Shown here one piece after another: positions 1 to 64,000 of a stretch of DNA of 64,000 nt. The first letter of the stretch is position 1; every line of letters begins with the position of its first letter. The stretch is from Dehalococcoidia bacterium (lineage in GTDB: Bacteria > Chloroflexota > Dehalococcoidia > Bin125), in contig OY820591.1 in NCBI GenBank assembly GCA_963555985.3, positions 1,248,001 through 1,312,000 on the forward strand, read 5' to 3'. A program made the position numbers and the translations under genes. The notes beneath the pieces were generated by a model, which was not told the DNA's origin, did no database searches, and was given only the letters and a program-made list of their open reading frames with translations.

Positions 1-447
1 GAGGAGGGACTGCGGGACAGCCGCGAACGCCAGCTCGCCGGACGCGCCCGGTTCGTGAATTGGGCACCGATCGTTTGGGTGTCAGCGCTGACCGGTGATT
101 CGGTGGACAGCGTCGTCGCGGCCGGATTGCACGTTGCCGAGCAGCGGCGCACGCGGGTGCCCACGCCGCGCCTGAACGCGATGCTGAAGCAGGCGCTGAT
201 TGACCGACCTCCGTCTACGTATCGGGGGCGTCCGATCCGCTTCTACTACGCGGTGCAGAGCGAGATTGAGCCGCCGACCTTCGTCTTCTTCGTGAACTAC
301 CCCGAGGCGGTGCATTTTTCGTATGAGCGCTTCTTGCTGGGGCGAATCCGGCGCACATTCGGCTTCGAGGGCGCGACACTACGCTGTGTGCTGAGGGGTC
401 GAGAACCGGCAAGCGGCGATGATCGTGCAGGACGAAACCAGAGCTGA
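1..447 (+). CDS. der: Ribosome biogenesis GTPase Der (EngA), C-terminal part; gene starts before the window
   Basis: Frame is open from base 1. WAPIVWVSALTG (end of the second G domain) and the KH-like tail 'YYAVQSEIEPPTFVFFVNYPEAVHFSYERFL...FGFEG'. Classic der-plsY-gpsA context. Confidence 0.92.
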   Translation, partial: EEGLRDSRERQLAGRARFVNWAPIVWVSALTGDSVDSVVAAGLHVAEQRRTRVPTPRLNAMLKQALIDRPPSTYRGRPIRFYYAVQSEIEPPTFVFFVNYPEAVHFSYERFLLGRIRRTFGFEGATLRCVLRGREPASGDDRAGRNQS

Positions 448-468
448 AACGGAGAAGGCGAGCGCGAT

Positions 469-1107
469 GTGATTGAGGCGTGGATCGTCGGGATCGTGGT
501 GGGCTATCTCGTTGGGTCGGTTCCGACCGGGCTGTGGATCGGGCGCTGGCGGGGTGGCGGCGACATCCGTGCGAGCGGGAGCGGCCGGATCGGTGCGACG
601 AACACGTTTCGGGCGCTGGGTCTGCGCTGGTCGGTGACCGTCCTGGCGCTTGACGCCGTCAAAGGGGCTTTGCCGATTCTGATCGTGATGGCTGTTTGGG
701 ACAGCCCTACCGGTGAAGTGTTGGGAGGATTGGCGGCGATCGTGGGACACCAATTTCCGCTCTATGCAGGGTTCCGGGGCGGGCGCGGCGCCGCGACGGC
801 GTTGGGCGGCGTGATCACGCTGATGCCGCCTGCGGCACTGTTTGCGCTGGCGGCGGCTGCGCCGGTCTTGTTGGGTATTCGGGTGATGTCGCTGGCGACG
901 CTGACTGGGGCGACGGCAGCAGGGTTGGGGATGTCGCTACTGGCGGCCTTCGGGGCTGCGCCAGATGCGTACATTGGATTTGCGGTTGGGACTTGGGTGC
1001 TGGTCGTCTGGGGGCACCGCGACAACGTGGAGCGGATTGTTGCGGGCAGCGAGCGCGTACTCTCCTGGTCGCGGCGCGGGGCTGCGCAGCAGGCGAGCGA
1101 AAGCTGA
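469..1107 (+). CDS. plsY: Glycerol-3-phosphate acyltransferase PlsY
   Basis: GYLVGSVP, SGSGRIGATN, DAVKG, GHQFP..FRGGRG and HRDN motifs; hydrophobic; lies between der and gpsA. Confidence 0.93.
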   Translation: MIEAWIVGIVVGYLVGSVPTGLWIGRWRGGGDIRASGSGRIGATNTFRALGLRWSVTVLALDAVKGALPILIVMAVWDSPTGEVLGGLAAIVGHQFPLYAGFRGGRGAATALGGVITLMPPAALFALAAAAPVLLGIRVMSLATLTGATAAGLGMSLLAAFGAAPDAYIGFAVGTWVLVVWGHRDNVERIVAGSERVLSWSRRGAAQQASES

Positions 1108-1120
1108 CTGGAGCGTCGTG

Positions 1121-2131
1121 ATGCAAACGATGGTGGTGGGCGCGACTTCGTGGGGATGCACGCTCGCCATGTGCATGGATCGTGCGGGTCATGATGTCGC
1201 TGTGCTCTGTAGAACGGTGGACGAGGCAGCGGAGCTTGCGGCTGCGCGCGAGCATCGCCGCTTGCTTCCTGGGGTGGCATTGCCAGAGCGTCTGGTCTTT
1301 ACGCATAAGGCGGCGGCAGTTGGCCTGCCCGCGACGGTGATCTGGGCGACTCCATCGCAGCGGTTGCGAGACAACCTGCGCGGCGTGCTGCGGGAGCTTC
1401 CCGCCGGAGACATCGTTCATGCGAGCGCGGCCAAGGGGCTCGAGCGGGGCACGCATCTGCGAATGACCGAAGTGATCGCAGAGGAGCTCGCGGCTGCGGG
1501 ACGGGACGAATCGGTCGGCGTTGTGAGCGGGCCGAATATCGCGCGGGAAGTGGCACGCGGTCTGCCGGCGACTACGGTGGCCGCCGCTGTTGGGCGGGAG
1601 GCGCGGATACGTTTGCGTGATGCCCTGAATTCGGATCGGTTCCGGGTCTACACGAATGAGGATGTGGTCGGTGTGGAGCTTGGGGGGGCGCTTAAGAACG
1701 TGATTGCGATTGCGGCGGGTATTGCGGTGGGTCTGGATGTGGGCGACAACGCGCGGGCGGCGCTGGTGACCAGAGGGCTGGCGGAGATTGCGCGTTTGGG
1801 GGTGGCGCTGGGCGCGTCTGCTTCGACCTTCGCCGGGCTTGCGGGCCTGGGCGATCTGTTGGCGACGGCGACGAGCCCGCGATCGCGTAATCGCACGCTG
1901 GGGGAGCGTTTGGGGTCGGGGATGACGCTTGCGGAAGCGGTTGCGGACACGCCCCATGTGGTTGAGGGAGTGGAGACTACTCGGGTCGTGCTTGAGGTGG
2001 CGGAGCGAGTGGGGGTGCAGCTGCCGGTGGCGGAGGTGGTGGCGCGGGTGTTGTTTGAGGATCTGAGTCCGCGTGATGCGATTCGGGTGTTGATGGAACG
2101 CGCGCCGACGGAGGAGGAGCAAGGGTTGTGA
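1121..2131 (+). CDS. gpsA: NAD(P)H-dependent glycerol-3-phosphate dehydrogenase
   Basis: GATSWG Rossmann motif, SGPNIA, GGALKNVIAIAAG, GLGDL..T..SRNR. ATG at 1121 chosen over the longer ORF that overlaps plsY. Confidence 0.95.
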   Translation: MQTMVVGATSWGCTLAMCMDRAGHDVAVLCRTVDEAAELAAAREHRRLLPGVALPERLVFTHKAAAVGLPATVIWATPSQRLRDNLRGVLRELPAGDIVHASAAKGLERGTHLRMTEVIAEELAAAGRDESVGVVSGPNIAREVARGLPATTVAAAVGREARIRLRDALNSDRFRVYTNEDVVGVELGGALKNVIAIAAGIAVGLDVGDNARAALVTRGLAEIARLGVALGASASTFAGLAGLGDLLATATSPRSRNRTLGERLGSGMTLAEAVADTPHVVEGVETTRVVLEVAERVGVQLPVAEVVARVLFEDLSPRDAIRVLMERAPTEEEQGL

Positions 2132-3126
2132 CGGAGGAGGATGATCAGTTCTCGCAGCCGCCTGATCCGGCCAGCGCGCTTCGGCGGATCATCTCGATCA
2201 TCGGTCGCGGGGATGAAGAGCTTGAGCTTGCCGACCTCTATGCGCTTTCGGGCTTGACCGGTCTGGGCGAGGCCAGGGCTGAGCTCGAGCAACTTGATGC
2301 TTCCGGTCGCTTCGCGCTCTTCGATCAGCTGCGCGAAACCGCGAGCGGGCCCGGCGGCTTCGACTTCACCTCGCTGTTCGCGGTCGCGCTACAGGATGAG
2401 GATCTGTCGGTGCGCTCGCTCGCTGCGGGGGCGTTGGCGGTGAGCGAGTCTGCGGGGGCGACGGCGGCGTTGCTGGAGGCGGCGGGTTCGAGCGAGGAAG
2501 ACGACGAAGTGCGCTGCGAGGCGGTGACGGCGTTGGGGGAGATCGCGATGCGGCTTGAGTTGGGCTGGGCTTCCGGCGAAGGGGCGGATGCGGTGGTGGA
2601 GACGCTGCGCGGGATTGCGGTTGACGCACGGGAGGAGGAGACACTGCGCGCGGCGGCGATTGCTGCGGTTGGCGTGATCTCGGAGGAGTGGGTGGCGGGG
2701 CTGATCGATGACGCTTTCTACTCCGACTCGGCGGCGCTGCATCTGGGCGCGGTGCAGGCGATGGGTCGGAGCGCGGATGTGGTCTGGCTGCCCTTGTTGG
2801 AGGGGGCGATCACGGCGGAGGACAGCGACGAACGGATCGCGGCGGCGCAGGCGTTGGGCGAGATCGGCTCCGAGGACGGGGTGCCGATCCTGGTGGATCT
2901 GTTTGATGATCCGACTGCCGAGGTGGAGGTGATTCAGGCCGCGATTGGGGCGCTGGGAGAGATTGGGGGAGAGGAGGCCGTAGAGGAGTTGGAGCGGCTG
3001 CGGACGCATCCGGCTGCGGCGGTGCGGGTCGCGGCTCAGGAGGCGCTGGAGGAGGCGAGTTGGCTGGATCAATCGATGCCGGAGGATGATGCGGAGGCTG
3101 CATTCGATTTCGATGGTCGGTGGTAG
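2128..3126 (+). CDS. HEAT/PBS-lyase repeat protein
   Basis: Repeated 'R..AA.ALGEIG' helical units; acidic; translationally coupled to gpsA. Confidence 0.8.
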   Translation: MTEEDDQFSQPPDPASALRRIISIIGRGDEELELADLYALSGLTGLGEARAELEQLDASGRFALFDQLRETASGPGGFDFTSLFAVALQDEDLSVRSLAAGALAVSESAGATAALLEAAGSSEEDDEVRCEAVTALGEIAMRLELGWASGEGADAVVETLRGIAVDAREEETLRAAAIAAVGVISEEWVAGLIDDAFYSDSAALHLGAVQAMGRSADVVWLPLLEGAITAEDSDERIAAAQALGEIGSEDGVPILVDLFDDPTAEVEVIQAAIGALGEIGGEEAVEELERLRTHPAAAVRVAAQEALEEASWLDQSMPEDDAEAAFDFDGRW

Positions 3127-3180
3127 ATTGCAGAAGCAGGAGCCGGGCTTCAGAGTGGATGCGTAGAAGGAGCCGTCGCC

Positions 3181-3711
3181 TTGGCCAGTACTGAGCAGCG
3201 GACGGACGGCGAGGCGGCTCGCCGCCGGGCGCGGAAGATGATTGCGGTGAGCGCCGGCGGCGTGGTCTGGCGTGAGGCGGGCCGCTCCGGTGAGGTTGAG
3301 GTGGTGCTGGTGCAGACGCCGGCGATGCGCTGGGCGCTGCCGAAGGGCAAGCCGGAGAATGGCGAGCGGCTGGCGGATACGGCGCTGCGGGAGGTGGCTG
3401 AGGAGACGGGGTTGGAAGTGGCGCTTGATGAGAAGATCGGGGTGATGCGCTACAGCTTTTCTGCGGTGGACGGCCGGATCGACAAGGCCGTGCATTTTTG
3501 GCTGATGCAGATGACGGGCGGCTCGTTTGAGAACCATGACGACGAGCATGTGGACGTGCGTTGGGTCGGTCTGGGGGATGCGATGCGGATGGTGGCGTAC
3601 CGCAACACGGCGGCGATGCTGGAGGACGCGGCGGCGATGCTTGACGCGCGGGTGCGTCCGCAGGCGGATTGGGACGTGGCGCCGAGCGGTGGGCATCAGC
3701 CGACCTGTTAG
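3181..3711 (+). CDS. NUDIX hydrolase (Ap4A/MutT-like)
   Basis: Nudix box LPKGKPENGERLADTALREVAEETG; the start may be ATG 3238. Confidence 0.88.
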   Translation: MASTEQRTDGEAARRRARKMIAVSAGGVVWREAGRSGEVEVVLVQTPAMRWALPKGKPENGERLADTALREVAEETGLEVALDEKIGVMRYSFSAVDGRIDKAVHFWLMQMTGGSFENHDDEHVDVRWVGLGDAMRMVAYRNTAAMLEDAAAMLDARVRPQADWDVAPSGGHQPTC

Positions 3712-3721
3712 CTTTTCGCTC

Positions 3722-4315
3722 GTGACTACGGTTGATTCGGATGTCGTCGCGGTCGGCGAGCTTGTGCGGATTCGGCACAAGCGGCTGGGGGATGCGCGTC
3801 TGGACTGGGCCTGGCGGACGGACGCCGAGTTAGCGGAGTTGGATGCGTCGCCGGTCTCGACGCTGACCTTTGAGCAGTACCGGAACCAGTACGAGTGGCA
3901 GCTGAGGCGGACTACGATCTACCGCTACACGTTCGCGGTGGAGACGGCGGAGGGGCAGCACATCGGGAACGTGATGTACTACAACATCGATCAGATTCGG
4001 CGGCAGGCGGAGTTGGGGGTGTTGATTGGGGATCGGGCGTATTGGGGTTCGGGGTATGGGCGGGAGGCGGTGGCGCTGCTGTTGGATCACATCTTTACGC
4101 ATACATCGTTGACGCGGGTGTATCTGCATACGCTGGACTGGAACGTGCGGGCGCAGCGTGCGTTCCGGGCGGCGGGCTTTCGGGATTGCGGGCGGGTGCG
4201 CAAGGGGCGGCAACGGTTTTATCAGATGCAGGTGTTGCGTGAGTGGCGTTGGCAGCGGGAGTATCAGCGTCGGGCGGCGCCCAAAGCGGTGGGGCGTCGG
4301 CGCCGGGGGTCGTGA
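3722..4315 (+). CDS. GNAT N-acetyltransferase (RimJ/RimL type)
   Basis: AELGVLIGDRAYWGSGYGREA and N.RAQRAF..AGF motifs; start GTG 3722 inferred. Confidence 0.85.
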   Translation: MTTVDSDVVAVGELVRIRHKRLGDARLDWAWRTDAELAELDASPVSTLTFEQYRNQYEWQLRRTTIYRYTFAVETAEGQHIGNVMYYNIDQIRRQAELGVLIGDRAYWGSGYGREAVALLLDHIFTHTSLTRVYLHTLDWNVRAQRAFRAAGFRDCGRVRKGRQRFYQMQVLREWRWQREYQRRAAPKAVGRRRRGS

Positions 4316-4335
4316 GCGGTTAGTCGCGTTGTCGG

Positions 4336-4429
4336 ACCCCCCTCTGTCCCTACGGGACATCTCCCCCCGCAGTGCGGGGGGAGAGGGGAGTGGATGCCGG
4401 GGCTCTCCCCTCGCGGTGCGAGGGGAGAG
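4336..4429. repeat. Family A double-hairpin palindromic repeat plus a second partial hairpin, between convergent genes
   Basis: ACCCCCCTCTGTCCCTACGGGACATCTCCCCCCGCAGTGCGGGGGGAGAGGGG, then the perfect hairpin CTCTCCCCTCGC-GGT-GCGAGGGGAGAG. Near-identical copy at 4986-5038. Confidence 0.9.
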
Positions 4430-4459
4430 GGATCCGTAGGGTTGCGAGGTTGGGTGTGC

Positions 4460-4927
4460 TTAGGCGCGGGTGGGGAGGATGACGACGCCGGTGCCTGGGG
4501 TGCTGACGGAGCCGTCGGCGCGGACGCCTTCGATGTTGAGTTCGACGAAGTTGCGTTCGCCCTCGGTGTACTTGCGGGTGACGGTGCCGCGGAGGGTGAA
4601 CTTTTGCTCCTGGGCGGACTCGCGGCCCTGGGCGGCGGGGTCCATGCCGCGGTAGGAGCACTGGACGCGCTTGACTTGGCCTTCGGGTCCGGCGAAGCGC
4701 CAGAGCAGTTCGCCGAGGAAGGCGTGCTTGAGGGCGCCGTGGACGATGATGTCGTCGAGGCCGGTGTCCTGTGCGTAGCTTGTGTCGTAGTGGATTTGGT
4801 AGAAGTCGCCGGAGCCGGCGGCCCATTGGACGAGCTGCTGGCTGGTGGGGTTCTTTTCGAGTTCGGGGATGCTGTCGCCTTCTTCGATGTCCTCGAAGTA
4901 GATCTGGTCGGGCACTGCGTCTGCCAT
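4460..4927 (-). CDS. MaoC-family (hotdog) dehydratase
   Basis: Hydratase-2 motif WAAGSGDFYQIHYD..YA...GLDDIIVHG. Confidence 0.88.
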   Translation of the reverse strand: MADAVPDQIYFEDIEEGDSIPELEKNPTSQQLVQWAAGSGDFYQIHYDTSYAQDTGLDDIIVHGALKHAFLGELLWRFAGPEGQVKRVQCSYRGMDPAAQGRESAQEQKFTLRGTVTRKYTEGERNFVELNIEGVRADGSVSTPGTGVVILPTRA

Positions 4928-4985
4928 GTGGGTCTCCTTCGTTCTGGGTGCGTAGTGTAGCGGGTTCGGTGTTTTGGGGCGGGAG

Positions 4986-5108
4986 ACCCCCCTCTGTCCC
5001 TACGGGACATCTCCCCCCGCATTGCGGGGGGAGAGGGGAGGAGGGAGGGGACATCTCCTTCTGGGAGAGGGAGCGGGGACCGAGCGGGTCCCCGATCGAG
5101 TCGGGGAC
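4986..5108. repeat. Family A repeat, partial copy, and free-standing hairpin GTCCCCGATCGAGTCGGGGAC
   Basis: 4986-5038 matches 4336-4388 almost exactly; hairpin at 5088-5108. Confidence 0.88.
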
Positions 5109-5112
5109 GGGA

Positions 5113-5631
5113 TCAGTCGCCGGGGCGGGGGTAGGAGATGCCGGTGCCTCGGGAGATGGCGACGACCTTGCCGTCCTGGTTGGTGTAGGTGGTCTCGGAG
5201 ACCTGGATCAGCATGGGGACGCCGAGGGCGCCGCTCCAGCGCTCGTTGAGGGAGGCGAGTGCGGTGGCGGAGGTGAGGGTGTCGCCGGCGCAGATTTGCT
5301 CGCCGGTGTACTCGATGTCGGTGCCGCCGTTGAGTACCAGGGGGTAAGGCGAGCGGAAGCCGCCCTGACCGCGCCGTCCACCGAAGGTGGGATCGGAGTC
5401 GGCGGGGTTGAAGATGGGTGTGCCGAGGTAGCCCGGAGGTGCGGGGAGGCTGCGGAAGCCGCGCTCGCGGGCGACTTGCTCGTCGTAGAAGGCGGGGTCG
5501 ACGTAGCCGACGGAGCGGGCGAACATGCGCACGCTGGTGGTGGTCAGTTCGCTGACGGTTTCGGGGCCTTTGACGCCGATCATGTTGCGCATTTCGTCGG
5601 TGATGACCGACTCGAATCTGTCGTCTGCCAT
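5113..5631 (-). CDS. MaoC N-terminal-domain (FAS1-like) dehydratase subunit
   Basis: Start MADDRFESV. RMFARSVG..DPAFYDE..A..RGFRSLPAPP and LNGGTDIEY motifs; partner of the adjacent MaoC gene. Confidence 0.85.
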   Translation of the reverse strand: MADDRFESVITDEMRNMIGVKGPETVSELTTTSVRMFARSVGYVDPAFYDEQVARERGFRSLPAPPGYLGTPIFNPADSDPTFGGRRGQGGFRSPYPLVLNGGTDIEYTGEQICAGDTLTSATALASLNERWSGALGVPMLIQVSETTYTNQDGKVVAISRGTGISYPRPGD

Positions 5632-5669
5632 GGCGCTCCTCGTGGTGTGGTGTGGTGGCTGGGAGTAGT

Positions 5670-6383
5670 TTAGCTGGTGGCTGCTTCGCGGCTGGAGCCG
5701 ACGATGGCGAAGCGTGCGGGGCGGGAGGGGACGGCGAATTCTTTGCCGGTTTCCATGTCGACGGCGCAGAAGTTGCCGGTTTTGAGTTCGCGGACGAGGT
5801 CTTGCCAGGTTTCGATTGAGTCGGTCTCGAACCAGGTGGCGACTTTGCCGATGTCGTGGACGGCGTGGGAGTCGGTGCCGGCGGTGCCGGGCATTTCGAG
5901 GGTTTCGGCGAGGTCGAGGGAGAAGCGGTTTTCGCGTTCTTTGCCGCGTCCGTTGAGGACTTCGAGGGCGACGCAGTGGGGGACGGCGGCGTTTTTGGTG
6001 GCGCGTTCGAGGGCGGTTCGCCAGTCTTCGGGGTTGTCTTTCCAGGCGATCTGTCGGCGGTAGGGGTGGGCGAGGACGAGGGCGCCGCCGCGTTCTTCGA
6101 CGTGCTTGGCGAGGCGCTCGACGCGGTGCATGCCGAAGACGTACTTTTCCATGCCCCAGGCGAGGATGTGGCCCTGGTCGCAGGAGACTTCGCAGCCGGG
6201 GATGACAACGAGGCCGACTTCTTCGGCGATTTTGGCGGCTTCGGCTTCGGGCCAGAGGGCGTCGTGCTCGGTGAGGCAGATGCCGTCGAGTCCGGCGGCT
6301 TTGGCGCGTTCGGCGAGGTCTTTGGGATCGAGGACGGAGTCGTGTGAGCGGGGCCAGGTGTGGTTGTGGAGGTCGATCAGCAT
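5670..6383 (-). CDS. PHP-domain metal-dependent phosphoesterase
   Basis: IDLHNHT, GLDGICLTEHD, GCEV, GH, AHP and GTDSH motifs. Confidence 0.88.
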   Translation of the reverse strand: MLIDLHNHTWPRSHDSVLDPKDLAERAKAAGLDGICLTEHDALWPEAEAAKIAEEVGLVVIPGCEVSCDQGHILAWGMEKYVFGMHRVERLAKHVEERGGALVLAHPYRRQIAWKDNPEDWRTALERATKNAAVPHCVALEVLNGRGKERENRFSLDLAETLEMPGTAGTDSHAVHDIGKVATWFETDSIETWQDLVRELKTGNFCAVDMETGKEFAVPSRPARFAIVGSSREAATS

Positions 6384-6464
6384 TGGTGCTCCGATGTACG
6401 GCGGGCACGCTCGATGTGGGCGCGCACGCAGATGGGTCGAGCGGAGGGCGGCGTGAGCAGTGTA

Positions 6465-7478
6465 TCACCGGAAGTACAGCGATCGGTTGGGACGGGGTTC
6501 GTCCAGGCCGGCGAGCTTTCGGATGAAGGGGTCATCGCTGGAGTAGGGCTTGATGCGGTAACCGACGAGGGTTTGGGTGTAGACGGGCGGTTTGGGCCCG
6601 CGACCGGGCGGATAGACACGTGATTTTTTGGGCTGAGGATCGGATTTGCCGTTGTCGTCGGGGGATTGCTCGGGCTGGTGTTCGGTGGTGTTCGATTCTG
6701 TTCGATTTGGTTCGATTGCGGGCGGGTCTGGTTCGGGCGTGGACGGGTTGGGTTCGGTTGTGTCGGGTTGGTGTTCGGACCCCTCTCTGTCGCTACGGGA
6801 CATCTCCCCCCGCGATGCGGGGGGAGAGGGGGACGGGGTGGGTGACGTCTCCTCCTGCGATGCGGGGGGAGCGGAGAAGTGGTTGACATTTTCCCCTGGA
6901 GTGAGATGAGGGATGTCAACTGGTGTTGGGGAGACCCCCCCTCTGCCTTCGGCATCTCCCCCCGCAAGGGGGGGAGAGGGGGAGGGAGTGGGGCCGGCGA
7001 AGCGCTCTTGGATTTTGGCCAATTGTTCGTCGTTGGGGTAGAAGTCGTCTGCTTTGTATTCGGCGAGGAGCATTTCGAGCGCCTTGAGTTCGCGGAGGGA
7101 ATCGGCGGCGTGGTTTTCGTGGATGCGGCGCTCGCGGCGCTGGCGGCGGTCGGTGATGCGGTCGAGGGAGTCGAGCAGGAGGCGGAGTTCGCGGGCGGCC
7201 TGGATGTGTCGCTCGTGGAGGTTGTCGTCGGCCTGGCCGAACTGTTGGAGGGCGTAGAGGAGTTGGTCGGCGGCGAGCGCTTCGATGATGTGTTCGCGGT
7301 GTTGTTCGAAGGCTTTGAGGTACTGGGAGACGGTGGAGTGGGCGCAGCCCATCTGCTCGGCGATTTGGCGGAGGGAGAGTCCCTGGCAGCGGAGTAGGTA
7401 GGCCTGGAGCAGTTTGGCTCGTCGGGCGGGTGAGAGTGGGGTGTCGGTCGGCATGGTCGGCTCCTTGATTGCACTCAT
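6465..7478 (-). CDS. Helix-turn-helix protein with a repeat-derived low-complexity C-terminal half
   Basis: N-terminal HTH 'GLSLRQIAEQMGCAHSTVSQYL', helical middle region. The C-terminus is built from family A palindromes and a GTTCG array. Confidence 0.65.
   Translation of the reverse strand: MSAIKEPTMPTDTPLSPARRAKLLQAYLLRCQGLSLRQIAEQMGCAHSTVSQYLKAFEQHREHIIEALAADQLLYALQQFGQADDNLHERHIQAARELRLLLDSLDRITDRRQRRERRIHENHAADSLRELKALEMLLAEYKADDFYPNDEQLAKIQERFAGPTPSPSPPLAGGDAEGRGGVSPTPVDIPHLTPGENVNHFSAPPASQEETSPTPSPSPPASRGEMSRSDREGSEHQPDTTEPNPSTPEPDPPAIEPNRTESNTTEHQPEQSPDDNGKSDPQPKKSRVYPPGRGPKPPVYTQTLVGYRIKPYSSDDPFIRKLAGLDEPRPNRSLYFR
6680..6777 (+). repeat. Helically phased GTTCG array
   Basis: GTTCG starts at 6680, 6690, 6700, 6710, 6731, 6752 and 6773 (spacings 10,10,10,21,21,21). 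Confidence 0.8.
6779..6982. repeat. Cluster of family A palindromes inside the HTH CDS
   Basis: Full copies at ~6779-6832 and ~6934-6982; degenerate copies at ~6844-6876 and ~6886-6917. Confidence 0.85.
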
Positions 7479-7553
7479 GTTCGGTTCATAGTAGCTGGTT
7501 TTGGCGTGGGTGAGGTTGGGTGTTGTGTTGTGTGGTTGTCTGATGGGGTTGGG

Positions 7554-7790
7554 TGCAGGACTCGGCGAGATACCCGCGACGGAGCGCGGGTATGACGGAA
7601 GTGTGGGCGCGGGTGTGGGTGATTGTTGTGGGGGATCCGAGGGGATTGCGGCGTTTCACCCCCTCTGCCCCTTCGGGGCATCTCCCCCTTGAGGGGGAGA
7701 TTGGTTGTGGGGAGGAGGTGGGATGGGGCTTGGTTGCAGGACTCGGCGAGATACCCGCGACGGAGCGCGGGTATGACGGAAGTGTGGGCG
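7554..7790. repeat. 56-bp exact direct repeat (family B REP-like half) flanking a family A element
   Basis: TGCAGGACTCGGCGAGATACCCGCGACGGAGCGCGGGTATGACGGAAGTGTGGGCG at 7554-7609 and 7735-7790; family A copy at 7658-7700. Confidence 0.92.
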
Positions 7791-7841
7791 ATTGTTGAGG
7801 GGAGATTGGGTTGGGGAAGAGGCGGGGGATTGGGGTTTGGA

Positions 7842-7871
7842 TTGAGTGAGGGTGGGGGGCGTGCATATAAT
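7842..7871 (+). promoter_or_regulatory. Sigma70-type promoter candidate for the nuo operon
   Basis: TTGAGT-N18-TATAAT about 50 bp upstream of the nuoA ATG; a perfect -10 is rare in this GC-rich DNA. Confidence 0.6.
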
Positions 7872-7919
7872 CCCGTCACGGCCCTGCTGCGCATTGCGCC
7901 GCTCGCGGTATGGAGAGGG

Positions 7920-8300
7920 ATGGGCGTGGTACTTGAGCAGTACAGCCATTTGGGGATTTTGCTGCTGTTTGCGGTGCTGTTTCCGTCGATTCCGTTGGTG
8001 GCGTCGTGGGCGTTCTACCAGTTTGGGCTGCGGCCGAAGCTGCCGAACGCGGTGAAGTCGGACACCTATGAGTGCGGAGTGGAGACGGAGGGGCCGACCT
8101 GGGTGCAGTTCAATTTCCGGTATTACCTGGTGGCGCTGATTTTCGTGCTGTTCGACGTGGAGGTGATTTTCCTGTTCCCGCTGGCGGTGGCGCTGGATTC
8201 GGTGGTGGTGACGGGGTTGGCGGCGGCGCTGATCTTCATCTTCGTGCTGGCGCTGGGGTTGGTGTACGAATGGCGCCGGCAGGCGCTGGAGTGGCGCTGA
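7920..8300 (+). CDS. nuoA: NADH-quinone oxidoreductase subunit A
   Basis: K..TYECG, YYLVALIFVLFDVE..FLFP and YEWRRQALEW motifs. Confidence 0.95.
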   Translation: MGVVLEQYSHLGILLLFAVLFPSIPLVASWAFYQFGLRPKLPNAVKSDTYECGVETEGPTWVQFNFRYYLVALIFVLFDVEVIFLFPLAVALDSVVVTGLAAALIFIFVLALGLVYEWRRQALEWR

Positions 8301-8301
8301 C

Positions 8302-8958
8302 GTGACGGCCGTGTTTGACTCCGGGCGGGCGAGCGAGATCGTCAATGCGGCAGCGCCGGGCGCGGCCTGTGTGGACGAGGGCGCGCTCTATCTGGACGGG
8401 GAGCAGTTGGTGGAAGCGGTGACGGCGCTGCGGGATGATGCGGAGAGCGACCTAATCTTCTTGTGCAACCTGACGGCGGTGGATCGGGAGCGGCACTTTG
8501 AGGTGGTGTATCACCTGCAATCGCTGGACCTGAATCACATTCTGGCGGCGAAGGTCTTGCTTCGTGACCGCGAAGATCCGGCGGCGCCGTCGTTGACGGG
8601 GGTGTACCAGGGGGCGCACTTGCAGGAGCGTGAGGTGTACGACCTGTTCGGGATTCGGTTTGAGGGGCATCCGGACTTGCGGCGGCTGTTTCTCTGGGAC
8701 GGGTTCCCGGGTTGGCCGCTGCGGAAGGATTTCTTGCAGATGCCCGGGCAGATCCGGGCGGGGTTGCCCGGGTTCCCGCATGAGGGCGAGGAGAATGCGT
8801 GGCCGGTGCCTGGGAGCGTGCCGCAGCGTCCGGTGCATCCGAACGATCCGCAGCCTGAGAGCGAGTTGGCGGTGTCGGAGCAAAGCGGGGATTCCCCCCT
8901 TCAGCCTTCGGCAGCTTCCCCCCCAAGGGGGGAAGCAGGGAGTGAGGAATCGTCGTGA
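8302..8958 (+). CDS. nuoC: NADH-quinone oxidoreductase subunit C
   Basis: LTAVD, FEVVYHL, EREVYDLFGIRFEGHPDLRR..GWPLRKDF; C-terminal extension contains a family A repeat. Confidence 0.93.
   Translation: MTAVFDSGRASEIVNAAAPGAACVDEGALYLDGEQLVEAVTALRDDAESDLIFLCNLTAVDRERHFEVVYHLQSLDLNHILAAKVLLRDREDPAAPSLTGVYQGAHLQEREVYDLFGIRFEGHPDLRRLFLWDGFPGWPLRKDFLQMPGQIRAGLPGFPHEGEENAWPVPGSVPQRPVHPNDPQPESELAVSEQSGDSPLQPSAASPPRGEAGSEESS
8893..8936. repeat. Family A variant inside the nuoC 3' end
   Basis: TCCCCCCTTCAGCCTTCGGCAGCTTCCCCCCCAAGGGGGGAAGC, same double-hairpin layout as 6934-6982. Confidence 0.75.
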
Positions 8959-10115
8959 CGACTGCGGACGACACTCGGCTGGCGATGCAGGGGACGATTG
9001 AGGCGCTGACGGCCGGCGACGGTTCGGAGCCGGTGGTGGTGAATTTGGGGCCTCAGCATCCCTCGACGCATGGGGTGTTCCGGCTGAAGGTGACGTTGGA
9101 CGGGGAGATCGTGCGGGATGCGGAGATGCGGATTGGGTATCTGCACCGTTCGATGGAGAAGCTGGCGGAAGAGCGGACGTACACGCAGAACATTCCCTTC
9201 ACCGACCGGATTGATTATCTGGCGGCGATGTCGAACAACCTGGCCTACTGTCTGGCGGCTGAGGAGTTGTTGGGAGTGGAGGTTCCGCCTCGAGGGAACG
9301 CGATCCGGGTGTTGTTTGCGGAGTTGCAGCGGATTGCGTCGCACGCGATGGCGAACGGGACGTTCATCAACGACTGCGGGGCGTGGCATACGCCGCTGTT
9401 CCATATGTTCCGCGACCGCGAGCGGGTGCTGGATATGTTCGAGATGACGTGCGGGGCGCGGCTGACGACGAATTACATGCGGATCGGCGGGGTGGCGTTT
9501 GATCTGCCGCCGGAGTTGCTGCCGACGCTGCGGCGGTTTTTGGACGACATGCCGGAGCGGATCGCGGACTACGAGGCGCTGTTGCTGGAGAACGAGATTT
9601 TGCACGCTCGGGCTCGGGGGGTGGGGGTGATTTCGGCAGAGTCGGCGATTAATTCGTCGCTGAGCGGTCCGGTGCTGCGGGCGACGGGGGTGCCGTGGGA
9701 TTTGCGGAAGGCGAATCCGTACTGCGGGTATGAGAACTTTGAGTTTGACATTCCGGTCGGCGAGCAGGGGGACTGCTTCGACCGGTTCCTGGTGCGGATG
9801 GCGGAGGTGAAGCAGAGTCTGCGGATTTTGAATCAGGTGATCGACAACATCCCCGACGGTCCCTGGCTGGCGGATTTGCCGCTGCACGTGCGTCCGCCGG
9901 AGGGGGAGGTGTATGCGCGGGTGGAATCGCCTCGGGGGGAGTTGGGGTTTTACCTGGTTTCCGATGGGAGTCCGGCACCGTATCGGTTCCACTGCCGTCC
10001 GCCGAGTCTGATTAATCTGACAGCGCTGAAGGAGATGTCGGTTGGCGGTACGCTCGCAGACGCGATCGTGACGCTGGGTTCGATCGACATCGTGGTGGGG
10101 GAGATCGATCGATGA
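8955..10115 (+). CDS. nuoD: NADH-quinone oxidoreductase subunit D
   Basis: GPQHPSTHGVFRL, IGYLHR, DRIDY, ESPRGE and C-terminal GEIDR. Confidence 0.96.
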   Translation: MTTADDTRLAMQGTIEALTAGDGSEPVVVNLGPQHPSTHGVFRLKVTLDGEIVRDAEMRIGYLHRSMEKLAEERTYTQNIPFTDRIDYLAAMSNNLAYCLAAEELLGVEVPPRGNAIRVLFAELQRIASHAMANGTFINDCGAWHTPLFHMFRDRERVLDMFEMTCGARLTTNYMRIGGVAFDLPPELLPTLRRFLDDMPERIADYEALLLENEILHARARGVGVISAESAINSSLSGPVLRATGVPWDLRKANPYCGYENFEFDIPVGEQGDCFDRFLVRMAEVKQSLRILNQVIDNIPDGPWLADLPLHVRPPEGEVYARVESPRGELGFYLVSDGSPAPYRFHCRPPSLINLTALKEMSVGGTLADAIVTLGSIDIVVGEIDR

Positions 10116-11401
10116 ACGGTCTCAACGCAGTCCTGGGTGCGTGGTACGACTTCCGCGATCTGAACAATTTCTCGCGGTTGATCACGGAGTGGGTGGGCGA
10201 CTGGGGCCCGGACTGGCTGGCGTCGATTGTGACGGGGCTGCTGGGGTCGCTGGGGATTCTGGCGGTGATTGGGCCGACGCTGCTGATTTTGATCTGGGTC
10301 GAGCGGAAGGTGATTGCGCGGTTCCAGCAGCGGTACGGTCCGAATCGGGTGGGTCCGCGGGGGTTGCTCCAGCCGGTGGCGGATGCGGTGAAGCTGATTC
10401 TGAAGGAGCAGTTGGCTCCGCGGGCGGCGGACAAGCTGATTTTCTTCCTGCCGCCGGTGCTGATCTTTGTTCCGGGCGTGTTGATCTGGGGGGTGCTGCC
10501 GTTCGGGCCACGGATGTCGGTGGCGGACTTGAATGTGGGGGTGCTGTTTCTGTTGGCGGTTTCGGGGACGGCGGTGCTGGTGATCTTCATGGCGGGTTGG
10601 TCGTCGAACAACAAGTATGCGCTGTTCGGGGCGATGCGGGCGGTGGCGATGTCGATCTCGTATGAGGTGCCGATGGTGCTGGCGCTGCTGACGCTGGTGA
10701 TTTTCTCGGGCACGATGTCGGTGAACGGGATCGTGGAGTGGCAGCAGCAGGAGGACGTGATTTTCATTCTGTTGTTCCCGCTGTCGGCGATTGCGTTTTT
10801 CTTCGCGGCGTCGGCGGAGCTGAACCGGACGCCGGCGGATATCTCGGAGGCGGAATCGGAGATTGTGGCGGGGTATCACACGGAGTATTCGGGGATGCGG
10901 TTCGGGTTGTTCTACGCGGTGGAGCTGGGGAACACGCTGGTGGTGTCGGCGTTCATTGCGACCTTCTTCCTGGGCGGTTGGTGGTTGTGGGGTCTGGATC
11001 AGTGGGTGCCGAGCTGGATCATCCTGCTGGCCAAGACGGGGGCGGTGTACTTCCTGCTGATCTGGACGCGGGGGACACTGCCGCGTCTGCGGATTGATCA
11101 GCTGATGGGGTTCTGCTGGAAGGCGCTGGTACCGGCGACGCTGCTGTTTGTGGTGGTGGCGTTTGTGGAGCGGGCGCTGTTGATCCACCAGGGATGGGAT
11201 ACGACGGTGGCGCTGCCGGTGATGGCGGTGATCAACATCGGTTTGACGCTGGGCGCGATCGTGCTGTTTGCGCGAGTGTCGCGGCCGGCGCCGCTGCGGC
11301 GTCCGGCGCGGATCCGGATGGCGGGCAACCGCGTGGGCGGTCTGCGGGCGGCCAAGGACGTCGCTGCCGAACCGGCGGCGATGCAGGCGGGCGGCGACTG
11401 A
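10112..11401 (+). CDS. nuoH: NADH-quinone oxidoreductase subunit H
   Basis: ERKVIARFQQRYGPNRVG, SNNKY, ISYE, AELNRTP.D..EAESE..GYHTEYSG and LPRLRIDQL. Confidence 0.96.
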   Translation: MNGLNAVLGAWYDFRDLNNFSRLITEWVGDWGPDWLASIVTGLLGSLGILAVIGPTLLILIWVERKVIARFQQRYGPNRVGPRGLLQPVADAVKLILKEQLAPRAADKLIFFLPPVLIFVPGVLIWGVLPFGPRMSVADLNVGVLFLLAVSGTAVLVIFMAGWSSNNKYALFGAMRAVAMSISYEVPMVLALLTLVIFSGTMSVNGIVEWQQQEDVIFILLFPLSAIAFFFAASAELNRTPADISEAESEIVAGYHTEYSGMRFGLFYAVELGNTLVVSAFIATFFLGGWWLWGLDQWVPSWIILLAKTGAVYFLLIWTRGTLPRLRIDQLMGFCWKALVPATLLFVVVAFVERALLIHQGWDTTVALPVMAVINIGLTLGAIVLFARVSRPAPLRRPARIRMAGNRVGGLRAAKDVAAEPAAMQAGGD

Positions 11402-11402
11402 G

Positions 11403-12020
11403 ATGAGCGATTTTGGCTTCCACCTGGCGTTTTGGTCGCTGGCGGCGATGACCATCGGCGGAGCGTCGATGATCATCGTGAGCCGGAATCTGATCCACGC
11501 CGTGATCTGGCTGGTGCTGTCGATGCTGGGGATCGCGGGGCTGTATCTGACGCTGTCGGCGGACTTTATCGCGGTGGTGCAGGTGCTGATCTACGTGGGT
11601 GCGATTGCGGTGTTGATGCTGTTTGCGATCATGCTGACGCCGCGGGCGGAGCGGGATAACTCGGAGACGCGGGTGAAGGCTCCGGCGGCGTTGGTGGTGC
11701 TGCTGGTGATGATCGCGACGATGTGGGTGGCGATTGATACGGACTGGGGAGCGGTGCGGGAGTCGGCGCTGCCGGAGCAGGCGCGGCTGATTGGGGAGAG
11801 CTTGATTTCGCACTACGTGCTGCCGTTTGAGATTGGGGCGGTGCTGTTGACGGCGGCGCTGGTGGGTGCGATTGCGCTGGCGCGTCAGGACGACGAGGAC
11901 GCGGCGGTTCATGCGGCCAGCTTGCAGGAGGAGTTGGAGGGGAACGGCGAGGCGGACGACCCGGCGAACGTGACCGATCCGCCGTTGGCGGACGAGGTCA
12001 GCAGCGGGGGCGGTGACTGA
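11403..12020 (+). CDS. nuoJ: NADH-quinone oxidoreductase subunit J
   Basis: N.IHAV.WL, QVLIYVGAIAVL.LFAIML and YVLPFE..VLL motifs. Confidence 0.93.
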   Translation: MSDFGFHLAFWSLAAMTIGGASMIIVSRNLIHAVIWLVLSMLGIAGLYLTLSADFIAVVQVLIYVGAIAVLMLFAIMLTPRAERDNSETRVKAPAALVVLLVMIATMWVAIDTDWGAVRESALPEQARLIGESLISHYVLPFEIGAVLLTAALVGAIALARQDDEDAAVHAASLQEELEGNGEADDPANVTDPPLADEVSSGGGD

Positions 12021-12334
12021 TGACGATCGGACTTGAGGAATACCTGGCGCTGGGTGCGGTCCTGTTCAGCCTGGGCTTCTACATCGCGTTGTCGAAGAAG
12101 AACGCGGTGGGTGTGCTGATCGGGGTGGAGCTGATGCTGAACGCGGTGAATCTGTCGTTGGTGGCGTTCTCGCGGTTCGGAGTGAGTGAAGTGACGCTGT
12201 CGGCGCAGGTGTTTGTGGTGTTCATCATCGCGGTGGCGGCGGCGGAAGTGGCGGTTGGGTTGGCGCTGGCGCTGGTGGTGTACCGCAACCGGCAGACGAT
12301 CTCGGTTGATCGCACGACGCTGCTGAAAGGCTGA
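12020..12334 (+). CDS. nuoK: NADH-quinone oxidoreductase subunit K
   Basis: GVELMLNAVNL, VAAAEVAVGLAL, C-terminal LKG. Confidence 0.95.
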   Translation: MTIGLEEYLALGAVLFSLGFYIALSKKNAVGVLIGVELMLNAVNLSLVAFSRFGVSEVTLSAQVFVVFIIAVAAAEVAVGLALALVVYRNRQTISVDRTTLLKG

Positions 12335-12342
12335 GCAGACGC

Positions 12343-12537
12343 ATGTGGGCAGAATTCCTGCGCGCGCCGAATTTGTACGTGGCCGAGACGTGGCGTGAGT
12401 TGCTCTACGCGGAAGGGGTGTCGGTGCGGCTGATTGTGGATCCTGAGCGAGCCGACGAGGGCGATTTCGCGCCGGTGCTGTTGTATGTGCCGGACTCGAA
12501 GACGCATGTCGCGCGCGAGATTCTGAGGAAGGTGTAA
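12343..12537 (+). CDS. Small soluble protein (DUF2007/PII-like appearance) inside the nuo operon
   Basis: 64-aa ORF fills the nuoK-nuoL gap; 'APN..AE..RELL..EGV...LYVP....AREIL' pattern. Confidence 0.7.
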   Translation: MWAEFLRAPNLYVAETWRELLYAEGVSVRLIVDPERADEGDFAPVLLYVPDSKTHVAREILRKV

Positions 12538-12541
12538 GGGC

Positions 12542-14527
12542 GTGCCCGAGACCATCTTCTGGGTGATTCTGATTTTGCCGCTGACCGCGTTTGTGTTGGC
12601 GGGGATTTCGGCGCTGAATCAGCAGCTGAAGCGGCAGATTCCGGAGTGGAATCCGTCGTATCCGTCGCAGTTCGGGCCGGTTGCGGATCAGTTCTGCGGG
12701 CCGCGGCTGGCGTCGACGCCGCTGATCATTGCGCTGGCGGCGGCATTCGTGCTGTCGGTGGTGAATTTGATCGACACGATCGGGGCGCGGGGGCTGCCTT
12801 TGGAGATTGCGCCGCATCTGCTGTTCAGCGCGGGCCCGCTCGATGTCGAGTTGGGGGTGCGGATTGACGGGCTGACCTCGGTGATGTTGGTGGTGGTGAC
12901 AGGGGTGTCGCTGCTGGTGCAGGTTTATTCGACCGGGTACATGGACGGCGATCACGGGTACCGGCGGTATTTCGCGTTCATGGCGTTGTTCACGACTTCG
13001 ATGCTGGGGCTGATTTTGGCGGACAACCTGTTGATGCTGTTCGTGTTCTGGGAGTTGGTGGGGCTGACCTCGTATCTGCTGATTGGGTTCTGGTTCCACC
13101 GGCCGGCGGCGGCGGCCGCGGCGAAGAAGGCGTTTCTGGTGACGCGGCTGGGCGATTTGGGTCTGCTGGCGGCGATGATTTTGATCTGGGATCGGACAGG
13201 GACGCTGAACATTGCGGAGATCAACGAGATCGCGTTCCTGGGGATCATGGTTGGGCAGACGGTGATCACGCTGTTCGGATTGGGCTTGATTGCGGGCGCG
13301 ATTGGGAAGAGCGCGCAGTTCCCGCTGCATATCTGGCTGCCCGACGCGATGGAGGGTCCGACGCCGGTCTCGGCGCTGGTGCATTCGGCGACGATGGTGG
13401 CGGCTGGGGTTTATCTGCTGGCGCGCTTCTTCCCGGTGATTCACGCTTCATCGACGGCGTCCGACCTGATTGCCTGGATTGGAGCGGGGACGGCGCTGGG
13501 GGCGGCGATCTTGGCTATGGTGCAGGTCGATATCAAGCGGGTGCTGGCGTATTCGACGATCTCGCAGCTGGCGTACATGATGTTTGCGATTGGGGTGGGC
13601 GGGTATGCGGCGGCGGTCTTCCACCTGATGACGCACGCCTTCTTCAAGGCGATGTTGTTCCTGGGGTCGGGGTCGGTGAATCACTCGACGAACACGTTCG
13701 ACATGCGCAGGATGGGCGGGCTGCGGTTCTTGATGCCGATCACGTTTGCCACGTTTGTGATTGGGACGTTGTCGCTGGCGGGGATCGTGCCGCTGTCGGG
13801 CTTCTGGTCGAAGGACGAGATTCTGATTGAGGCGTGGGATCACAACAAGGGCGTGTTTGTGCTGGGCTTGCTCGCAGCCGGACTGACGGCGGCGTACATG
13901 GTGCGGGCTGTCTATATGACGTTCTTCGGCGAATACAAAGGTGGGGAAGAGGTCGCGCCCGGGGAGCATGGGAACGAGGATCCGTCGCACCCGCATGAGT
14001 CGCCTCGGAGCATGACGGTACCGCTGATCATTCTGGCCGTGATTTCGGTCGTGAGCGGCTTCCTGACCTTTGGCGGCGAGTTCCAGACTTGGGTGTACGG
14101 AGCGCTGCCGGATCCGCATGAGGGCAAGTTCCACTGGAGCTGGGGGATTTTCCTGGGTTCGACCGCGCTGGCGCTGGCGGCGGGGGGCGCGGCTTACGCC
14201 TTCATGCACCACCGCGAGCGGATTCGCGAGCTCGGGATCGGCAAGGTGTGGCCGATTCCGGAGGCGCAGCAGTTCGCCAACCGGCTGTTCTATCTCGACG
14301 CGCTTGGCGAGGATGTGCTGGGGCGGCAGGTGTTCTACCGAGGGATCGCGCAGGCGTCGTCCTGGTTTGACGAGAAGGTGGTGGACGGGTTTGTCAACCG
14401 CGCCTGGCGCGAGGGTCTGACCGTGAGCGGCTATGCGCGCTTCGTGCAGAACGGCTGGGTACAGGCGGGCACACTGGCAATCGGACTCGGCGGCATCATC
14501 ATCTGGGCCGCCGTAGTGCTGTTCTAG
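12542..14527 (+). CDS. nuoL: NADH-quinone oxidoreductase subunit L
   Basis: YSTGYM, FWELVG, KSAQFPLHIWLPDAMEGPTPVSALVHSATMV and HAFFKA motifs. Confidence 0.96.
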   Translation: MPETIFWVILILPLTAFVLAGISALNQQLKRQIPEWNPSYPSQFGPVADQFCGPRLASTPLIIALAAAFVLSVVNLIDTIGARGLPLEIAPHLLFSAGPLDVELGVRIDGLTSVMLVVVTGVSLLVQVYSTGYMDGDHGYRRYFAFMALFTTSMLGLILADNLLMLFVFWELVGLTSYLLIGFWFHRPAAAAAAKKAFLVTRLGDLGLLAAMILIWDRTGTLNIAEINEIAFLGIMVGQTVITLFGLGLIAGAIGKSAQFPLHIWLPDAMEGPTPVSALVHSATMVAAGVYLLARFFPVIHASSTASDLIAWIGAGTALGAAILAMVQVDIKRVLAYSTISQLAYMMFAIGVGGYAAAVFHLMTHAFFKAMLFLGSGSVNHSTNTFDMRRMGGLRFLMPITFATFVIGTLSLAGIVPLSGFWSKDEILIEAWDHNKGVFVLGLLAAGLTAAYMVRAVYMTFFGEYKGGEEVAPGEHGNEDPSHPHESPRSMTVPLIILAVISVVSGFLTFGGEFQTWVYGALPDPHEGKFHWSWGIFLGSTALALAAGGAAYAFMHHRERIRELGIGKVWPIPEAQQFANRLFYLDALGEDVLGRQVFYRGIAQASSWFDEKVVDGFVNRAWREGLTVSGYARFVQNGWVQAGTLAIGLGGIIIWAAVVLF

Positions 14528-14536
14528 GAGCGGACG

Positions 14537-16090
14537 ATGGATCCTGGCTTTCCCGTCCTCTCGCTGCTGATTTTCCTGCCCTTGGGCGGGGCGTTGTTGA
14601 TCGCGCTGCTGCCGGGCAAGCACACGCCGACGCAGTGGTTGGTGCAGAACACGCCCGGTTCGGTGCAGGACTACCCGAAGTGGATCGCGTTGGGGATATC
14701 GCTGGCGGCGCTGATTGTGTCGCTGGTGATGTTCATCCTGTTCGACCGCTCCGCGAGCGGGTTCCAGTTCGTGGACGAGTTCACCTGGATTTCGGCGGAG
14801 GATGTCGGCTTCAACGTGAACTACGCCTTCGGCGTGGACGGCTTGTCGATGCCGCTGGTGCTGCTGACCTCGTTCCTGAGTGTGGTGGCGGTGTTGGTGT
14901 CGTGGCGGATCGATTTGCGGACCAAGGAGTATTTCGCCTGGCTACTCGTGCTCGAGACCTCGGTGCTGGGCGTGTTCACGTCGCTCGACTTGATCTTCTT
15001 CTTCCTCTTCTGGGAGCTCGAGTTGGTGCCGATGTTCCTGCTGATCTCGATCTGGGGGAGCGGCAACCGCAACTACTCGGCGCTCAAGTTCGTGCTCTAC
15101 ACGGTGTTCGGTTCGGCGTTCATGCTGGCCGGGTTCCTGGCGCTGGGGGTGGCGGCGGACAGCTTCGACATCCGCGATATTCGCGCCGACGATCTGGCGG
15201 CGGCGTTCCTGCCGGCGCCGGCGATCTTCGCGTTCATCCTGATTGCATTCGCGATCAAGCTGCCGGTGGTGCCGCTGCATACCTGGCTGCCGGACGCGCA
15301 TACGGATGCGCCCACGGCGGTCTCGGTGATGCTGGCGGGGGTGCTGCTGAAGATGGGCGGCTACGGGATTTTGCGGCTGCTGTTCGATCTGATGCCGGAG
15401 GTGGCAGCGGATGCGGACCTGGCGCTGGCGATCATTGGGGCGGTCTCGATCGTGTACGGGGCGATTGTGACGATCCGGCAGACGGACTTGAAGCGGCTGA
15501 TCGCGTATTCGTCGGTCTCGCATATGGGATTCGTGCTGCTAGGCGTGTCCGCGTTGGGTGTGACCGGACTGAGCGGGGCTGCGTTGCAGTTGGTCACGCA
15601 CGGTCTGATTACGGGGATGCTGTTCGTGATGGTGGGGTTGGTCTACGACCGGACGCACACGCGGCAGATTTCGGAGATGCGCGGACTGATGCACCACATC
15701 CCGTTGCTTGGGATTGGGATGGTGTTCGCGGGCTTAGCGGGGCTTGGGCTGCCTGCGCTGGCGGGGTTCGTGGCGGAGATCACGATCTTCCTGGGGGCGT
15801 TCGGGCGGCATGAGGCTCCGGTGGCGGTGGCGCTGCTGGGCGTGCTGCTGGCGGCGGCGTACATTCTCTGGGCATTGCAGCGCACTTTCTTCGGTCCGCG
15901 CGACGACAACTGGTCTCACTTGCCGGACGCGAATCATTGGAGCGAGTTTGCGATCATCGGCGCGCTGATGGCGTTGATCGTGCTGCTGGGCGTGTATCCG
16001 TCGATCGTGGTCGACCTGCTTGAGCAGGGCGTGCGGCCGATCGTGGAGGGCATTGACGCGGCGGTGGCCGCGGCGGGAGGGGGCGGCTGA
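14537..16090 (+). CDS. nuoM: NADH-quinone oxidoreductase subunit M
   Basis: GVDGLS, FFLFWE, KLPVVPLHTWLPDAH..APT, LLKMGGYG and DLKRLIAYSSVSHMG. Confidence 0.96.
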   Translation: MDPGFPVLSLLIFLPLGGALLIALLPGKHTPTQWLVQNTPGSVQDYPKWIALGISLAALIVSLVMFILFDRSASGFQFVDEFTWISAEDVGFNVNYAFGVDGLSMPLVLLTSFLSVVAVLVSWRIDLRTKEYFAWLLVLETSVLGVFTSLDLIFFFLFWELELVPMFLLISIWGSGNRNYSALKFVLYTVFGSAFMLAGFLALGVAADSFDIRDIRADDLAAAFLPAPAIFAFILIAFAIKLPVVPLHTWLPDAHTDAPTAVSVMLAGVLLKMGGYGILRLLFDLMPEVAADADLALAIIGAVSIVYGAIVTIRQTDLKRLIAYSSVSHMGFVLLGVSALGVTGLSGAALQLVTHGLITGMLFVMVGLVYDRTHTRQISEMRGLMHHIPLLGIGMVFAGLAGLGLPALAGFVAEITIFLGAFGRHEAPVAVALLGVLLAAAYILWALQRTFFGPRDDNWSHLPDANHWSEFAIIGALMALIVLLGVYPSIVVDLLEQGVRPIVEGIDAAVAAAGGGG

Positions 16091-16092
16091 TC

Positions 16093-17559
16093 ATGAGCGA
16101 TGTCAACCTGCTCGGCCCGGAACTGGTCTTGCTCGCGGTGGGCGGGTTCCTGCTGGTCGCGGACTTGTTCCTCAAGGATCGGCGCATCCTGATGGGAGTG
16201 GCGCTGGCGGCGCTGTTCGGCTCGATCATTTACTCGGCGGTGCTGCTGAGCGAGGGCTTCATCGGCGATACCGCGTTCGGCGGGATTCTGGTCGTTGACC
16301 GGTTTGCGATTTTCTTCCAGATTCTGCTGGCGTCGGCGGCGATGGCGGCGGTGCTGGTGTCGACCGAGACGCTGCGGCGGGTTCCCTCGCGGCGGGGCGA
16401 GTATTTGGCGCTGATCCTGTTCTCGACGGCGGGATTGCAGTTGCTGGCGGGGACGCGGGATCTGATCGGGATTTTCATTGCGCTGGAGCTGACCTCGATT
16501 TCGCAGTACATCCTGGTTGGTTTCCATAAGGATCGCTGGGGTTCGGAGGCGGGGCTGAAGTACCTGCTGACGGGCGCGGTTGCGTCGGCGGTGTTGCTGT
16601 ATGGGATGGCGATTCTGCTGGGGCTGACGGGTTCGACGAATCTGAGCGAGATCGCGTCGTTCATCTCCTGGCAGGGGGAAGGGCGAGAAGAGGCGTTGAT
16701 GCTGGCGGCGATCTTCCTGATCGCTGGGTTCGGCTTCAAGGCGGCGGTGGCGCCGTTCCAGATGTGGGCGCCGGACGCCTACACGGGTGCGCCGACGCCG
16801 ATTGCGGCGTACCTGTCGGTAGCGTCGAAGGCGGCGGCGTTTGCGGTGCTGATCCGGGTGTTCTTTGAGGCCTTGGGCGACGATCTGCTGGCGGAGCACT
16901 GGAAGACGATCTTCGCGGGGCTGGCGACGCTCTCGATGTTCGTGGGCAATTTCTTCGCGCTGCGGCAGGACAACATCAAGCGAATGCTGGCGTACTCGTC
17001 GGTGGCTCAGGCGGGGACGCTGCTGATTGGTCTGGCGGCGATTACGGCGGATCGCTCGGAATTGCTCGGGGCGAGCGGGATTTTGTTCTACCTGGCCGGT
17101 TACACGGTGACGAACTTGGCGGCGTTCATCGTGATCATCCTGGTGGCGAATCAGCGCGGGACGTACCGGATTCAGGATTACGCGGGACTGGGACGGAGTT
17201 CACCCTGGCTGGCGGGGATTCTGGCGTTCTCGCTGATTTCGTTGATTGGCTTACCGCCGACGGCGATCTTCTTCGGCAAGATCTATCTGTTTGAGACGGC
17301 GGTGCAGAGCGGTCTGGCTTGGCTGGCGGTGATTGGCACGATCAATACCGTGATCAGCGCGGCGTACTACCTGCGTCCGGTGAAGACGATGTTCATCGAC
17401 TCGCCGGCGGAGGGCGAAGAGGCTCCGACGCTGCCGCGTCCGTCGAACAGTGTGCTGGCGACACTGAGCCTGGTGAGCGCGGGGGTGCTGGTGATTGGTC
17501 TGCATCCGGGGCTGGTGATCAACGCGGCTGAGCAGGCCGTGGCGGCGATTCTGTCGTAG
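16093..17559 (+). CDS. nuoN: NADH-quinone oxidoreductase subunit N
   Basis: SEAGLKY, GFKAAVAPFQMWAPDAYTGAP, ASKAA and NIKRMLAYSS. Confidence 0.96.
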   Translation: MSDVNLLGPELVLLAVGGFLLVADLFLKDRRILMGVALAALFGSIIYSAVLLSEGFIGDTAFGGILVVDRFAIFFQILLASAAMAAVLVSTETLRRVPSRRGEYLALILFSTAGLQLLAGTRDLIGIFIALELTSISQYILVGFHKDRWGSEAGLKYLLTGAVASAVLLYGMAILLGLTGSTNLSEIASFISWQGEGREEALMLAAIFLIAGFGFKAAVAPFQMWAPDAYTGAPTPIAAYLSVASKAAAFAVLIRVFFEALGDDLLAEHWKTIFAGLATLSMFVGNFFALRQDNIKRMLAYSSVAQAGTLLIGLAAITADRSELLGASGILFYLAGYTVTNLAAFIVIILVANQRGTYRIQDYAGLGRSSPWLAGILAFSLISLIGLPPTAIFFGKIYLFETAVQSGLAWLAVIGTINTVISAAYYLRPVKTMFIDSPAEGEEAPTLPRPSNSVLATLSLVSAGVLVIGLHPGLVINAAEQAVAAILS

Positions 17560-17563
17560 TGAT

Positions 17564-18058
17564 GTGAGCCAAACTCCTCACCAGATCGCTGTTTCCGTTG
17601 ATTCTCAATATGTCCATCGCTGCGACGTGGAGAACGTGCAGGCGTGCGTGCGCGCGGCGTTGGAGTCGCGCAGAGTGGAGGGTGCGCGGGTGGTCAGCGT
17701 GCGGCTGACCGACTCGCGCACGATCCGCCGCCTCAATCGGCGCTTTCGGGGAGAGGATGTCGCTACCGATGTGCTCTCTTTCAACACTGATTTCGAGGGC
17801 CTCGTGCGACCGGACGGGGCAGCGGAGTTGGGCGAGTTGGTGATTGCGATCCCGGTCGCGCAGCGGGGGGCGAAGGAGCGGGGTGTGAGTCTGGATGACG
17901 AGTTGGCGCTGCTGACTGTTCACGGGGTGTTGCACCTGCTCGGCTACGACCACGAAAGCGAAGCGGAGGATGCGGAGATGCGCGAGTTGGAGCGGTCGGC
18001 GTTGGTTATGGCGGGCCGGCCGGAGGCGGCGCGTCCTGCGCTTGCGCGGATGTGCTAA
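17564..18058 (+). CDS. ybeY: rRNA maturation endoribonuclease YbeY
   Basis: LNRRFRG.D..TDVLSF and HGVLHLLGYDH motifs. Confidence 0.95.
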   Translation: MSQTPHQIAVSVDSQYVHRCDVENVQACVRAALESRRVEGARVVSVRLTDSRTIRRLNRRFRGEDVATDVLSFNTDFEGLVRPDGAAELGELVIAIPVAQRGAKERGVSLDDELALLTVHGVLHLLGYDHESEAEDAEMRELERSALVMAGRPEAARPALARMC

Positions 18059-18075
18059 TATACGAACGTAGGTAC
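18053..18075 (+). promoter_or_regulatory. Extended -10 promoter followed by a LexA-box-like site, upstream of dnaX
   Basis: TGcTAATAT (18053-18061), then GAAC-GTAG-GTAC (18064-18075), one mismatch from GAAC-N4-GTTC. Confidence 0.4.
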
Positions 18076-18118
18076 GGTGGATCTGTATGAGGACGATTCA
18101 GCGGGAAGGGAGCGCGAG

Positions 18119-19843
18119 ATGAGCGGGACGGTTCTCTATCGCAAGTGGCGTCCGGCTGACTTTGACGAGGTGGTTGGTCAGGAGCCGGTGGTGCGGACGC
18201 TGCGGAACGCGGTGGCTCAGGACAAGATCGCTCATGCGTATCTGTTCTGCGGTCCGCGGGGTACGGGGAAGACGACGACGGCGCGAATTTTGGCGCGGGC
18301 GATCAATGGGCGGACGATCAGCAGCGGCGGGGGCGCTTTGGATGGGAGCGAGGAGGACTTGGGCTTTGATTTGGTCGAGATCGACGCGGCGAGCAATCGC
18401 GGGATTGACGATATTCGGGAGTTGCGGGAGCGGGCGAACTATCAGCCGGGCTCGGCGCGGTTCAAGGTGTATCTGATTGACGAGGTGCATCAGCTGACGA
18501 GCGCGGCCAACGACGCGCTCTTGAAGACGTTGGAAGAGCCGCCGCCGCATGTGGTCTTCATTCTGGCGACCACGGATCCGGAGGAGTTGAAGCCGACGAT
18601 CTTGAGTCGTTGCCAGCGGTTTGATTTTCGGCGGGTGTCGGTTGAGGATATGGTGGCGCGGTTGCGGGCGATTGCGGAGTCGGAAGGGATTGGGATCCCA
18701 GATGAGGCGCTGCGGCTGATTTCGCGGGAGGCGACGGGTTCGCTGCGCGATGCGGTGAATCTGCTGGATCAGGTGTGGACGACGTGCGGCGATGAGGTGT
18801 CGCTGGAGGCGGCGCAGGAGGCGCTGGGGCTGAGTCCCGATGCGCGGGCGCTGGAGTTGGTTGGGGCGGCGCTCAAGCGGGACTTGGCTGCGGGTCTGTC
18901 GGTGATTGGGGCGGTGCAGTCGGACGCGATTGATTTCCAGCGCTTCAAGAAGCAGGTGGTGACGCATTTGCGGCATGTACTGCTGACGCTGACCGGGGCG
19001 GCGGGAACGCTGTCGCTGTCCGAGCCGGAGGAGGAGCGTCTGCGCTCGGTCTGTGCGGGCGTGGAGGCTCCGGCGGCGGTGGCGGCGTTGCGAGCGTTTT
19101 CCGATGCCGATGTGCGGCGGGATCCTTATCAGCCGCTGCCGTTGGAGTTGGCGCTGGCGAACATTGTCTATGGGCCGGCTCAGAGTCAGGCGGTGGCCGC
19201 GCCGCAGAGTGCGCCTGCGCCTGCGCAGCAGCGGCAGGGGCAAGCGTCGCGTCAGCGCCGTTCCGAGCCGCAGCGGTCGGGTCAGCAGCGCCGCTCGAGC
19301 GAGCAGTCTCGCCGGCGGGAGCCGGCTCCGGCTGCTCCGCAGCGCCCGCCGGAACCGGCTCAGCGTCCGCGTGCCGAGGCGCAGCCTGCTGCGAATCTGA
19401 GCGATGCCGAGCGTCTGCTTGATGCGTTGCGCGCTGCGCTGCGCCGCCGCAACCAGGGACTCGTGGCGACGATGCTCAACGGATCGTGCCGCGTGGTCGA
19501 GCAGACGGACGATGGGCTCGTGTTGGGCTTTTTCCCGAACTATCAGCAGGTACACATGCAGAGAGTGGTGGATGCGGGCGCGGATGTCTCAGCGGCGGCG
19601 TCGGAGGTGTTGCAGCGTCGTGTGACGGTGCGCTGCGTCGCTGTGGACGGCTCTGAGCCAAGTGCGAGGAGTGATTCGCCTGCTCCTGCTCCTGCTTCGG
19701 TACCTAGTCCTCCAGCCTCCGGCGCGAATGGGAATGGGGCGCGCGGGTCGGCGGCGGAGTCCGCTGCTCCGAAGCCTCCGCCGGGCAGCGCGATGGTGCG
19801 GGAGGCGAAGCGACGCTTTGGGGCGGAGGCGGTCAAGGCGTAG
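18119..19843 (+). CDS. dnaX: DNA polymerase III subunit gamma/tau
   Basis: LYRKWRP..F.EVVGQ, Walker A GPRGTGKTT, EIDAASN, IDEVH and SRC motifs; followed by ybaB-recR. Confidence 0.95.
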   Translation: MSGTVLYRKWRPADFDEVVGQEPVVRTLRNAVAQDKIAHAYLFCGPRGTGKTTTARILARAINGRTISSGGGALDGSEEDLGFDLVEIDAASNRGIDDIRELRERANYQPGSARFKVYLIDEVHQLTSAANDALLKTLEEPPPHVVFILATTDPEELKPTILSRCQRFDFRRVSVEDMVARLRAIAESEGIGIPDEALRLISREATGSLRDAVNLLDQVWTTCGDEVSLEAAQEALGLSPDARALELVGAALKRDLAAGLSVIGAVQSDAIDFQRFKKQVVTHLRHVLLTLTGAAGTLSLSEPEEERLRSVCAGVEAPAAVAALRAFSDADVRRDPYQPLPLELALANIVYGPAQSQAVAAPQSAPAPAQQRQGQASRQRRSEPQRSGQQRRSSEQSRRREPAPAAPQRPPEPAQRPRAEAQPAANLSDAERLLDALRAALRRRNQGLVATMLNGSCRVVEQTDDGLVLGFFPNYQQVHMQRVVDAGADVSAAASEVLQRRVTVRCVAVDGSEPSARSDSPAPAPASVPSPPASGANGNGARGSAAESAAPKPPPGSAMVREAKRRFGAEAVKA

Positions 19844-19876
19844 GGGCTTTTCGCATGAGTGGTCTCTAGGCCCGGA

Positions 19877-19975
19877 CTCCGTCATTGCCGCGCTCCGCTG
19901 CGGCAATCTCGAGGTGCTGGCGACGACGGTGCTGGTCACGGCGAGATACCCGCGGCAAGCGCGGGTATGACGGAG
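19877..19975. repeat. Family B ~100-bp REP-doublet (REPIN/BIME-like) element
   Basis: Terminal inverted repeat CTCCGTCAT...ATGACGGAG enclosing two hairpins and the linker GACGACGGTGC. Confidence 0.88.
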
Positions 19976-20064
19976 AGGGGAACGGGAACGACGGAGACGG
20001 ATTTTGGGGCAGTCTTCGAGGAACAGTGGCGATAGACTGAGCTCACAGGAAATGGAGGGGGACG

Positions 20065-20454
20065 ATGGCGAAGAAGGGTGGGATGTTTCGGCCTTCGCGG
20101 CGCGGGGCGCGGGGGCAGGGGATGCGCGGACAGGGTGCGGCGGCAGCCGGCGGGTTTAGCCCGGACATGCTCAAGCGGGCGCAGGAGTTGCAAAGCCAGC
20201 TGGCGCAAGCGCAGGATGACCTCAAGGAGGCAACGGTGACCGCTTCGGTCGGCGGGGGCGTGGTTTCGGTCACGCTGGGCGGCGATCACAAGCTGCGCGA
20301 AGTCACGATTGATCCCGATGTGGTCGATCCGGAGGACACGGAGATGCTGCAAGACCTGCTGGTGGCGGCGGTGAACGAGGCGCAGGATCAGCTTGAGGCG
20401 TTGCAGCAGGAACGGATGTCGGGTCTGACCGCCGGTATTCCGGGGCTGGAATAG
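20065..20454 (+). CDS. ybaB: Nucleoid-associated protein YbaB/EbfC
   Basis: GGGVVSVT, IDPDVVDPEDTEMLQDLLVAAVNEA; dnaX-ybaB-recR synteny. Confidence 0.95.
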   Translation: MAKKGGMFRPSRRGARGQGMRGQGAAAAGGFSPDMLKRAQELQSQLAQAQDDLKEATVTASVGGGVVSVTLGGDHKLREVTIDPDVVDPEDTEMLQDLLVAAVNEAQDQLEALQQERMSGLTAGIPGLE

Positions 20455-20480
20455 CGCGCGAACGCGAGGACGGTTCCGTC

Positions 20481-21110
20481 ATGCAGCGCTCGCCTGCCAC
20501 CGCTCCCACGATTGCGCGTCTGATCGAAGCCTTCGCTCGCTTGCCCGGGATCGGTCCCAAGAGCGCGCAGCGGCTCGCGTATCACGTCCTGCGCGCGCCT
20601 CGGCGGGAGGCGGAGTCGTTGGCCGAGGCCCTGCTTGCGGTCAAGGACAGTACGCGGTTCTGCCAGGTTTGCCAGAACATCACCGATGCCGATCCTTGCG
20701 CGATCTGCGATGATCCGCAGCGCAGCAACGACACGATCTGCGTGGTGCAGGAGCCGCTGGATGTGGCCGCGATCGAGCGCGCCGGCGTGCATCGGGGCCG
20801 CTATCACGTCTTGCACGGGGCAATCAGCCCGATGGACGGGATTGGTCCGGAAGACCTGAAAGTGCGAGAGCTCTTGGAGCGCTTGGGCGACCACTCGGTG
20901 AGCGAAGTGATTTTGGCGACCAATCCCAATCTGGAGGGTGAAGCGACGGCCGGCTATCTGTCGCGGGTGATTGGCGCGATGGGCGTGCGCATTACCAGGA
21001 TCGCACATGGTCTGCCGCTGGGCGCCGATGTCGAGTATGCAGACGAACGCACACTGCGGGAGGCGCTCACTCATCGCGTGCGGATCGATGACTCGGCGGG
21101 AGCTGACTGA
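20481..21110 (+). CDS. recR: Recombination mediator RecR
   Basis: LPGIGPKSAQR HhH, C4 zinc finger, Toprim EVILATNPNLEGEATA. Confidence 0.96.
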   Translation: MQRSPATAPTIARLIEAFARLPGIGPKSAQRLAYHVLRAPRREAESLAEALLAVKDSTRFCQVCQNITDADPCAICDDPQRSNDTICVVQEPLDVAAIERAGVHRGRYHVLHGAISPMDGIGPEDLKVRELLERLGDHSVSEVILATNPNLEGEATAGYLSRVIGAMGVRITRIAHGLPLGADVEYADERTLREALTHRVRIDDSAGAD

Positions 21111-21919
21111 TGCCGAACCCTCGGCTGGTGCGAACGGAAGCGATCGTGCTGCGGCAGCGGCCGATCGGCGATGCGGACAAGGTTTGCGTGCTGTTGTCGC
21201 CGAGCAGAGGCCGGATCGAGGCGGTGGCGAAAGGCGTGCGCAAGCCCACGAGCCGATTGGCCGGGCATGTCGCCCCCTTGAGCCGAGGGATGTTCGCGAT
21301 CGCGCCGACGCGCTCGCTCGACATCATTACGCAGGCGCAAACGCTGGACGCTTGGCCCGCGCTGCATGACGAGATTGATCGGTTGACAGAAGCGGTTGCG
21401 ATTGCGGAGCTGGTTGATCGCACGACTGAGGCAGAGCACAGCGCCGGTCAGCTGTACGCCCTGCTGCGGCACTCGTTCGAGCAGTTGTCGCAATTGTCTT
21501 CGCCGCGCTCGGTGCGTTGGTGGTTCACGCTGCGCTTTCTCGACGTGCAGGGATACCGGCCCGAGTTGGACGAATGCGTGCGTTGCCGCGCGACGGTCGG
21601 CCCTGACGGGAATGGATTCGCGGCGAACGACGGCGGTGTGGTCTGTCCGGGCTGTCATCGCGCGGGGGCCGGGGCGGCGCTGTCGTCGCCGGTGTTTCGC
21701 TTGCTACGCTACATGCGTCGGTCGTCGTGCGAGGCGACAGCGCAGGTGCGGGTCGGCGCGGAGTCGTCGGCGGAGTTGGAGCGCCACCTGCGTCTGTTGG
21801 TTGAGCAGGCGCTGGACGGACGGCTGCGTTCGCGCGGATTCGCGGAGGCGATGGCGCGGGCGGAATCGGTCGGTCGCAGCGCCGTGAAGCGAGAGGAATC
21901 GGATCGTGCCGCTGTATGA
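21110..21919 (+). CDS. recO: DNA repair protein RecO
   Basis: TEAIVLR....DADK, AKGVRKPTSRL.G and zinc finger CVRC...CPGC. Confidence 0.92.
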   Translation: MPNPRLVRTEAIVLRQRPIGDADKVCVLLSPSRGRIEAVAKGVRKPTSRLAGHVAPLSRGMFAIAPTRSLDIITQAQTLDAWPALHDEIDRLTEAVAIAELVDRTTEAEHSAGQLYALLRHSFEQLSQLSSPRSVRWWFTLRFLDVQGYRPELDECVRCRATVGPDGNGFAANDGGVVCPGCHRAGAGAALSSPVFRLLRYMRRSSCEATAQVRVGAESSAELERHLRLLVEQALDGRLRSRGFAEAMARAESVGRSAVKREESDRAAV

Positions 21920-22349
21920 GTATCTGTGTGAAGACTGCGCGGGCATTTTTGAGGTCGTGCGGCCGATTCGGGAGGCGCCGGAACCGCAGCCGTGCCCGGA
22001 GTGCGACGAAGAGTGCGAACGGGTGATGCCGTCGTCGTTCTCGGCGTTCATCATGCGGCAGGGCTATCCGCGCCGGATTCCCGATAAGGGGACGTACTGG
22101 CATCTGGGCCAAGAGGTCACGTATCTGCCCAAGAAGGCGCGTCCGTATGAGCATCCGCAGGTGACCAAGCGGCGCGAACAGGAACCGCTGGGCAAGCAGG
22201 ACTATCAGGATCTGGTGGACAAGAAGATCCACGAGCGTCGGCTGGCGCGTGAAGATCGGCGCAAGGAGCGGGAGATCAAGAGGGATCGGTTGGCGCGGAA
22301 GCAGGTGAACGAGTTCAAGCCGCAGCCGCAGCCGACCAAGCGGGACTAG
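21906..22349 (+). CDS. FmdB-family zinc-ribbon protein with a basic C-terminal extension
   Basis: MPLYEYLCEDC...FE...CPEC. Confidence 0.82.
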   Translation: MPLYEYLCEDCAGIFEVVRPIREAPEPQPCPECDEECERVMPSSFSAFIMRQGYPRRIPDKGTYWHLGQEVTYLPKKARPYEHPQVTKRREQEPLGKQDYQDLVDKKIHERRLAREDRRKEREIKRDRLARKQVNEFKPQPQPTKRD

Positions 22350-22357
22350 CAGCGGGG

Positions 22358-22407
22358 GACCCTCAGCCCCGCATCAAGTGCGGGGCAGGCTCTCTCCCCA
22401 AGGAGAG
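22358..22407. repeat. Hairpin+CAGGCTC unit inside a CCCTC...CTCTCCCC..GGAGAG-type repeat
   Basis: GACCCTCAG-CCCCGCATCAAGTGCGGGG-CAGGCTC-TCTCCCCAAGGAGAG. Confidence 0.7.
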
Positions 22408-22425
22408 ACGCGCGTAAGTCCATTG

Positions 22426-22535
22426 TTCCGTCATTGCCGCGGCAATCTTGCGGTGTTCGCGACGACGGTGCAGATGACGGCGAGATATCCCACAGGACGG
22501 GGACAGGCTCCGCGGCAAGCGCGGGTATGACGGAG
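22426..22535. repeat. Family B REP-doublet element with a nested hairpin+CAGGCTC insertion
   Basis: Aligns to 19877-19975 but carries extra TCCCACAGGACGGGGACAGGCT between GAGATA and CCGCGG. Confidence 0.85.
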
Positions 22536-22571
22536 CTTGGATTTGACGCAGGTCTGCAAAGGGAGAGGGAG

Positions 22572-23552
22572 TCAGAAGTCGCGTTGGGTGATGAATTCGG
22601 CGATCTCGCCGAGCTCTGCGCGGGGGCCGCTTGCGGGGGCTTCGGCGAGTGCTTTGAGGCCTCGATCTCGCCACTCTCGGACGACGATCATGCAGCGTTC
22701 GACGATGGGTTCTTCGCGGGCGGCTTCGAGGGCGTCGGGGAGGCATTCGGCTCGGGCGTCGTCGTCGGGGGCGGCGAAGAACTTGGCGACGGGGTTGTTG
22801 TCGGGGTTGTCCTCCATCACGACGATGGCGGGGAGTGTGAGGGTACCGGCGGAGAGGTCGCCGCCGACGGGTTTGCCCAACTGCTCTTCGGTGCCGCAGA
22901 AATCGAGGATGTCGTCGACGATCTGGAAGGCCATGCCGACGCTGCGCCCGTACTCGCGGAGGGCGGCGATGGTGTCGGCGTCGCAGTCGGACATCATCGC
23001 GCCGCCGGCGCCGGCGGTGGCGAAGAGCGAGGCGGTCTTGCCGTAGATGCGGCGGTAGTAGTCGCGCATGGTGCCGGAGGCGGCGTCGAAGGCGGCGACG
23101 TCCTGGGCGAGTTCGCCTTTGGCCATGACCATCAGGGTGTCGGCGAAGAGTCGGATGACGCCGATGTGTCCAGTGCGGGCGACCAGTTCGGCGGCGTGGG
23201 CGAACATGTAGTCGCCGAGCATGACGGAGGCGGGATTGCCGAAGGTGGCATTGGCCGTGATCTGGCCGCGCCGAGTGTCGGCAGAGTCGATCACGTCGTC
23301 GTGGACGAGGGTGGCGGTGTGTAGGAGTTCGATCGAGGCGGCGAGCGGGATCTGCTTGTCGGGGTCGTAGTCGCCGAAGCCGCCGCAGAGGAGGGCGATG
23401 GCCGGGCGGAGTCGTTTGCCGCCTCGGGAGAGGACTTGGGTCAGCATCGCCTCGAGGGGGAGGAAGTCGGACTGGGCGACGAGGGAGAGGGTGTCTTCGA
23501 CGATGGCGAGATCGTCGGCGATGGGTTCGTAGAGTCGGGTGAGGGAGGTCAT
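22572..23552 (-). CDS. Polyprenyl diphosphate synthase
   Basis: GGKRLRP, ELLHTATLVHDDVID....RRG (FARM), KTA and FQIVDDILD (SARM). Confidence 0.95.
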   Translation of the reverse strand: MTSLTRLYEPIADDLAIVEDTLSLVAQSDFLPLEAMLTQVLSRGGKRLRPAIALLCGGFGDYDPDKQIPLAASIELLHTATLVHDDVIDSADTRRGQITANATFGNPASVMLGDYMFAHAAELVARTGHIGVIRLFADTLMVMAKGELAQDVAAFDAASGTMRDYYRRIYGKTASLFATAGAGGAMMSDCDADTIAALREYGRSVGMAFQIVDDILDFCGTEEQLGKPVGGDLSAGTLTLPAIVVMEDNPDNNPVAKFFAAPDDDARAECLPDALEAAREEPIVERCMIVVREWRDRGLKALAEAPASGPRAELGEIAEFITQRDF

Positions 23553-23604
23553 TGGGGATCAGGGTACTCTGGGCGTGTCTGTGGGGCATCGAAGGCGAGC
23601 GAGC

Positions 23605-24636
23605 ATGACGACCCCGAAACTCAGCCAACTCGAAGAGGTGGATGTCCGCGAGATCTGGCCCGACGAAGCTCGCGACTTCACGCCCTGGCTAGCCGAGAAT
23701 CTGCCGACGCTGAGTGAAGCGCTCGCGCTGCGACTGGAACTGATCGGAAGCGAAGAGAGCGTCGGCGACTTCTCCGCAGACATCGTGGCGGAGGTTGACC
23801 AAGGGTTCGTCGTCATCGAAAACCAGCTAGCGAAGACCGATCACGGACATCTTGGTCAACTACTGACATATGCGGCAGGCAAGGAAGCACGAGTTTTGAT
23901 CTGGGTAACGCCGGAAATCCGCGAAGAGCACAGAGCCGCATTGGAGTGGTTGAATCGATTCACGCTCGACGAGATCGCGGTGTTCGGTGTCGAGGTGCGA
24001 GCAGTCAGAATCGGTGACTCGGATCCCGCGCCAGAATTTCGGCCGATCGTTGCTCCGAATGGCTGGCAGAGGCGGCAACAACGTCAGCGCCGGGCGACCA
24101 GCACGTCGCAGACGGATTGGGCTGGCAGTTATGGGGACCTGTACCAGGGGTTCTTTCAGCCTGTGATTGACGCGTTGCGAGACAAGGACCTCACGGACAG
24201 ACGGCGCTCGTACCGTTATTACACGCAGCATTTCCCCTCTCAGTCCGGATTGCCGAATGTTGAGTATGCACTGGCATTTCTCCCGCGAGAAGGCGGACTG
24301 GCAAGTGTGCACGCCTTCATTCGAACGAAAGGAGGAGTCAACAGTGAAGTAGTGTACGAATCCTTGGTAGCCGACAAAGAGCAGATCGAGAGAGCCTTGG
24401 GAGGTACGTGGAGTTGGGAGCCACGAAGCAACTGGTGTGCGGTCAGGATGATCCGCCCAGGTCACATTGTGGAGTCCCCACCTGATGATCTGGCGAACAT
24501 TCGGGACTGGATGATTGATCTGCTCCCGAAGTTCATGTCCGAGATCGAGCCCAGGTTGAGGACCGTTGCTCGGCAGCTAGACGCGGAAGATGCGGTGGGC
24601 GTTGAGAGTGGTCTGGGTGATGATGGTGCTGATTGA
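23605..24636 (+). CDS. PD-(D/E)XK-like nuclease N-terminal domain with DUF4268-like C-terminal domain
   Basis: REIWPDEARDFTPWL, E..VGDFSADI, VVIENQL..TDHGHLGQLLTYAAG; less GC-rich than its neighbours. Confidence 0.75.
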   Translation: MTTPKLSQLEEVDVREIWPDEARDFTPWLAENLPTLSEALALRLELIGSEESVGDFSADIVAEVDQGFVVIENQLAKTDHGHLGQLLTYAAGKEARVLIWVTPEIREEHRAALEWLNRFTLDEIAVFGVEVRAVRIGDSDPAPEFRPIVAPNGWQRRQQRQRRATSTSQTDWAGSYGDLYQGFFQPVIDALRDKDLTDRRRSYRYYTQHFPSQSGLPNVEYALAFLPREGGLASVHAFIRTKGGVNSEVVYESLVADKEQIERALGGTWSWEPRSNWCAVRMIRPGHIVESPPDDLANIRDWMIDLLPKFMSEIEPRLRTVARQLDAEDAVGVESGLGDDGAD

Positions 24637-25437
24637 TTCGCCTCGAACCTCGGCAATCTGCTCGGCCGTGTATCTGATGTTGGCGGGTTCGTTTCGTTTG
24701 CCCCGACGCGGCTGTGGACTCAAGTACGGGGCGTCCGTCTCCACGACGATCGCCTCCAACGGCAACGATGCTGCCGCTTCTCGGAGGGCTTCGTTCTTGG
24801 GATAGGTGATGGGGCCGGCGAAGGAGATTTGGAAGCCGAGGTTGTGGTAGCGGAGGGCGAGGTCGGCGTCTCCGGAGAAGCAGTGGATGACTCCGATTGG
24901 GTATTCGTGGGCCTGGGCGGACCCCCCTCTGTCCCCCGATCGAGTCGGGGGCAGGCTCCTACGGGGCATCTCCCCCCGCGGTGCGGGGGGAGAGTTGGAT
25001 CGAGCCCAATCCGCGAGCACCGCGTAGGTCTCTTCGTGGGCGTCTCTTGAGTGGATGACGACGGGGAGGTTGAGTTCGTCGGCGAGGGCGAGTTGGGCTT
25101 CGAAGGCTTTGTATTGGGCGTTGTGGGGGGAGAGGTTGCGGTAGAAATCGAGGCCGATTTCGCCGATGGCGACGACTTGCTCAGACTTGGCCCATTGTCG
25201 GAACTGGTCGGCGGTGGCTTCGTTCCAGTCCTTTGCGTCGTGGGGGTGGACTCCGAGGGTCGCCCAGACGTTGGGGTATTGTTCGGCGACGGCGAGCGCG
25301 TTGCGGCTGTCTTCGAGGGAACAGCCGATGGTGACGATTCGTTTCACGTCTGCTTCGGCTGCTCGCTCGAGGATGTCGGGCAGGTCGTTGCCGATCCAGG
25401 GATCGTGGAGGTGGGCGTGGGTGTCGAAGAGCGGCAT
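24577..25437 (-). CDS. tatD: TatD-family hydrolase with an in-frame palindromic insertion
   Basis: DTHAH, GVHPH, AIGEIGLD, IHSRDA, HCFSG and ETDAPYL..RGKRNEP; follows metG. Confidence 0.93.
   Translation of the reverse strand: MPLFDTHAHLHDPWIGNDLPDILERAAEADVKRIVTIGCSLEDSRNALAVAEQYPNVWATLGVHPHDAKDWNEATADQFRQWAKSEQVVAIGEIGLDFYRNLSPHNAQYKAFEAQLALADELNLPVVIHSRDAHEETYAVLADWARSNSPPAPRGEMPRRSLPPTRSGDRGGSAQAHEYPIGVIHCFSGDADLALRYHNLGFQISFAGPITYPKNEALREAAASLPLEAIVVETDAPYLSPQPRRGKRNEPANIRYTAEQIAEVRGESISTIITQTTLNAHRIFRV
24921..24994. repeat. Family A repeat carrying a nested 24-bp hairpin+CAGGCTC unit, inside tatD
   Basis: CCCCCCTCTGTCC[CCCGATCGAGTCGGGGGCAGGCTC]CTACGGGGCATCTCCCCCCGCGGTGCGGGGGGAGAG. Confidence 0.9.
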
Positions 25438-27105
25438 TTAGGTACCTAGGCGGGCTTCTTCTTCTTCGACGATGGAGGGGTCGAGTTTGCGGAAGAGGGG
25501 GGTGGGTTTCTGGATCGGGGTACCTGGACGGAGGGCGTGCATTTGCCAGCCGAGGTCGGCGATCTCGCCTTCGGCGTTGAGCATCTCGTGGAGGCGTTGG
25601 CAGCTGAAGGGGAGATAGGGAGCGAGCGCGGTGCGGAGGGCGGCGATTGTGCTGAGGGCGGTATAGAGGGAGCGTGCGGCGGCCTGGCGGTCGTTGCGGA
25701 CGGCGCGCCAGGGTTCGGTTTGGTCGAGGTAGCGGTTGGTCTCTTGGGCGAGGGCGAACGCCTGCTGGATGCCCTGGCGCAGGTGAACGGCTTCGATTGA
25801 CTGTCCGACTTGTTCGAGTCCGGATTGAGCGCGATCGAGCATTCGCGTGGCGTCGCGGTCTAGGGGGCCGGGTTCGGGTACCTGGCCGTCGAAGTGGCGG
25901 TTGATTAAGGAGAGCACGCGGTTGACGAGGTTGCCCCAGGTGGCGACCAGTTCGTCGTTGTTGCGACGCAGGAATTCGCCCCAGCTGAAGTCGCTGTCGG
26001 CGGTTTCGGGCATTTGGGCGGCGAGCGCGTAGCGGAGCGGGTCGGGGTCGTAGCGGGTGAGGTAGTCGTTGACCCAGACGGCCCAGCGCTGGGAGGTGCT
26101 GGCCTTGCTCCCGCTCATGGTGATGTACTGATTGGCGGGCACGTCATAGGGGAGGCTGTAGCCGCTCGCGCCGAGCAGGATGGCGGGCCAGATGATGGTG
26201 TGGAAGGGGACGTTGTCCTTGCCGATGAAGTTGTAGATGCGGGCGTCGTCGGACTGCCAGAAGTCGCGCCAGGCGTCGGGGTTGCCGTTGGTCTGCGCCC
26301 ACTCCACGGTTGCGGAGAGATAGCCGATCACGGCCTCGAACCAGACGTAGATGCGCTTGTCGTCCCAGCCGTCGAGCGGGACGGGGACGCCCCAGTCGAT
26401 GTCGCGGGTGATGGCGCGGTCTTGCAGACCCTCGCGCAGCATCCCGCGCGAGAAGTTGATCACGTGCGTGCGCCAGAAGTCCTTGCCGTCGTCAAGCCAC
26501 TCACGCAGCGGCTCTTCAAAGGCGGTGAGGCGCAGGAAGTAGTGCTCGCTCGAACGCAGTTCGGGCGTTGCGCCGGTGTTGCGCGAGCGTGGGTTGATCA
26601 GGTCTACGGCGTCAAGCTGGCGGCCGCAGGCGTCGCACTGGTCGCCGCGCGCCTTGGGGTCGTGGCAATGGGGGCATTCACCCTCGATGTAGCGGTCCGG
26701 GAGGAACCGCCTTGCGGCGGGGTCGTAGAAGAGGTCCTGAGTTTGGACGTAGAGGTAGTCGTGCTCGAGGAGGGCGTTGAAGAGACCGTGGGCGACATCG
26801 CGGTGGTTGTCGGTCATGGTCGTGGTGAAGGTGTCGAAGGAGATGCCCATGCCTTGCCAGGTGTCGAGGATGGACTGGTGGTACTGCTCGACGACTTCCA
26901 AGGGGGTGCGGTTCTCGTCCTCGGCGCGGACGGTGATCGGAGTGCCGTGCGCATCGGAGCCGGAGACCATGGCGACGCGGTTGCCGCGGATGCGGTGATA
27001 GCGGGCGAAGATGTCGGCGGGCAGGTAGGCGCCGCCGAGTTGTCCGTGGTGGATGGGGCCGTTGGCGTAGGGCCAGGCGACGCAGACGAGGATGTTTTCA
27101 GTCAC
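25438..27105 (-). CDS. metG: Methionine--tRNA ligase (no C-terminal Trbp111 domain)
   Basis: AWPYANG, SGSDAHG, zinc knuckle CPHC..RGDQCDAC, ITRDIDWG, YVWFEA and FIGKDN..FH. Confidence 0.96.
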   Translation of the reverse strand: MTENILVCVAWPYANGPIHHGQLGGAYLPADIFARYHRIRGNRVAMVSGSDAHGTPITVRAEDENRTPLEVVEQYHQSILDTWQGMGISFDTFTTTMTDNHRDVAHGLFNALLEHDYLYVQTQDLFYDPAARRFLPDRYIEGECPHCHDPKARGDQCDACGRQLDAVDLINPRSRNTGATPELRSSEHYFLRLTAFEEPLREWLDDGKDFWRTHVINFSRGMLREGLQDRAITRDIDWGVPVPLDGWDDKRIYVWFEAVIGYLSATVEWAQTNGNPDAWRDFWQSDDARIYNFIGKDNVPFHTIIWPAILLGASGYSLPYDVPANQYITMSGSKASTSQRWAVWVNDYLTRYDPDPLRYALAAQMPETADSDFSWGEFLRRNNDELVATWGNLVNRVLSLINRHFDGQVPEPGPLDRDATRMLDRAQSGLEQVGQSIEAVHLRQGIQQAFALAQETNRYLDQTEPWRAVRNDRQAAARSLYTALSTIAALRTALAPYLPFSCQRLHEMLNAEGEIADLGWQMHALRPGTPIQKPTPLFRKLDPSIVEEEEARLGT

Positions 27106-27134
27106 CGCAGCGCTCCTCGGTGTTTCGCGGTGTT

Positions 27135-28016
27135 CTAGTTAGGGTAATCGTGTTCGGCGTTTGCGCTGTCATGTGTTGGCCAGAGCCGGTAGACATCGCG
27201 GCGCGGACGCCCGGAAGCCTGCGCGACGGCGCGGGCGGCGGCCGCCCGCGAGAGTCCGCGTTCCGCTTCCGTCTTGAGCGCGGCGGCGATCTGTTCGTCG
27301 CTCCAGGGCTCGGGCTCGGACGCTGCCGGTGAGATCAGGAGCGTGAATTCTCCGCGCGGTTCGGGGAATGCTCGAGCCGCGTCGGCGGCGCGGCCTCTCC
27401 AGACCTGCTCGTGGAGCTTGGTCAGTTCGCGTCCGATCACAAGCTGCGCGTCCGGCATCAGCGCGGCGATCTCGGAGAGCGTGTTGCTGAGTCGGTGCGG
27501 GGACTCGAAGCAGAGAGTGGGATGGTCAAGCGCGGCGATCTCGCTGAGCGCGGTACGCCGCGCGCCGGCTCGACGAGGCAGGAACCCGCGCAGCCAGACG
27601 GCTACGTGATCGATCCCGCTGACCGACCAGAGCGCGATCGCTGAGGCTGGGCCGGGGATTGGGACGGCTCGAATGTCAGCCTCCGCTGCGGCTGCGACCA
27701 GATGCCGGCCCGGATCGGAGACGCCCGGGGTGCCTGCGTCGCAGATGAGGGCGACGGAGTCTCCGTTCAGCAGACGTTCGACCAGGCGCGCCGGATCGCC
27801 GCCGTGGTCGTGATACGGCTCGACCGGCGTGGAGATCTCGAAGTGGGTCAGCAGCAGGCGAGCAGGTGGAACATGCTCGGCGGCGATCAGGTCTACCTCT
27901 CGCAGCGTGCGCAGGGCGCGGTAGCTGATGTCTTCGAGGTTGCCGATCGGGGTCGCCACTACATAAAGCGAGCCGGGGTTCTGAGGGGTTCGGCGAATGT
28001 CTGGTCGTGCGGGCAC
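27135..28016 (-). CDS. rsmI: 16S rRNA C1402 2'-O-methyltransferase RsmI
   Basis: LYVVATPIGNLEDIS.RA, DAGTPGVSDPG, FESPHR, RELTKLHE and RGEF. Confidence 0.94.
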   Translation of the reverse strand: MPARPDIRRTPQNPGSLYVVATPIGNLEDISYRALRTLREVDLIAAEHVPPARLLLTHFEISTPVEPYHDHGGDPARLVERLLNGDSVALICDAGTPGVSDPGRHLVAAAAEADIRAVPIPGPASAIALWSVSGIDHVAVWLRGFLPRRAGARRTALSEIAALDHPTLCFESPHRLSNTLSEIAALMPDAQLVIGRELTKLHEQVWRGRAADAARAFPEPRGEFTLLISPAASEPEPWSDEQIAAALKTEAERGLSRAAAARAVAQASGRPRRDVYRLWPTHDSANAEHDYPN

Positions 28017-28315
28017 AATCGCAGCATAGGCGGGAGGGAATGCCGCTCAGTGAGGACGCTGTTGTGTCTTGGACAACGCACGGCCGGGGGTCGGCAACAA
28101 TTCGGCGGGTGATCACGCGGGCGCTCTCGGCTATCGTTCGGTTTCATACAGGACTTGCGGAATGGGTGGTCGGACACGTGTCACGTCCCCGTCGCCTAGC
28201 CCACGTACTTGGCAAACAGCGCGGCTTGACGCCGCGCTGTCGCGTTTAAGCGCCTTTTGCGCCTGCGTGACGCCGCGCCGACCCACCGCAAGACGCCGCG
28301 CACGGAGGAGCCGCC

Positions 28316-29503
28316 ATGACCACGCTGACCGAGACCAGCCCGTTCGCCCAGGTATCCGGCTATTCCGCGCCTCCACAGCGCAAACAACTCTCCGAGGCCT
28401 ACGGCTTCGACGATGTGGCGATCGTGCCCGGCGTGTTGACGATCAACCCCGAAGTCACCGACGTTCGCAGCGAACTGGCGGGGCAGACGCTGGAGATTCC
28501 GATCCTGGCCTCGGCGATGGACGCGGTTGTTGATCCGCATTTCGCGGTCGAGGTTGGCCGTCGCGGGGGGCTGGCGGTGCTCAATCTCGAGGGTTTGCAA
28601 TGCCGCTTTGAGAATCCGGCGGAGGTGTTGGAGCAGGTCGCGGCGACGGACACGGAAAGCGCTACGGAGATTTTGCAGCGGGCCTACACCAGCCCGATTC
28701 GGGAAGAGCTGATCGGGCGGCGCGTCGAAGAGATCAAGGACGGCGGGGTGGCGGCGGCGGTCTCGGTGACGCCGCCGAATGCGAAGCGGCTCGCGCCCGC
28801 GATCAAGGACGCGGCGCCGGACGTGTTCGTGGTTCAATCGACGGTGACGACGGCGCGCCACATCTCCCGCTCGGAGCGGGGCCTGATCTTGCACGAGCTG
28901 ATTCGGGAGATGGAGATCCCGACGCTGGTGGGCAACACGGTCGGATTCGAGGCGTCGTTGGAGCTGATGGAGGAAGGGATTGCCGGTCTGCTGGTTGGAG
29001 TGGGGCCGGGGGCGGCGTGCACGTCGCGCGAGGTCTTGGGGATCGGCGTGCCGCAGGTGTCGGCGACGATTGAGTGCGCCTATGCGCGCGACGTGTACTA
29101 CGAGCGGACGGGCCGGTACGTGCCGATCATCACCGACGGCGGGATTCGGACCGGGGGCGATTTCTGCAAGTCGTTTGTGGCGGGCGCGGACGCGGTGATG
29201 ATCGGCTCGCCGTTTGCCGGGGCGTTGGAGGCGCCCGGGCGCGGATTCCACTGGGGGATGGCGACGCCGCACGCGGAGTTGCCGCGCGGGGTGCGCGTAC
29301 ACGTCGGTCAGCACACGACGCTGGATCGGCTGCTGTTCGGGCCGACGTCGCGGACGGACGGGACGGAGAACCTGATCGGGGCGCTGCGGACGTGTATGGG
29401 CAGCGTGGGCGCGCAGACGCTGCGTGAGTTGCATCAGGCGGAGATGGTGATCGCGCCGGCGATCAAGACCGAGGGCAAGCGGTATCAGATGATGCGGGAT
29501 TAG
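28316..29503 (+). CDS. GuaB3-family IMP dehydrogenase-related protein
   Basis: YGFDDVAIVP, ASAMDAV, GVGPGAACTSREVLGIGVP, DGG, WGMAT and DGTENL; no CBS domains. Confidence 0.9.
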   Translation: MTTLTETSPFAQVSGYSAPPQRKQLSEAYGFDDVAIVPGVLTINPEVTDVRSELAGQTLEIPILASAMDAVVDPHFAVEVGRRGGLAVLNLEGLQCRFENPAEVLEQVAATDTESATEILQRAYTSPIREELIGRRVEEIKDGGVAAAVSVTPPNAKRLAPAIKDAAPDVFVVQSTVTTARHISRSERGLILHELIREMEIPTLVGNTVGFEASLELMEEGIAGLLVGVGPGAACTSREVLGIGVPQVSATIECAYARDVYYERTGRYVPIITDGGIRTGGDFCKSFVAGADAVMIGSPFAGALEAPGRGFHWGMATPHAELPRGVRVHVGQHTTLDRLLFGPTSRTDGTENLIGALRTCMGSVGAQTLRELHQAEMVIAPAIKTEGKRYQMMRD

Positions 29504-29512
29504 TCACAAGAA

Positions 29513-29608
29513 CTCCGCCATTGCAGCGCTCCGCCGCGGCAATCCCGACGTGATTGGCACGATGGCACCGGACTCATCGAGATACCCGCGGCGAGCGCGG
29601 GTATGACG
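29513..29608. repeat. Family B REP-doublet element (diverged), between convergent genes
   Basis: CTCCGCCATTGCAGCGCTCCGCCGCGGCAATC...GAGATACCCGCGGCGAGCGCGGGTATGACG. Confidence 0.82.
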
Positions 29609-29617
29609 ATCTCAGAG

Positions 29618-30778
29618 TCAGAGCGCTTCGTAGAACAGGTCCAGCAAGCGCCTCGTGTGGCGGTGTTGCCAACCGCCTCGGCCTTGATTCATGACGTAGC
29701 CCCAGCCGATGCGGGCGTCGGGGTCGGCGAAGGCGAGGGAGCCTCCGCCGCCGAAGTGTCCGAAGGTTCGCGGGTTGGGGCCGAGCGGGCGCTCGGTCAT
29801 GGTGAGTTGGAAGCCGCTGGCGAAGCGGGTGCGGCGACCGAGTACGCGGTCGATGCCGTAGACCTGCTCGGCTGAGGCGGCGGCGGTGACGGCCGGATCG
29901 AGGACGTGAACGCCGTCCACGAGGCCGTCGGCGGCGAGCGCTCCGAAGAGGCGGGCTAGTCCCCGCGCCGCGCCGTGACCGGTCGTGGAGGGGAACTCGG
30001 CGGCGCGGTACTCGCGCGTGTTCTGCCAGCCGGGGCTTGACTGGATCGGGGGCGGGTTGCGCCCGCCGAGCGTTTGCAGCGGGTTGGGCGGGGCGCGGCG
30101 GAAGTCGGGCGGCTGCTGGATCGGGAGGATGTCGGCGGTTCGGGCGTCGTGCTCCGGTTTGGTGCCGAAGTGGAAGTCGAGGTTGATTGGCTCGCTGAGA
30201 TCGGATTGGAGATGTTGGCCGATCGAGTTGCCGGTGATGCGCCGGATCACCTCGCCGACCAGGAATCCCTGGGTGTTGGAGTGGTAGCCGTGTTGTGTGC
30301 CCGGCGGCCACCACGGTTCCTGGGCGGCCAGCGCGCCGGTCATCAGCTCCCAGTCGAGAGTCGCGCCGCGCGGCAGCGGTCGGCGGATTGCGGCGAGTCC
30401 GGCCTGGTGCGTGAGCAGCCAGCGGACGGGGATGCCGGCCTTGCCGTTCTGGGCGAATTCGGGCCAGTAGTGGGCGACGCGCTGGTCCAGATCGAGCTCG
30501 CCGCGTTCGACCATTCGCCAGGCGAGGATCGCGCAGATCGCTTTGCCTACCGAGTAGCAGCAGACGATCGTGTCTTCGGCCCAGGGTTTGGTGTGAGCCG
30601 CGTCCATCCAGCCGCCCCAGAGGTCGATCACGAGCTCGCCGTTGAGCGTGACAGCGAGGGCTGCGCCGTTCTCGGATTCGTCGACGAAGTTCTGTTGGAA
30701 CTGTTCGCGGACGGCCTGGAAGCGGGGATCGCAGTAGCCCTGTACGGGGGCGTCGGCGGGGGAGGGTCGATCGTCCAC
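29618..30778 (-). CDS. Serine hydrolase, beta-lactamase/esterase VIII family
   Basis: SxxK (YSVGK), YWPEFAQNGK, LLTHQAGL, GYH and FGHFGGGG. Confidence 0.9.
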   Translation of the reverse strand: MDDRPSPADAPVQGYCDPRFQAVREQFQQNFVDESENGAALAVTLNGELVIDLWGGWMDAAHTKPWAEDTIVCCYSVGKAICAILAWRMVERGELDLDQRVAHYWPEFAQNGKAGIPVRWLLTHQAGLAAIRRPLPRGATLDWELMTGALAAQEPWWPPGTQHGYHSNTQGFLVGEVIRRITGNSIGQHLQSDLSEPINLDFHFGTKPEHDARTADILPIQQPPDFRRAPPNPLQTLGGRNPPPIQSSPGWQNTREYRAAEFPSTTGHGAARGLARLFGALAADGLVDGVHVLDPAVTAAASAEQVYGIDRVLGRRTRFASGFQLTMTERPLGPNPRTFGHFGGGGSLAFADPDARIGWGYVMNQGRGGWQHRHTRRLLDLFYEAL

Positions 30779-30781
30779 GGG

Positions 30782-31707
30782 TCAGCCCGCCACGATGCGG
30801 ACGGCGCGGGGTTGTTCGCTGATGTCGGCGAGGATGCTGACCTCGGCGTCGGGAAGGATCGATCTCCAAGATCGCCAGACCGTTCGCGTGCAAGCGCGAG
30901 GGCAGTTTCCTCGGGGAGGAGCTGTTTGGCGGCGGCGGCGACGGTTTCCTCTTGGCCGGGATCGATCTCCAAGATCGCCAGACCGTTCGCGTGCAAGCGC
31001 GAGGGCAGTTGCGTAATCAGCCGCAGCAGCAACTCGGTGCCGCTGGTGCCTGGGGTCAGGGCGACGTGCGGCTCGTGGTCGGCGACTTCGGGTTCGAGTT
31101 CGGGCAGGCGGTCTTCGGGGATGTAGGGCAGATTGGCGACCACGCAGTGAAACGGTCCGGGCAGCGGCGTGAGCAGATCGCCTTGTACGAACGCGACTTT
31201 GGGGCGGCGGAGCAGTCGGAGCGCGTTTTCGCGGGCGACGAGGAGGGCGTCGCGGGAGACATCGGCGCAGATCAGATCGATGCCCCGGCGGTGCTTCGCC
31301 AGGGCGATGCCGATCGCGCCCGATCCGGCGCCGACATCGGCGACTTGGGCGCTGCGAATGCGCGCGCGGCGCAGGTGATCGAGCGCGGTGTCGACCAGGA
31401 GCTCGGTTTCGGGGCGCGGGATCAGGACATCCGGGGTGACGCGAAATTCGAGCCGGTAGAACTCGCGCGTGCCGGTGATGTAGGCAAGCGGGGTGCGCCC
31501 GCTGCGTTCGCCGAGCGCCCGCTCAAAGCGGGCTAGAGCGGCGGCGTCGATCGTATCGGTGAGCGATGCGTAGAGCTGCGCGCGGGTGAGTTCGGTGGCG
31601 TGGCGCAGCAGCACCTCGGCCTCAAAGCGGGCGTCGGCAATTCCGGCCGCCTCCAGCTGCGCTGCCGCTTCGAGCCAGACATCGCGCAGGATGCGGGTCT
31701 CGCTCAT
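30782..31707 (-). pseudogene. prmC: Release-factor glutamine methyltransferase PrmC, frameshifted near the C-terminus by a duplication (or an assembly artefact)
   Basis: PLAYITG.REF, LIPRPETE, DVGAGSG and ANLPYI. The natural C-terminus LPDAEVSILADISEQPRAVRIVAG* (stop at 30782) is out of frame behind a 62-bp insertion. Confidence 0.8.
30856..31010. repeat. 52-bp exact direct repeat within prmC
   Basis: GGATCGATCTCCAAGATCGCCAGACCGTTCGCGTGCAAGCGCGAGGGCAGTT at 30856-30907 and 30959-31010. Confidence 0.95.
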
Positions 31708-32798
31708 GCCGGAGCCTCGGCGAGTAAGCGCGCTTCCTCTGCTGTTGCGGCAGCGTCGATCAGCGGATCGAGGTTGCCGTCAAGCATTCCGTCCAGGTCG
31801 TGACGGGTGAGGCCGATGCGGTGATCGGTGATGCGGTTTTCGGGGAAGTTGTAGGTGCGGATCTTCTCGGCGCGGCTGCCGGATCCGACCTGCGAGCGGC
31901 GGAAGTCGGCGCGTTCCTGTTCGGCGGCGATGCGTTGCTGCTCGTAGAGGCGAGCACGCAGCACCGAGGTCGCTTTCAGCTTGTTCTTGAGCTGCGAGCG
32001 TTCGTCGGTACAGGTGACGACGATGCCGGTGGGGAGATGAGTGAGGCGCACGCCGGTCTGAACCTTGTTCACGTTTTGTCCACCGGCGCCGCCGGAGTGA
32101 AATAGATCCAAGCGCACATCGGCATCGTCGATCTCGACATCCACAGCTTCCGCTTCGGGCATCACGGCGACGGTGGCGGTGGAGGTGTGGATCCGCCCTT
32201 GGGCTTCGGTTTCGGGCACGCGCTGAACGCGGTGGACGCCCGATTCGTATTTCAGGCGCGAGAAGGCACCCTCGCCGGCGATCTGGCAGATCACTTCCTT
32301 GAATCCGCCCATCGCGTTGGCGCTGGCGCTCATGATGTCGTGTTTCCAGCGCCGCGCTTCGGCGTAGCGGACATAGGCGCGCAGCAGATCGGCGGCCCAG
32401 AGGCCAGCTTCATCACCGCCTGCTCCGGCGCGGATTTCCACGATCACGTTGCGCTCGTCGTTGGGGTCACGCGGCAGCAACGCGCGCTTGGCGTCTTCTT
32501 CGAGTTGGGTCATGCGCTCGCGCAGTTCGGAGAGTTCCGACTGCGCCAGTTCCCGCAACTCCTCGTCGTCGGCTTCTTCGAGCAGTGCGCGGGTCTCGTC
32601 GAGTTCGCCGTTCACGCGGCGGTACTCGTGGAGCAGATCGATCTTGTCCTGGAGCGAAGCGTGTTCACGCGCGAGCGCCTGGAGGCGCTGCGGGTTGACG
32701 GCGATCTCGGGATCGGCCATCTCGCGCTCGAGCTCCGCGAAGCGCTCGGCTACATCGGCCAATCGAGACCACATTGCGGCGTGTTCGCTGTTCGCCAT
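31704..32798 (-). CDS. prfA: Peptide chain release factor 1
   Basis: GVHRVQRVPETE (PxT), GAGGQNVNK and RTYNFP..R.TDHR; upstream of prmC. Confidence 0.96.
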   Translation of the reverse strand: MANSEHAAMWSRLADVAERFAELEREMADPEIAVNPQRLQALAREHASLQDKIDLLHEYRRVNGELDETRALLEEADDEELRELAQSELSELRERMTQLEEDAKRALLPRDPNDERNVIVEIRAGAGGDEAGLWAADLLRAYVRYAEARRWKHDIMSASANAMGGFKEVICQIAGEGAFSRLKYESGVHRVQRVPETEAQGRIHTSTATVAVMPEAEAVDVEIDDADVRLDLFHSGGAGGQNVNKVQTGVRLTHLPTGIVVTCTDERSQLKNKLKATSVLRARLYEQQRIAAEQERADFRRSQVGSGSRAEKIRTYNFPENRITDHRIGLTRHDLDGMLDGNLDPLIDAAATAEEARLLAEAPA

Positions 32799-32852
32799 TG
32801 TGAACTGTCGTTGTCTCCGCTGTTTCGGGGCTGTTCCAGTATATGAAGCGCC

Positions 32853-34133
32853 TTAGTCGGTCTCGGTGAGTTTTGCCGCGATCGCGGCGGCAACATTGGC
32901 AACAGAGACTTCCTCTTGTTCACTGCTGCGCAGATCGCGCACGCTGACCATGCCCCGCTGCAACTCGCGCGCGCCGGCGATGACGGCGAAGCGCGCCCCG
33001 GATCGATTCGCGTGCCGGAGTTGGGCGCGCAGCGAACGTCCGCCGAATGCGAGCGTTGCCGCGATCCCTGCGCGGCGCAGCTCACCGGCGATCTTGGAAC
33101 CGGCAAGGTCGGCTCCTTCACCGAGCGGCGCGATCAGCACCTCCGGCGCGTTGCTCGAGTCGGGCGCGAGTCCCTGATCGCGGAGGTGGTGCGCCATCCG
33201 CTCGATACCCATGCCGAAGCCGATCCCCGGCGTAGGCGGTCCGCCGATCTGCTCGATCAGGCCGTCGTAGCGGCCTCCGGCGAGGACGGTCACTTGCGAA
33301 CCTTCGAGGTTGGTGGGGACGATCTCGAAGACGGTGTGGGTGTAGTAGTCCAGGCCGCGCACGAGAGTTGGGCGTTCCTCGAAGGGGATGCCGAGCGCGG
33401 TCAGATGCGCCTTGACCGACTCGTAGAAGGCCGCCGATTCCGGTCGCAAATGCTCGGTGATTACGGGCGCGCCCTCTTGATAGGGGCGCGTGCGATCGTC
33501 CTTGCTGTCCAGCAGGCGCATTGGGGCGCGATCAAAGCGTGCCTGGTCGTCCGGCGCAATTTGGTCGAGGTGCGGCTCGAAATGGGCCTTGAGGCGGGGG
33601 AGATAAGCGCGGCGATCTTCGAGGTCGCCGATGCTGTTGAGCAGGATCATCAGATCGCCCAGACCGAGCGACTGCGCGACTCTCCAACCGAGATCGATCA
33701 CTTCAGCGTCAAGAGCGGGATCACGAACGCCGATTGCCTCCACGCCGAACTGCGTGTGCTGGCGGAAGCGTCCGGCCTGGGGCCGCTCGTAGCGAAAGAT
33801 CGGCAGGTGGTAGGCGAGCTTGACCGGCTGGGGGAGGTTGCTCATGCCGTGCTGGAGGTAGGCGCGGCAGACAGAAGCAGTCCCTTCGGGTCGGAGCGCG
33901 AGTCGGTCGCCGCCGCGATCCTCGAAGAGGTACATCTCCTTCTCAACGATGTCCGTGCCCTCGCCGACCCCTCGCGCGAAGAGTTCGGCGTGTTCGAAAG
34001 TCGGCGGCTCGATGAACCCGAACCCAGCCAGGCGCGCCTGCTCACGGGCGGCGGCGAGGACGTGCATATGCAGGGCGTAGTCGTCCGGCAGCAGATCTCG
34101 CGTGCCCCTGGGCGCCTGAAACGGCTGGCTCAT
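32853..34133 (-). CDS. hisS: Histidine--tRNA ligase
   Basis: APRGTRD, KEMY, LRPEGTA, FRYERPQAGRFRQH.Q, LVRGLDYY and GGRYD; start ATG 34133. Confidence 0.96.
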   Translation of the reverse strand: MSQPFQAPRGTRDLLPDDYALHMHVLAAAREQARLAGFGFIEPPTFEHAELFARGVGEGTDIVEKEMYLFEDRGGDRLALRPEGTASVCRAYLQHGMSNLPQPVKLAYHLPIFRYERPQAGRFRQHTQFGVEAIGVRDPALDAEVIDLGWRVAQSLGLGDLMILLNSIGDLEDRRAYLPRLKAHFEPHLDQIAPDDQARFDRAPMRLLDSKDDRTRPYQEGAPVITEHLRPESAAFYESVKAHLTALGIPFEERPTLVRGLDYYTHTVFEIVPTNLEGSQVTVLAGGRYDGLIEQIGGPPTPGIGFGMGIERMAHHLRDQGLAPDSSNAPEVLIAPLGEGADLAGSKIAGELRRAGIAATLAFGGRSLRAQLRHANRSGARFAVIAGARELQRGMVSVRDLRSSEQEEVSVANVAAAIAAKLTETD

Positions 34134-34290
34134 CGTCGCTTCCTCACTTTTCGGATTTGGCGTCTCCGCCTGACTGCGGATCATCGTACAGACGCTTCCG
34201 CCCCGCGCTGTCTTCAGGCCGGCATTGCCGTCTGCGCAAAGCGGTACGATCATTACAGTGCTCACAGAGACCGCGATGTGATGGTGCGCC

Positions 34291-36489
34291 ATGGTCACGA
34301 CGAGGGCGGAGGAGACGCAGGATCGGACCCTGCATCCCACGATTGAGGACCTGGATGATGTGCTTGAGCGTTATCTGACGCCGCCCGATCGCGAGCGTGT
34401 GCATCAGGCGTATCAGTTCGCGCGGGACGCGCACGAGGGGCACACCCGGCGCTCGGGCCACCCCTACATCGAGCACCCGATCGCCGCCGCCGTCACCTGC
34501 GCGGAGCTTCAGCTCGATGTGCCTGCGGTACAGGCGGCGTTGCTCCATGATGTGATGGAGGACTGCGGCATCACGCGCAACGAGCTCGTGGACGAGTTCG
34601 GGGTCGATGTGGCGAAACTCGTGGACGGCGCGACCAAGCTCGAAGCATTGCAATTGCCGAGTGTCGAGGGCACGGTCGACCGCGCGGTGCAGGCGGAAAA
34701 CCTGCGCAAGATGTTCATTGCGATGGCGGACGACGTGCGCGTAGTGATCGTGAAGCTCGCCGACCGCTTACATAACATGCGCACGCTCGACGCCTTGCCG
34801 ACCGAGAAGCGGTTGCGGATCTCGCGCGAGACGATGGAGATCTACGCGCCGCTGGCGGCGCGGCTGGGTATCTGGCAGATTCGCGCGCAGCTCGAGGACC
34901 TCTCGTTCAAGTATCTCGAACCGGAGGCGTATCGGCGGGTTTCGGAGCTCGTCGCATCGAGGCGCGCGACGCGCGAACACTACCTCGGTCAGTTGCGTTC
35001 GCAACTAGAGAACGCGCTTGAGGCCGCCGGTCTCAATGCCCAGGTCAACGGGCGAGTCAAGCATCTCTATTCGATCCACGAAAAGGTGCGCAAGTACGCC
35101 TCGCAGGGCAAGTCGTTCGACGACATCTACGACCTGCTGGCGTTGCGCGTACTGACCGAATCGACAGCCGACTGCTACCACGTGCTCGGCGTCGTGCATG
35201 GTCTCTGGCGCCCGATCTCGGGAGAGTTCGACGACTACATCGCTGCCCCGAGACCGAGCGGGTACCGCTCCTTGCATACGACCGCCTTCTGGTCGCCGAC
35301 GCACGCTGTTGAGGTGCAGATTCGCACCCACGAGATGGATCGCGAAGCCGAATATGGAGTCGCGGTGCATTGGATCTACAAAGAGGGCCGGCACAACGTG
35401 CTCAACGATCGCGACCGCCTCTCTTGGCTGCGGCAGCTGGTCGAGTGGCAGGGTGAGTTGCCGGGCGCGGAGGACTTTCTCGAAACGCTGCGCACAGACG
35501 TGTTCAAGGAACAGGTCTTCGTGCATACGCCCAAGGGCGAGATCATGGCCTTGCGCTCCGGCGCGACGCCACTTGACTTCGCTTTCCGGATTCATACCGA
35601 TGTGGGCTGCGCCTGCGTGGGAGCCAAAGTCAACGGGCGCTTGGTGGCGCTTTCTACGCCGCTCCAGAACGGGGATGTGGTGGAGATCGTCACCAGCCGG
35701 AATGCGCGCGGGCCCAGCCGCGATTGGCTCAATCCCGCGCTCGGCTATGTGACCACGCAACACGCCCGCACCAAGATTCGGCAGTGGTTCCGGCGCCAGG
35801 AGCGCACCGAGAACATCACTCGCGGGAGAGATGAGCTCGAGCGTGAACTGAAGCGGCTCGGTCTGCGTTTGGCAAGGGTGGAGCCGGACGTGATCGACGT
35901 CACCCGCGCCAAGTCGCTTGACGACGCGCTGGCGCTGATCGGCGCGGGCGAACCTACGGCGCACGCGGTTGCGCTGCGCGTCGCCACCGGTCCGGTGGCG
36001 ACGCCTGAGCCCGTTGCAGAGCCGTCTGCGCCCGCTCAGCCCGGCAAAGAACCCGGCAGTGTCAGGATGCGCGGGGGCGCGAATGTCCTCACTCGGTTTG
36101 CGACCTGCTGCAAACCGCAGACCGGCGAAGCGATCGCCGGCTACGTGACTCGCAGCCGCGGGGTCACGGTCCATCGCAGCGATTGCTCCAACATCGTGTT
36201 CGCCGCCGAGCGCGACCGAGTGGTCGAAGTCTTCTGGGGTCCGGATATCGATCAACTCAGCGCGGCGCTGCGGGTCAGCGGATGGGATCGGGTTGGCTTG
36301 GCGCGCGATGTGGCGGCTGTGTGCGCGGACGAGGGCGTGAACATGGTCGCGTTCGTGACCGGTCAGCCGCAGGACGGCTCCGTCACGCTGACGTTCACGA
36401 TCGAGCCGCGAGATCTGCCGCAGCTCCAGCGTGTGATCCACAAGATCGACGACGTTCCCGGCGTGACCAGCGTCGAGCGCGAGTTTTAG
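34291..36489 (+). CDS. rel: Long RelA/SpoT homologue, (p)ppGpp synthetase/hydrolase
   Basis: R.SG.PY..HP, LLHDVMED, KLADRLHN, YRSLHT, EVQIRT, TGS domain, CCKP and C-terminal ACT domain. Confidence 0.95.
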   Translation: MVTTRAEETQDRTLHPTIEDLDDVLERYLTPPDRERVHQAYQFARDAHEGHTRRSGHPYIEHPIAAAVTCAELQLDVPAVQAALLHDVMEDCGITRNELVDEFGVDVAKLVDGATKLEALQLPSVEGTVDRAVQAENLRKMFIAMADDVRVVIVKLADRLHNMRTLDALPTEKRLRISRETMEIYAPLAARLGIWQIRAQLEDLSFKYLEPEAYRRVSELVASRRATREHYLGQLRSQLENALEAAGLNAQVNGRVKHLYSIHEKVRKYASQGKSFDDIYDLLALRVLTESTADCYHVLGVVHGLWRPISGEFDDYIAAPRPSGYRSLHTTAFWSPTHAVEVQIRTHEMDREAEYGVAVHWIYKEGRHNVLNDRDRLSWLRQLVEWQGELPGAEDFLETLRTDVFKEQVFVHTPKGEIMALRSGATPLDFAFRIHTDVGCACVGAKVNGRLVALSTPLQNGDVVEIVTSRNARGPSRDWLNPALGYVTTQHARTKIRQWFRRQERTENITRGRDELERELKRLGLRLARVEPDVIDVTRAKSLDDALALIGAGEPTAHAVALRVATGPVATPEPVAEPSAPAQPGKEPGSVRMRGGANVLTRFATCCKPQTGEAIAGYVTRSRGVTVHRSDCSNIVFAAERDRVVEVFWGPDIDQLSAALRVSGWDRVGLARDVAAVCADEGVNMVAFVTGQPQDGSVTLTFTIEPRDLPQLQRVIHKIDDVPGVTSVEREF

Positions 36490-36507
36490 CTCGTATCTCC
36501 AGTCGAA

Positions 36508-37665
36508 TCAGCCATCAACAGCTTCTGGCCGCAGCGCCGCGACCAGCCGCTCGATGTCGCGTTCCGGCGTGTAGAAGTGCGGAGAAGCGCGCAGGCGCTC
36601 GAAGCGAACAGCCGTGATGATGCCGGATTCCTGCAACCGTTCCCAAGTCTCTTCAAGCGTTTCTCGTTCGGCGAGTTCGGGCGGCGGATCGAAGATCACG
36701 ATCCCGCTCCGCTCACTGGTCCCGCGCGGAGAGAACACGTTGCAGCCGATGTCCTCCAGTTGTGCGCAGAGGCTGGCGGTGACTCCCTCGAGCCGCTCCC
36801 AGACCTGATCGATGCCAACCTCGAGCAGGTGCCGGATTGATGCGTGGAGACCAAGCAGGGTCGCGGTCGGCGTCGCGCCCGGCTCGAAACGGCTCGCGTC
36901 GGGGCTGAGGTTGAGCACCTCGTTGCCGTCGGCAAGACCGTCCGCCATGCTGTTCGCGCCGAGCAGCGGCGGCACCAGTTCGCCGATCAGCTCCTCGCGG
37001 ATGTAGAGCAGTCCCGACCCGGTCGGCCCAAGCAGCCACTTGTGTCCGCCCGCAGCGACGAAGTCAATGTCGTCCGCCTGCACGTCCACAGGCAGCGCGC
37101 CCAACGACTGGATCGCGTCCACCGAGATCAGTCCCCCAACCGCATGTACCGCATCGGCGAGGGGGCGCAGGGAACTGCGGAACCCCGATCCCCACTGCAC
37201 GTGAGAGATGCCGATCAGCTGGGTTCGCTCGGTCACGGCGGCGAGGATGTCCTCAGTCGGAATGCGTCCGTCCGGGTGTTGCACGACGACATCGAGTTCG
37301 ACGCCGCGCTGTTGGAGTGCGTTGTAGAAGTGCCGGTTCGAGGGGTATTCCGCGTCCGTCACGAGGATGCGGTCGCCCGGAGCCCAGTCAAGCGCCCCGG
37401 CCGCCATCGATACGCCCGTGGCCGTATTGGGGACGAAGGCGATCTCGTGCGGCCCGCGCGCGTTGAGAATTTCGGCGGCGGCGGCGCGGAAATCGGCCGT
37501 GTCGTCCTGCCAGGTTGATCCGAAATAGCCGCTGCGCTCGGCTTGCGCCGCATACCCGCGCACGGCGTCGGCAACCGGCGTCGGCAGCGGCGAAACTCCC
37601 GCGTGGTTGAAAAATGCCAACTCGCTACCCAACACCGGATACAGTTCGCGTTCGTCCATGTTCAT
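36508..37665 (-). CDS. Class V PLP-dependent aminotransferase-fold enzyme
   Basis: FFNHAGVSP, VDAIQSLG, GGHKWLLGP.G.G and LRASPHFY; no desulfurase Cys motif seen. Confidence 0.88.
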   Translation of the reverse strand: MNMDERELYPVLGSELAFFNHAGVSPLPTPVADAVRGYAAQAERSGYFGSTWQDDTADFRAAAAEILNARGPHEIAFVPNTATGVSMAAGALDWAPGDRILVTDAEYPSNRHFYNALQQRGVELDVVVQHPDGRIPTEDILAAVTERTQLIGISHVQWGSGFRSSLRPLADAVHAVGGLISVDAIQSLGALPVDVQADDIDFVAAGGHKWLLGPTGSGLLYIREELIGELVPPLLGANSMADGLADGNEVLNLSPDASRFEPGATPTATLLGLHASIRHLLEVGIDQVWERLEGVTASLCAQLEDIGCNVFSPRGTSERSGIVIFDPPPELAERETLEETWERLQESGIITAVRFERLRASPHFYTPERDIERLVAALRPEAVDG

Positions 37666-37739
37666 CCTCCTGACGAGCTCGAGTAGATGGTACGCGGGGT
37701 AAGGACCAGTGTTGCAGCGCGCCGCACTTGCGTTCAGGT

Positions 37740-37787
37740 GAAGATGTGTTCTAGCATCTGTTTGACGGGCTTACAGAACCCACGTTC
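37740..37787 (+). promoter_or_regulatory. LexA (SOS) box candidates in the comM promoter
   Basis: Perfect GAAC-CCAC-GTTC at 37776-37787 and one-mismatch GAAG-ATGT-GTTC at 37740-37751, flanking TTGACG (37762-37767). Confidence 0.6.
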
Positions 37788-37841
37788 CCTATGCAGTTCC
37801 CGTCAGTTCGCAAGAGAGCACACCCGCTGAGAGGAAGTCCG

Positions 37842-39398
37842 ATGCACACGAGAGTAAACGGCGGCACGGTGATTGGCCTGGACGGCGCCCCCATCTGCGT
37901 CGAAGTGGATATTTCTTCGGGGGTCCCGAGGACCACGATCGTGGGACTGCCGGATGCCGCAGTTGGCGAGGCGCGCGAACGAGTGCGTTCGGCCATTCGC
38001 AACGCCGGCGCCGGCTTTCCCACGCGGCGCGTCACGGTCAATCTGGCCCCCGCGCACATCCGCAAAGAAGGCGCTGGCTTCGATCTCCCGATCGCCGTCG
38101 GAATGCTTGTCGCCACCGGACAGATCTGCGAGAGCGCCGTTCGCGACACGCTGTTTTTGGGAGAGCTGGCGCTTGACGGGGAGTTGCGCCACGTGCGCGG
38201 CGTGCTTTCCGTCGCCGCCGCTGCGCGCGACGCTGATGTTCGCCGGATTGTCGTTCCCCGGGTGAATGCCGAGGAAGCGTCGCTGATCGATGGCCTGGAG
38301 GTCGTCGGGATCGATTCGCTGCGCGACTGGATCGAGTTTGCGACCGAAGAACGGCCGATTTCGGAAGCGATCTGGTCGGGAGGCCAGCCGGGAATCCAAG
38401 ACGAAGCAAAGGTATTCGACGGGCACGACTTCAGTGACGTGAGCGGTCAAGAGCACGTGAAGCGAGCGCTCGAAGTCGCGGCTGCGGGCGGACACAACGT
38501 GCTCATGTGCGGTCCTCCCGGAGCGGGCAAGACGCTGCTCGCATCCTGCCTGCCCGGCATTTTGCCGCCGTTGACCACGCAGGAGGCGCTTGAAGTGACC
38601 AAGATCGCGAGCGTAGCCGGGATGACGGGACCGGGAGGTTCGCTCATTCGTGAGCGACCATTCCGATCCCCACACCACACGATCTCCAACGCCGGACTGG
38701 TCGGCGGTGGGCAGCGACTGCGACCCGGGGAAGTGACGCTCGCCCATCGCGGCGTGTTGTTCCTCGACGAACTGCCCGAGTTCAGCGTCCGCGCGCTCGA
38801 AGCGATGCGGCAGCCGCTCGAAGATCGCTGCATCACGATCTCGCGCGCGCACGGCACGATCACCTATCCGGCCGACATCACTTTGATCGCCGCGATGAAC
38901 CCCTGTCCGTGTGGAAACTTCGGTTCGGACCAGTCCTGTACGTGCAGCGACGGCGCGGTCTACCGCTACCAGCGGCGCGTCTCGGGACCAGTCCTCGACC
39001 GGATCGACATGTTCATCGACGTGCCGCGCGTCGAGGTTCAGAAATTGATGCCGCGCGCGGGTGCAGACGAGCTGCCGCCCGGCGAAGCCTCTGCGGTCAT
39101 TCGCGATCGAGTCTCGGCGGCGCGAGCGTTGCAGCGCGCCCGTTTCGGCCCCGGCGGTCCCGGCTCCAATGCCGCGCTCTCAGCCCGCGAAGTGCACCGC
39201 CACTGCCTCTCGATGCTCGACGATCGCGGTCAGACGCTGGTGCGGGAGGCGGTCGATCGCCTCGGCCTGTCGGCGCGCGGTTTCCATCGGGTGCTGAAAG
39301 TCGCCCGGACCATCGCCGACCTCTCCGAGTCGGAAGTGATCACGGCCCGGCACGTCGCCGAAGCGATCCAATATCGGCGGCGCTCCAAGCTCGCCTAG
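37842..39398 (+). CDS. comM: YifB/ComM family AAA+ ATPase
   Basis: IVGLPD, VNLAPA..RKEG..FDLPIA, GELALDG, GPPGAGKT, GVLFLDELPEF, NPCPCG, DRID and LSAR..RV..VARTIADL. Confidence 0.93.
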   Translation: MHTRVNGGTVIGLDGAPICVEVDISSGVPRTTIVGLPDAAVGEARERVRSAIRNAGAGFPTRRVTVNLAPAHIRKEGAGFDLPIAVGMLVATGQICESAVRDTLFLGELALDGELRHVRGVLSVAAAARDADVRRIVVPRVNAEEASLIDGLEVVGIDSLRDWIEFATEERPISEAIWSGGQPGIQDEAKVFDGHDFSDVSGQEHVKRALEVAAAGGHNVLMCGPPGAGKTLLASCLPGILPPLTTQEALEVTKIASVAGMTGPGGSLIRERPFRSPHHTISNAGLVGGGQRLRPGEVTLAHRGVLFLDELPEFSVRALEAMRQPLEDRCITISRAHGTITYPADITLIAAMNPCPCGNFGSDQSCTCSDGAVYRYQRRVSGPVLDRIDMFIDVPRVEVQKLMPRAGADELPPGEASAVIRDRVSAARALQRARFGPGGPGSNAALSAREVHRHCLSMLDDRGQTLVREAVDRLGLSARGFHRVLKVARTIADLSESEVITARHVAEAIQYRRRSKLA

Positions 39399-39457
39399 GC
39401 AAGCTGCCACTCAGGTAGCTGCTACTTGCGACTCCGGTTGCCGCAGACAACCCTTGT

Positions 39458-39467
39458 GGGGGGGGGG
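39458..39467 (+). repeat. G10 homopolymer upstream of the acidic repeat protein
   Basis: TGT-G10-CAG, 50 bp before ATG 39518. Confidence 0.8.
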
Positions 39468-39517
39468 CAGATATGTATCCTGCCCCTGAGATGGCACTCG
39501 GCTGAGAGCGATCGGTC

Positions 39518-40297
39518 ATGACTGCACGGATACGTCGATTCCTGTTCATCGCTCTGGGAGTAGGCATCTCCCTGATTCTTCTCAGTTGGGGGTTCGTGTC
39601 AGCCATCGAAATCGACCCAGAAGACCTCCCGGTCGCAATACCAAGCCGCAACCCGCCAGGTTCAGTCGAGAATGACAACGACGATGACGATGCCGGTGGC
39701 GATGATGATGGCGGCGACGGGGATGACGAAAGAGAGTTGGATCGCAGTCCGTACACCGACTACGACGGGTTTAGCACCCCCGTCACCGATGACGATGGGA
39801 TCGACACCCCGACCCCCACCGACGGCGATGGTATCGACACGCCCGATACGGACGGCGACGGCATCGACACGCCGTACACGGATCACGACGGCGTGGATAC
39901 CCCGGGTACGGACAACGACGGCTTCAGCACGCCGTACACGGACTACGACGGAGTGGACACGCCCGCGACCGACAACGATGGCATCGACACCCCGTACACG
40001 GACTATGACGGCGTGGATACGCCGACGGCGACGGCGAGCGCTACGGACAATGACGGCACCGACTCCGACGGCTACGACACTCCCGATACCGACTACGACG
40101 GCGTCGATACCCCAACACCGACCGACTCGGACACTGGCGGTGCCAGCGGCTCAGGTAACGCTACTGGCGCTGCGGCAGGTAGCGACGCTCCCCCTCCGGC
40201 AACGGACAATGACGGCACCGACTCGGACGGGGTGGACACGCCCACGCCGACTCAATCCGTGAGCGACAACAGTGACGACAGCGACGACAGCGACTAG
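39518..40297 (+). CDS. Exported or membrane-anchored Asp/Thr-rich tandem-repeat protein
   Basis: Basic then hydrophobic N-terminus; more than ten TDxDGxDTP-type units; ends DNSDDSDDSD. Confidence 0.8.
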   Translation: MTARIRRFLFIALGVGISLILLSWGFVSAIEIDPEDLPVAIPSRNPPGSVENDNDDDDAGGDDDGGDGDDERELDRSPYTDYDGFSTPVTDDDGIDTPTPTDGDGIDTPDTDGDGIDTPYTDHDGVDTPGTDNDGFSTPYTDYDGVDTPATDNDGIDTPYTDYDGVDTPTATASATDNDGTDSDGYDTPDTDYDGVDTPTPTDSDTGGASGSGNATGAAAGSDAPPPATDNDGTDSDGVDTPTPTQSVSDNSDDSDDSD

Positions 40298-41534
40298 GGC
40301 CTCAGCATCAACGCCCGCCTCAGTTGTCCCAGACATCGCTCCGCTGGTGGAATTCCCACCAGATCAATCATTGCCGCTCCTGACGAGCATTTTCGAGCCG
40401 GAGTGGGTCAGTCATCTACTCCAAGAACGGCATGGCCGCTGGAATTCGGTTCCTTCCCTGTTGCAAGTGAGAGAGTTCAGCCATTCGCGCGGGAGAACAG
40501 CCCAGGTGACCTACGAGGCTCACTGGCCGGATGAGGAATTTCTTCCCTCAGAGATTTTTACGATCAAGGTCGACGCCGAGCAGCAAGTCGAAACGGTGCT
40601 CTTTCCCTATGACGACAGGCTGCCGGGTTTGGCTACGGCTGCTGATCCAGAAGGAGCCTTAAGCCTCGTCAACCGATATGTGCTTGCCGTCCCTGCACGA
40701 CGCACGGAAGTCGAACTCGTGCGCTATCGAGCTGGGAATCGAGCAGTGCTTCGGCAGCGTGTGGGTAGGGCCAGGTTTTTTGCGAGAGCAATGCGTCCGG
40801 AGGCTGTGCAGGCGCACCTGGCGTCTCGTGAGTTAATCATCGATTCAGACTTTGTGGTGCCGCGCTTGGCCGGTGTCTGGAACGAAGGCGCTGTGATCTG
40901 GATGTCGGAGATTCCAGGCCGCAGTCTCCGAACTCAGATCCGGCGCAGCAGGGCGCCAGATCCCATCAAGCTTCTCAACGGGCTGCAATCAATCTGGGAT
41001 TTGCCCGTGCCGCCCAATCACGTTTCGAGGTTCAGCCTCACCCGAGCTTATCGAAGAGCGAGGCGTGGGCTCTTGCACGAGAGTCGAGAGGACGAGGCGG
41101 TTCAGACTGAACTCGGAAGGGCCGTCGCCGTCTTGGACCCCTTTGTCGAGGCCTGGCGTCCGAGCGGACTGGCTCACAATGACTTCTATGACGATCAGTT
41201 GTTGACTCTGCGCGACGGCAGAATCTCGATGGTCGACTTTGAAGAGGCGGGACCGGGCGATCCGATGCTTGATGTTGGCAACTTCCTGGCTCACCTGCGA
41301 TGGGCGGTTCACTTGGGCCGCAGCAGATACGCCCAAGCTTGCGACCAGTATCACTCCGCTTTTCGAGAAGCCGCCCTGGAGCGATGGAGCTGGAACGCAT
41401 CTGAGCTCGATCTCCGAGAGGCAGTGTGCCTCTTTCGTGTATGCACGAATTCCGTTCGACACCCCCGCGCAGACTGGCAATCGCAATTGCGTGTCGGCCT
41501 CGGTCTCGTGAATGAGGTCATCGGCTCACGTTGA
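40272..41534 (+). CDS. Aminoglycoside-phosphotransferase/choline-kinase-like kinase
   Basis: Brenner motif HNDFYDDQ, VDFEEAGPGDP.LDVGNFLAHL; start position uncertain. Confidence 0.78.
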   Translation: MTTATTATRASASTPASVVPDIAPLVEFPPDQSLPLLTSIFEPEWVSHLLQERHGRWNSVPSLLQVREFSHSRGRTAQVTYEAHWPDEEFLPSEIFTIKVDAEQQVETVLFPYDDRLPGLATAADPEGALSLVNRYVLAVPARRTEVELVRYRAGNRAVLRQRVGRARFFARAMRPEAVQAHLASRELIIDSDFVVPRLAGVWNEGAVIWMSEIPGRSLRTQIRRSRAPDPIKLLNGLQSIWDLPVPPNHVSRFSLTRAYRRARRGLLHESREDEAVQTELGRAVAVLDPFVEAWRPSGLAHNDFYDDQLLTLRDGRISMVDFEEAGPGDPMLDVGNFLAHLRWAVHLGRSRYAQACDQYHSAFREAALERWSWNASELDLREAVCLFRVCTNSVRHPRADWQSQLRVGLGLVNEVIGSR

Positions 41535-41601
41535 TGGGTATCTCAGTCCCGGTTCGCGCCGCCCGCCCGAGCTGGGGCGACGGTGATATCGTGGCCTTCC
41601 C

Positions 41602-41676
41602 GCCCCCGTAGCTCAGGGGATAGAGCACCGGCCTCCGGAGCCGGGTGCGCAGGTTCGAATCCTGCCGGGGGCGCCA
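41602..41676 (+). tRNA. tRNA-Arg(CCG)
   Basis: GCCCCCG acceptor stem, TAGCTCAG D-arm, anticodon arm CCGGC-CTCCGGA-GCCGG, GGTTCGAATCC T-loop, encoded CCA. Confidence 0.96.
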
Positions 41677-41709
41677 ATCTGAACCCGCGTCAGGCGGAGG
41701 AGGCGAACC

Positions 41710-42105
41710 ATGAACGACGATCAAGCCCAAGTCGATGCCGGAGCCATCGCCTTCGCCATGCGCTACCGCAATGACATCGCCGGCGACGAAGGTCTTTGCA
41801 TCGAAGTCCGCGCCGATGTGGACGGCGAAGACACCGAGTTGCTGCGCTTCGACTGCTTCCGCGTCGCGCCCCACTATCACTACGGGCCGCAGGCCGGCGA
41901 CGAGCGCCTGATGCTCGATCTGACCGCCGCCGGCGACTCGCTCGAGTGGACGCTGAACTGCTTCGAGCGCGGCCGCCTGCGAGCGATGATCGAGCGCGCC
42001 GGCTACCAGACGGTAGCGAATGCCTTGGACGAGGCCGAGGTCGCCGAGGCGCTCCCGCTCGTGGTCAGCGCCGCCCACGACATTGTCGAAGCGCAGCGGA
42101 GCTAG
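41710..42105 (+). CDS. Hypothetical protein
   Basis: GGAGG RBS; coding-like composition; 'ELLRFDCF...PHYHY' motif-like segment. Confidence 0.75.
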   Translation: MNDDQAQVDAGAIAFAMRYRNDIAGDEGLCIEVRADVDGEDTELLRFDCFRVAPHYHYGPQAGDERLMLDLTAAGDSLEWTLNCFERGRLRAMIERAGYQTVANALDEAEVAEALPLVVSAAHDIVEAQRS

Positions 42106-42154
42106 GGCCTGTTCACACGAATCGAGCGTCCCTTCCCTTCACTCCTGCGCACTC

Positions 42155-42253
42155 CTCCGTCATACCCGCGCTTGCCGCGGGTATCTCGCCGTGAGCTGCA
42201 CCGTCGTTGCTCAGACGGTGAGATTCCGGTGGCAGAGCGCGGCAACGACTGAG
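42155..42253. repeat. Family B REP-doublet element (opposite orientation)
   Basis: CTCCGTCATACCCGCGCTTGCCGCGGGTATCTCGCCG...GCACCGTCG...; approximate reverse complement of 19877-19975. Confidence 0.88.
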
Positions 42254-42284
42254 CAAGAGCGCGAGCGAATTCGGCGTCGGCAAT

Positions 42285-42621
42285 CTGAACACGCCTTCAC
42301 ACTTGTTCAGAGCCGCTCGCGCACAATCGTTGCTCTACCTGCTAACGTGAGAACTCCAGTGCAATGTCACCAAGGGAGTCTGACCTGCCGTGCTCACCCC
42401 GCCCACCGGCAAACGCCTGCGCCGCGCTCCGGTCGATCGCCCGGACCAGCTGAACAAACCTGAACGCCGTGAACAGCCCCGAAATGCCCGATCTCCCATA
42501 AAATCCTGCATGTTCTCAATTACTCCTGCCTCGTTCGACGCCCGAAAAAATTTCACCCTGAACACCTGAACACCCTGAATGCGCACACAACCGAGCGGAC
42601 ACCTGTGCCCCTCCTGTTCAG
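42285..42621. repeat. Intergenic array of (C)TGAAC(A) motifs
   Basis: TGAAC at 42286, 42451, 42461, 42470, 42559 and 42567, TGAAT at 42576; inverted TGTTCAG at 42304 and 42615. Confidence 0.65.
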
Positions 42622-42641
42622 CGGGAAGCAGACAGACTCGC

Positions 42642-43472
42642 TCAATCAACTTCGTCGGTGCGCCACGTGATCAGCATCGCCCGAGACGGCGTTCGCCAAT
42701 TCGGTCGCCAGAGTTCGCCGGTTCGCTCATAGAGCCGATCGAGCGCCGCCCCGATGCGTTCGCGCGCAGACTGCTCATCCCGAGGCTCGAGCTCGCTGAG
42801 CGCAAACCGAATCGCGGCCTCCTCGTCTCTGGGCAGCCGCTCCGGCCAGGTGAACCGCTCCTCGAAGACGCGCACATCGGGCGCGATCCCCAGCTCCCAG
42901 ATCACCGGCAGCAACTCGCGAAAGCCGGGCGACGGCGCTTCCTCCACGCCAAACGCGATCCGAAAGAGGTCGGCATTGACATTGGGCGGCGGAACCGTCC
43001 AGGTCATGATCATCACCCGCCGCCGCGCAGATTCGTGCAGGGCGCGGACGAACGGCTCGATCCCGGAAATGAAATAGGTCACATCGACCGTCAGCAGCAG
43101 GTCGGCGCTGAGCGGCTCTGCGGTTGGCCAGCGCGAGGCGAGCGTGTCCGCGTTCTCAATCCCGTGCTCCTCCACGCAGATCTGGAACTGCCGCCGCATC
43201 GCCGCAGACGGCTCGACGTTCAGCAGCGAGCGCGCCCGCAGCGCGAGCGGCAAGCCCATCCGTCCCGCGCCGCCGCCCACTTCGATGATCTCGTCCTCCG
43301 CCCGCACGTACTCCAGCGCTGCGGCGAGCAGGGGTTCGGGCTGGCGCTGCGGATCGAAGCGGTATCCGGGAGCGTGACGCGCCCAGCGCGCTTCGGTCAG
43401 CGGCGTCGCCAACTCAGCCTGTTGACGCTCCCAAGCCAGTACAAGCTCGCGGTATCGGTCAGCTGCGCTCAT
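42642..43472 (-). CDS. Class I SAM-dependent methyltransferase-like protein
   Basis: IIEVGGGAGR motif I, VEPSAAM motif II. Confidence 0.8.
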   Translation of the reverse strand: MSAADRYRELVLAWERQQAELATPLTEARWARHAPGYRFDPQRQPEPLLAAALEYVRAEDEIIEVGGGAGRMGLPLALRARSLLNVEPSAAMRRQFQICVEEHGIENADTLASRWPTAEPLSADLLLTVDVTYFISGIEPFVRALHESARRRVMIMTWTVPPPNVNADLFRIAFGVEEAPSPGFRELLPVIWELGIAPDVRVFEERFTWPERLPRDEEAAIRFALSELEPRDEQSARERIGAALDRLYERTGELWRPNWRTPSRAMLITWRTDEVD

Positions 43473-44089
43473 TGGCTTTCCGTTCCCGCCCGCAGCGCCT
43501 CCAGCACCACGCTTCCACGCGGCGACAGCCGGTATCCGACCTCCAGGCTGATCGTGAGCCCCAGCGCCTTGAGCTTGCGCACGTCCGCCTTGAAGGGCGC
43601 AGTCTCGCGGCCTTGCGCCGCTGCCAGCTCTGCGGCTCGGCGTCCCGGCGCATCGTCGATCGCTTCGAGCGCCGCCAGCGTCCAGGGCCCGTGGCGCGAG
43701 CGAGCGTCCATCTTGGCCAGCCGAGTCGTGAGAGCGACGAGTTCGTCCTCGCGGACTTCTTCGTTTGCGGCGAGTTCGTCGCGCGGATTGGGCTGTTTGC
43801 CGAGATACCGAAACGCAACCCGATAGAGCGGCGCGTCCGGATCGGCGGATCGGCGCTGATTGGCGCGAATCGCTTCGAGCACGGCGGCGGGCGAATCGTG
43901 ACCGGCGGCGCGTGCGTCGGCCTCGCTGATTTGCGACGCCTCAATCTGGTCTACCGATGTGACTTCGATGATGCCGTCGCCGATGCGGTACTGACCGCCG
44001 GGACGCGCTTGGGGGCTGCGCCAGCGCCGAAACGTCAGCGTCCGCTCACCCTGTGCGATCGCTTCTTTGTCTTGCTGGCGAAACTGCAT
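43469..44089 (-). CDS. ASCH/PUA-domain protein with C-terminal HTH-like region
   Basis: IAQGERTLTFRRW, EADARAAG and FKADVRKLKALGLT.SLEVGY.LSPRG. Confidence 0.75.
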   Translation of the reverse strand: MQFRQQDKEAIAQGERTLTFRRWRSPQARPGGQYRIGDGIIEVTSVDQIEASQISEADARAAGHDSPAAVLEAIRANQRRSADPDAPLYRVAFRYLGKQPNPRDELAANEEVREDELVALTTRLAKMDARSRHGPWTLAALEAIDDAPGRRAAELAAAQGRETAPFKADVRKLKALGLTISLEVGYRLSPRGSVVLEALRAGTESQ

Positions 44090-44175
44090 GACACGAGCTT
44101 TCCCAATCCGGTGTTAGCCTAGACCGTGGTGAGGCGCGATCGCGTTTCGGGACATACTCGCAGGCGGGAGCAGGT

Positions 44176-45012
44176 GTGGCGCAACGCGGATCGCAGCCAG
44201 GTCGAAGCGCTCGAACACGCCCCCAGCGCCTGGCGCGACGCCGGGCCTCCTCACGGGGATTCGATCGTGGCGGCGTCCGGCGCTCCAGGATCTTTTCTCG
44301 CCCCGTGATTGCCACAGTCGGGCTGATCTTGGCCGTCACCCTGATTGCCAGCTTGGCTGTAGTGGCGTTCGACAGCAACGATGGCCCGGCTCCGACGGCC
44401 GATCCGCCGCCGGTCAGACGCGCCGGTTCGGAAGTGGATATCGGCGCAGTCGAAGGCAAACCCAGCTGGGATGAACCGCCAGTGTTCGCTCTCTCCGATG
44501 GCGTCGATTACGGCGCAGAGATCGAGCTGGAAAACGGCGTGATCGTCAGGCTGGACCTGTTCGAAGCCATCGCTCCCGTGCATGTGAACAATTTCGTCTT
44601 CCTCGCAGAAGAAGGCTTCTACGACGGGCTGACCTTCCATCGCGTGATTCCGGGGTTTGTGGCTCAAGGCGGCGACCCAACCGCGACCGGTACCGGCGGC
44701 GCGGGCTACACGCTGCCGGATGAGCCGATCAACGAGGCGAATGAGGGCGAGCTGTCTCTGGACGCCGAAGGCGTCATCTCAATGGCCCGAGGCGCTCAGG
44801 GCGCATCGTCGTCGCAGTTCTTCATCACCTATGCGCCCCAGGGCCAACTGGATGAGCAGGGATTCACCGCCTTCGGAACGGTGATCTCCGGGATGGAGGC
44901 GCTGCACGCTTTCGACAGTCGCGATCCGGGCGCGATTCCGGCCCCGCCCGCAGGGCCGCGCATTGTCGCGATTCGCATCACCGAAGTCGGCGCTCAGACG
45001 AGCGCCGAGTAG
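44176..45012 (+). CDS. Cyclophilin-type PPIase with an N-terminal membrane anchor
   Basis: TM helix, then AP.HVNNF..LA..GFYDG.TFHRVI..F.AQGGDP, SMAR and SQFFI; start uncertain. Confidence 0.88.
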   Translation: MAQRGSQPGRSARTRPQRLARRRASSRGFDRGGVRRSRIFSRPVIATVGLILAVTLIASLAVVAFDSNDGPAPTADPPPVRRAGSEVDIGAVEGKPSWDEPPVFALSDGVDYGAEIELENGVIVRLDLFEAIAPVHVNNFVFLAEEGFYDGLTFHRVIPGFVAQGGDPTATGTGGAGYTLPDEPINEANEGELSLDAEGVISMARGAQGASSSQFFITYAPQGQLDEQGFTAFGTVISGMEALHAFDSRDPGAIPAPPAGPRIVAIRITEVGAQTSAE

Positions 45013-45041
45013 CAGCCGCTCAGCGGCGGAGGATCACACGC

Positions 45042-45551
45042 ATGGCCAAGCAGTACCGCCAGCGCCCGGAGATGGCGCTCAAAGAGGGCGCCACCTATTC
45101 GGCGACGATCGAGATGGAGGACGGCGGCAAGATCGAGTTGGAACTGTGGCCCGACATCGCGCCGGAGCACGTCAACTCGTTCGTCTTCCTGGCCCGCGAC
45201 GGGTTCTACGACGGCGTGACCTTCCACCGCATCATCAGCGGCTTCATGGCCCAAGGCGGCGATCCGACCGGCACCGGTACCGGCGGGCCCGGCTACAACG
45301 TGCCGGCCGAGTTCAACGACGCCGCGCACGTTGAGGGCGTGCTCTCGATGGCGCGGGCGCAGGATCCAAACTCGGCGGGCAGCCAGTTCTTCATCTGCAA
45401 CGCCGACGCAACCTTCCTCGACCGTCAGTACACGGCGTTCGGCAAGGTCACGTCGGGCATGGAAGTCGTCCACGCCTTCCCCGAGCGTGACCCGCAGCGA
45501 GCGCGCGAACCGGGCCCACAGATGAAGTCGGTCACGATCACCGAGAAGTAG
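45042..45551 (+). CDS. Cyclophilin-type PPIase
   Basis: GFYDGVTFHRII..FMAQGGDP, SMARAQDPNSAGSQFFI and LDRQYTAFGKV. Confidence 0.95.
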   Translation: MAKQYRQRPEMALKEGATYSATIEMEDGGKIELELWPDIAPEHVNSFVFLARDGFYDGVTFHRIISGFMAQGGDPTGTGTGGPGYNVPAEFNDAAHVEGVLSMARAQDPNSAGSQFFICNADATFLDRQYTAFGKVTSGMEVVHAFPERDPQRAREPGPQMKSVTITEK

Positions 45552-45571
45552 TTCCCCAACGAGCGCGCTCT

Positions 45572-45811
45572 GTGTCTCTCCAACAGCCCCGGATCCCGCC
45601 GATCGCAGTGGTGCTGCGGGTGATCTCCATCCTCGGCATGGGCCTCACCTTCTCCGGCTGCGTCCTCGCCCTGGTCGCAGCCGAGTGGTGGTGGGCGCTG
45701 GGGACGGGGATCGCGTTCGTCCCGTTCGTGCTCATGATGGGAATCGTCGATCGCCTCATCCCCGACATCTCCGAATGGGCGGCTCAGCAGCGGCCTCCGG
45801 CAGACGAATAG
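45572..45811 (+). CDS. Small two-TM membrane protein
   Basis: Two hydrophobic helices; fills the gap after the PPIase. Confidence 0.6.
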   Translation: MSLQQPRIPPIAVVLRVISILGMGLTFSGCVLALVAAEWWWALGTGIAFVPFVLMMGIVDRLIPDISEWAAQQRPPADE

Positions 45812-45857
45812 CCGCAGGCGCGCGGAGCCGCTGCACAGGAATGACCGGAACTGACCG

Positions 45858-46280
45858 CTAGTCGTCAATCCGAGCCGTGGCGGAGCCTTTGACGACTTCG
45901 GCTCCGTCCTGATTCACGGTCGAGACCGACAGGTCAACCAGGTTGACGCCGTCTTCCTCGCGAATCGCGTCGACGGTTGCGGTCGCGGTGAGCGTGTCTC
46001 CGGGCCAGACCTGCGCGACGAAACGCACGCCGTACTTGGTCAAACGACCATCGCCCACCAAGTTGGTGAGCATCTTGCCAGTCACGCCCATCGAGAGCAT
46101 CCCGTGCGCGAACACGGTCGGGTAACCGGCGATCTGGGTGGTGAAGATCTCGTCGGTGTGCAGTGGGTTGTAGTCGCCGGAAGCGCCGGCGTACTGAATG
46201 ATCTGGGTGCGGGTCAGGTTGTCGACGACGACTTCGCTGTGCTCGTCGCCAACGTTGATCTGGCTCTTGCTGAGCGGCAT
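45858..46280 (-). CDS. MaoC-family dehydratase
   Basis: YAGASGDYNPLHTD...AHGM; start MPLSKSQ at 46280 with AGGAG RBS. Confidence 0.9.
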   Translation of the reverse strand: MPLSKSQINVGDEHSEVVVDNLTRTQIIQYAGASGDYNPLHTDEIFTTQIAGYPTVFAHGMLSMGVTGKMLTNLVGDGRLTKYGVRFVAQVWPGDTLTATATVDAIREEDGVNLVDLSVSTVNQDGAEVVKGSATARIDD

Positions 46281-46311
46281 GGTGGTTCTCCTGAGCTCCA
46301 GTGTTTCCGGT

Positions 46312-46800
46312 CTACTCGACGACGCGCGAAGTCTGCACGCCCACCGAGCGGGCGGTGACGACCAGCACGCCGTCCTGGTTGTAGTACTCAGTGATCGACT
46401 CGCTGAAGCGTAGTTCGCCGCCGCGGCGTCCCTGGCGCGTCCACGAGTTGCCCGGCTTGTCCACGGCCTTGAGCACATCGCCCGGCTGGATCGGTGCGTG
46501 GTACTCGTAGTGCTGCTCGGCGTGGAAGCCGGTGCCGCCTCCGCCACCGCCGGAGGACTCGCGCTTGATGCCCGTAGGCTCCTTGCCCGAGCCAAACCAG
46601 GGCTGACCCGGTTCCGGTCGCAGGTTGTAGCCCTCGGTGAACTGCGCCGACGCCTGCACGAACGTCGGCGGTGGGATGACATGTCCCGGCTCGGTCTCGG
46701 CTGCCGCCTCAGCGTCGTGATAGATCGGGTTCGTGTCGCCGATCGAACGCGCGAACAGCATGATGTGCCCGGCTTCAATCGGGAAGTGATCGGTAGCCAC
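46312..46800 (-). CDS. MaoC N-terminal-domain dehydratase subunit
   Basis: IEAGHIMLFARSIGDTNPIYHD, PPTF and HAEQHYEY..PI.PGD. Confidence 0.88.
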   Translation of the reverse strand: MATDHFPIEAGHIMLFARSIGDTNPIYHDAEAAAETEPGHVIPPPTFVQASAQFTEGYNLRPEPGQPWFGSGKEPTGIKRESSGGGGGGTGFHAEQHYEYHAPIQPGDVLKAVDKPGNSWTRQGRRGGELRFSESITEYYNQDGVLVVTARSVGVQTSRVVE

Positions 46801-46895
46801 AAACGGTTCCTTTCACGTGCAAATGTCTTCGCGCGATAGCTTACCGGACAAGTGTCTGCGAGCATCGAGAGAGCACAAGGCATGGAGACGAGACC

Positions 46896-49301
46896 ATGAC
46901 GCGGCGCTTCGATCAGCTGAGAGTCGTCGAGATCGCCGGATCGCACGCCGGCGCCTATGCCGCCAAAATGTTCGCCGACAACGGCGCCGAAGTCCTCAAG
47001 CTTGTCCCACCCGGCGGTGATCCACTGCTGCACGACGGGGAGATCCTGCCCGCTCACGCACTCGGCGAGGTCGGGTCGGTCTGGGCCTTCTGCAATACCT
47101 CCAAGCGGATGCTCGAGCTTGAGCCTGAGAGCGAACGCGCTCAGACGCTGATCGCGGCTGCCGATGTCGTGATCGAAAGCAGCGCGCCCGATCCGCTCGT
47201 TCCTGTTACCGCTGAGCACGATAACGATCGTCTCGTCCGCCTTTACCTCTCACCGTTCGGACTCAAAGGGCCGTGGTCTTCCCGCCGCTCGAATGTGTTC
47301 ACCGACGACGCGGCCGGCGGACATCTCTATCTCAACGGAGAGCCGGATCGCGAGCCGTTCCGACGCCACGGTCGCCATACGGAGTATCAGGCGGGGATGT
47401 ACGGCTTCATCGGCGCAATGGCGGCGTTGATCGCTCGTGAGCGAACCGGCCGAGGACAGATGATTGAAGTTGCCCACCTCGAGGGCATGGTCTCGATGCA
47501 CCAGCACACGACCACGATGTGGACGCACGCGGGCCACATCCTCAAGCGCGAGGGCAATACCCAACCCGGCATGTGGCATCCCGCCGGCGTCTACGAGTGC
47601 GGCGACGGCTACGTCTTCCTCTGCCACGCGACCGGCGCGAAGCTCGAACCCTTCCTCCACGCAGCCGGCTTGGGACACCTATTGGATGAACCTCGATTCG
47701 CCACAGACGTATCTCGCGGTCTGCACAAGAAGGAGTTCAATGCGGCCATCCGCCCCTGGCTAATGTCGCACACGGTCGAAGAGATTTGTGAATTGGGCGA
47801 GGCGACGTTCTCGCCGATGGGTCCCGTCTGGGACACGCATGAGTTTCTCGCCGATCCGCATATGCGCGCCCGCGACTTCTTCGTACCGCTCGATCCGGCG
47901 CGTGGCGCTGAAGAAATCCCGCGCGGACCGTTCCGTATCCGCGATGCGCCGTCGTCGCCGAGCCGGGTCTCGCTCGCCGACCTCAACCACTGGGCCGAAC
48001 CCGGCGAGCCGATCGCCAGCAACGGAGACGCGCTCGCCGACGGACCACTGACCGGCCTCAGAGTGCTCGACCTCACCCGCGTCTGGGCCGGACCGATCGC
48101 CGGGCGAATTCTTGGCGATCTAGGCGCGGACGTGATCCACATTGAGTCGCCATGGAATCGGGGCCCACTTGAGGCCCCCGCCAATCTCCCGGAGCTGACG
48201 CACCTCTATCCCGACAATGCACTCGGCGAGCGTCACTGGAATCGCAACGGCGGCTTCAACAAGCTCGCCCGGAACAAGCGAGGACTGGGAATCAATCTCG
48301 CTGCTGAGGCGGGCCAGGCGATCTTCCGCGAGCTGATCGCAGTATCAGACGTCGTGTTGGAGAACTACAGCCCGCGCGTGATGCCCCAATGGGGTCTCGA
48401 CTGGGATTCGCTTCGTGAACTCAATCCCGCCATCATCCACACCTCAATGCCCGGCTACGGGGCCGAAGGGCCGGGCGCGATGCGAGTCGCGCTGGGGCCG
48501 GTGATCGAGGCCGCCACCGGCATGACCATGATGGCCGGCTACGCCGATACGGGCCCATACCGCTCCGGCGTCGCCTGGCCCGATCCGGTCTCCGGCCTGA
48601 GCGCGGTCGCCGGGACGCTCGTTGGCCTCTGGCGGCGCATGGCCTCGAACGGTGAAGGGCAAGAGGTCGAAACCGCGATGATCGAGTCAATGGGCACCTT
48701 CGCGGGCGATGAACTCCTGTCTGCGCAGGTCATGGGCGGCCCGCCGCCACGACGCGGGAATCGCCAGCCGGGTATTGCGCCGCAAGGCGTGTATCGATGC
48801 CTTGGGGATGACCGCTGGGTCGCGATCTCAGTGACATCGGATGAAGAGTGGCAATCGCTCTGTGCGGTCGCGGAGCTTCCGGAACACTGGGTTGATTGGG
48901 AGCTATGGGAGCGTGAGGCACGTCACGATGAGATCGACACTGCGCTGAGTATCTGGTCCCGGTCGATCAGTCCGGCCGAGGCCGTTGGTCGGTTGCAGGG
49001 CGGCGGGGTGATCTCTGCGGTTGTGGCCGACGCTCGCGACCTGCTCGAAAACGAGCACCTCGCTGCACGTTCATTCTGGGCTGAGCTCGTGGACCCCGAT
49101 GCTGGCTTCCTGCGCTATCCGGGATGTCCCGTTCGGCTCAGCGAGACGCCGGTGACCTATCGCCGCCCCGCACCTGGGCTGGGAGAACATAACGCTGAGA
49201 TCGTTGCCGACTTGCTCGGGGTGAGCGCGACTGAGATAGCAGCCCTCAAGAGTGCGGGCGTGATTGCGGATCGTCCGCCGAGCTTGGCCGACTTGACGTA
49301 A
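46896..49301 (+). CDS. Two-domain CaiB/BaiF (family III) CoA-transferase
   Basis: Two tandem domains (LRVVEIA..., LRVLDLTRVWAGP...LGDLGADVI); C-terminal APGLGEHN. Confidence 0.92.
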   Translation: MTRRFDQLRVVEIAGSHAGAYAAKMFADNGAEVLKLVPPGGDPLLHDGEILPAHALGEVGSVWAFCNTSKRMLELEPESERAQTLIAAADVVIESSAPDPLVPVTAEHDNDRLVRLYLSPFGLKGPWSSRRSNVFTDDAAGGHLYLNGEPDREPFRRHGRHTEYQAGMYGFIGAMAALIARERTGRGQMIEVAHLEGMVSMHQHTTTMWTHAGHILKREGNTQPGMWHPAGVYECGDGYVFLCHATGAKLEPFLHAAGLGHLLDEPRFATDVSRGLHKKEFNAAIRPWLMSHTVEEICELGEATFSPMGPVWDTHEFLADPHMRARDFFVPLDPARGAEEIPRGPFRIRDAPSSPSRVSLADLNHWAEPGEPIASNGDALADGPLTGLRVLDLTRVWAGPIAGRILGDLGADVIHIESPWNRGPLEAPANLPELTHLYPDNALGERHWNRNGGFNKLARNKRGLGINLAAEAGQAIFRELIAVSDVVLENYSPRVMPQWGLDWDSLRELNPAIIHTSMPGYGAEGPGAMRVALGPVIEAATGMTMMAGYADTGPYRSGVAWPDPVSGLSAVAGTLVGLWRRMASNGEGQEVETAMIESMGTFAGDELLSAQVMGGPPPRRGNRQPGIAPQGVYRCLGDDRWVAISVTSDEEWQSLCAVAELPEHWVDWELWEREARHDEIDTALSIWSRSISPAEAVGRLQGGGVISAVVADARDLLENEHLAARSFWAELVDPDAGFLRYPGCPVRLSETPVTYRRPAPGLGEHNAEIVADLLGVSATEIAALKSAGVIADRPPSLADLT

Positions 49302-49316
49302 TCGCGGGAGTGGGAG

Positions 49317-49393
49317 TGGTCGGGGTGGGCGGATTTGAACCGCCGGCCTCACGGCCCCAAACCGTGCGCTCTGCCAAGCTGAGCTACACCCCG
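49317..49393 (-). tRNA. tRNA-Pro(TGG)
   Basis: Reverse strand CGGGGTGTAGCTCAG...CACGG-TTTGGGG-CCGTG...GGTTCAAATCC...CACCCCGACCA. Confidence 0.95.
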
Positions 49394-49400
49394 AACGTGT

Positions 49401-50351
49401 TCAATCGACTTGGATGGCACCGACCAGTTCCGACAGCTCGGTGACGCCTGCGCCACGGCAATAGTCGTGCAGTTCTTCGACGACCCGTACCGCAGCGTAG
49501 GGATCGCGGAACGACGCCGTCCCGACCTGCACAGCGGACGCGCCGGCGAGGAGAAACTCCACCGCGTCGCGCCCGTCAACGATCCCGCCGCAGCCGATCA
49601 CCGGGATCCCTACGGCCCGCGCCGTTTCCCAGACCAGACGGAGCGCAAGCGGCTTGATTGCCGGTCCGGTCAGTCCCGCCACCGCTCGCGCCGTACGCGG
49701 GCGGCGCGTTTGCACGTCAATCGACATCCCGACAAACGAGTTGGCGACGCAGAGCGCGTCCGCTCCGGCCGTTTCGCAAGCATGAGCGATCTCGGCAATG
49801 TCCGTCACGCCGGGCGTCAGCTTGACGATTACAGGCAGTGTCGTCGATTGCACGACTGCTTCGGTCACCCGAGCTGCCGCCGCCGGATCGCGGCCAAACT
49901 CGATCCCGCCGACATCCAGATTTGGGCAGGAGATGTTGACTTCGAGTCCGGCGACCCCCGGTGCGCCGTCAAGCACTTCAGCCAGGTGCGCGAACTCGTC
50001 TACCGTATCGCCGAGCATGTTGACGATGACAGGCGTATCCCAGGTCTCCCAGACCGTTGCCACCTCGCTCAGCAAGCGCCGCACGCCGACATTCTGGAAG
50101 CCAATCGAGTTCAGCATCCCGGCCGGAGTTTCCACGATCCGAGGCGTGGGATTCCCGCGCCGCGGTCGTAGCGTGACTCCCTTGGAGACGATCGCTCCGA
50201 GCCGATTCAGATCGAAGACGCGCGCGAACTCGAGTCCGTTGCTGAACGTGCCCGACGCTGTCATGACCGGATTGCGCAGGATCAGTTCGCGCTTCGCGCC
50301 TGGGGCGAGATCAACGCTGAGATCCAGAGCGCGGACTGCGGTCGCGGGCAT
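49401..50351 (-). CDS. pyrD: Dihydroorotate dehydrogenase, family 1 catalytic subunit
   Basis: NPVMTASGT, RRGNPTPRIVET, NSIGFQN, EVNISCPN, VKLTP and G.AIKP; start MPATAV with AAGGA RBS. Confidence 0.93.
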   Translation of the reverse strand: MPATAVRALDLSVDLAPGAKRELILRNPVMTASGTFSNGLEFARVFDLNRLGAIVSKGVTLRPRRGNPTPRIVETPAGMLNSIGFQNVGVRRLLSEVATVWETWDTPVIVNMLGDTVDEFAHLAEVLDGAPGVAGLEVNISCPNLDVGGIEFGRDPAAAARVTEAVVQSTTLPVIVKLTPGVTDIAEIAHACETAGADALCVANSFVGMSIDVQTRRPRTARAVAGLTGPAIKPLALRLVWETARAVGIPVIGCGGIVDGRDAVEFLLAGASAVQVGTASFRDPYAAVRVVEELHDYCRGAGVTELSELVGAIQVD

Positions 50352-50445
50352 GGACATCCTTCGTCTGCATGGTAAGGGCGCAGGCGAAGCGCCGCCGCAC
50401 CAGGTTGGAGTGCCGACGCGGCGGAGAGGACGAATGTGACGCGGG

Positions 50446-50697
50446 CTAGTTGTCCGAGCCGTCTCCCGCTCGGCGCCGGCGGCTGATGCCCATGTCGTTC
50501 CAGCGCGAGCGTCCTTCGACGCGGTCCCAGATCGAGTCTTCCGACGAGTTGCGGAACTCTTTGGTCTCGCCGCAGGTACAGGTCCCGATCGAGAATGGGC
50601 CGTTCGGCGACTCCACCACCCAGTGGTGGATGTGCTGCGGCTGCTCGCTCTCGACCTTGCGGCGGCGGGAGGGGGCCTTGATTGCCTTGGTGGCCAT
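50446..50697 (-). CDS. Small putative zinc-binding protein
   Basis: GAGGA RBS; H.HHW..ESPNG..S.G.C.CGE.KEF.N pattern. Confidence 0.72.
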   Translation of the reverse strand: MATKAIKAPSRRRKVESEQPQHIHHWVVESPNGPFSIGTCTCGETKEFRNSSEDSIWDRVEGRSRWNDMGISRRRRAGDGSDN

Positions 50698-51086
50698 GAC
50701 TCTGTTCCTCCGTGGGCGACGCACCCGGGCTGCGGACACAACCCGTGGTCTCGGTCTGCCCATCAGTGTGCGTGACACTATGCATGAGCGGCGCGGCGGG
50801 CAATATCGCGCGCAACAATCCCGCTGCGCGGATGTAAAGCTCGCTACGCGCATGTATCTCCTTAACGCGCCTATGTAGGTTGCGGTTCCGAACGCAGGTA
50901 ATCTCGATTACAGATCGCGCACTCTGCCGCCTGGGACACTCGATCGGAGTGCGTATCGATTCGTCCCGCCCCGTGAACGCGCGACTCTACAGTAGGATGC
51001 AGACAGCGCTCGATGCGGCCGCCGTGAGGGCGGCTCCGACGCGCGAGAAGCGCCAGTTGCGCATGATGGATTTACACAGCTTGGAC

Positions 51087-51212
51087 TGTCACCTTGCAGC
51101 GGCTGTCACGGTCGGCGCTGGGTCCTTCGCGTGCTCCCGCGAACTCCCTGATCCGGGGCTGGACTGAGCACGCGATGGTCTGGCGACGACTGACCGGCCG
51201 CTCCGAGGGACA
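51087..51212 (+). ncRNA. Candidate structured RNA (long imperfect hairpin) upstream of mrp
   Basis: Nested stems TGTC/GACA, CCTTG/CGAGG, AGCGGCT/GGCCGCT, GTCA/TGAC, GTCG/CGAC, CGCTGG/CTGGCG and a perfect 10-bp TCGCGTGCTC/GAGCACGCGA. Confidence 0.5.
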
Positions 51213-51246
51213 ACGCCCCAACTCAGGGAGTGGGAAGGGAAGCGGT

Positions 51247-52356
51247 ATGGCGTTGACCGACGAGACGGTACGCGACGCGCTCCGTCGCATACGAGACCCT
51301 CAGCTCGGACGTGATCTCCTCAGCCTGCGTATGTTTACCGGAGCTCAGATAGACGGCGGCAACGTGACGGTGCACCTCTCCTTGCCGATGCACGGCTACG
51401 CAGCCAAGGATCAGCTCGAGTCAGCTGTTTCAGCCGCGCTGCGCGAACTCGGCGCAGACAACGTCCAGATCGAGTACGAAGTCAACGTTCCCGCCTGGCA
51501 AGGGAACGGTCAGCAAGCCGCGATTGCGGGCGTCCGCAACATCATCGCCGTCGCCTCAAACAAGGGCGGCGTCGGCAAATCCACGATTGCGACGAACCTC
51601 GCCGTCGCTTTGGCCCAGAGCGGAGCTTCGGTCGGGCTGATTGACGCAGACGCCACCGGCCCGAACTTGCCCACCATGTTTGGCCTGCCCAACGGCTTTC
51701 AGGCGCAGAGCGAGCAAGGTTTGCACCCGGTCGAGCGCTTCGGCGTCCGTGTCATTTCGCTCGGCTTCCTGCTTCCGCCCGGCGCGCCGGTCGTCTGGCG
51801 CGGGCCGATGATTGGCTCTGCGATTCGCCAGCTACTGCATGATGTCGATTGGGGCGATGTCGACTACTTGCTGATCGACCTCCCGCCGGGTACCAGCGAC
51901 GCCTCCATGTCGATGGCCCAGGAAGCTCCGATCGCGGGCGCGGTGGTCGTCTCCACACCGCAGCAAGTGGCGCTCGAAGACGCCAGCAAGGCCGTCACGA
52001 TGTTCGAGAAGCTCGATGTACCTGTTTTCGGCATCGTCGAGAACATGTCCTATTTCGTCACGCCCGATACTGGGCAACGAGTGGAGATCTTCGGCCACGG
52101 TGGGGCGCGCGACGCGGCTGATGATCTCGAGATCGATTTCCTCGGCGAGGTTCCGCTCGCCACCGAAGTCCGTGCGGGCGGCGACGACGGCGAACCGATC
52201 GTTGCCTTTGACGCCGATCACGCGGCCGCACAGGCATTTACCGCCATCGCCACTCGCGTCGCAACCAAGGCTGCTGCTTCGGCGCTGCTCCAGACTTCAA
52301 TCCCTCGCCCAACGCCCCGCCCTTCCCCTGCCTCGAAACCCACATCCATCCTTTGA
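51247..52356 (+). CDS. mrp: Mrp/ApbC/NBP35-family P-loop ATPase
   Basis: DUF59-like N-terminus, KGGVGKST, WRGPM, DLPPGTSD, TPQ and ENMS. Confidence 0.92.
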   Translation: MALTDETVRDALRRIRDPQLGRDLLSLRMFTGAQIDGGNVTVHLSLPMHGYAAKDQLESAVSAALRELGADNVQIEYEVNVPAWQGNGQQAAIAGVRNIIAVASNKGGVGKSTIATNLAVALAQSGASVGLIDADATGPNLPTMFGLPNGFQAQSEQGLHPVERFGVRVISLGFLLPPGAPVVWRGPMIGSAIRQLLHDVDWGDVDYLLIDLPPGTSDASMSMAQEAPIAGAVVVSTPQQVALEDASKAVTMFEKLDVPVFGIVENMSYFVTPDTGQRVEIFGHGGARDAADDLEIDFLGEVPLATEVRAGGDDGEPIVAFDADHAAAQAFTAIATRVATKAAASALLQTSIPRPTPRPSPASKPTSIL

Positions 52357-52368
52357 TCAGGAGCACTC

Positions 52369-53355
52369 ATGTCCCGATTCCTGCGCCGCGGCGCAGCGTC
52401 CGAACCCGTTACGCCTGCCGAACCCGTTCCCGAATCCCCGCCTCAACCTGAAACTCGCCCCCGTCGCACCCCGAGCCGTCGCCGCGCTGCAAGTTCCACC
52501 CAAGAACCGGCTGCCGCGAATGTTCCTCCGCAAGTCACCGAAGCAGAACCGGCGGCGCGACGCCCGCGCCGCCGCAGTTCGACCAACGGAGCCGCCGGCG
52601 CGCCTGCAAGTAACGCCCCCCGTCGGCGCAGCGGCCGCAAGCCCGCCGAACCCGACGCAAGCCAATCAAGCGCCGCTTCGAGTGGTACCGACGCTCCACT
52701 CCTGGCGGTGCTTGAGCGCCAGAACGACCTGCTTGAACAGCACGGTCAGGCGCTGATCCAACTTCAGGAAGCGACCGCTACGCTCGCCGCATCGCAGCAA
52801 CAACTCACGCAGACCCTGCTCGGCGCGACGGGTGACTTCACCGCGCCTTCCGCCCGGATCGAAGTCTTGCCCCGTCTCGCGATCTTCGTTGACGTGCCCA
52901 ACATTCTCTATGGCGCCGAATCATCCGGGGTGCGGTTGAATTGGGGCAAGGTCGCCGAGTTTCTCTCACACGGGCGCACCCTTGTTCGCGCTATCGCCTA
53001 CGCGCCGATCTCAGATGATCCGAACGCGCGGATCGAGACCGAACGTTTCGTTACCCCATTCCTCGACCACGACTACCGCGTCGCCACCAAGCCGCTCAAG
53101 CGCTTCACGGGCGGGAGCGTCAAAGCCAACTTCGACGTCGAATTGGCAATCGACGTGCTCACAATGTCCGACCGAGTCGACGTGATCGTTCTCGTCTCGG
53201 GCGACGGCGACTTCCGCCGCCTCGTCGAAATCGTCGGCGCGCGCGGTGTCCGCGTCGAAGTGATGGCTTTCGGGCGCAGCACATCGCGCGACCTGATCGA
53301 GGTCGCCGATCGCTACATCGACATCGCCAGCTACGTGTCAGAGTTAGTCGACTAG
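52369..53355 (+). CDS. NYN (LabA/DUF88) domain protein with a disordered N-terminus
   Basis: AIFVDVPNI, KANFDVELAID, LVSGDGDF..LV...G..VEV. Confidence 0.88.
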   Translation: MSRFLRRGAASEPVTPAEPVPESPPQPETRPRRTPSRRRAASSTQEPAAANVPPQVTEAEPAARRPRRRSSTNGAAGAPASNAPRRRSGRKPAEPDASQSSAASSGTDAPLLAVLERQNDLLEQHGQALIQLQEATATLAASQQQLTQTLLGATGDFTAPSARIEVLPRLAIFVDVPNILYGAESSGVRLNWGKVAEFLSHGRTLVRAIAYAPISDDPNARIETERFVTPFLDHDYRVATKPLKRFTGGSVKANFDVELAIDVLTMSDRVDVIVLVSGDGDFRRLVEIVGARGVRVEVMAFGRSTSRDLIEVADRYIDIASYVSELVD

Positions 53356-53379
53356 CCGACTCCCCACTGAGCATCCTCG

Positions 53380-54219
53380 CTAGGCGTTTTCCCATCGCCG
53401 GACGCCATCGCGCCGCGCTGCTCGTCCCAGTCCCGGAAACTCGAAATGTCCGGACGCAATCAGCGCGTTCTCAGCCTCGATCCGGTCAAAGAGCGCGTGC
53501 CGACTAGCGGTCGAATCGGTCGTGTTCACATCCGCACTAGGGCACCAGTCGGTTTCGGTGAGCTGGACTCGGTGGTGCGCTGCATCGCCGAGCACGTAAG
53601 CGGTCTCTCCGCCGCTGCTAATCGCGAACGAGACGTGTCCGGGTGTGTGACCCGGTGTCGGCACGGTCACGACCTCGGCAGTCAAGGTGTGCTCGCCCTC
53701 AACGAAGTCTGCGAGACCGGCGTTGACGATCGGCGCGAGGACATTGTCGTAGCCCGCGCCTTGCCTCAACTCGTCGCTGCTGGTCCAGAAGTCCCACTCA
53801 GCCTGCTGGATGATGTGGCGGGCGTTGGGGAAGACCGGTCGCGGCGATCCGTCTACGTCTCGGGTGTTCCAACCGGTGTGGTCGAAGTGCAGGTGCGAGA
53901 ACGCGACGATATCTACATCGTTCGGAGAAACGCCCGCCTCTTCCATCACTGATGGCAGCGCCGGCGGCTCCTTGAGCGGCATCGGGGCCGGTCGGCCGCC
54001 GATACCGGAGTCGACCAGGATGGTCGTGCCGCCGCTGATGATCAGCCATGCGCCGAGGTTCAGCGTGATGTTGCCGTCCTCGTCGAGCATGTCGCGGTAG
54101 GCGTCCCAGTCCGCGTCTGCGGTGTCGGTGAAGAACGCCGTTGGAGGCAGGGCGGCCCACGAGTCTTGGACCGCGATCAGCTCCGCGTCCCCGACCTGCA
54201 CTTTGTGAAACTGTCCCAT
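53380..54219 (-). CDS. Metallo-beta-lactamase-fold hydrolase
   Basis: SHLHFDHTG, TPGHTPGH, GD and H. Confidence 0.9.
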   Translation of the reverse strand: MGQFHKVQVGDAELIAVQDSWAALPPTAFFTDTADADWDAYRDMLDEDGNITLNLGAWLIISGGTTILVDSGIGGRPAPMPLKEPPALPSVMEEAGVSPNDVDIVAFSHLHFDHTGWNTRDVDGSPRPVFPNARHIIQQAEWDFWTSSDELRQGAGYDNVLAPIVNAGLADFVEGEHTLTAEVVTVPTPGHTPGHVSFAISSGGETAYVLGDAAHHRVQLTETDWCPSADVNTTDSTASRHALFDRIEAENALIASGHFEFPGLGRAARRDGVRRWENA

Positions 54220-54291
54220 GTTGCCCGCCTTCCGTTGCGCTCCAGTCCAGACGCTCAGTTTGCGCAGGCAGGCTAACGGATTGATGGACGC

Positions 54292-55632
54292 TCAATCGTC
54301 GCCGAGTTGATACGCCTCGTCGAGCAACTCGATTGCGTGCGCGCTGCGCGGCATCATGCGCCCGTCTGGATCGAACCGCGCGATGCCCGCGTCCAACTGC
54401 AACATGCAGCCCGGATTCGCAGTGCAGACCTGTTCCGCGCCCGTCGTCAACACATCTTCCATCTTCTCGGCCAGCACGCGCTTGGAGATGTCCGCCTGCA
54501 CGACGGAGTAGATACCAGCCGAGCCGCAGCAGCGATCCGGCCGCCGCATCTCGCTCAGCGTGAGTCCCGGGATGCTGTTCAGCACTTCCCTGGGAGCGCT
54601 GCGCACGTTCTGAGCATGTGCGAGGTGACACGAATCCTGATACGTCACCGTCCGTTCAATCCGGCCTGTGGGTGGATCGAATCCGACCTCAACCAGGTAC
54701 TCATGCACATCTCGAACCCTGTGGGCGAAGTCGGCCGCGCGTCCGGCATAGGCCGGATCGTTGCGCAGCAGGTGTCCGTACTCCTTGAGATGGGAACCGC
54801 AGCCGGCCGCGTTAACGAGAATCGCGTCGGGAGCCTGACCGTCCGCTCTAAGAAACGCATCGATGTTCGCGCGCGCGAGTTCGCGCGCCGCCTCAACATC
54901 GCCGCCGTGCGCGTGCAAGGCGCCGCAACAGACCTGCGCCGACGGCGCGTCCACCGAGACTCCGTTTCGGGCAAAGACTCGCACTGTCGCCCGATGCGTC
55001 TCCGGGTACGCGAGCGGCATCATGCAGCCGCTGATCAGCGCGGCGCGCGCACGTACCGGAGCCCGCGGCTCGACCGCCGACGCCTCGCGGTTCGCATAGA
55101 ACGGCCGCCGCGCGTCGGGCGAAAGCGCGTCAATGTCAGCCAGCTTCGGCGCGATCCGTCGCAGCAATCCGGTCTGTCTCACGAGCGCTTGCAGACCTAA
55201 GCGCTGGTAGAGCTTCAACCCGTAGCCCGCCAAACGCATTCGGCGTGGGTAAGGGAAGACCCCACGCATGATCAACCGCCAGATCAACCGCTGCCGCCGC
55301 GGCCACTTCTGCTGCGCGAACGCCTCGGCGCGGGCGGCCTCCATCAGCCGTCCGTACGGCACTTTCGACGGACAGGCGGTCTCGCAGGCGCGGCATTGCA
55401 GGCACTGGTCGAAGTGCTGCTGAATTCGGGGCGTCCACTCGGTTCTGCCCGTATCCAGAGCGCGCATCAACGCGATCCGCCCTCTTGGCGAATCGGTCTC
55501 CACTCCGAGCTCGAGGTAGGTCGGACAGGCGTTGAGACAGAAGCCGCAATGTACGCACAGGCCAAGCTCGCCCTCGTCCGGGCGATCCTCAGTCAGCCAT
55601 ATCGGCTCAGCGGCGGGCGGCGCGTGGGTCAT
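54292..55632 (-). CDS. glcF: Glycolate/D-lactate oxidase Fe-S subunit GlcF
   Basis: CVHCGFCLNACP, CLQCRACETACP, two CCG domains, ANPGC. Confidence 0.9.
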   Translation of the reverse strand: MTHAPPAAEPIWLTEDRPDEGELGLCVHCGFCLNACPTYLELGVETDSPRGRIALMRALDTGRTEWTPRIQQHFDQCLQCRACETACPSKVPYGRLMEAARAEAFAQQKWPRRQRLIWRLIMRGVFPYPRRMRLAGYGLKLYQRLGLQALVRQTGLLRRIAPKLADIDALSPDARRPFYANREASAVEPRAPVRARAALISGCMMPLAYPETHRATVRVFARNGVSVDAPSAQVCCGALHAHGGDVEAARELARANIDAFLRADGQAPDAILVNAAGCGSHLKEYGHLLRNDPAYAGRAADFAHRVRDVHEYLVEVGFDPPTGRIERTVTYQDSCHLAHAQNVRSAPREVLNSIPGLTLSEMRRPDRCCGSAGIYSVVQADISKRVLAEKMEDVLTTGAEQVCTANPGCMLQLDAGIARFDPDGRMMPRSAHAIELLDEAYQLGDD

Positions 55633-55641
55633 GCTCGCAGC

Positions 55642-56952
55642 CTAAATCCCTCCCACGAATCGGCCGGGGCTGAGAATGCCGGTCGGGTCGAATTGATCCT
55701 TGATCCGCCGCATCAGCCGCCCGCCCGCACCTGTCGGCCCCCAAACGTCGATCGCGCGCTTGAGTTCGACAGGCGCCGACTCGACCGTGAGATGTCCGCC
55801 AAGGGAAGCCAGCTTGCCGCGCAGCGCCTCAATCGTTGCGGCCGAAGACTGGATCTCCCCCACGGGCGCATCAACGAAGAGTAGTCCCGAATCCGCAGCC
55901 GCGACCCACCGATCCGTTGGCGGCAGCCCTATAGCGAGGAATTCGCGCGCTTTGGCCAACGACGCGGGTCGAACGCCAAGTCTCAGGCGTAGGTAATCAG
56001 CGGGGGTTGCAAGTTCCAGGTCGGTGATCGCTTGCCAGGTTTCTACGATCGCGGTGGTAGATCGTTCCGGTGCGTCCAATCCAGACAGGCGCGCAGCCCC
56101 GACAGCCTCTGTCAGAACCTCAGCGACCGCCGACTCCAGCCCAACTGCGCGCAGCACGAGTGTTGGCTCGGCGGTCAGCAGTTCCGCGCCAAGCGCTCGC
56201 GCGCTCGCAGCCGATTCGCTCGCCAACGCCACGCAACCGTTCAGCGAGGGCGCCGCCTGAGCCGCCGCCGTCGCAGCGGCCAACGCTGTCTCAAACGATG
56301 GCGCGGAAATGGCGACGATTCGATCCGCCGCCGGTAGCGGCCGCAGCTTGAACGTCACCTCGACGATCGCGCCGAGGGTTCCCATCGAACCCGCGAACAG
56401 CTTTGGCAGGTCATACCCGCTCACGTTCTTTACGACCTGCCCGCCGCCCTTGATCAGCACACCGTCTGCCCGCACCATCTGCATCCCGATCAGCCAGTCA
56501 CGCGGCCCGCCGAAAGCGGTGCGGCGCAATCCGCCGCGCCCGACGGCTGCGACCCCGCCCACCGTCGCACGCTCGAAATGGGGCGCGTCCAGCGGTACAA
56601 ACTGCCCATGCTCGGCAAGGATGCGTTGAACCTGCGCGAGCGTCATCCCGGCCCCAACGGAAATCGTGAAATCGTTCGGCTCGTACGCCGCCACCTCGTT
56701 GAGTCTGGTCATGTCCACAGCAAGGTCGTAGCCGCGCGGCGGCATCCCAAGCTCAATCATTGTGCGCCCGCCGAAAAAGCAGACGCGGAGATCGTGCTGG
56801 TGTGCAGTCGCGATTGCCTGAGCGAGGTTTGATGAATCGGTAGCTTCAACGGCGATGCTGGGCATCACGCCGTCAATGGCGTACGAAGCGAGATCGTCCG
56901 TTTGCCCAGCGATCCGCTTACGAACTGCGGCGATTGTCTCTTGACTGGACAT
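55642..56952 (-). CDS. glcE: Glycolate oxidase FAD-binding subunit GlcE
   Basis: YEPND.T, ATVGG, GGQVVKNVSGYDL.KL..GS.GTLG and FDP.GILSPGR. Confidence 0.88.
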   Translation of the reverse strand: MSSQETIAAVRKRIAGQTDDLASYAIDGVMPSIAVEATDSSNLAQAIATAHQHDLRVCFFGGRTMIELGMPPRGYDLAVDMTRLNEVAAYEPNDFTISVGAGMTLAQVQRILAEHGQFVPLDAPHFERATVGGVAAVGRGGLRRTAFGGPRDWLIGMQMVRADGVLIKGGGQVVKNVSGYDLPKLFAGSMGTLGAIVEVTFKLRPLPAADRIVAISAPSFETALAAATAAAQAAPSLNGCVALASESAASARALGAELLTAEPTLVLRAVGLESAVAEVLTEAVGAARLSGLDAPERSTTAIVETWQAITDLELATPADYLRLRLGVRPASLAKAREFLAIGLPPTDRWVAAADSGLLFVDAPVGEIQSSAATIEALRGKLASLGGHLTVESAPVELKRAIDVWGPTGAGGRLMRRIKDQFDPTGILSPGRFVGGI

Positions 56953-57420
56953 CTACAGAGGCTCCCGGATGTGATTGAAGTTGACGTTCTGCCCTGGCAA
57001 TACGGCCTCCGCTTCGAGATAAAGTGCGACGTCATCGGTGAGCAACGGGCGATCCGGCTGGACCGCTTGAAGCGCAGCGGCATCGGCGAGTCCCAGTCGA
57101 TGGTACGCCGGGTGGGTGACAGCTTCGGCGCTGAGCACGATCACTTCATTGCTCTCGTTGATTAGGCGTGCGAGCGCCCGCATGAGTTCGGTCCGATCAG
57201 GCTCGCCGTACTGGCGAAGCAGATTCGAGGTCTCTGACAGCGTGTTCGGCAGCGCGTACACGACTCCGCCCGCCCGCGCGATCACGGAGCAGAGCTTCTC
57301 ATAGTCGCCGACCGAGTAGGCCTTGAGACGTTTGTGGGTGTCAATGATTCGCTCATTGGCCCGACCTGCAATGAGCAGCACCAGCAGATTGGTATCGATT
57401 AGATATCCGTCGCGAGGCAT
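56953..57420 (-). CDS. PIN-domain protein (VapC-like)
   Basis: LIDTNLL, L.ETSNL, LGLADA and LLTDD acidic PIN residues. Confidence 0.8.
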   Translation of the reverse strand: MPRDGYLIDTNLLVLLIAGRANERIIDTHKRLKAYSVGDYEKLCSVIARAGGVVYALPNTLSETSNLLRQYGEPDRTELMRALARLINESNEVIVLSAEAVTHPAYHRLGLADAAALQAVQPDRPLLTDDVALYLEAEAVLPGQNVNFNHIREPL

Positions 57421-57423
57421 CGG

Positions 57424-57705
57424 CTACGGCGCGGGCGTGAGGAATCGGTCACGCATGCCGACGAACTCGCCGTCTTCGTCCTTGAGACGAACGACCTTGT
57501 ACGAGCGCTTTGTCCAGTCTGGCTGAACCTCCGCGGGGAATTCGAGGCGCTTCGTGGCTCGGTGCGCGAACCCCACCGTGATCAGCCATTCGTCGCGGTC
57601 AGCGTCAAAGTCGATCTCTTCGAGGCGAATTTGCCCGATCCTCTCATCGGCGAATACTTCCTTGATCACCTGTTTTGCCGACCGGACTGCCTCGATCCTC
57701 TCCAT
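57424..57705 (-). CDS. Small hypothetical protein, candidate PIN partner
   Basis: GAGAGGA RBS; ends 3 bp upstream of the PIN gene. Confidence 0.7.
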   Translation of the reverse strand: MERIEAVRSAKQVIKEVFADERIGQIRLEEIDFDADRDEWLITVGFAHRATKRLEFPAEVQPDWTKRSYKVVRLKDEDGEFVGMRDRFLTPAP

Positions 57706-57730
57706 CTCGAATCCTCTCCGCTGTCAGGCA

Positions 57731-59185
57731 CTACACGAACGCCTTCGGGCCAAATTTCGCGATCTGATGTTGCGCGCTCTGGTGTCCCGCTTCCCCGCAG
57801 CCGTGACCTTTCGGGAAGATCTTGCACGGGTTGAAGTTCTCCGTCGGCCCGAACGCCGCGCGAAGCGATTTCATCGTGTCCATGTCCGCCTCAGTGAAGA
57901 TCCAGGGCAGATAGTCGCGTTTCTCCAGTCCGACCCCATGCTCTCCCGTGATCGCGCCGCCAGCGTCCACGCAGAGCCGCATGATCTCGCCGCCCGCATC
58001 CAGGACTCGCTCAGTCGCCCCCGGTTCGCGCTCGTCGAAGAGCAGGCAGGGATGCAGGTTGCCGTCCCCGGCGTGGAACATGTTCGCCACCGGCAGCCCG
58101 TAACGCTCCGCAATCTCGTAGACCGAATCGAGCACATCAGGCAGCTTGGTTCGCGGCACCACCCCGTCGAGCAGGTAGTAGTTGGGCATGATCTGCCCGA
58201 GTGCCCCAATCGCGCCCTTCCGACCGGCCCAAAGCTGCTCACGCTCCGCCGGATCGGTCGCGCTACGCACCTCGCGCGGCTCGAAGCGCCGCAGAATTGC
58301 CTCAACGGTCGCACCTTCCGCGTCAACTTGCGACTGCGGCCCATCCACTTCCACCAAGAGCACAGCTTCGGCGTCAAGCGGGAACCCCGTATTGAGCACC
58401 GGTTCGACCGCAGCGATCGTCATCTTGTCAATCATCTCCAGCGCGGCCGGAACCACACCCGAGGCAATGATCGCCGAGACAGTGTTCGAGGCCTGCCGCA
58501 CCGAGTCGTAGATCGCCAGCATCGTTCTGACCGCCGTGGGTTTCGGCACCAGCCGCACGAGTGCTTGCGTGACAATCCCGACCGTTCCTTCCGAGCCAAC
58601 CACGCAGCCCACCAGGTCGTACCCCGGCTGATCGCGAGTGGCGTCGCCGATCCACTGCACTTCGCCGTCAGCCGTCACGAGTTCGAGCGCCAGCACATGG
58701 TTCGTGGTCGTCCCCCAGGCCAGCGTGTGCGGGCCGCCCGCGTTCTCCGCCACATTGCCGCCAATCGTGCAGGCGCGCTGACTTGAGGGATCGGGCGCAT
58801 AGGCCAGCCCATGCCGTTCGGCTTCCAGACCGAGGTCGAGATTGACTACGCCAGGCTGAACGAGCGCCGTCTTGTTCGCCACATCAATCTCAAGAATCCG
58901 CCGCATTCGGTTCATCCCAATCACGATCCCGCCCTTCGCGGCTAGCGCTCCCCCGCTCAGACCCGTGCCCGCTCCGCGCGGTGTGATCGGTACGTCGTAT
59001 CGATTCGCAATCTGGATCAACGCCGCCACATCCTCGGTTGTCGCCGGCAGCGCAATCGCGTCGGGATTACCGCGATCGATCGTGCCGTCGTACTCATAGA
59101 CGAGCAGGTCTTCCGGTGCCCACACGACCGCTTCAGCTCCAATCGCGTCAATCAGATCTCGAACGATCGGCGATGGTTGAGACAT
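57731..59185 (-). CDS. glcD: Glycolate oxidase subunit GlcD (FAD-linked oxidase)
   Basis: RGAGTGLSGG, PDPSS...CTIGGNVAENAGG, HAGDGNLHP and GEHGVG.EK. Confidence 0.92.
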   Translation of the reverse strand: MSQPSPIVRDLIDAIGAEAVVWAPEDLLVYEYDGTIDRGNPDAIALPATTEDVAALIQIANRYDVPITPRGAGTGLSGGALAAKGGIVIGMNRMRRILEIDVANKTALVQPGVVNLDLGLEAERHGLAYAPDPSSQRACTIGGNVAENAGGPHTLAWGTTTNHVLALELVTADGEVQWIGDATRDQPGYDLVGCVVGSEGTVGIVTQALVRLVPKPTAVRTMLAIYDSVRQASNTVSAIIASGVVPAALEMIDKMTIAAVEPVLNTGFPLDAEAVLLVEVDGPQSQVDAEGATVEAILRRFEPREVRSATDPAEREQLWAGRKGAIGALGQIMPNYYLLDGVVPRTKLPDVLDSVYEIAERYGLPVANMFHAGDGNLHPCLLFDEREPGATERVLDAGGEIMRLCVDAGGAITGEHGVGLEKRDYLPWIFTEADMDTMKSLRAAFGPTENFNPCKIFPKGHGCGEAGHQSAQHQIAKFGPKAFV

Positions 59186-59259
59186 ACTGCACTCATTTCC
59201 AACTGCTGTTGGCCTCGATCATAGTCCGCGGAACTACGCGTTCACCTGCTCGCGCGCTC

Positions 59260-60051
59260 TCACTTCCAGCGACGCGCGAGAAAGTCCAGCACCGCCTCAT
59301 TGAAACGTTCAGGCTGCTCGAAGTACTCCGAATGCCCCGCATCCGGGACAACCACGAGCTCGCTCCCCTCCATTGCGCGATGCGAGGCGGCCATCGCCTC
59401 CCACGGCACGATCTTGTCGTGCTCACCGACGATGTACAGCATCGGCATCCCAAACTGGCGCAGGAGCGGCATCGACGACCCCCGCCAGGTGGCCAAGCCA
59501 GGCGTGGGTGCCAGAAACGTCCGCGGACGCGGAGGATTCCAGCCGTTCATCCGCCGGTAGAGCCAGGCCAACTCAGGCTGCTCACGCTCGGTCGCGGGAG
59601 CGAGCGCGCGTTGGCGCAACGTCTGACCTTCCACCGTCTTGTAGTGCGCAGCCTGGATTGAGCGGACTTCATCATTGACCGCCCCGGCCAGTGTTCCCGA
59701 GAGAATCAGCGCCTCAATCCGGCCGGGGAAAATCAGCGCGAACGGCGTAGCCGTGCGACCGCCCATCGAGTGCGCGATCATCGCAAAGCGATCAATGCCC
59801 AAGTGATCGAGCAGTGCATGGAGATCATGAGGAAAAGCCCGCCGGCCCGGGCCGCCGGGGACGTCTCGGCTCAGTCCGAAGGCGCGGTGGTCAAATGTGA
59901 CTACGCGATAGCGCTCGGCGAAGACAGGGACTTGCCGCCACCAGACGAGGTGATTGCCGCCTGCGCCGTGCGCCAACACGAGCGCCGGTGCGTCCTCCGC
60001 TCCGTGGCATTCGTAGTAGAGGTCGATCTCGTTGCAGTGAAGGAATGGCAC
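59260..60051 (-). CDS. Alpha/beta-fold hydrolase
   Basis: HGAGG, AHSMGG nucleophile elbow, GEHD and GHS..EQP. Confidence 0.9.
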   Translation of the reverse strand: MPFLHCNEIDLYYECHGAEDAPALVLAHGAGGNHLVWWRQVPVFAERYRVVTFDHRAFGLSRDVPGGPGRRAFPHDLHALLDHLGIDRFAMIAHSMGGRTATPFALIFPGRIEALILSGTLAGAVNDEVRSIQAAHYKTVEGQTLRQRALAPATEREQPELAWLYRRMNGWNPPRPRTFLAPTPGLATWRGSSMPLLRQFGMPMLYIVGEHDKIVPWEAMAASHRAMEGSELVVVPDAGHSEYFEQPERFNEAVLDFLARRWK

Positions 60052-60054
60052 CGG

Positions 60055-60534
60055 TCAGCCCGCAGCCGCGTCTCGGACTAACTCAAGCGCCCGCACCGCG
60101 GTTAGACGCTTGTTGCCCTCTCGATCCTCCGGCCACATATGCCGCTCCGCCACCACTCGCTCGCCGGGTCCAACGCAGGCAATCCAGACCGTTCCAACCG
60201 GCCGCTCTTCCGATCCACCAGTGGGACCGGTAATTCCGGTTTCCGCCACCCCGATATCCGCCTTGATCGTGTCCCGAACCCCGCGCGCCATCGCAACGGC
60301 GGCCTCCTCAGAGACTGATCCATGCTCTCGCAAGACCTCCCGCTCAACTCCGATCAGATCCATCTTGGGATGGTTGTGGTACGGATTCGCGCCGCCAATC
60401 CAGGCGCGCGAACAGCCGGGGATGTCCGTGATCCAGTGCCCAATCAAGCCGCCGGTATCGGTTTCGGCGGTGGCCAGCGTCAGGCCGCGCTCAATGAGCA
60501 GATCGACCACTTCCTGCGCGAGCGCTTCCGCCAT
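60055..60534 (-). CDS. CinA C-terminal/PncC-like NMN deamidase
   Basis: LATAETDTGG (canonical AESCTGG altered), HGSVSEE.A..MA.G and TGITGP.GG...PVGTV. Confidence 0.85.
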   Translation of the reverse strand: MAEALAQEVVDLLIERGLTLATAETDTGGLIGHWITDIPGCSRAWIGGANPYHNHPKMDLIGVEREVLREHGSVSEEAAVAMARGVRDTIKADIGVAETGITGPTGGSEERPVGTVWIACVGPGERVVAERHMWPEDREGNKRLTAVRALELVRDAAAG

Positions 60535-60538
60535 CGCC

Positions 60539-60853
60539 CTAGTCCTCGTTGTTGGTGAAGCGGTCCCAACCGAACATCAAGATCAGGATGAAGGTGACCA
60601 GCACGATGAACGGGGCGAGCAGGATCGAGAACTCGTACCACTCTTCCCGGTCGAAATTGTTCACCCCGGTACCGCCCTCGTCCGGCTCCGCCTGCGGGGC
60701 GACTTGGATCTGGGCCTCGCTCGGTGTCTCGGACGCTGCGTAGGCCTGACCTCCGAACGCCGGCTGGAGCGCCGCGATCGTGAATAGAGCCAGGGCCGCG
60801 ACCAAGACCAGCCGCGAAAGCGGCCGAATCGCGGATCGAATCACAGAGCGCAT
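60539..60853 (-). CDS. Small exported membrane protein
   Basis: Signal-peptide-like N-terminus and C-terminal TM helix. Confidence 0.65.
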   Translation of the reverse strand: MRSVIRSAIRPLSRLVLVAALALFTIAALQPAFGGQAYAASETPSEAQIQVAPQAEPDEGGTGVNNFDREEWYEFSILLAPFIVLVTFILILMFGWDRFTNNED

Positions 60854-60910
60854 CGCGTCGTCCCTTCGTCTTATCTCTGTCGAATCGGTCAGCCTGCGCC
60901 AATGCGCAGA

Positions 60911-62251
60911 CTATTCGAGCGCCCCCGACTGTGCGAGCGCGTCGATCCGTTCCGCATCGTAGCCAAGCATTCGGCTCAGCACATAGCGGGTGTCTTCGCC
61001 CAGACGCGGCGCGGGTGACACGACCGTCGCCGGCGTCTCCGACAGTCTCCACGGCGGAGGCAGTACCGTGCGCTGGTGCGATTCCGGCGGTTTCACGTCA
61101 ACGCCGCCGCCGCGCCCCTGGAATTGTTCCGAGTGGTGAATGTCCGAACCCCACAGCGACGGCGCGGCGGGAACACCGGCAGCTCGTAACGATTGCGCTG
61201 CCCCAATTGCCGACTGCTCGCTCGTCCACGCCTCAATCATGGGCTTGAGTTCGTCCCGGTGCTTCCAACGTTTCAGGCCCGTGCGAAAGCGTGGATCGTT
61301 GCGAAGGTGATCGAGACCGGCGACATCGCAGAGCGCGTTCCACTCCTCGTCGCTGCGGCAAGCGATCGCCAGCCAACCGCGCTTCGCCCCGGGGCGTTCG
61401 CCCTCGCCGTCGTTCGGATCACGCATCGTCGCGGTGCGGAAGACATCGTGCGGCGCATAGGCGCGATGCCCGTTGCCGAGCCGTTCCCCGTCCGTCCCGA
61501 AGAAATCAACGTGCAGGAACTCTTCGCCGATGTGCATCCCGATCGCTTCACTTGACGAAGCGTCAATGAACTGTCCCCGCCCCGTTCGCTCGCGGTAGTG
61601 CAGACCGGCCACCATCGCCATCGCCGCCGCTGTTCCCGCCCGCAGGTCAATCGAGCCGCCCATCGTCAGCGGCGGTTCGTCCGGATCGCCGGAGAGATAC
61701 GACAATCCCGACATCGCCGCGAAGGTCGGCGCATAACCCGTGTAGTTGCGTTCCGGCCCGGTCGCGCCAAGTGCGGAGGCGGAGATCATCACGATCTCCG
61801 GATTGATCGCGCGCAGATCCTCGTAACCCAGTCCTAGCTTGTCCAGAATCCCCGGACGGAAGTTGTCGATCGCGCCGTCACTGGTCTGCGCAAGATCGCG
61901 AATGACTTGCTTCGCGCCCTCCGTCTTGAGATTGAGCTGGATCGAGTACTTGTTCAGGTTCACCTCGTTGAACATCGGGGCCTGGTTGACCCCGCCCTTG
62001 AACGACCCCATCGCCAGCGAGCGCTGGCGGCTGTGATCGATCCGGGTGGCCGACTCGACCTTGATCAGCTCAGCGCCAAGCAACGCAAGCTGCATCGCCC
62101 CATAGGGGCCGGCCCAAGCCCAAGTGAAGTCGATAATCCGCTTGCCGCTCAACGGACCGGGGCGCTCGGCCGCTCCGAGCAGTCCGTTGCCCCCATAGGC
62201 TCCATTGCCCGTCTGGCTGCCATTTGCGCCGTTGGCGCTTGTGTTGCTCAT
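60911..62251 (-). CDS. CaiB/BaiF CoA-transferase (catalytic-type subunit)
   Basis: IIDFTWAWAGP, NFRPG..LGLGY, Asp in GGSID, APRLGE; start MSNTS at 62251. Confidence 0.92.
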   Translation of the reverse strand: MSNTSANGANGSQTGNGAYGGNGLLGAAERPGPLSGKRIIDFTWAWAGPYGAMQLALLGAELIKVESATRIDHSRQRSLAMGSFKGGVNQAPMFNEVNLNKYSIQLNLKTEGAKQVIRDLAQTSDGAIDNFRPGILDKLGLGYEDLRAINPEIVMISASALGATGPERNYTGYAPTFAAMSGLSYLSGDPDEPPLTMGGSIDLRAGTAAAMAMVAGLHYRERTGRGQFIDASSSEAIGMHIGEEFLHVDFFGTDGERLGNGHRAYAPHDVFRTATMRDPNDGEGERPGAKRGWLAIACRSDEEWNALCDVAGLDHLRNDPRFRTGLKRWKHRDELKPMIEAWTSEQSAIGAAQSLRAAGVPAAPSLWGSDIHHSEQFQGRGGGVDVKPPESHQRTVLPPPWRLSETPATVVSPAPRLGEDTRYVLSRMLGYDAERIDALAQSGALE

Positions 62252-63543
62252 CCGATTACTCCCGCTCGTCGCGCCTGCGCGGCGCTCCAGGGTCTGATGT
62301 GTTCGTTCACGACCTCGACAGTTGCCTCCCCAAGCAGCGGCGCAGCCCGGCGCGCTGGTCGCTGCGCGCCCGTCCATTGAGCCGCAAACTGCGCGTAGCG
62401 TCCTGTCGGCGCGACGGGATGCGTAAGTAGATCGAAGAATCCGCGCTGACGCTCCTGCTCCGAATTCATCACCTCAGACGGTCGCAAGACTGGTCCGGCC
62501 GGTGCGCTGTTCGCCTGAAGCGCCCGAAAGACTTGGTCCCGCGTCCGCGCCCGAGCCCACGTCTCCAGCGCCTGTTGCGCCTCAACGCCCAGATTGATCC
62601 GGTCGATCAACTCACCCTGTTCGTCGAACGCCCACTCAGGATCGCCCATCGCCTTGATGATCCCCGCCCACTGGTGACGCTGCGGAGTCACCGCGATCAG
62701 GTGACCGTCAGAACACTCCAGCCGTCCTCCGAACGCGCTGCCGCCCGTGCCGCGCGGCATCGGCGGCGGGCCGCCGTCGTTGTGCGCAATCGAGATATCC
62801 ACCCGATCCATGTTCATCATCGCGTCCGTGCTGGCCACATCCACAATCTGACCCTCACCCGTTCGCTCGCGCGCCATCAGCGCCGCCCACGCACCGATCG
62901 CCAGCGCTAGTCCTCCGTCCGCCTCATGCACGTTCGCGCCCGCGACCGTGGGCGCACCGCTGTCCGCCCCAAGATTGCGCCGCACACCGGCAGCCGATCC
63001 GGCCGCATGAGCGCGCGTCAGAGCTGTGCTCGGCCATTCCCGCGCCGGACCCTCAAGCCCAAACGGAGTCACTGCGGCAATCACCAAGCGTGGATAGCGC
63101 TCGCGCAACGAGGCAGGCGACAAATCCAACGCTTCAAGCTGCGCCGGTGTGTGATCGCTGATGAACACGTCCGCCGCTGCCAGCAGTTCCTGGATCACCC
63201 GCCGAGCCGCGGCCGTGTCCAGATCCAGAACGACACTGCGCTTACACGTGTTGTAGTTCAGCCAAATCGTCGAGGTCTCTCGGTCCGGAGCAGGGTCGGC
63301 GAACGGAGCCATGCTTCTCGCCGCATCGCCGCCCGGAGGCTCGATCTTGATCGTCTCCGCGCCTGCATCCGCCAACAGCCGCGCCGCGAACGGACCCGAG
63401 ATCTCCGAAGCGAGTTCGATCACCCGCACGCCCTCAAGCAGCGGCGGGCCAAGCTCCGCGGTAGAGAGTTGGGAATCCGGCATACGCTCACAGTCTAAAG
63501 CCGCTTGCTCCTGCAAACCCGCTAGACGCTCCTCCAGACTCAC
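62248..63543 (-). CDS. CaiB/BaiF CoA-transferase (partner subunit)
   Basis: LEGVRVIELA..ISGPFAARLLADAGA, NTCKRS, TPFG..GP and APLLGE. Confidence 0.9.
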   Translation of the reverse strand: MSLEERLAGLQEQAALDCERMPDSQLSTAELGPPLLEGVRVIELASEISGPFAARLLADAGAETIKIEPPGGDAARSMAPFADPAPDRETSTIWLNYNTCKRSVVLDLDTAAARRVIQELLAAADVFISDHTPAQLEALDLSPASLRERYPRLVIAAVTPFGLEGPAREWPSTALTRAHAAGSAAGVRRNLGADSGAPTVAGANVHEADGGLALAIGAWAALMARERTGEGQIVDVASTDAMMNMDRVDISIAHNDGGPPPMPRGTGGSAFGGRLECSDGHLIAVTPQRHQWAGIIKAMGDPEWAFDEQGELIDRINLGVEAQQALETWARARTRDQVFRALQANSAPAGPVLRPSEVMNSEQERQRGFFDLLTHPVAPTGRYAQFAAQWTGAQRPARRAAPLLGEATVEVVNEHIRPWSAAQARRAGVIG

Positions 63544-63597
63544 TCGTAGACTTGCCCCATCAGCAACGAAACCCCGGAACGGGCGAACGGAGTCCCG

Positions 63598-64000
63598 GTG
63601 AGCGACGCGAACGAACCCAGCATCACCCGTCCCTACGACGGCGTGCGCGTGCTCGAACTCGCCGAGGGCATCTCCGGACCCTTCGCCGCACGCTGGCTCG
63701 CCGCGCTCGGAGCCGATGTGATCAAGGTCGAGCGCGTCACCGGCGACCCCTCCCGGGCCTTCGGCCCCTGGCCGAACGACATCCCCGACGACGAGACCAG
63801 CGGACTCTTCCTCTACCTCAACGGAGACAAACGCAGCCTCACCCTCAACCTCGACACCTCCGATGGCCAGGAAATCCTGCGCGAACTCGCGGCCACAGCC
63901 GACATCGTGATCGAGTCATTCGAGCCCGGCTATCTAGATGCTCGCGCAATCGGCTACGACACCCTCTCCGCCGAGCGTCCCCAACTGGTGATGATCGCGA
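63598..64000 (+). CDS. CaiB/BaiF CoA-transferase, N-terminal part (runs off the window)
   Basis: GTG 63598 translates MSDANEPSITRPYDGVRVLELAEGISGPFAARWLAALGADVIKVE; missing from the ORF track because it has no stop in the window. Confidence 0.88.
   Translation, partial: MSDANEPSITRPYDGVRVLELAEGISGPFAARWLAALGADVIKVERVTGDPSRAFGPWPNDIPDDETSGLFLYLNGDKRSLTLNLDTSDGQEILRELAATADIVIESFEPGYLDARAIGYDTLSAERPQLVMIA

What the first reader, a model, noticed from the sequence alone, without database searches (positions are those of the whole stretch)
22358..24958. A hairpin+CAGGCTC micro-element nested inside three different repeat types
Seen: the same architecture (GC hairpin with 3' CAGGCTC tail, ~22-26 bp) interrupts (i) family A in tatD, as an exact 24-bp in-frame insertion at 24935-24958, CCCGATCGAGTCGGGGGCAGGCTC; (ii) family B at ~22488-22510, TCCCACAGGACGGGGACAGGCTC; (iii) a CCCTC...CTCTCCCC repeat at ~22367-22392, CCCCGCATCAAGTGCGGGGCAGGCTC. 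Uninterrupted host copies in the same window define the insertion points for (i) and (ii). The hairpin of (i) also occurs without the tail at 5088-5108. Inference: a minimal mobile unit that targets the stems of other palindromic repeats (a parasite of parasites), perhaps via ssDNA-hairpin-recognising HUH chemistry with CAGGCTC as guide or cleavage end.
Basis: partly seen in the sequence, partly recalled or inferred. Interest (0 to 1): 0.8.

Follow-up and report, generated by a model that had tools for sequence, protein, structure and literature searches.

The report
Tiny hairpin element nested inside repeats
A roughly 24-letter DNA hairpin with a fixed six-letter tail has been copied seamlessly into the stems of other repeated sequences in this bacterium and a few relatives, a rare kind of ultra-small mobile DNA whose copying enzyme is still unknown.

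Summary
The three window copies are at the stated coordinates. The genome has 112 copies of GGGG[A/G]CAGGCT against 4 for the reversed control.

The unit is 22-25 nt: a perfect GC-rich hairpin plus an invariant CAGGCT tail. The base before the tail belongs to the stem, because T-A and C-G outer pairs covary. Exact unit-less "empty" sites exist for 53 of 144 catalogued units. They show a seamless insertion with no target duplication, at the C-rich 5' arm or loop of the host hairpin.

Polarity relative to the host is 88:2. Nearly all copies lie inside other repeats. Copy number comes mostly from hitch-hiking on host repeats: 126 units fall into 33 site-by-class groups.

The unit is abundant in only 5 of 41 related genomes, across 3 genera. 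In one of them it sits inside a transposase gene.

- No Y1 transposase, relaxase or TrwC in any unit-rich genome.
- No reverse transcriptase.

The closest precedents are the cyanobacterial SDR elements and REPs inserted in palindromes. The mechanism remains unknown.

The parts
24933..24957 (+). Unit (i). Hairpin CCCCCGA-TCGAG-TCGGGGG plus tail CAGGCT. Net 24-nt insertion in the 5' hairpin of a family-A repeat that lies inside tatD.
   Evidence: 24-column gap against 3 uninterrupted A copies; DNA fold -7.9 kcal/mol, z -2.6.
22488..22509 (+). Unit (ii). Degenerate form TCCC-ACAGGACG-GGGA plus CAGGCT. Net 21-nt insertion in the 5' arm of the terminal hairpin of a family-B repeat.
   Evidence: 21-column gap against 2 B copies; weak fold, z -0.9. 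The same form occurs 5 times on the main contig.
22367..22391 (+). Unit (iii). Hairpin CCCCGCA-TCAAG-TGCGGGG plus CAGGCT, inside a CCCTCA...CTCTCCCC (H5-type) repeat just after a stop codon.
   Evidence: (-11.6 kcal/mol, z -5.1). Empty H5 sites exist elsewhere.
5089..5113 (+). Probable decayed unit. Hairpin TCCCCGA-TCGAG-TCGGGGA followed by CGGGAT instead of CAGGCT.
   Evidence: -9.5 kcal/mol, z -2.8.
24918..24998 (+). Host repeat A (two-hairpin REP-like element) with its nested unit. Together they form an in-frame 81-nt (27-aa) insertion in tatD.
   Evidence: (27-residue gap in 3 homologues, the closest 77% identical).
24577..25437 (-). tatD-like hydrolase gene carrying the repeat.
22422..22541 (+). 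Host repeat B. About 100 nt with CCGTCAT...ATGACGG ends. The terminal hairpin fits the CGTC-tagged REP type.
   Evidence: (D8, D9). The type description comes from PMC3733652 passages.
22358..22408 (+). Host repeat H5 (GACCCTCAG | unit | CTCTCCCCAAGGAGAGAC).
4335..4399 (+). Uninterrupted family-A copy (empty reference). Others lie at 4985-5049 and 6778-6842.
   Evidence: (D3).
19876..19972 (+). Uninterrupted family-B copy (empty reference). Another lies at 29512-29608.
   Evidence: (D9).

Best explanation
This is a very small non-coding insertion element of 22-25 nt. It consists of a perfect 6-7 bp GC-rich hairpin with a 4-7 nt loop, followed by an invariant CAGGCT.

Shown by the sequence:
- It enters DNA as one discrete piece, seamlessly and without target-site duplication.
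- It enters almost always just after a C (sometimes a T), on the C-rich 5' arm or the 5' side of the loop of another hairpin.
- It always has the same polarity relative to its host.
- Its usual hosts are other repeats: the two-hairpin family A, the CGTC-type REP family B and its variants, and H5. It also nests in copies of itself, forms tandem head-to-tail arrays, and sits once inside a transposase gene of a relative.
- Once inside a host repeat it multiplies mainly by riding along when the host repeat multiplies.

Inferred:
- Fresh insertions are made in trans by a protein that recognises the folded single strand (stem plus CAGGCT) and cuts and joins at both feet of the unit.
- That protein is not a known Y1-HUH transposase, relaxase or reverse transcriptase. 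It has not been identified.
For: 1. Discrete boundaries. 53 of 144 catalogued units have an exact 10+10-nt empty site elsewhere in the genome, with up to 40 empties each. The inferred insert is always 22-24 nt from CCC... to ...CAGGC(T).

2. Many hosts. The same unit classes occur in H1 of family A (about 36 of 220 copies filled), B (about 25 of 169), H2, H5 and B variants.

3. Polarity. Forward to reverse relative to host: H1 32:0, B 16:1, B2 6:0, B3 5:0, H2 22:1, H5 7:0.

4. Structural constraint. There are 53 distinct hairpin forms with compensatory stem changes: TG/CA, AG/CT, CG/CG, GA/TC, GCA/TGC, and the outer pair T-A against C-G. The tail stays CAGGCT in three genera.

5. Burst-like, patchy spread. 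Counts are 112, 91, 27, 28 and 11 copies in 5 genomes of 3 genera, against controls of 1-5. The other 36 genomes are at background, including three congeners of the 91-copy genome.

6. Nesting and arrays in relatives. A head-to-tail triple occurs in L017. A unit sits in the loop of another unit-type hairpin in L005. A unit lies in frame inside a multi-copy transposase gene in G024.

7. Hitch-hiking. 126 units collapse to 33 site-by-class groups.
Against: - No enzyme was identified, so mobility is inferred from paralogous filled and empty sites only.
- No orthologous filled/empty pair was found. All 5 units on the strain-variant contigs have a counterpart on the main contig. None of the 18 indels of 8 nt or more in 173,795 aligned nt is unit-sized.
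- A genus-level comparison found no alignable orthologous repeat.
- The 3' boundary wobbles by 1-2 nt (CAGGC, CAGGCT or CAGGCTC). In H2 the filled and empty forms differ by one further C.
- This genome also shows hairpin-mediated rearrangement without any unit boundary. Examples are a 13-bp inversion and loop-centred inversion chimeras. Some mosaicism therefore needs no element-specific enzyme.
- Much of the polarity and copy count is inherited from a few composite founders, so the number of independent insertions is well below the copy number.
Confidence: 0.6

Rival explanations
1. This is REP/RAYT-like or IS200/IS605-like HUH chemistry. A Y1 (or other HUH) enzyme would bind the hairpin on single-stranded DNA and cut after the CAGGCT tail, peeling and pasting the unit into other hairpins.
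For: - Seamless insertion without duplication, a strict strand polarity, a hairpin plus a short conserved flank, and head-to-tail arrays are what HUH ssDNA transposition produces. This rests on established knowledge of IS608 and RAYT, which is recalled.
- On the other strand the unit reads as a conserved tag (AGCCTG) followed by a hairpin, which is the layout of REPs.
Against: - PF01797 gives 0 hits in this genome and in 0 of 24 family relatives, while the same search hits 6 of 14 control genomes.
- Relaxase PF03432 is 0 of 5 and TrwC PF08751 is 0 of 5 unit-rich genomes.
- TnpB occurs only in this genome, as one copy beside a CRISPR-like array and not near units.
- The unit has no GTAG tag of its own. 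GTAG appears only where the host loop supplies CTAC.
Confidence: 0.12
2. No dedicated element exists. The pattern would be a mosaic made by replication template switching, gene conversion or illegitimate recombination between GC-rich hairpins. That would be a BIME-like modular repeat system in which the hairpin-plus-CAGGCT module is shuffled between families.
For: - The left junction always lies in a C-run shared by host and unit, which is microhomology of 1-3 nt.
- A 13-bp segment is inverted between short inverted repeats in one B copy.
- Chimeras break in the unit's loop.
- The same left part (H4) is joined to several different right parts.
- Repeats occur in mixed arrays.
Against: - The right junction shows no microhomology, yet it falls within 1-2 nt of the same point in unrelated hosts.
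- The tail is invariant while stems co-vary across three genera. That points to recognition rather than chance copying.
- The distribution among congeners is burst-like.
Confidence: 0.2
3. The unit is derived from the 3' part of a tRNA: a T arm (5-bp stem, 7-nt TTCRAGN loop) plus a 7-nt acceptor strand, 24 nt in all. It would spread through an RNA or cDNA intermediate.
For: By eye, forms such as CCCCG-TTCGAGC-CGGGG-GCAGGCT have the dimensions and loop sequence of a T arm plus acceptor strand.
Against: - None of the tRNA genes or the tmRNA gene that ARAGORN called in the genome ends with this acceptor strand.
- Rfam gives no tRNA match on the unit at E up to 10.
- Units are not followed by CCA.
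- Reverse transcriptase PF00078 is 0 of 10 genomes.
- The commonest class has a 4-nt loop.
Confidence: 0.03
4. The unit is a functional binding or processing site, for example for an RNA- or DNA-binding protein. Selection would favour it, and it would spread by conversion between repeats rather than as a selfish element.
For: The tail is invariant and the structure is conserved across genera. Hosts are REP-like elements, which in other bacteria often act as RNA hairpins (PMC3733652 abstract).
Against: - It is absent from close congeners that keep the host repeats. Family A has 116 and 85 copies in G014 and G022, which have 2 units each.
- It occurs inside coding sequence (tatD, and a transposase in G024), where such a site has no obvious role.
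- No expression data were obtainable.
Confidence: 0.05

Closest known systems
Small dispersed repeats (SDR4-6) of Nostocaceae. Source: Elhai et al. 2008, Genome Res 18:1484. The paper is not held. It is known here from its reference entry, from passages in PMC5861425 and PMC4390886, and from recall.
   Same: - Very small repeat modules. The 21-27 nt range and hairpin character are recalled.
- They are inserted precisely into other short palindromes. SDR5 goes between the 3rd and 4th base of HIP1 (passage).
- They are nested in other repeats (recalled).
- No enzyme is known.
- They are restricted to one lineage (passage).
   Different: - The phylum differs: Chloroflexota here against cyanobacteria.
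- The sequences are unrelated.
- Here the target is the C-rich arm or loop of varied hairpins rather than one fixed octamer.
- Here there is an invariant 6-nt tail with co-varying stems across three genera.
REPs inserted within palindromes. Source: Di Nocera et al. 2013, PMC3733652, passages read.
   Same: [quoted passage not shown]
- It reports similar nesting in Anabaena variabilis and Halothiobacillus neapolitanus.
[quoted passage not shown]
- The host family B here fits their CGTC type.
   Different: - The unit here carries neither a GTAG nor a CGTC tag.
- It is a single hairpin with a 3' CAGGCT.
- No RAYT is present in any carrier genome.
- Their figures and supplementary lists could not be seen, so similarity to GTAG-23 is untested.
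REP/REPIN with RAYT. Source: Bertels and Rainey 2011, PMC3116915, passages read.
   Same: Short hairpin repeats with a conserved flank, present in hundreds of copies, thought to move as single-stranded DNA.
   Different: - There is no RAYT.
- Units are single, not inverted doublets.
- They are nested inside other repeats rather than free in intergenic DNA.
IS200/IS605 ends and their miniature derivatives (recalled).
   Same: A subterminal hairpin with a cleavage point a few bases 3' of it, insertion without duplication, and strand polarity.
   Different: One hairpin serves as the whole element. There is no TnpA. The target is not a fixed tetra- or pentanucleotide as far as can be seen, only a preceding C or T.
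BIMEs and other mosaic repeat arrays (recalled; cited in the reference list seen).
   Same: Different short palindromic modules are combined in arrays.
   Different: Here one module has defined ends and interrupts the others. It does not simply alternate with them.
Rickettsia palindromic elements in coding genes (mentioned in a PMC3733652 background passage).
   Same: A repeat is inserted in frame in a conserved gene. Here tatD gains 27 aa.
   Different: This concerns the host repeat A. The unit adds a second, nested in-frame layer of 24 nt.

Membership tests
REP/REPIN-RAYT system | A RAYT (Y1 HUH, PF01797) gene in the genome, usually flanked by its REPs | tested here: not met
   0 hits in the own genome. 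0 of 24 family relatives, including G007, G013, G018 and G024. The same search hits 6 of 14 control genomes.
REP/REPIN-RAYT system | A conserved GTAG tetranucleotide at one foot of the hairpin | tested here: not met
   The conserved flank is CAGGCT. GTAG (as CTAC) follows only where the host loop of family A supplies it.
REP/REPIN-RAYT system | An imperfect palindrome of 20-40 nt in high copy number | tested here: met
   112 copies. Stems are 6-7 bp.
IS200/IS605-derived miniature element | TnpA (Y1) present, and left and right ends each with a hairpin | tested here: not met
   There is no PF01797. The unit has a single hairpin.
IS200/IS605-derived miniature element | Insertion without target duplication and in one polarity | tested here: met
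   Empty sites rejoin exactly. Polarity is 88:2.
MITE (DDE-mobilised) | Terminal inverted repeats and a target-site duplication | tested here: not met
   No duplication appears at any of the resolved sites. The ends are asymmetric: a hairpin foot against CAGGCT.
SDR-like very small mobile repeats (Elhai 2008) | Size about 21-27 nt, a hairpin, dispersed in many copies | tested here: met
   22-25 nt, 53 hairpin forms, 112 copies. The family's size range is recalled.
SDR-like very small mobile repeats (Elhai 2008) | Precise insertion into other short palindromes or repeats | tested here: met
   For SDR5 in HIP1, see the passage.
SDR-like very small mobile repeats (Elhai 2008) | Sequence relatedness to SDR4, SDR5 or SDR6 | not testable with these tools
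   The paper is not held and no SDR sequence was available. Sequence from memory was not used.
tRNA-derived element | A match to a tRNA model, or to a tRNA gene of the genome | tested here: not met
CGTC-tagged REP (for host family B only) | A terminal CGTC, an 8-9 bp stem beginning with AT, and a short loop | tested here: met
   B ends read CCGTC-ATACCCGCG-loop-CGCGGGTAT. The criteria come from the passage.

The most novel reading that the evidence does not exclude
This is a second, independent lineage of ultra-small (about 24 nt) mobile DNA. It would be moved by an unknown enzyme that is neither HUH nor a reverse transcriptase. That enzyme would read a folded single strand (any perfect GC stem plus CAGGCT) and splice it seamlessly into the C-rich arm of other hairpins. 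The unit would thus be a true parasite of REPs, MITE-like repeats and even IS transposase genes.

Complete genomes of one genus differ from 91 copies to 2 (G007 against G014, G019 and G022). The enzyme could therefore be found by gene-content subtraction. That would also bear on the mechanism of the cyanobacterial SDRs, for which the passages read here name no enzyme.
Probability: 0.3. Interest if true: 0.8.

Novelty: new variant of a known kind. Interest (0 to 1): 0.6.

Why it matters
How the smallest bacterial repeats move is largely unresolved. RAYTs account for GTAG REPs. CGTC REPs were reported to lack a dedicated transposase (PMC3733652), and no enzyme is named for the SDRs in the passages read.

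This case has several useful properties:
- The boundaries are unusually clean.
- The tail is invariant while stems co-vary.
- Many hosts are available in both filled and empty state.
- Closely related complete genomes exist with and without a burst.

Together these make a comparative search for the responsible factor feasible.

The case also shows that repeat copy number can be driven by nested hitch-hiking. It shows that such units can enter coding sequence in frame: tatD through its host repeat, and a transposase gene in a relative.

Tried and rejected
- **tRNA T-arm origin.** Rejected. No tRNA gene ends with this acceptor strand. Rfam finds no tRNA on the unit. No reverse transcriptase is found.

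- **Rfam.** The window gives only two tRNAs at gathering score. The locus of an apparently free-standing unit (L073) gives only a sub-threshold sRNA match, 21 against 72 bits.

- **Population polymorphism.** Three runs of one study hold the stretch, and no RNA holder is listed. Laying their contigs was uninformative: the contigs break at the repeats, and none of the listed joints skips a unit, but 76 joints were not shown. This is no evidence either way.

- **Strain-variant contigs.** C2-C11 are 95-99% identical to the main contig. They gave no unit-sized indel.

- **Orthologous empty sites.** tatD relatives in genome and metagenome collections are at most 70% identical in their best segment (77% over the full alignment), and those aligned lack the whole repeat. 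A G007 intergenic repeat block has no alignable counterpart in G019. The search was not followed further.

- **HTH gene family as mobiliser.** Rejected for the unit.
  - It is enriched near units: 23 of 173 tails lie within 600 nt of 15 paralogues, against a random mean of 1.4.
  - Its phyletic pattern does not match. It is present in G014, G019 and G022, which have 2 units each. It is not found in G024, which has 28.
  - It has only an HTH and long helices. There is no fold match at E of 0.001 or below.

- **Serine recombinase PF00239.** Present in all 10 genomes tested, so it does not discriminate.

- **CRISPR-repeat origin.** The only array found has an unrelated 36-nt repeat.

- **Replication-strand bias.** The cumulative GC skew of the main contig does not give a clear two-arm pattern, so this was not pursued.

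- **Sources that could not be used.** Elhai 2008 is not held. The supplementary files and figures of PMC3733652 (REP family sequences, including T. roseum GTAG-23) were not seen and may bear on relatedness.

- **Labels not tested.** The labels IS30 and IS5 family for multi-copy transposases were assigned by eye from recalled motifs. They were not tested against Pfam.

Full report
**What is in the window**

- The family-A repeat inside tatD carries a 24-column insertion relative to three uninterrupted A copies of the same window.
- The family-B repeat at 22422-22545 carries a 21-column insertion relative to two uninterrupted B copies.
- As single-stranded DNA, unit (i) folds at -7.9 kcal/mol (z -2.6) and unit (iii) at -11.6 (z -5.1).
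- Unit (ii) is only a weak 4-bp hairpin (z -0.9).
- The hairpin at 5089-5107 exists. It is followed by CGGGATC, a 5-of-7 match to CAGGCTC, so it looks like a decayed copy.
- The heptamer CAGGCTC by itself is not enriched in the window: 7 against 13 expected.

**Genome-wide**

The window lies in a 3.33-Mb assembly of 65% G+C. Its closest named relatives for TatD are Chloroflexota and Dehalococcoidia metagenome-assembled genomes.
- Of 606 CAGGCTC on both strands, 123 follow a G-run. Almost all of these sit in recognisable repeat contexts.
- GGGG[A/G]CAGGCT occurs 112 times, against 4 for the reversed control.
- With a deliberately loose hairpin test, 21% of CAGGCTC follow a hairpin. The range is 5-15% for 40 composition-matched heptamers.

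**Anatomy and boundaries**

I catalogued 144 units with a stem of at least 4 bp and a tail with at most one mismatch.
- For 53 of the 144, joining 10 nt left and 10 nt right of the unit gives a 20-mer that exists elsewhere in the genome, in up to 40 copies.
- The piece removed is always 22-24 nt, running from CCC... to ...CAGGC(T). No target duplication is seen.
- The base before CAGGCT pairs with the base that opens the hairpin: TCCCCGC...GCGGGGA against CCCCCGC...GCGGGGG.
- Across this genome and loci from three relatives there are 53 hairpin forms. They show compensatory changes: CCCCTG/CAGGGG, CCCCAG/CTGGGG, CCCCCG/CGGGGG, CCCCCGA/TCGGGGG, CCCCGCA/TGCGGGG and TCCCCGG/CCGGGGA.
- The tail stays CAGGCT, occasionally CAGGCA.

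**Where it sits**

The hosts are abundant repeats of their own.
- The 5' hairpin of family A (CCTCTG...CATCTCC) has 220 copies. 140 have the 11-nt empty inner sequence with co-varying stems, and about 36 are filled.
- The terminal hairpin of family B has 169 copies. About 120 are empty and about 25 are filled.
- The second hairpin of family A, B variants and an H5 repeat are further hosts.
- Family B fits the published description of CGTC-tagged REPs: a CGTC tag and a 9-bp stem starting with AT. That paper says these REPs lack a dedicated transposase (PMC3733652, passages).

The insertion point lies at the 3' end of the host's C-rich 5' arm, a few bases inside it, or after the first loop base. 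The preceding base is C, rarely T.

Polarity relative to the host is 88 forward to 2 reverse. Of the two exceptions, one is a 13-bp local inversion and the other lies in a symmetric hairpin.

On the main contig, 89 of 126 hairpin-plus-tail units have at least one flanking 14-mer present five or more times, and 35 have both. The figures for random positions are 4.4% and 0.8%. On inspection, the remaining roughly 40 sit in diverged copies of the same hosts. About two are exceptions.

**How it multiplied**

The 126 units fall into 33 groups of site by unit class. Identical composites recur at many loci. Most copies are therefore host-plus-unit composites that were amplified together. Independent insertions number in the tens at most.

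The small contigs of the assembly are 95-99% identical variants of main-contig regions.
- The five units they carry all have counterparts on the main contig.
- None of the 18 indels of 8 nt or more in 173,795 aligned bases is unit-sized.
- So there is no sign of movement at that time depth.

**Relatives**

Among 40 relatives, the tail motif exceeds background only in four genomes:

| Genome | Genus | Copies | Control |
|---|---|---|---|
| G007 | g8 | 91 | 5 |
| G018 | g7 | 27 | 4 |
| G024 | g7 | 28 | 2 |
| G013 | g7 | 11 | 1 |

Three congeners of G007 have 2 copies each.

- In G007 the unit is CCCCG-TTCG[A/G]GC-CGGGG-GCAGGCT. It sits mostly at the same site of family B as two copies in this genome. 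One locus has three units head to tail.
- In G013 an H5 repeat with the unit flanks an HTH gene on both sides. One unit lies in the loop of another unit-type hairpin.
- In G024 about ten copies lie, in frame, inside a multi-copy transposase gene. I called it IS5 family by eye. Others lie in H5, B and apparently unique sequence.
- Family A itself is abundant in G014 (116 copies) and G022 (85), which have almost no units. The hosts therefore exist without the unit.

**Search for an enzyme**

- The Y1 transposase family (IS200/IS605 TnpA, RAYT) is not found in this genome.
- It is not found in any of 24 family-level relatives, although the same search hits 6 of 14 control genomes.
- Relaxase and TrwC are 0 of 5 unit-rich genomes.
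- TnpB is found only here, once, beside a small CRISPR-like array.
- Reverse transcriptase is 0 of 10.
- Resolvase is in all 10, so it does not discriminate.

A multi-copy HTH gene is strongly enriched near units. In three genera it is flanked by family-A or H5 repeats in a fixed orientation. However, its distribution does not follow the unit. It has no catalytic domain or fold match.

**Reading**

Three facts argue for recognition of a folded single strand by a protein, and against pure copying errors:
- Both ends are sharp.
- The polarity is single.
- The tail is invariant while stems co-vary across three genera.

The absence of a target duplication argues against DDE transposases (established knowledge, recalled). 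The gene-content results argue against the known HUH families and against retro-insertion.

Hairpin-mediated rearrangement does occur in these repeats. A recombination-only origin therefore keeps some weight. I put 0.6 on a discrete, trans-mobilised micro-element that spreads mainly by hitch-hiking. I put 0.2 on an enzyme-free mosaic and 0.12 on an undetected HUH enzyme.

**Comparison and novelty**

The closest precedents are two.
- The small dispersed repeats of Nostocaceae. Per the passage, SDR5 inserts precisely inside the HIP1 palindrome. Per the passage, none were found outside that family.
- The brief report that REPs of Thermomicrobium roseum and two other species lie inside small palindromes.

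I found no description of this unit. One search for REPs in Chloroflexi returned six papers, five of them listed, and the only relevant one was the Di Nocera paper. Two searches for SDR papers were also run. These searches cover only the held library.

I therefore file it as a new variant of a known but poorly understood kind. It is not a member of the REP-RAYT or IS200/IS605 families, whose defining enzyme was tested for and not found.

**Limits**

- Mobility is inferred from paralogous sites only.
- No orthologous filled/empty pair, no expression data and no enzyme were obtained.
- The SDR and GTAG-23 sequences could not be compared.

Noticed in passing
window 24577-25437 (-), insertion at about 24918-24998: TatD carries an in-frame 27-residue insertion, absent from three homologues of which the closest is 77% identical. 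The insertion is a family-A repeat with its nested unit. This is a repeat inside a conserved gene, in the manner of the Rickettsia palindromic elements.
   Followed up: partly
window 6465-7478 (-); 15 paralogues on the main contig, e.g. G000:C1:58270-58956: A multi-copy gene for an N-terminal HTH protein with long helices.
- It is flanked on both sides by family-A or H5 repeats in a fixed orientation, here and in genera g7 and g8.
- Only 25 homologues were found in 5.8 billion proteins. Two carry names (a MAG DeoR-family regulator and a MAG hypothetical protein, both Chloroflexi); the rest are unnamed.
- All six genomes rich in family A have the gene.
- There is no catalytic domain and no fold match.
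- The window copy's open frame runs through two family-A copies.
It may be a repeat-associated DNA-binding protein.
   Followed up: partly
G000:C1:2635980-2636576 and about 27 other places: A second multi-copy element of about 600 nt, 75-94% identical between copies. It encodes a conserved small open frame of about 118 aa (MPF.HTYQSSMTGVGQ...) of unknown function and is embedded in the same repeat arrays.
   Followed up: partly
G000:C1:3136744-3137760, 1543410-1544426 and 8 more: Ten copies of a 338-aa transposase. I called it IS30 family by eye and did not test this. Several copies end within about 50-130 nt of family-B repeats that carry units, which suggests that this IS targets those repeats.
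   Followed up: no
G000:C1:172374 region, and copies listed: Small hairpin-mediated rearrangements occur in the repeats. One is a 13-bp inversion of GGGGACAGGCTCC between short inverted repeats in one B copy. Others are chimeras that break in the loop of the unit hairpin.
   Followed up: partly
G000:C1:1758010-1758594: Four copies of a 36-nt repeat with about 30-nt spacers lie next to a 570-codon open frame that matches the TnpB/Cas12f-like zinc-ribbon family (E 4e-21). This is probably a small type V CRISPR-Cas locus.
   Followed up: partly
G000 contigs C2-C11: The ten small contigs (about 189 kb) are 95-99% identical copies of main-contig regions. They are a second strain collapsed into the assembly, which fits the 7.5% contamination estimate.
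   Followed up: yes
L071 (G024:C2) 3252-3275 and about 9 similar loci: In a relative, a 24-nt unit lies in frame (8 codons) inside a multi-copy transposase gene (IS5 family by eye). The IS evidently kept multiplying with the unit inside it.
   Followed up: partly
window 39744-40243: A run of 30-nt periodic repeats rich in GAC/GGC codons (D-x-D-G-type units) within a coding region (families D1, D2 and D5).
   Followed up: no
G000:C1 whole contig: Cumulative GC skew has its minimum at 0.27 Mb and its maximum at 3.04 Mb of a 3.15-Mb contig, not the usual two equal arms. The orientation of repeats A and B follows the same split.
   Followed up: no
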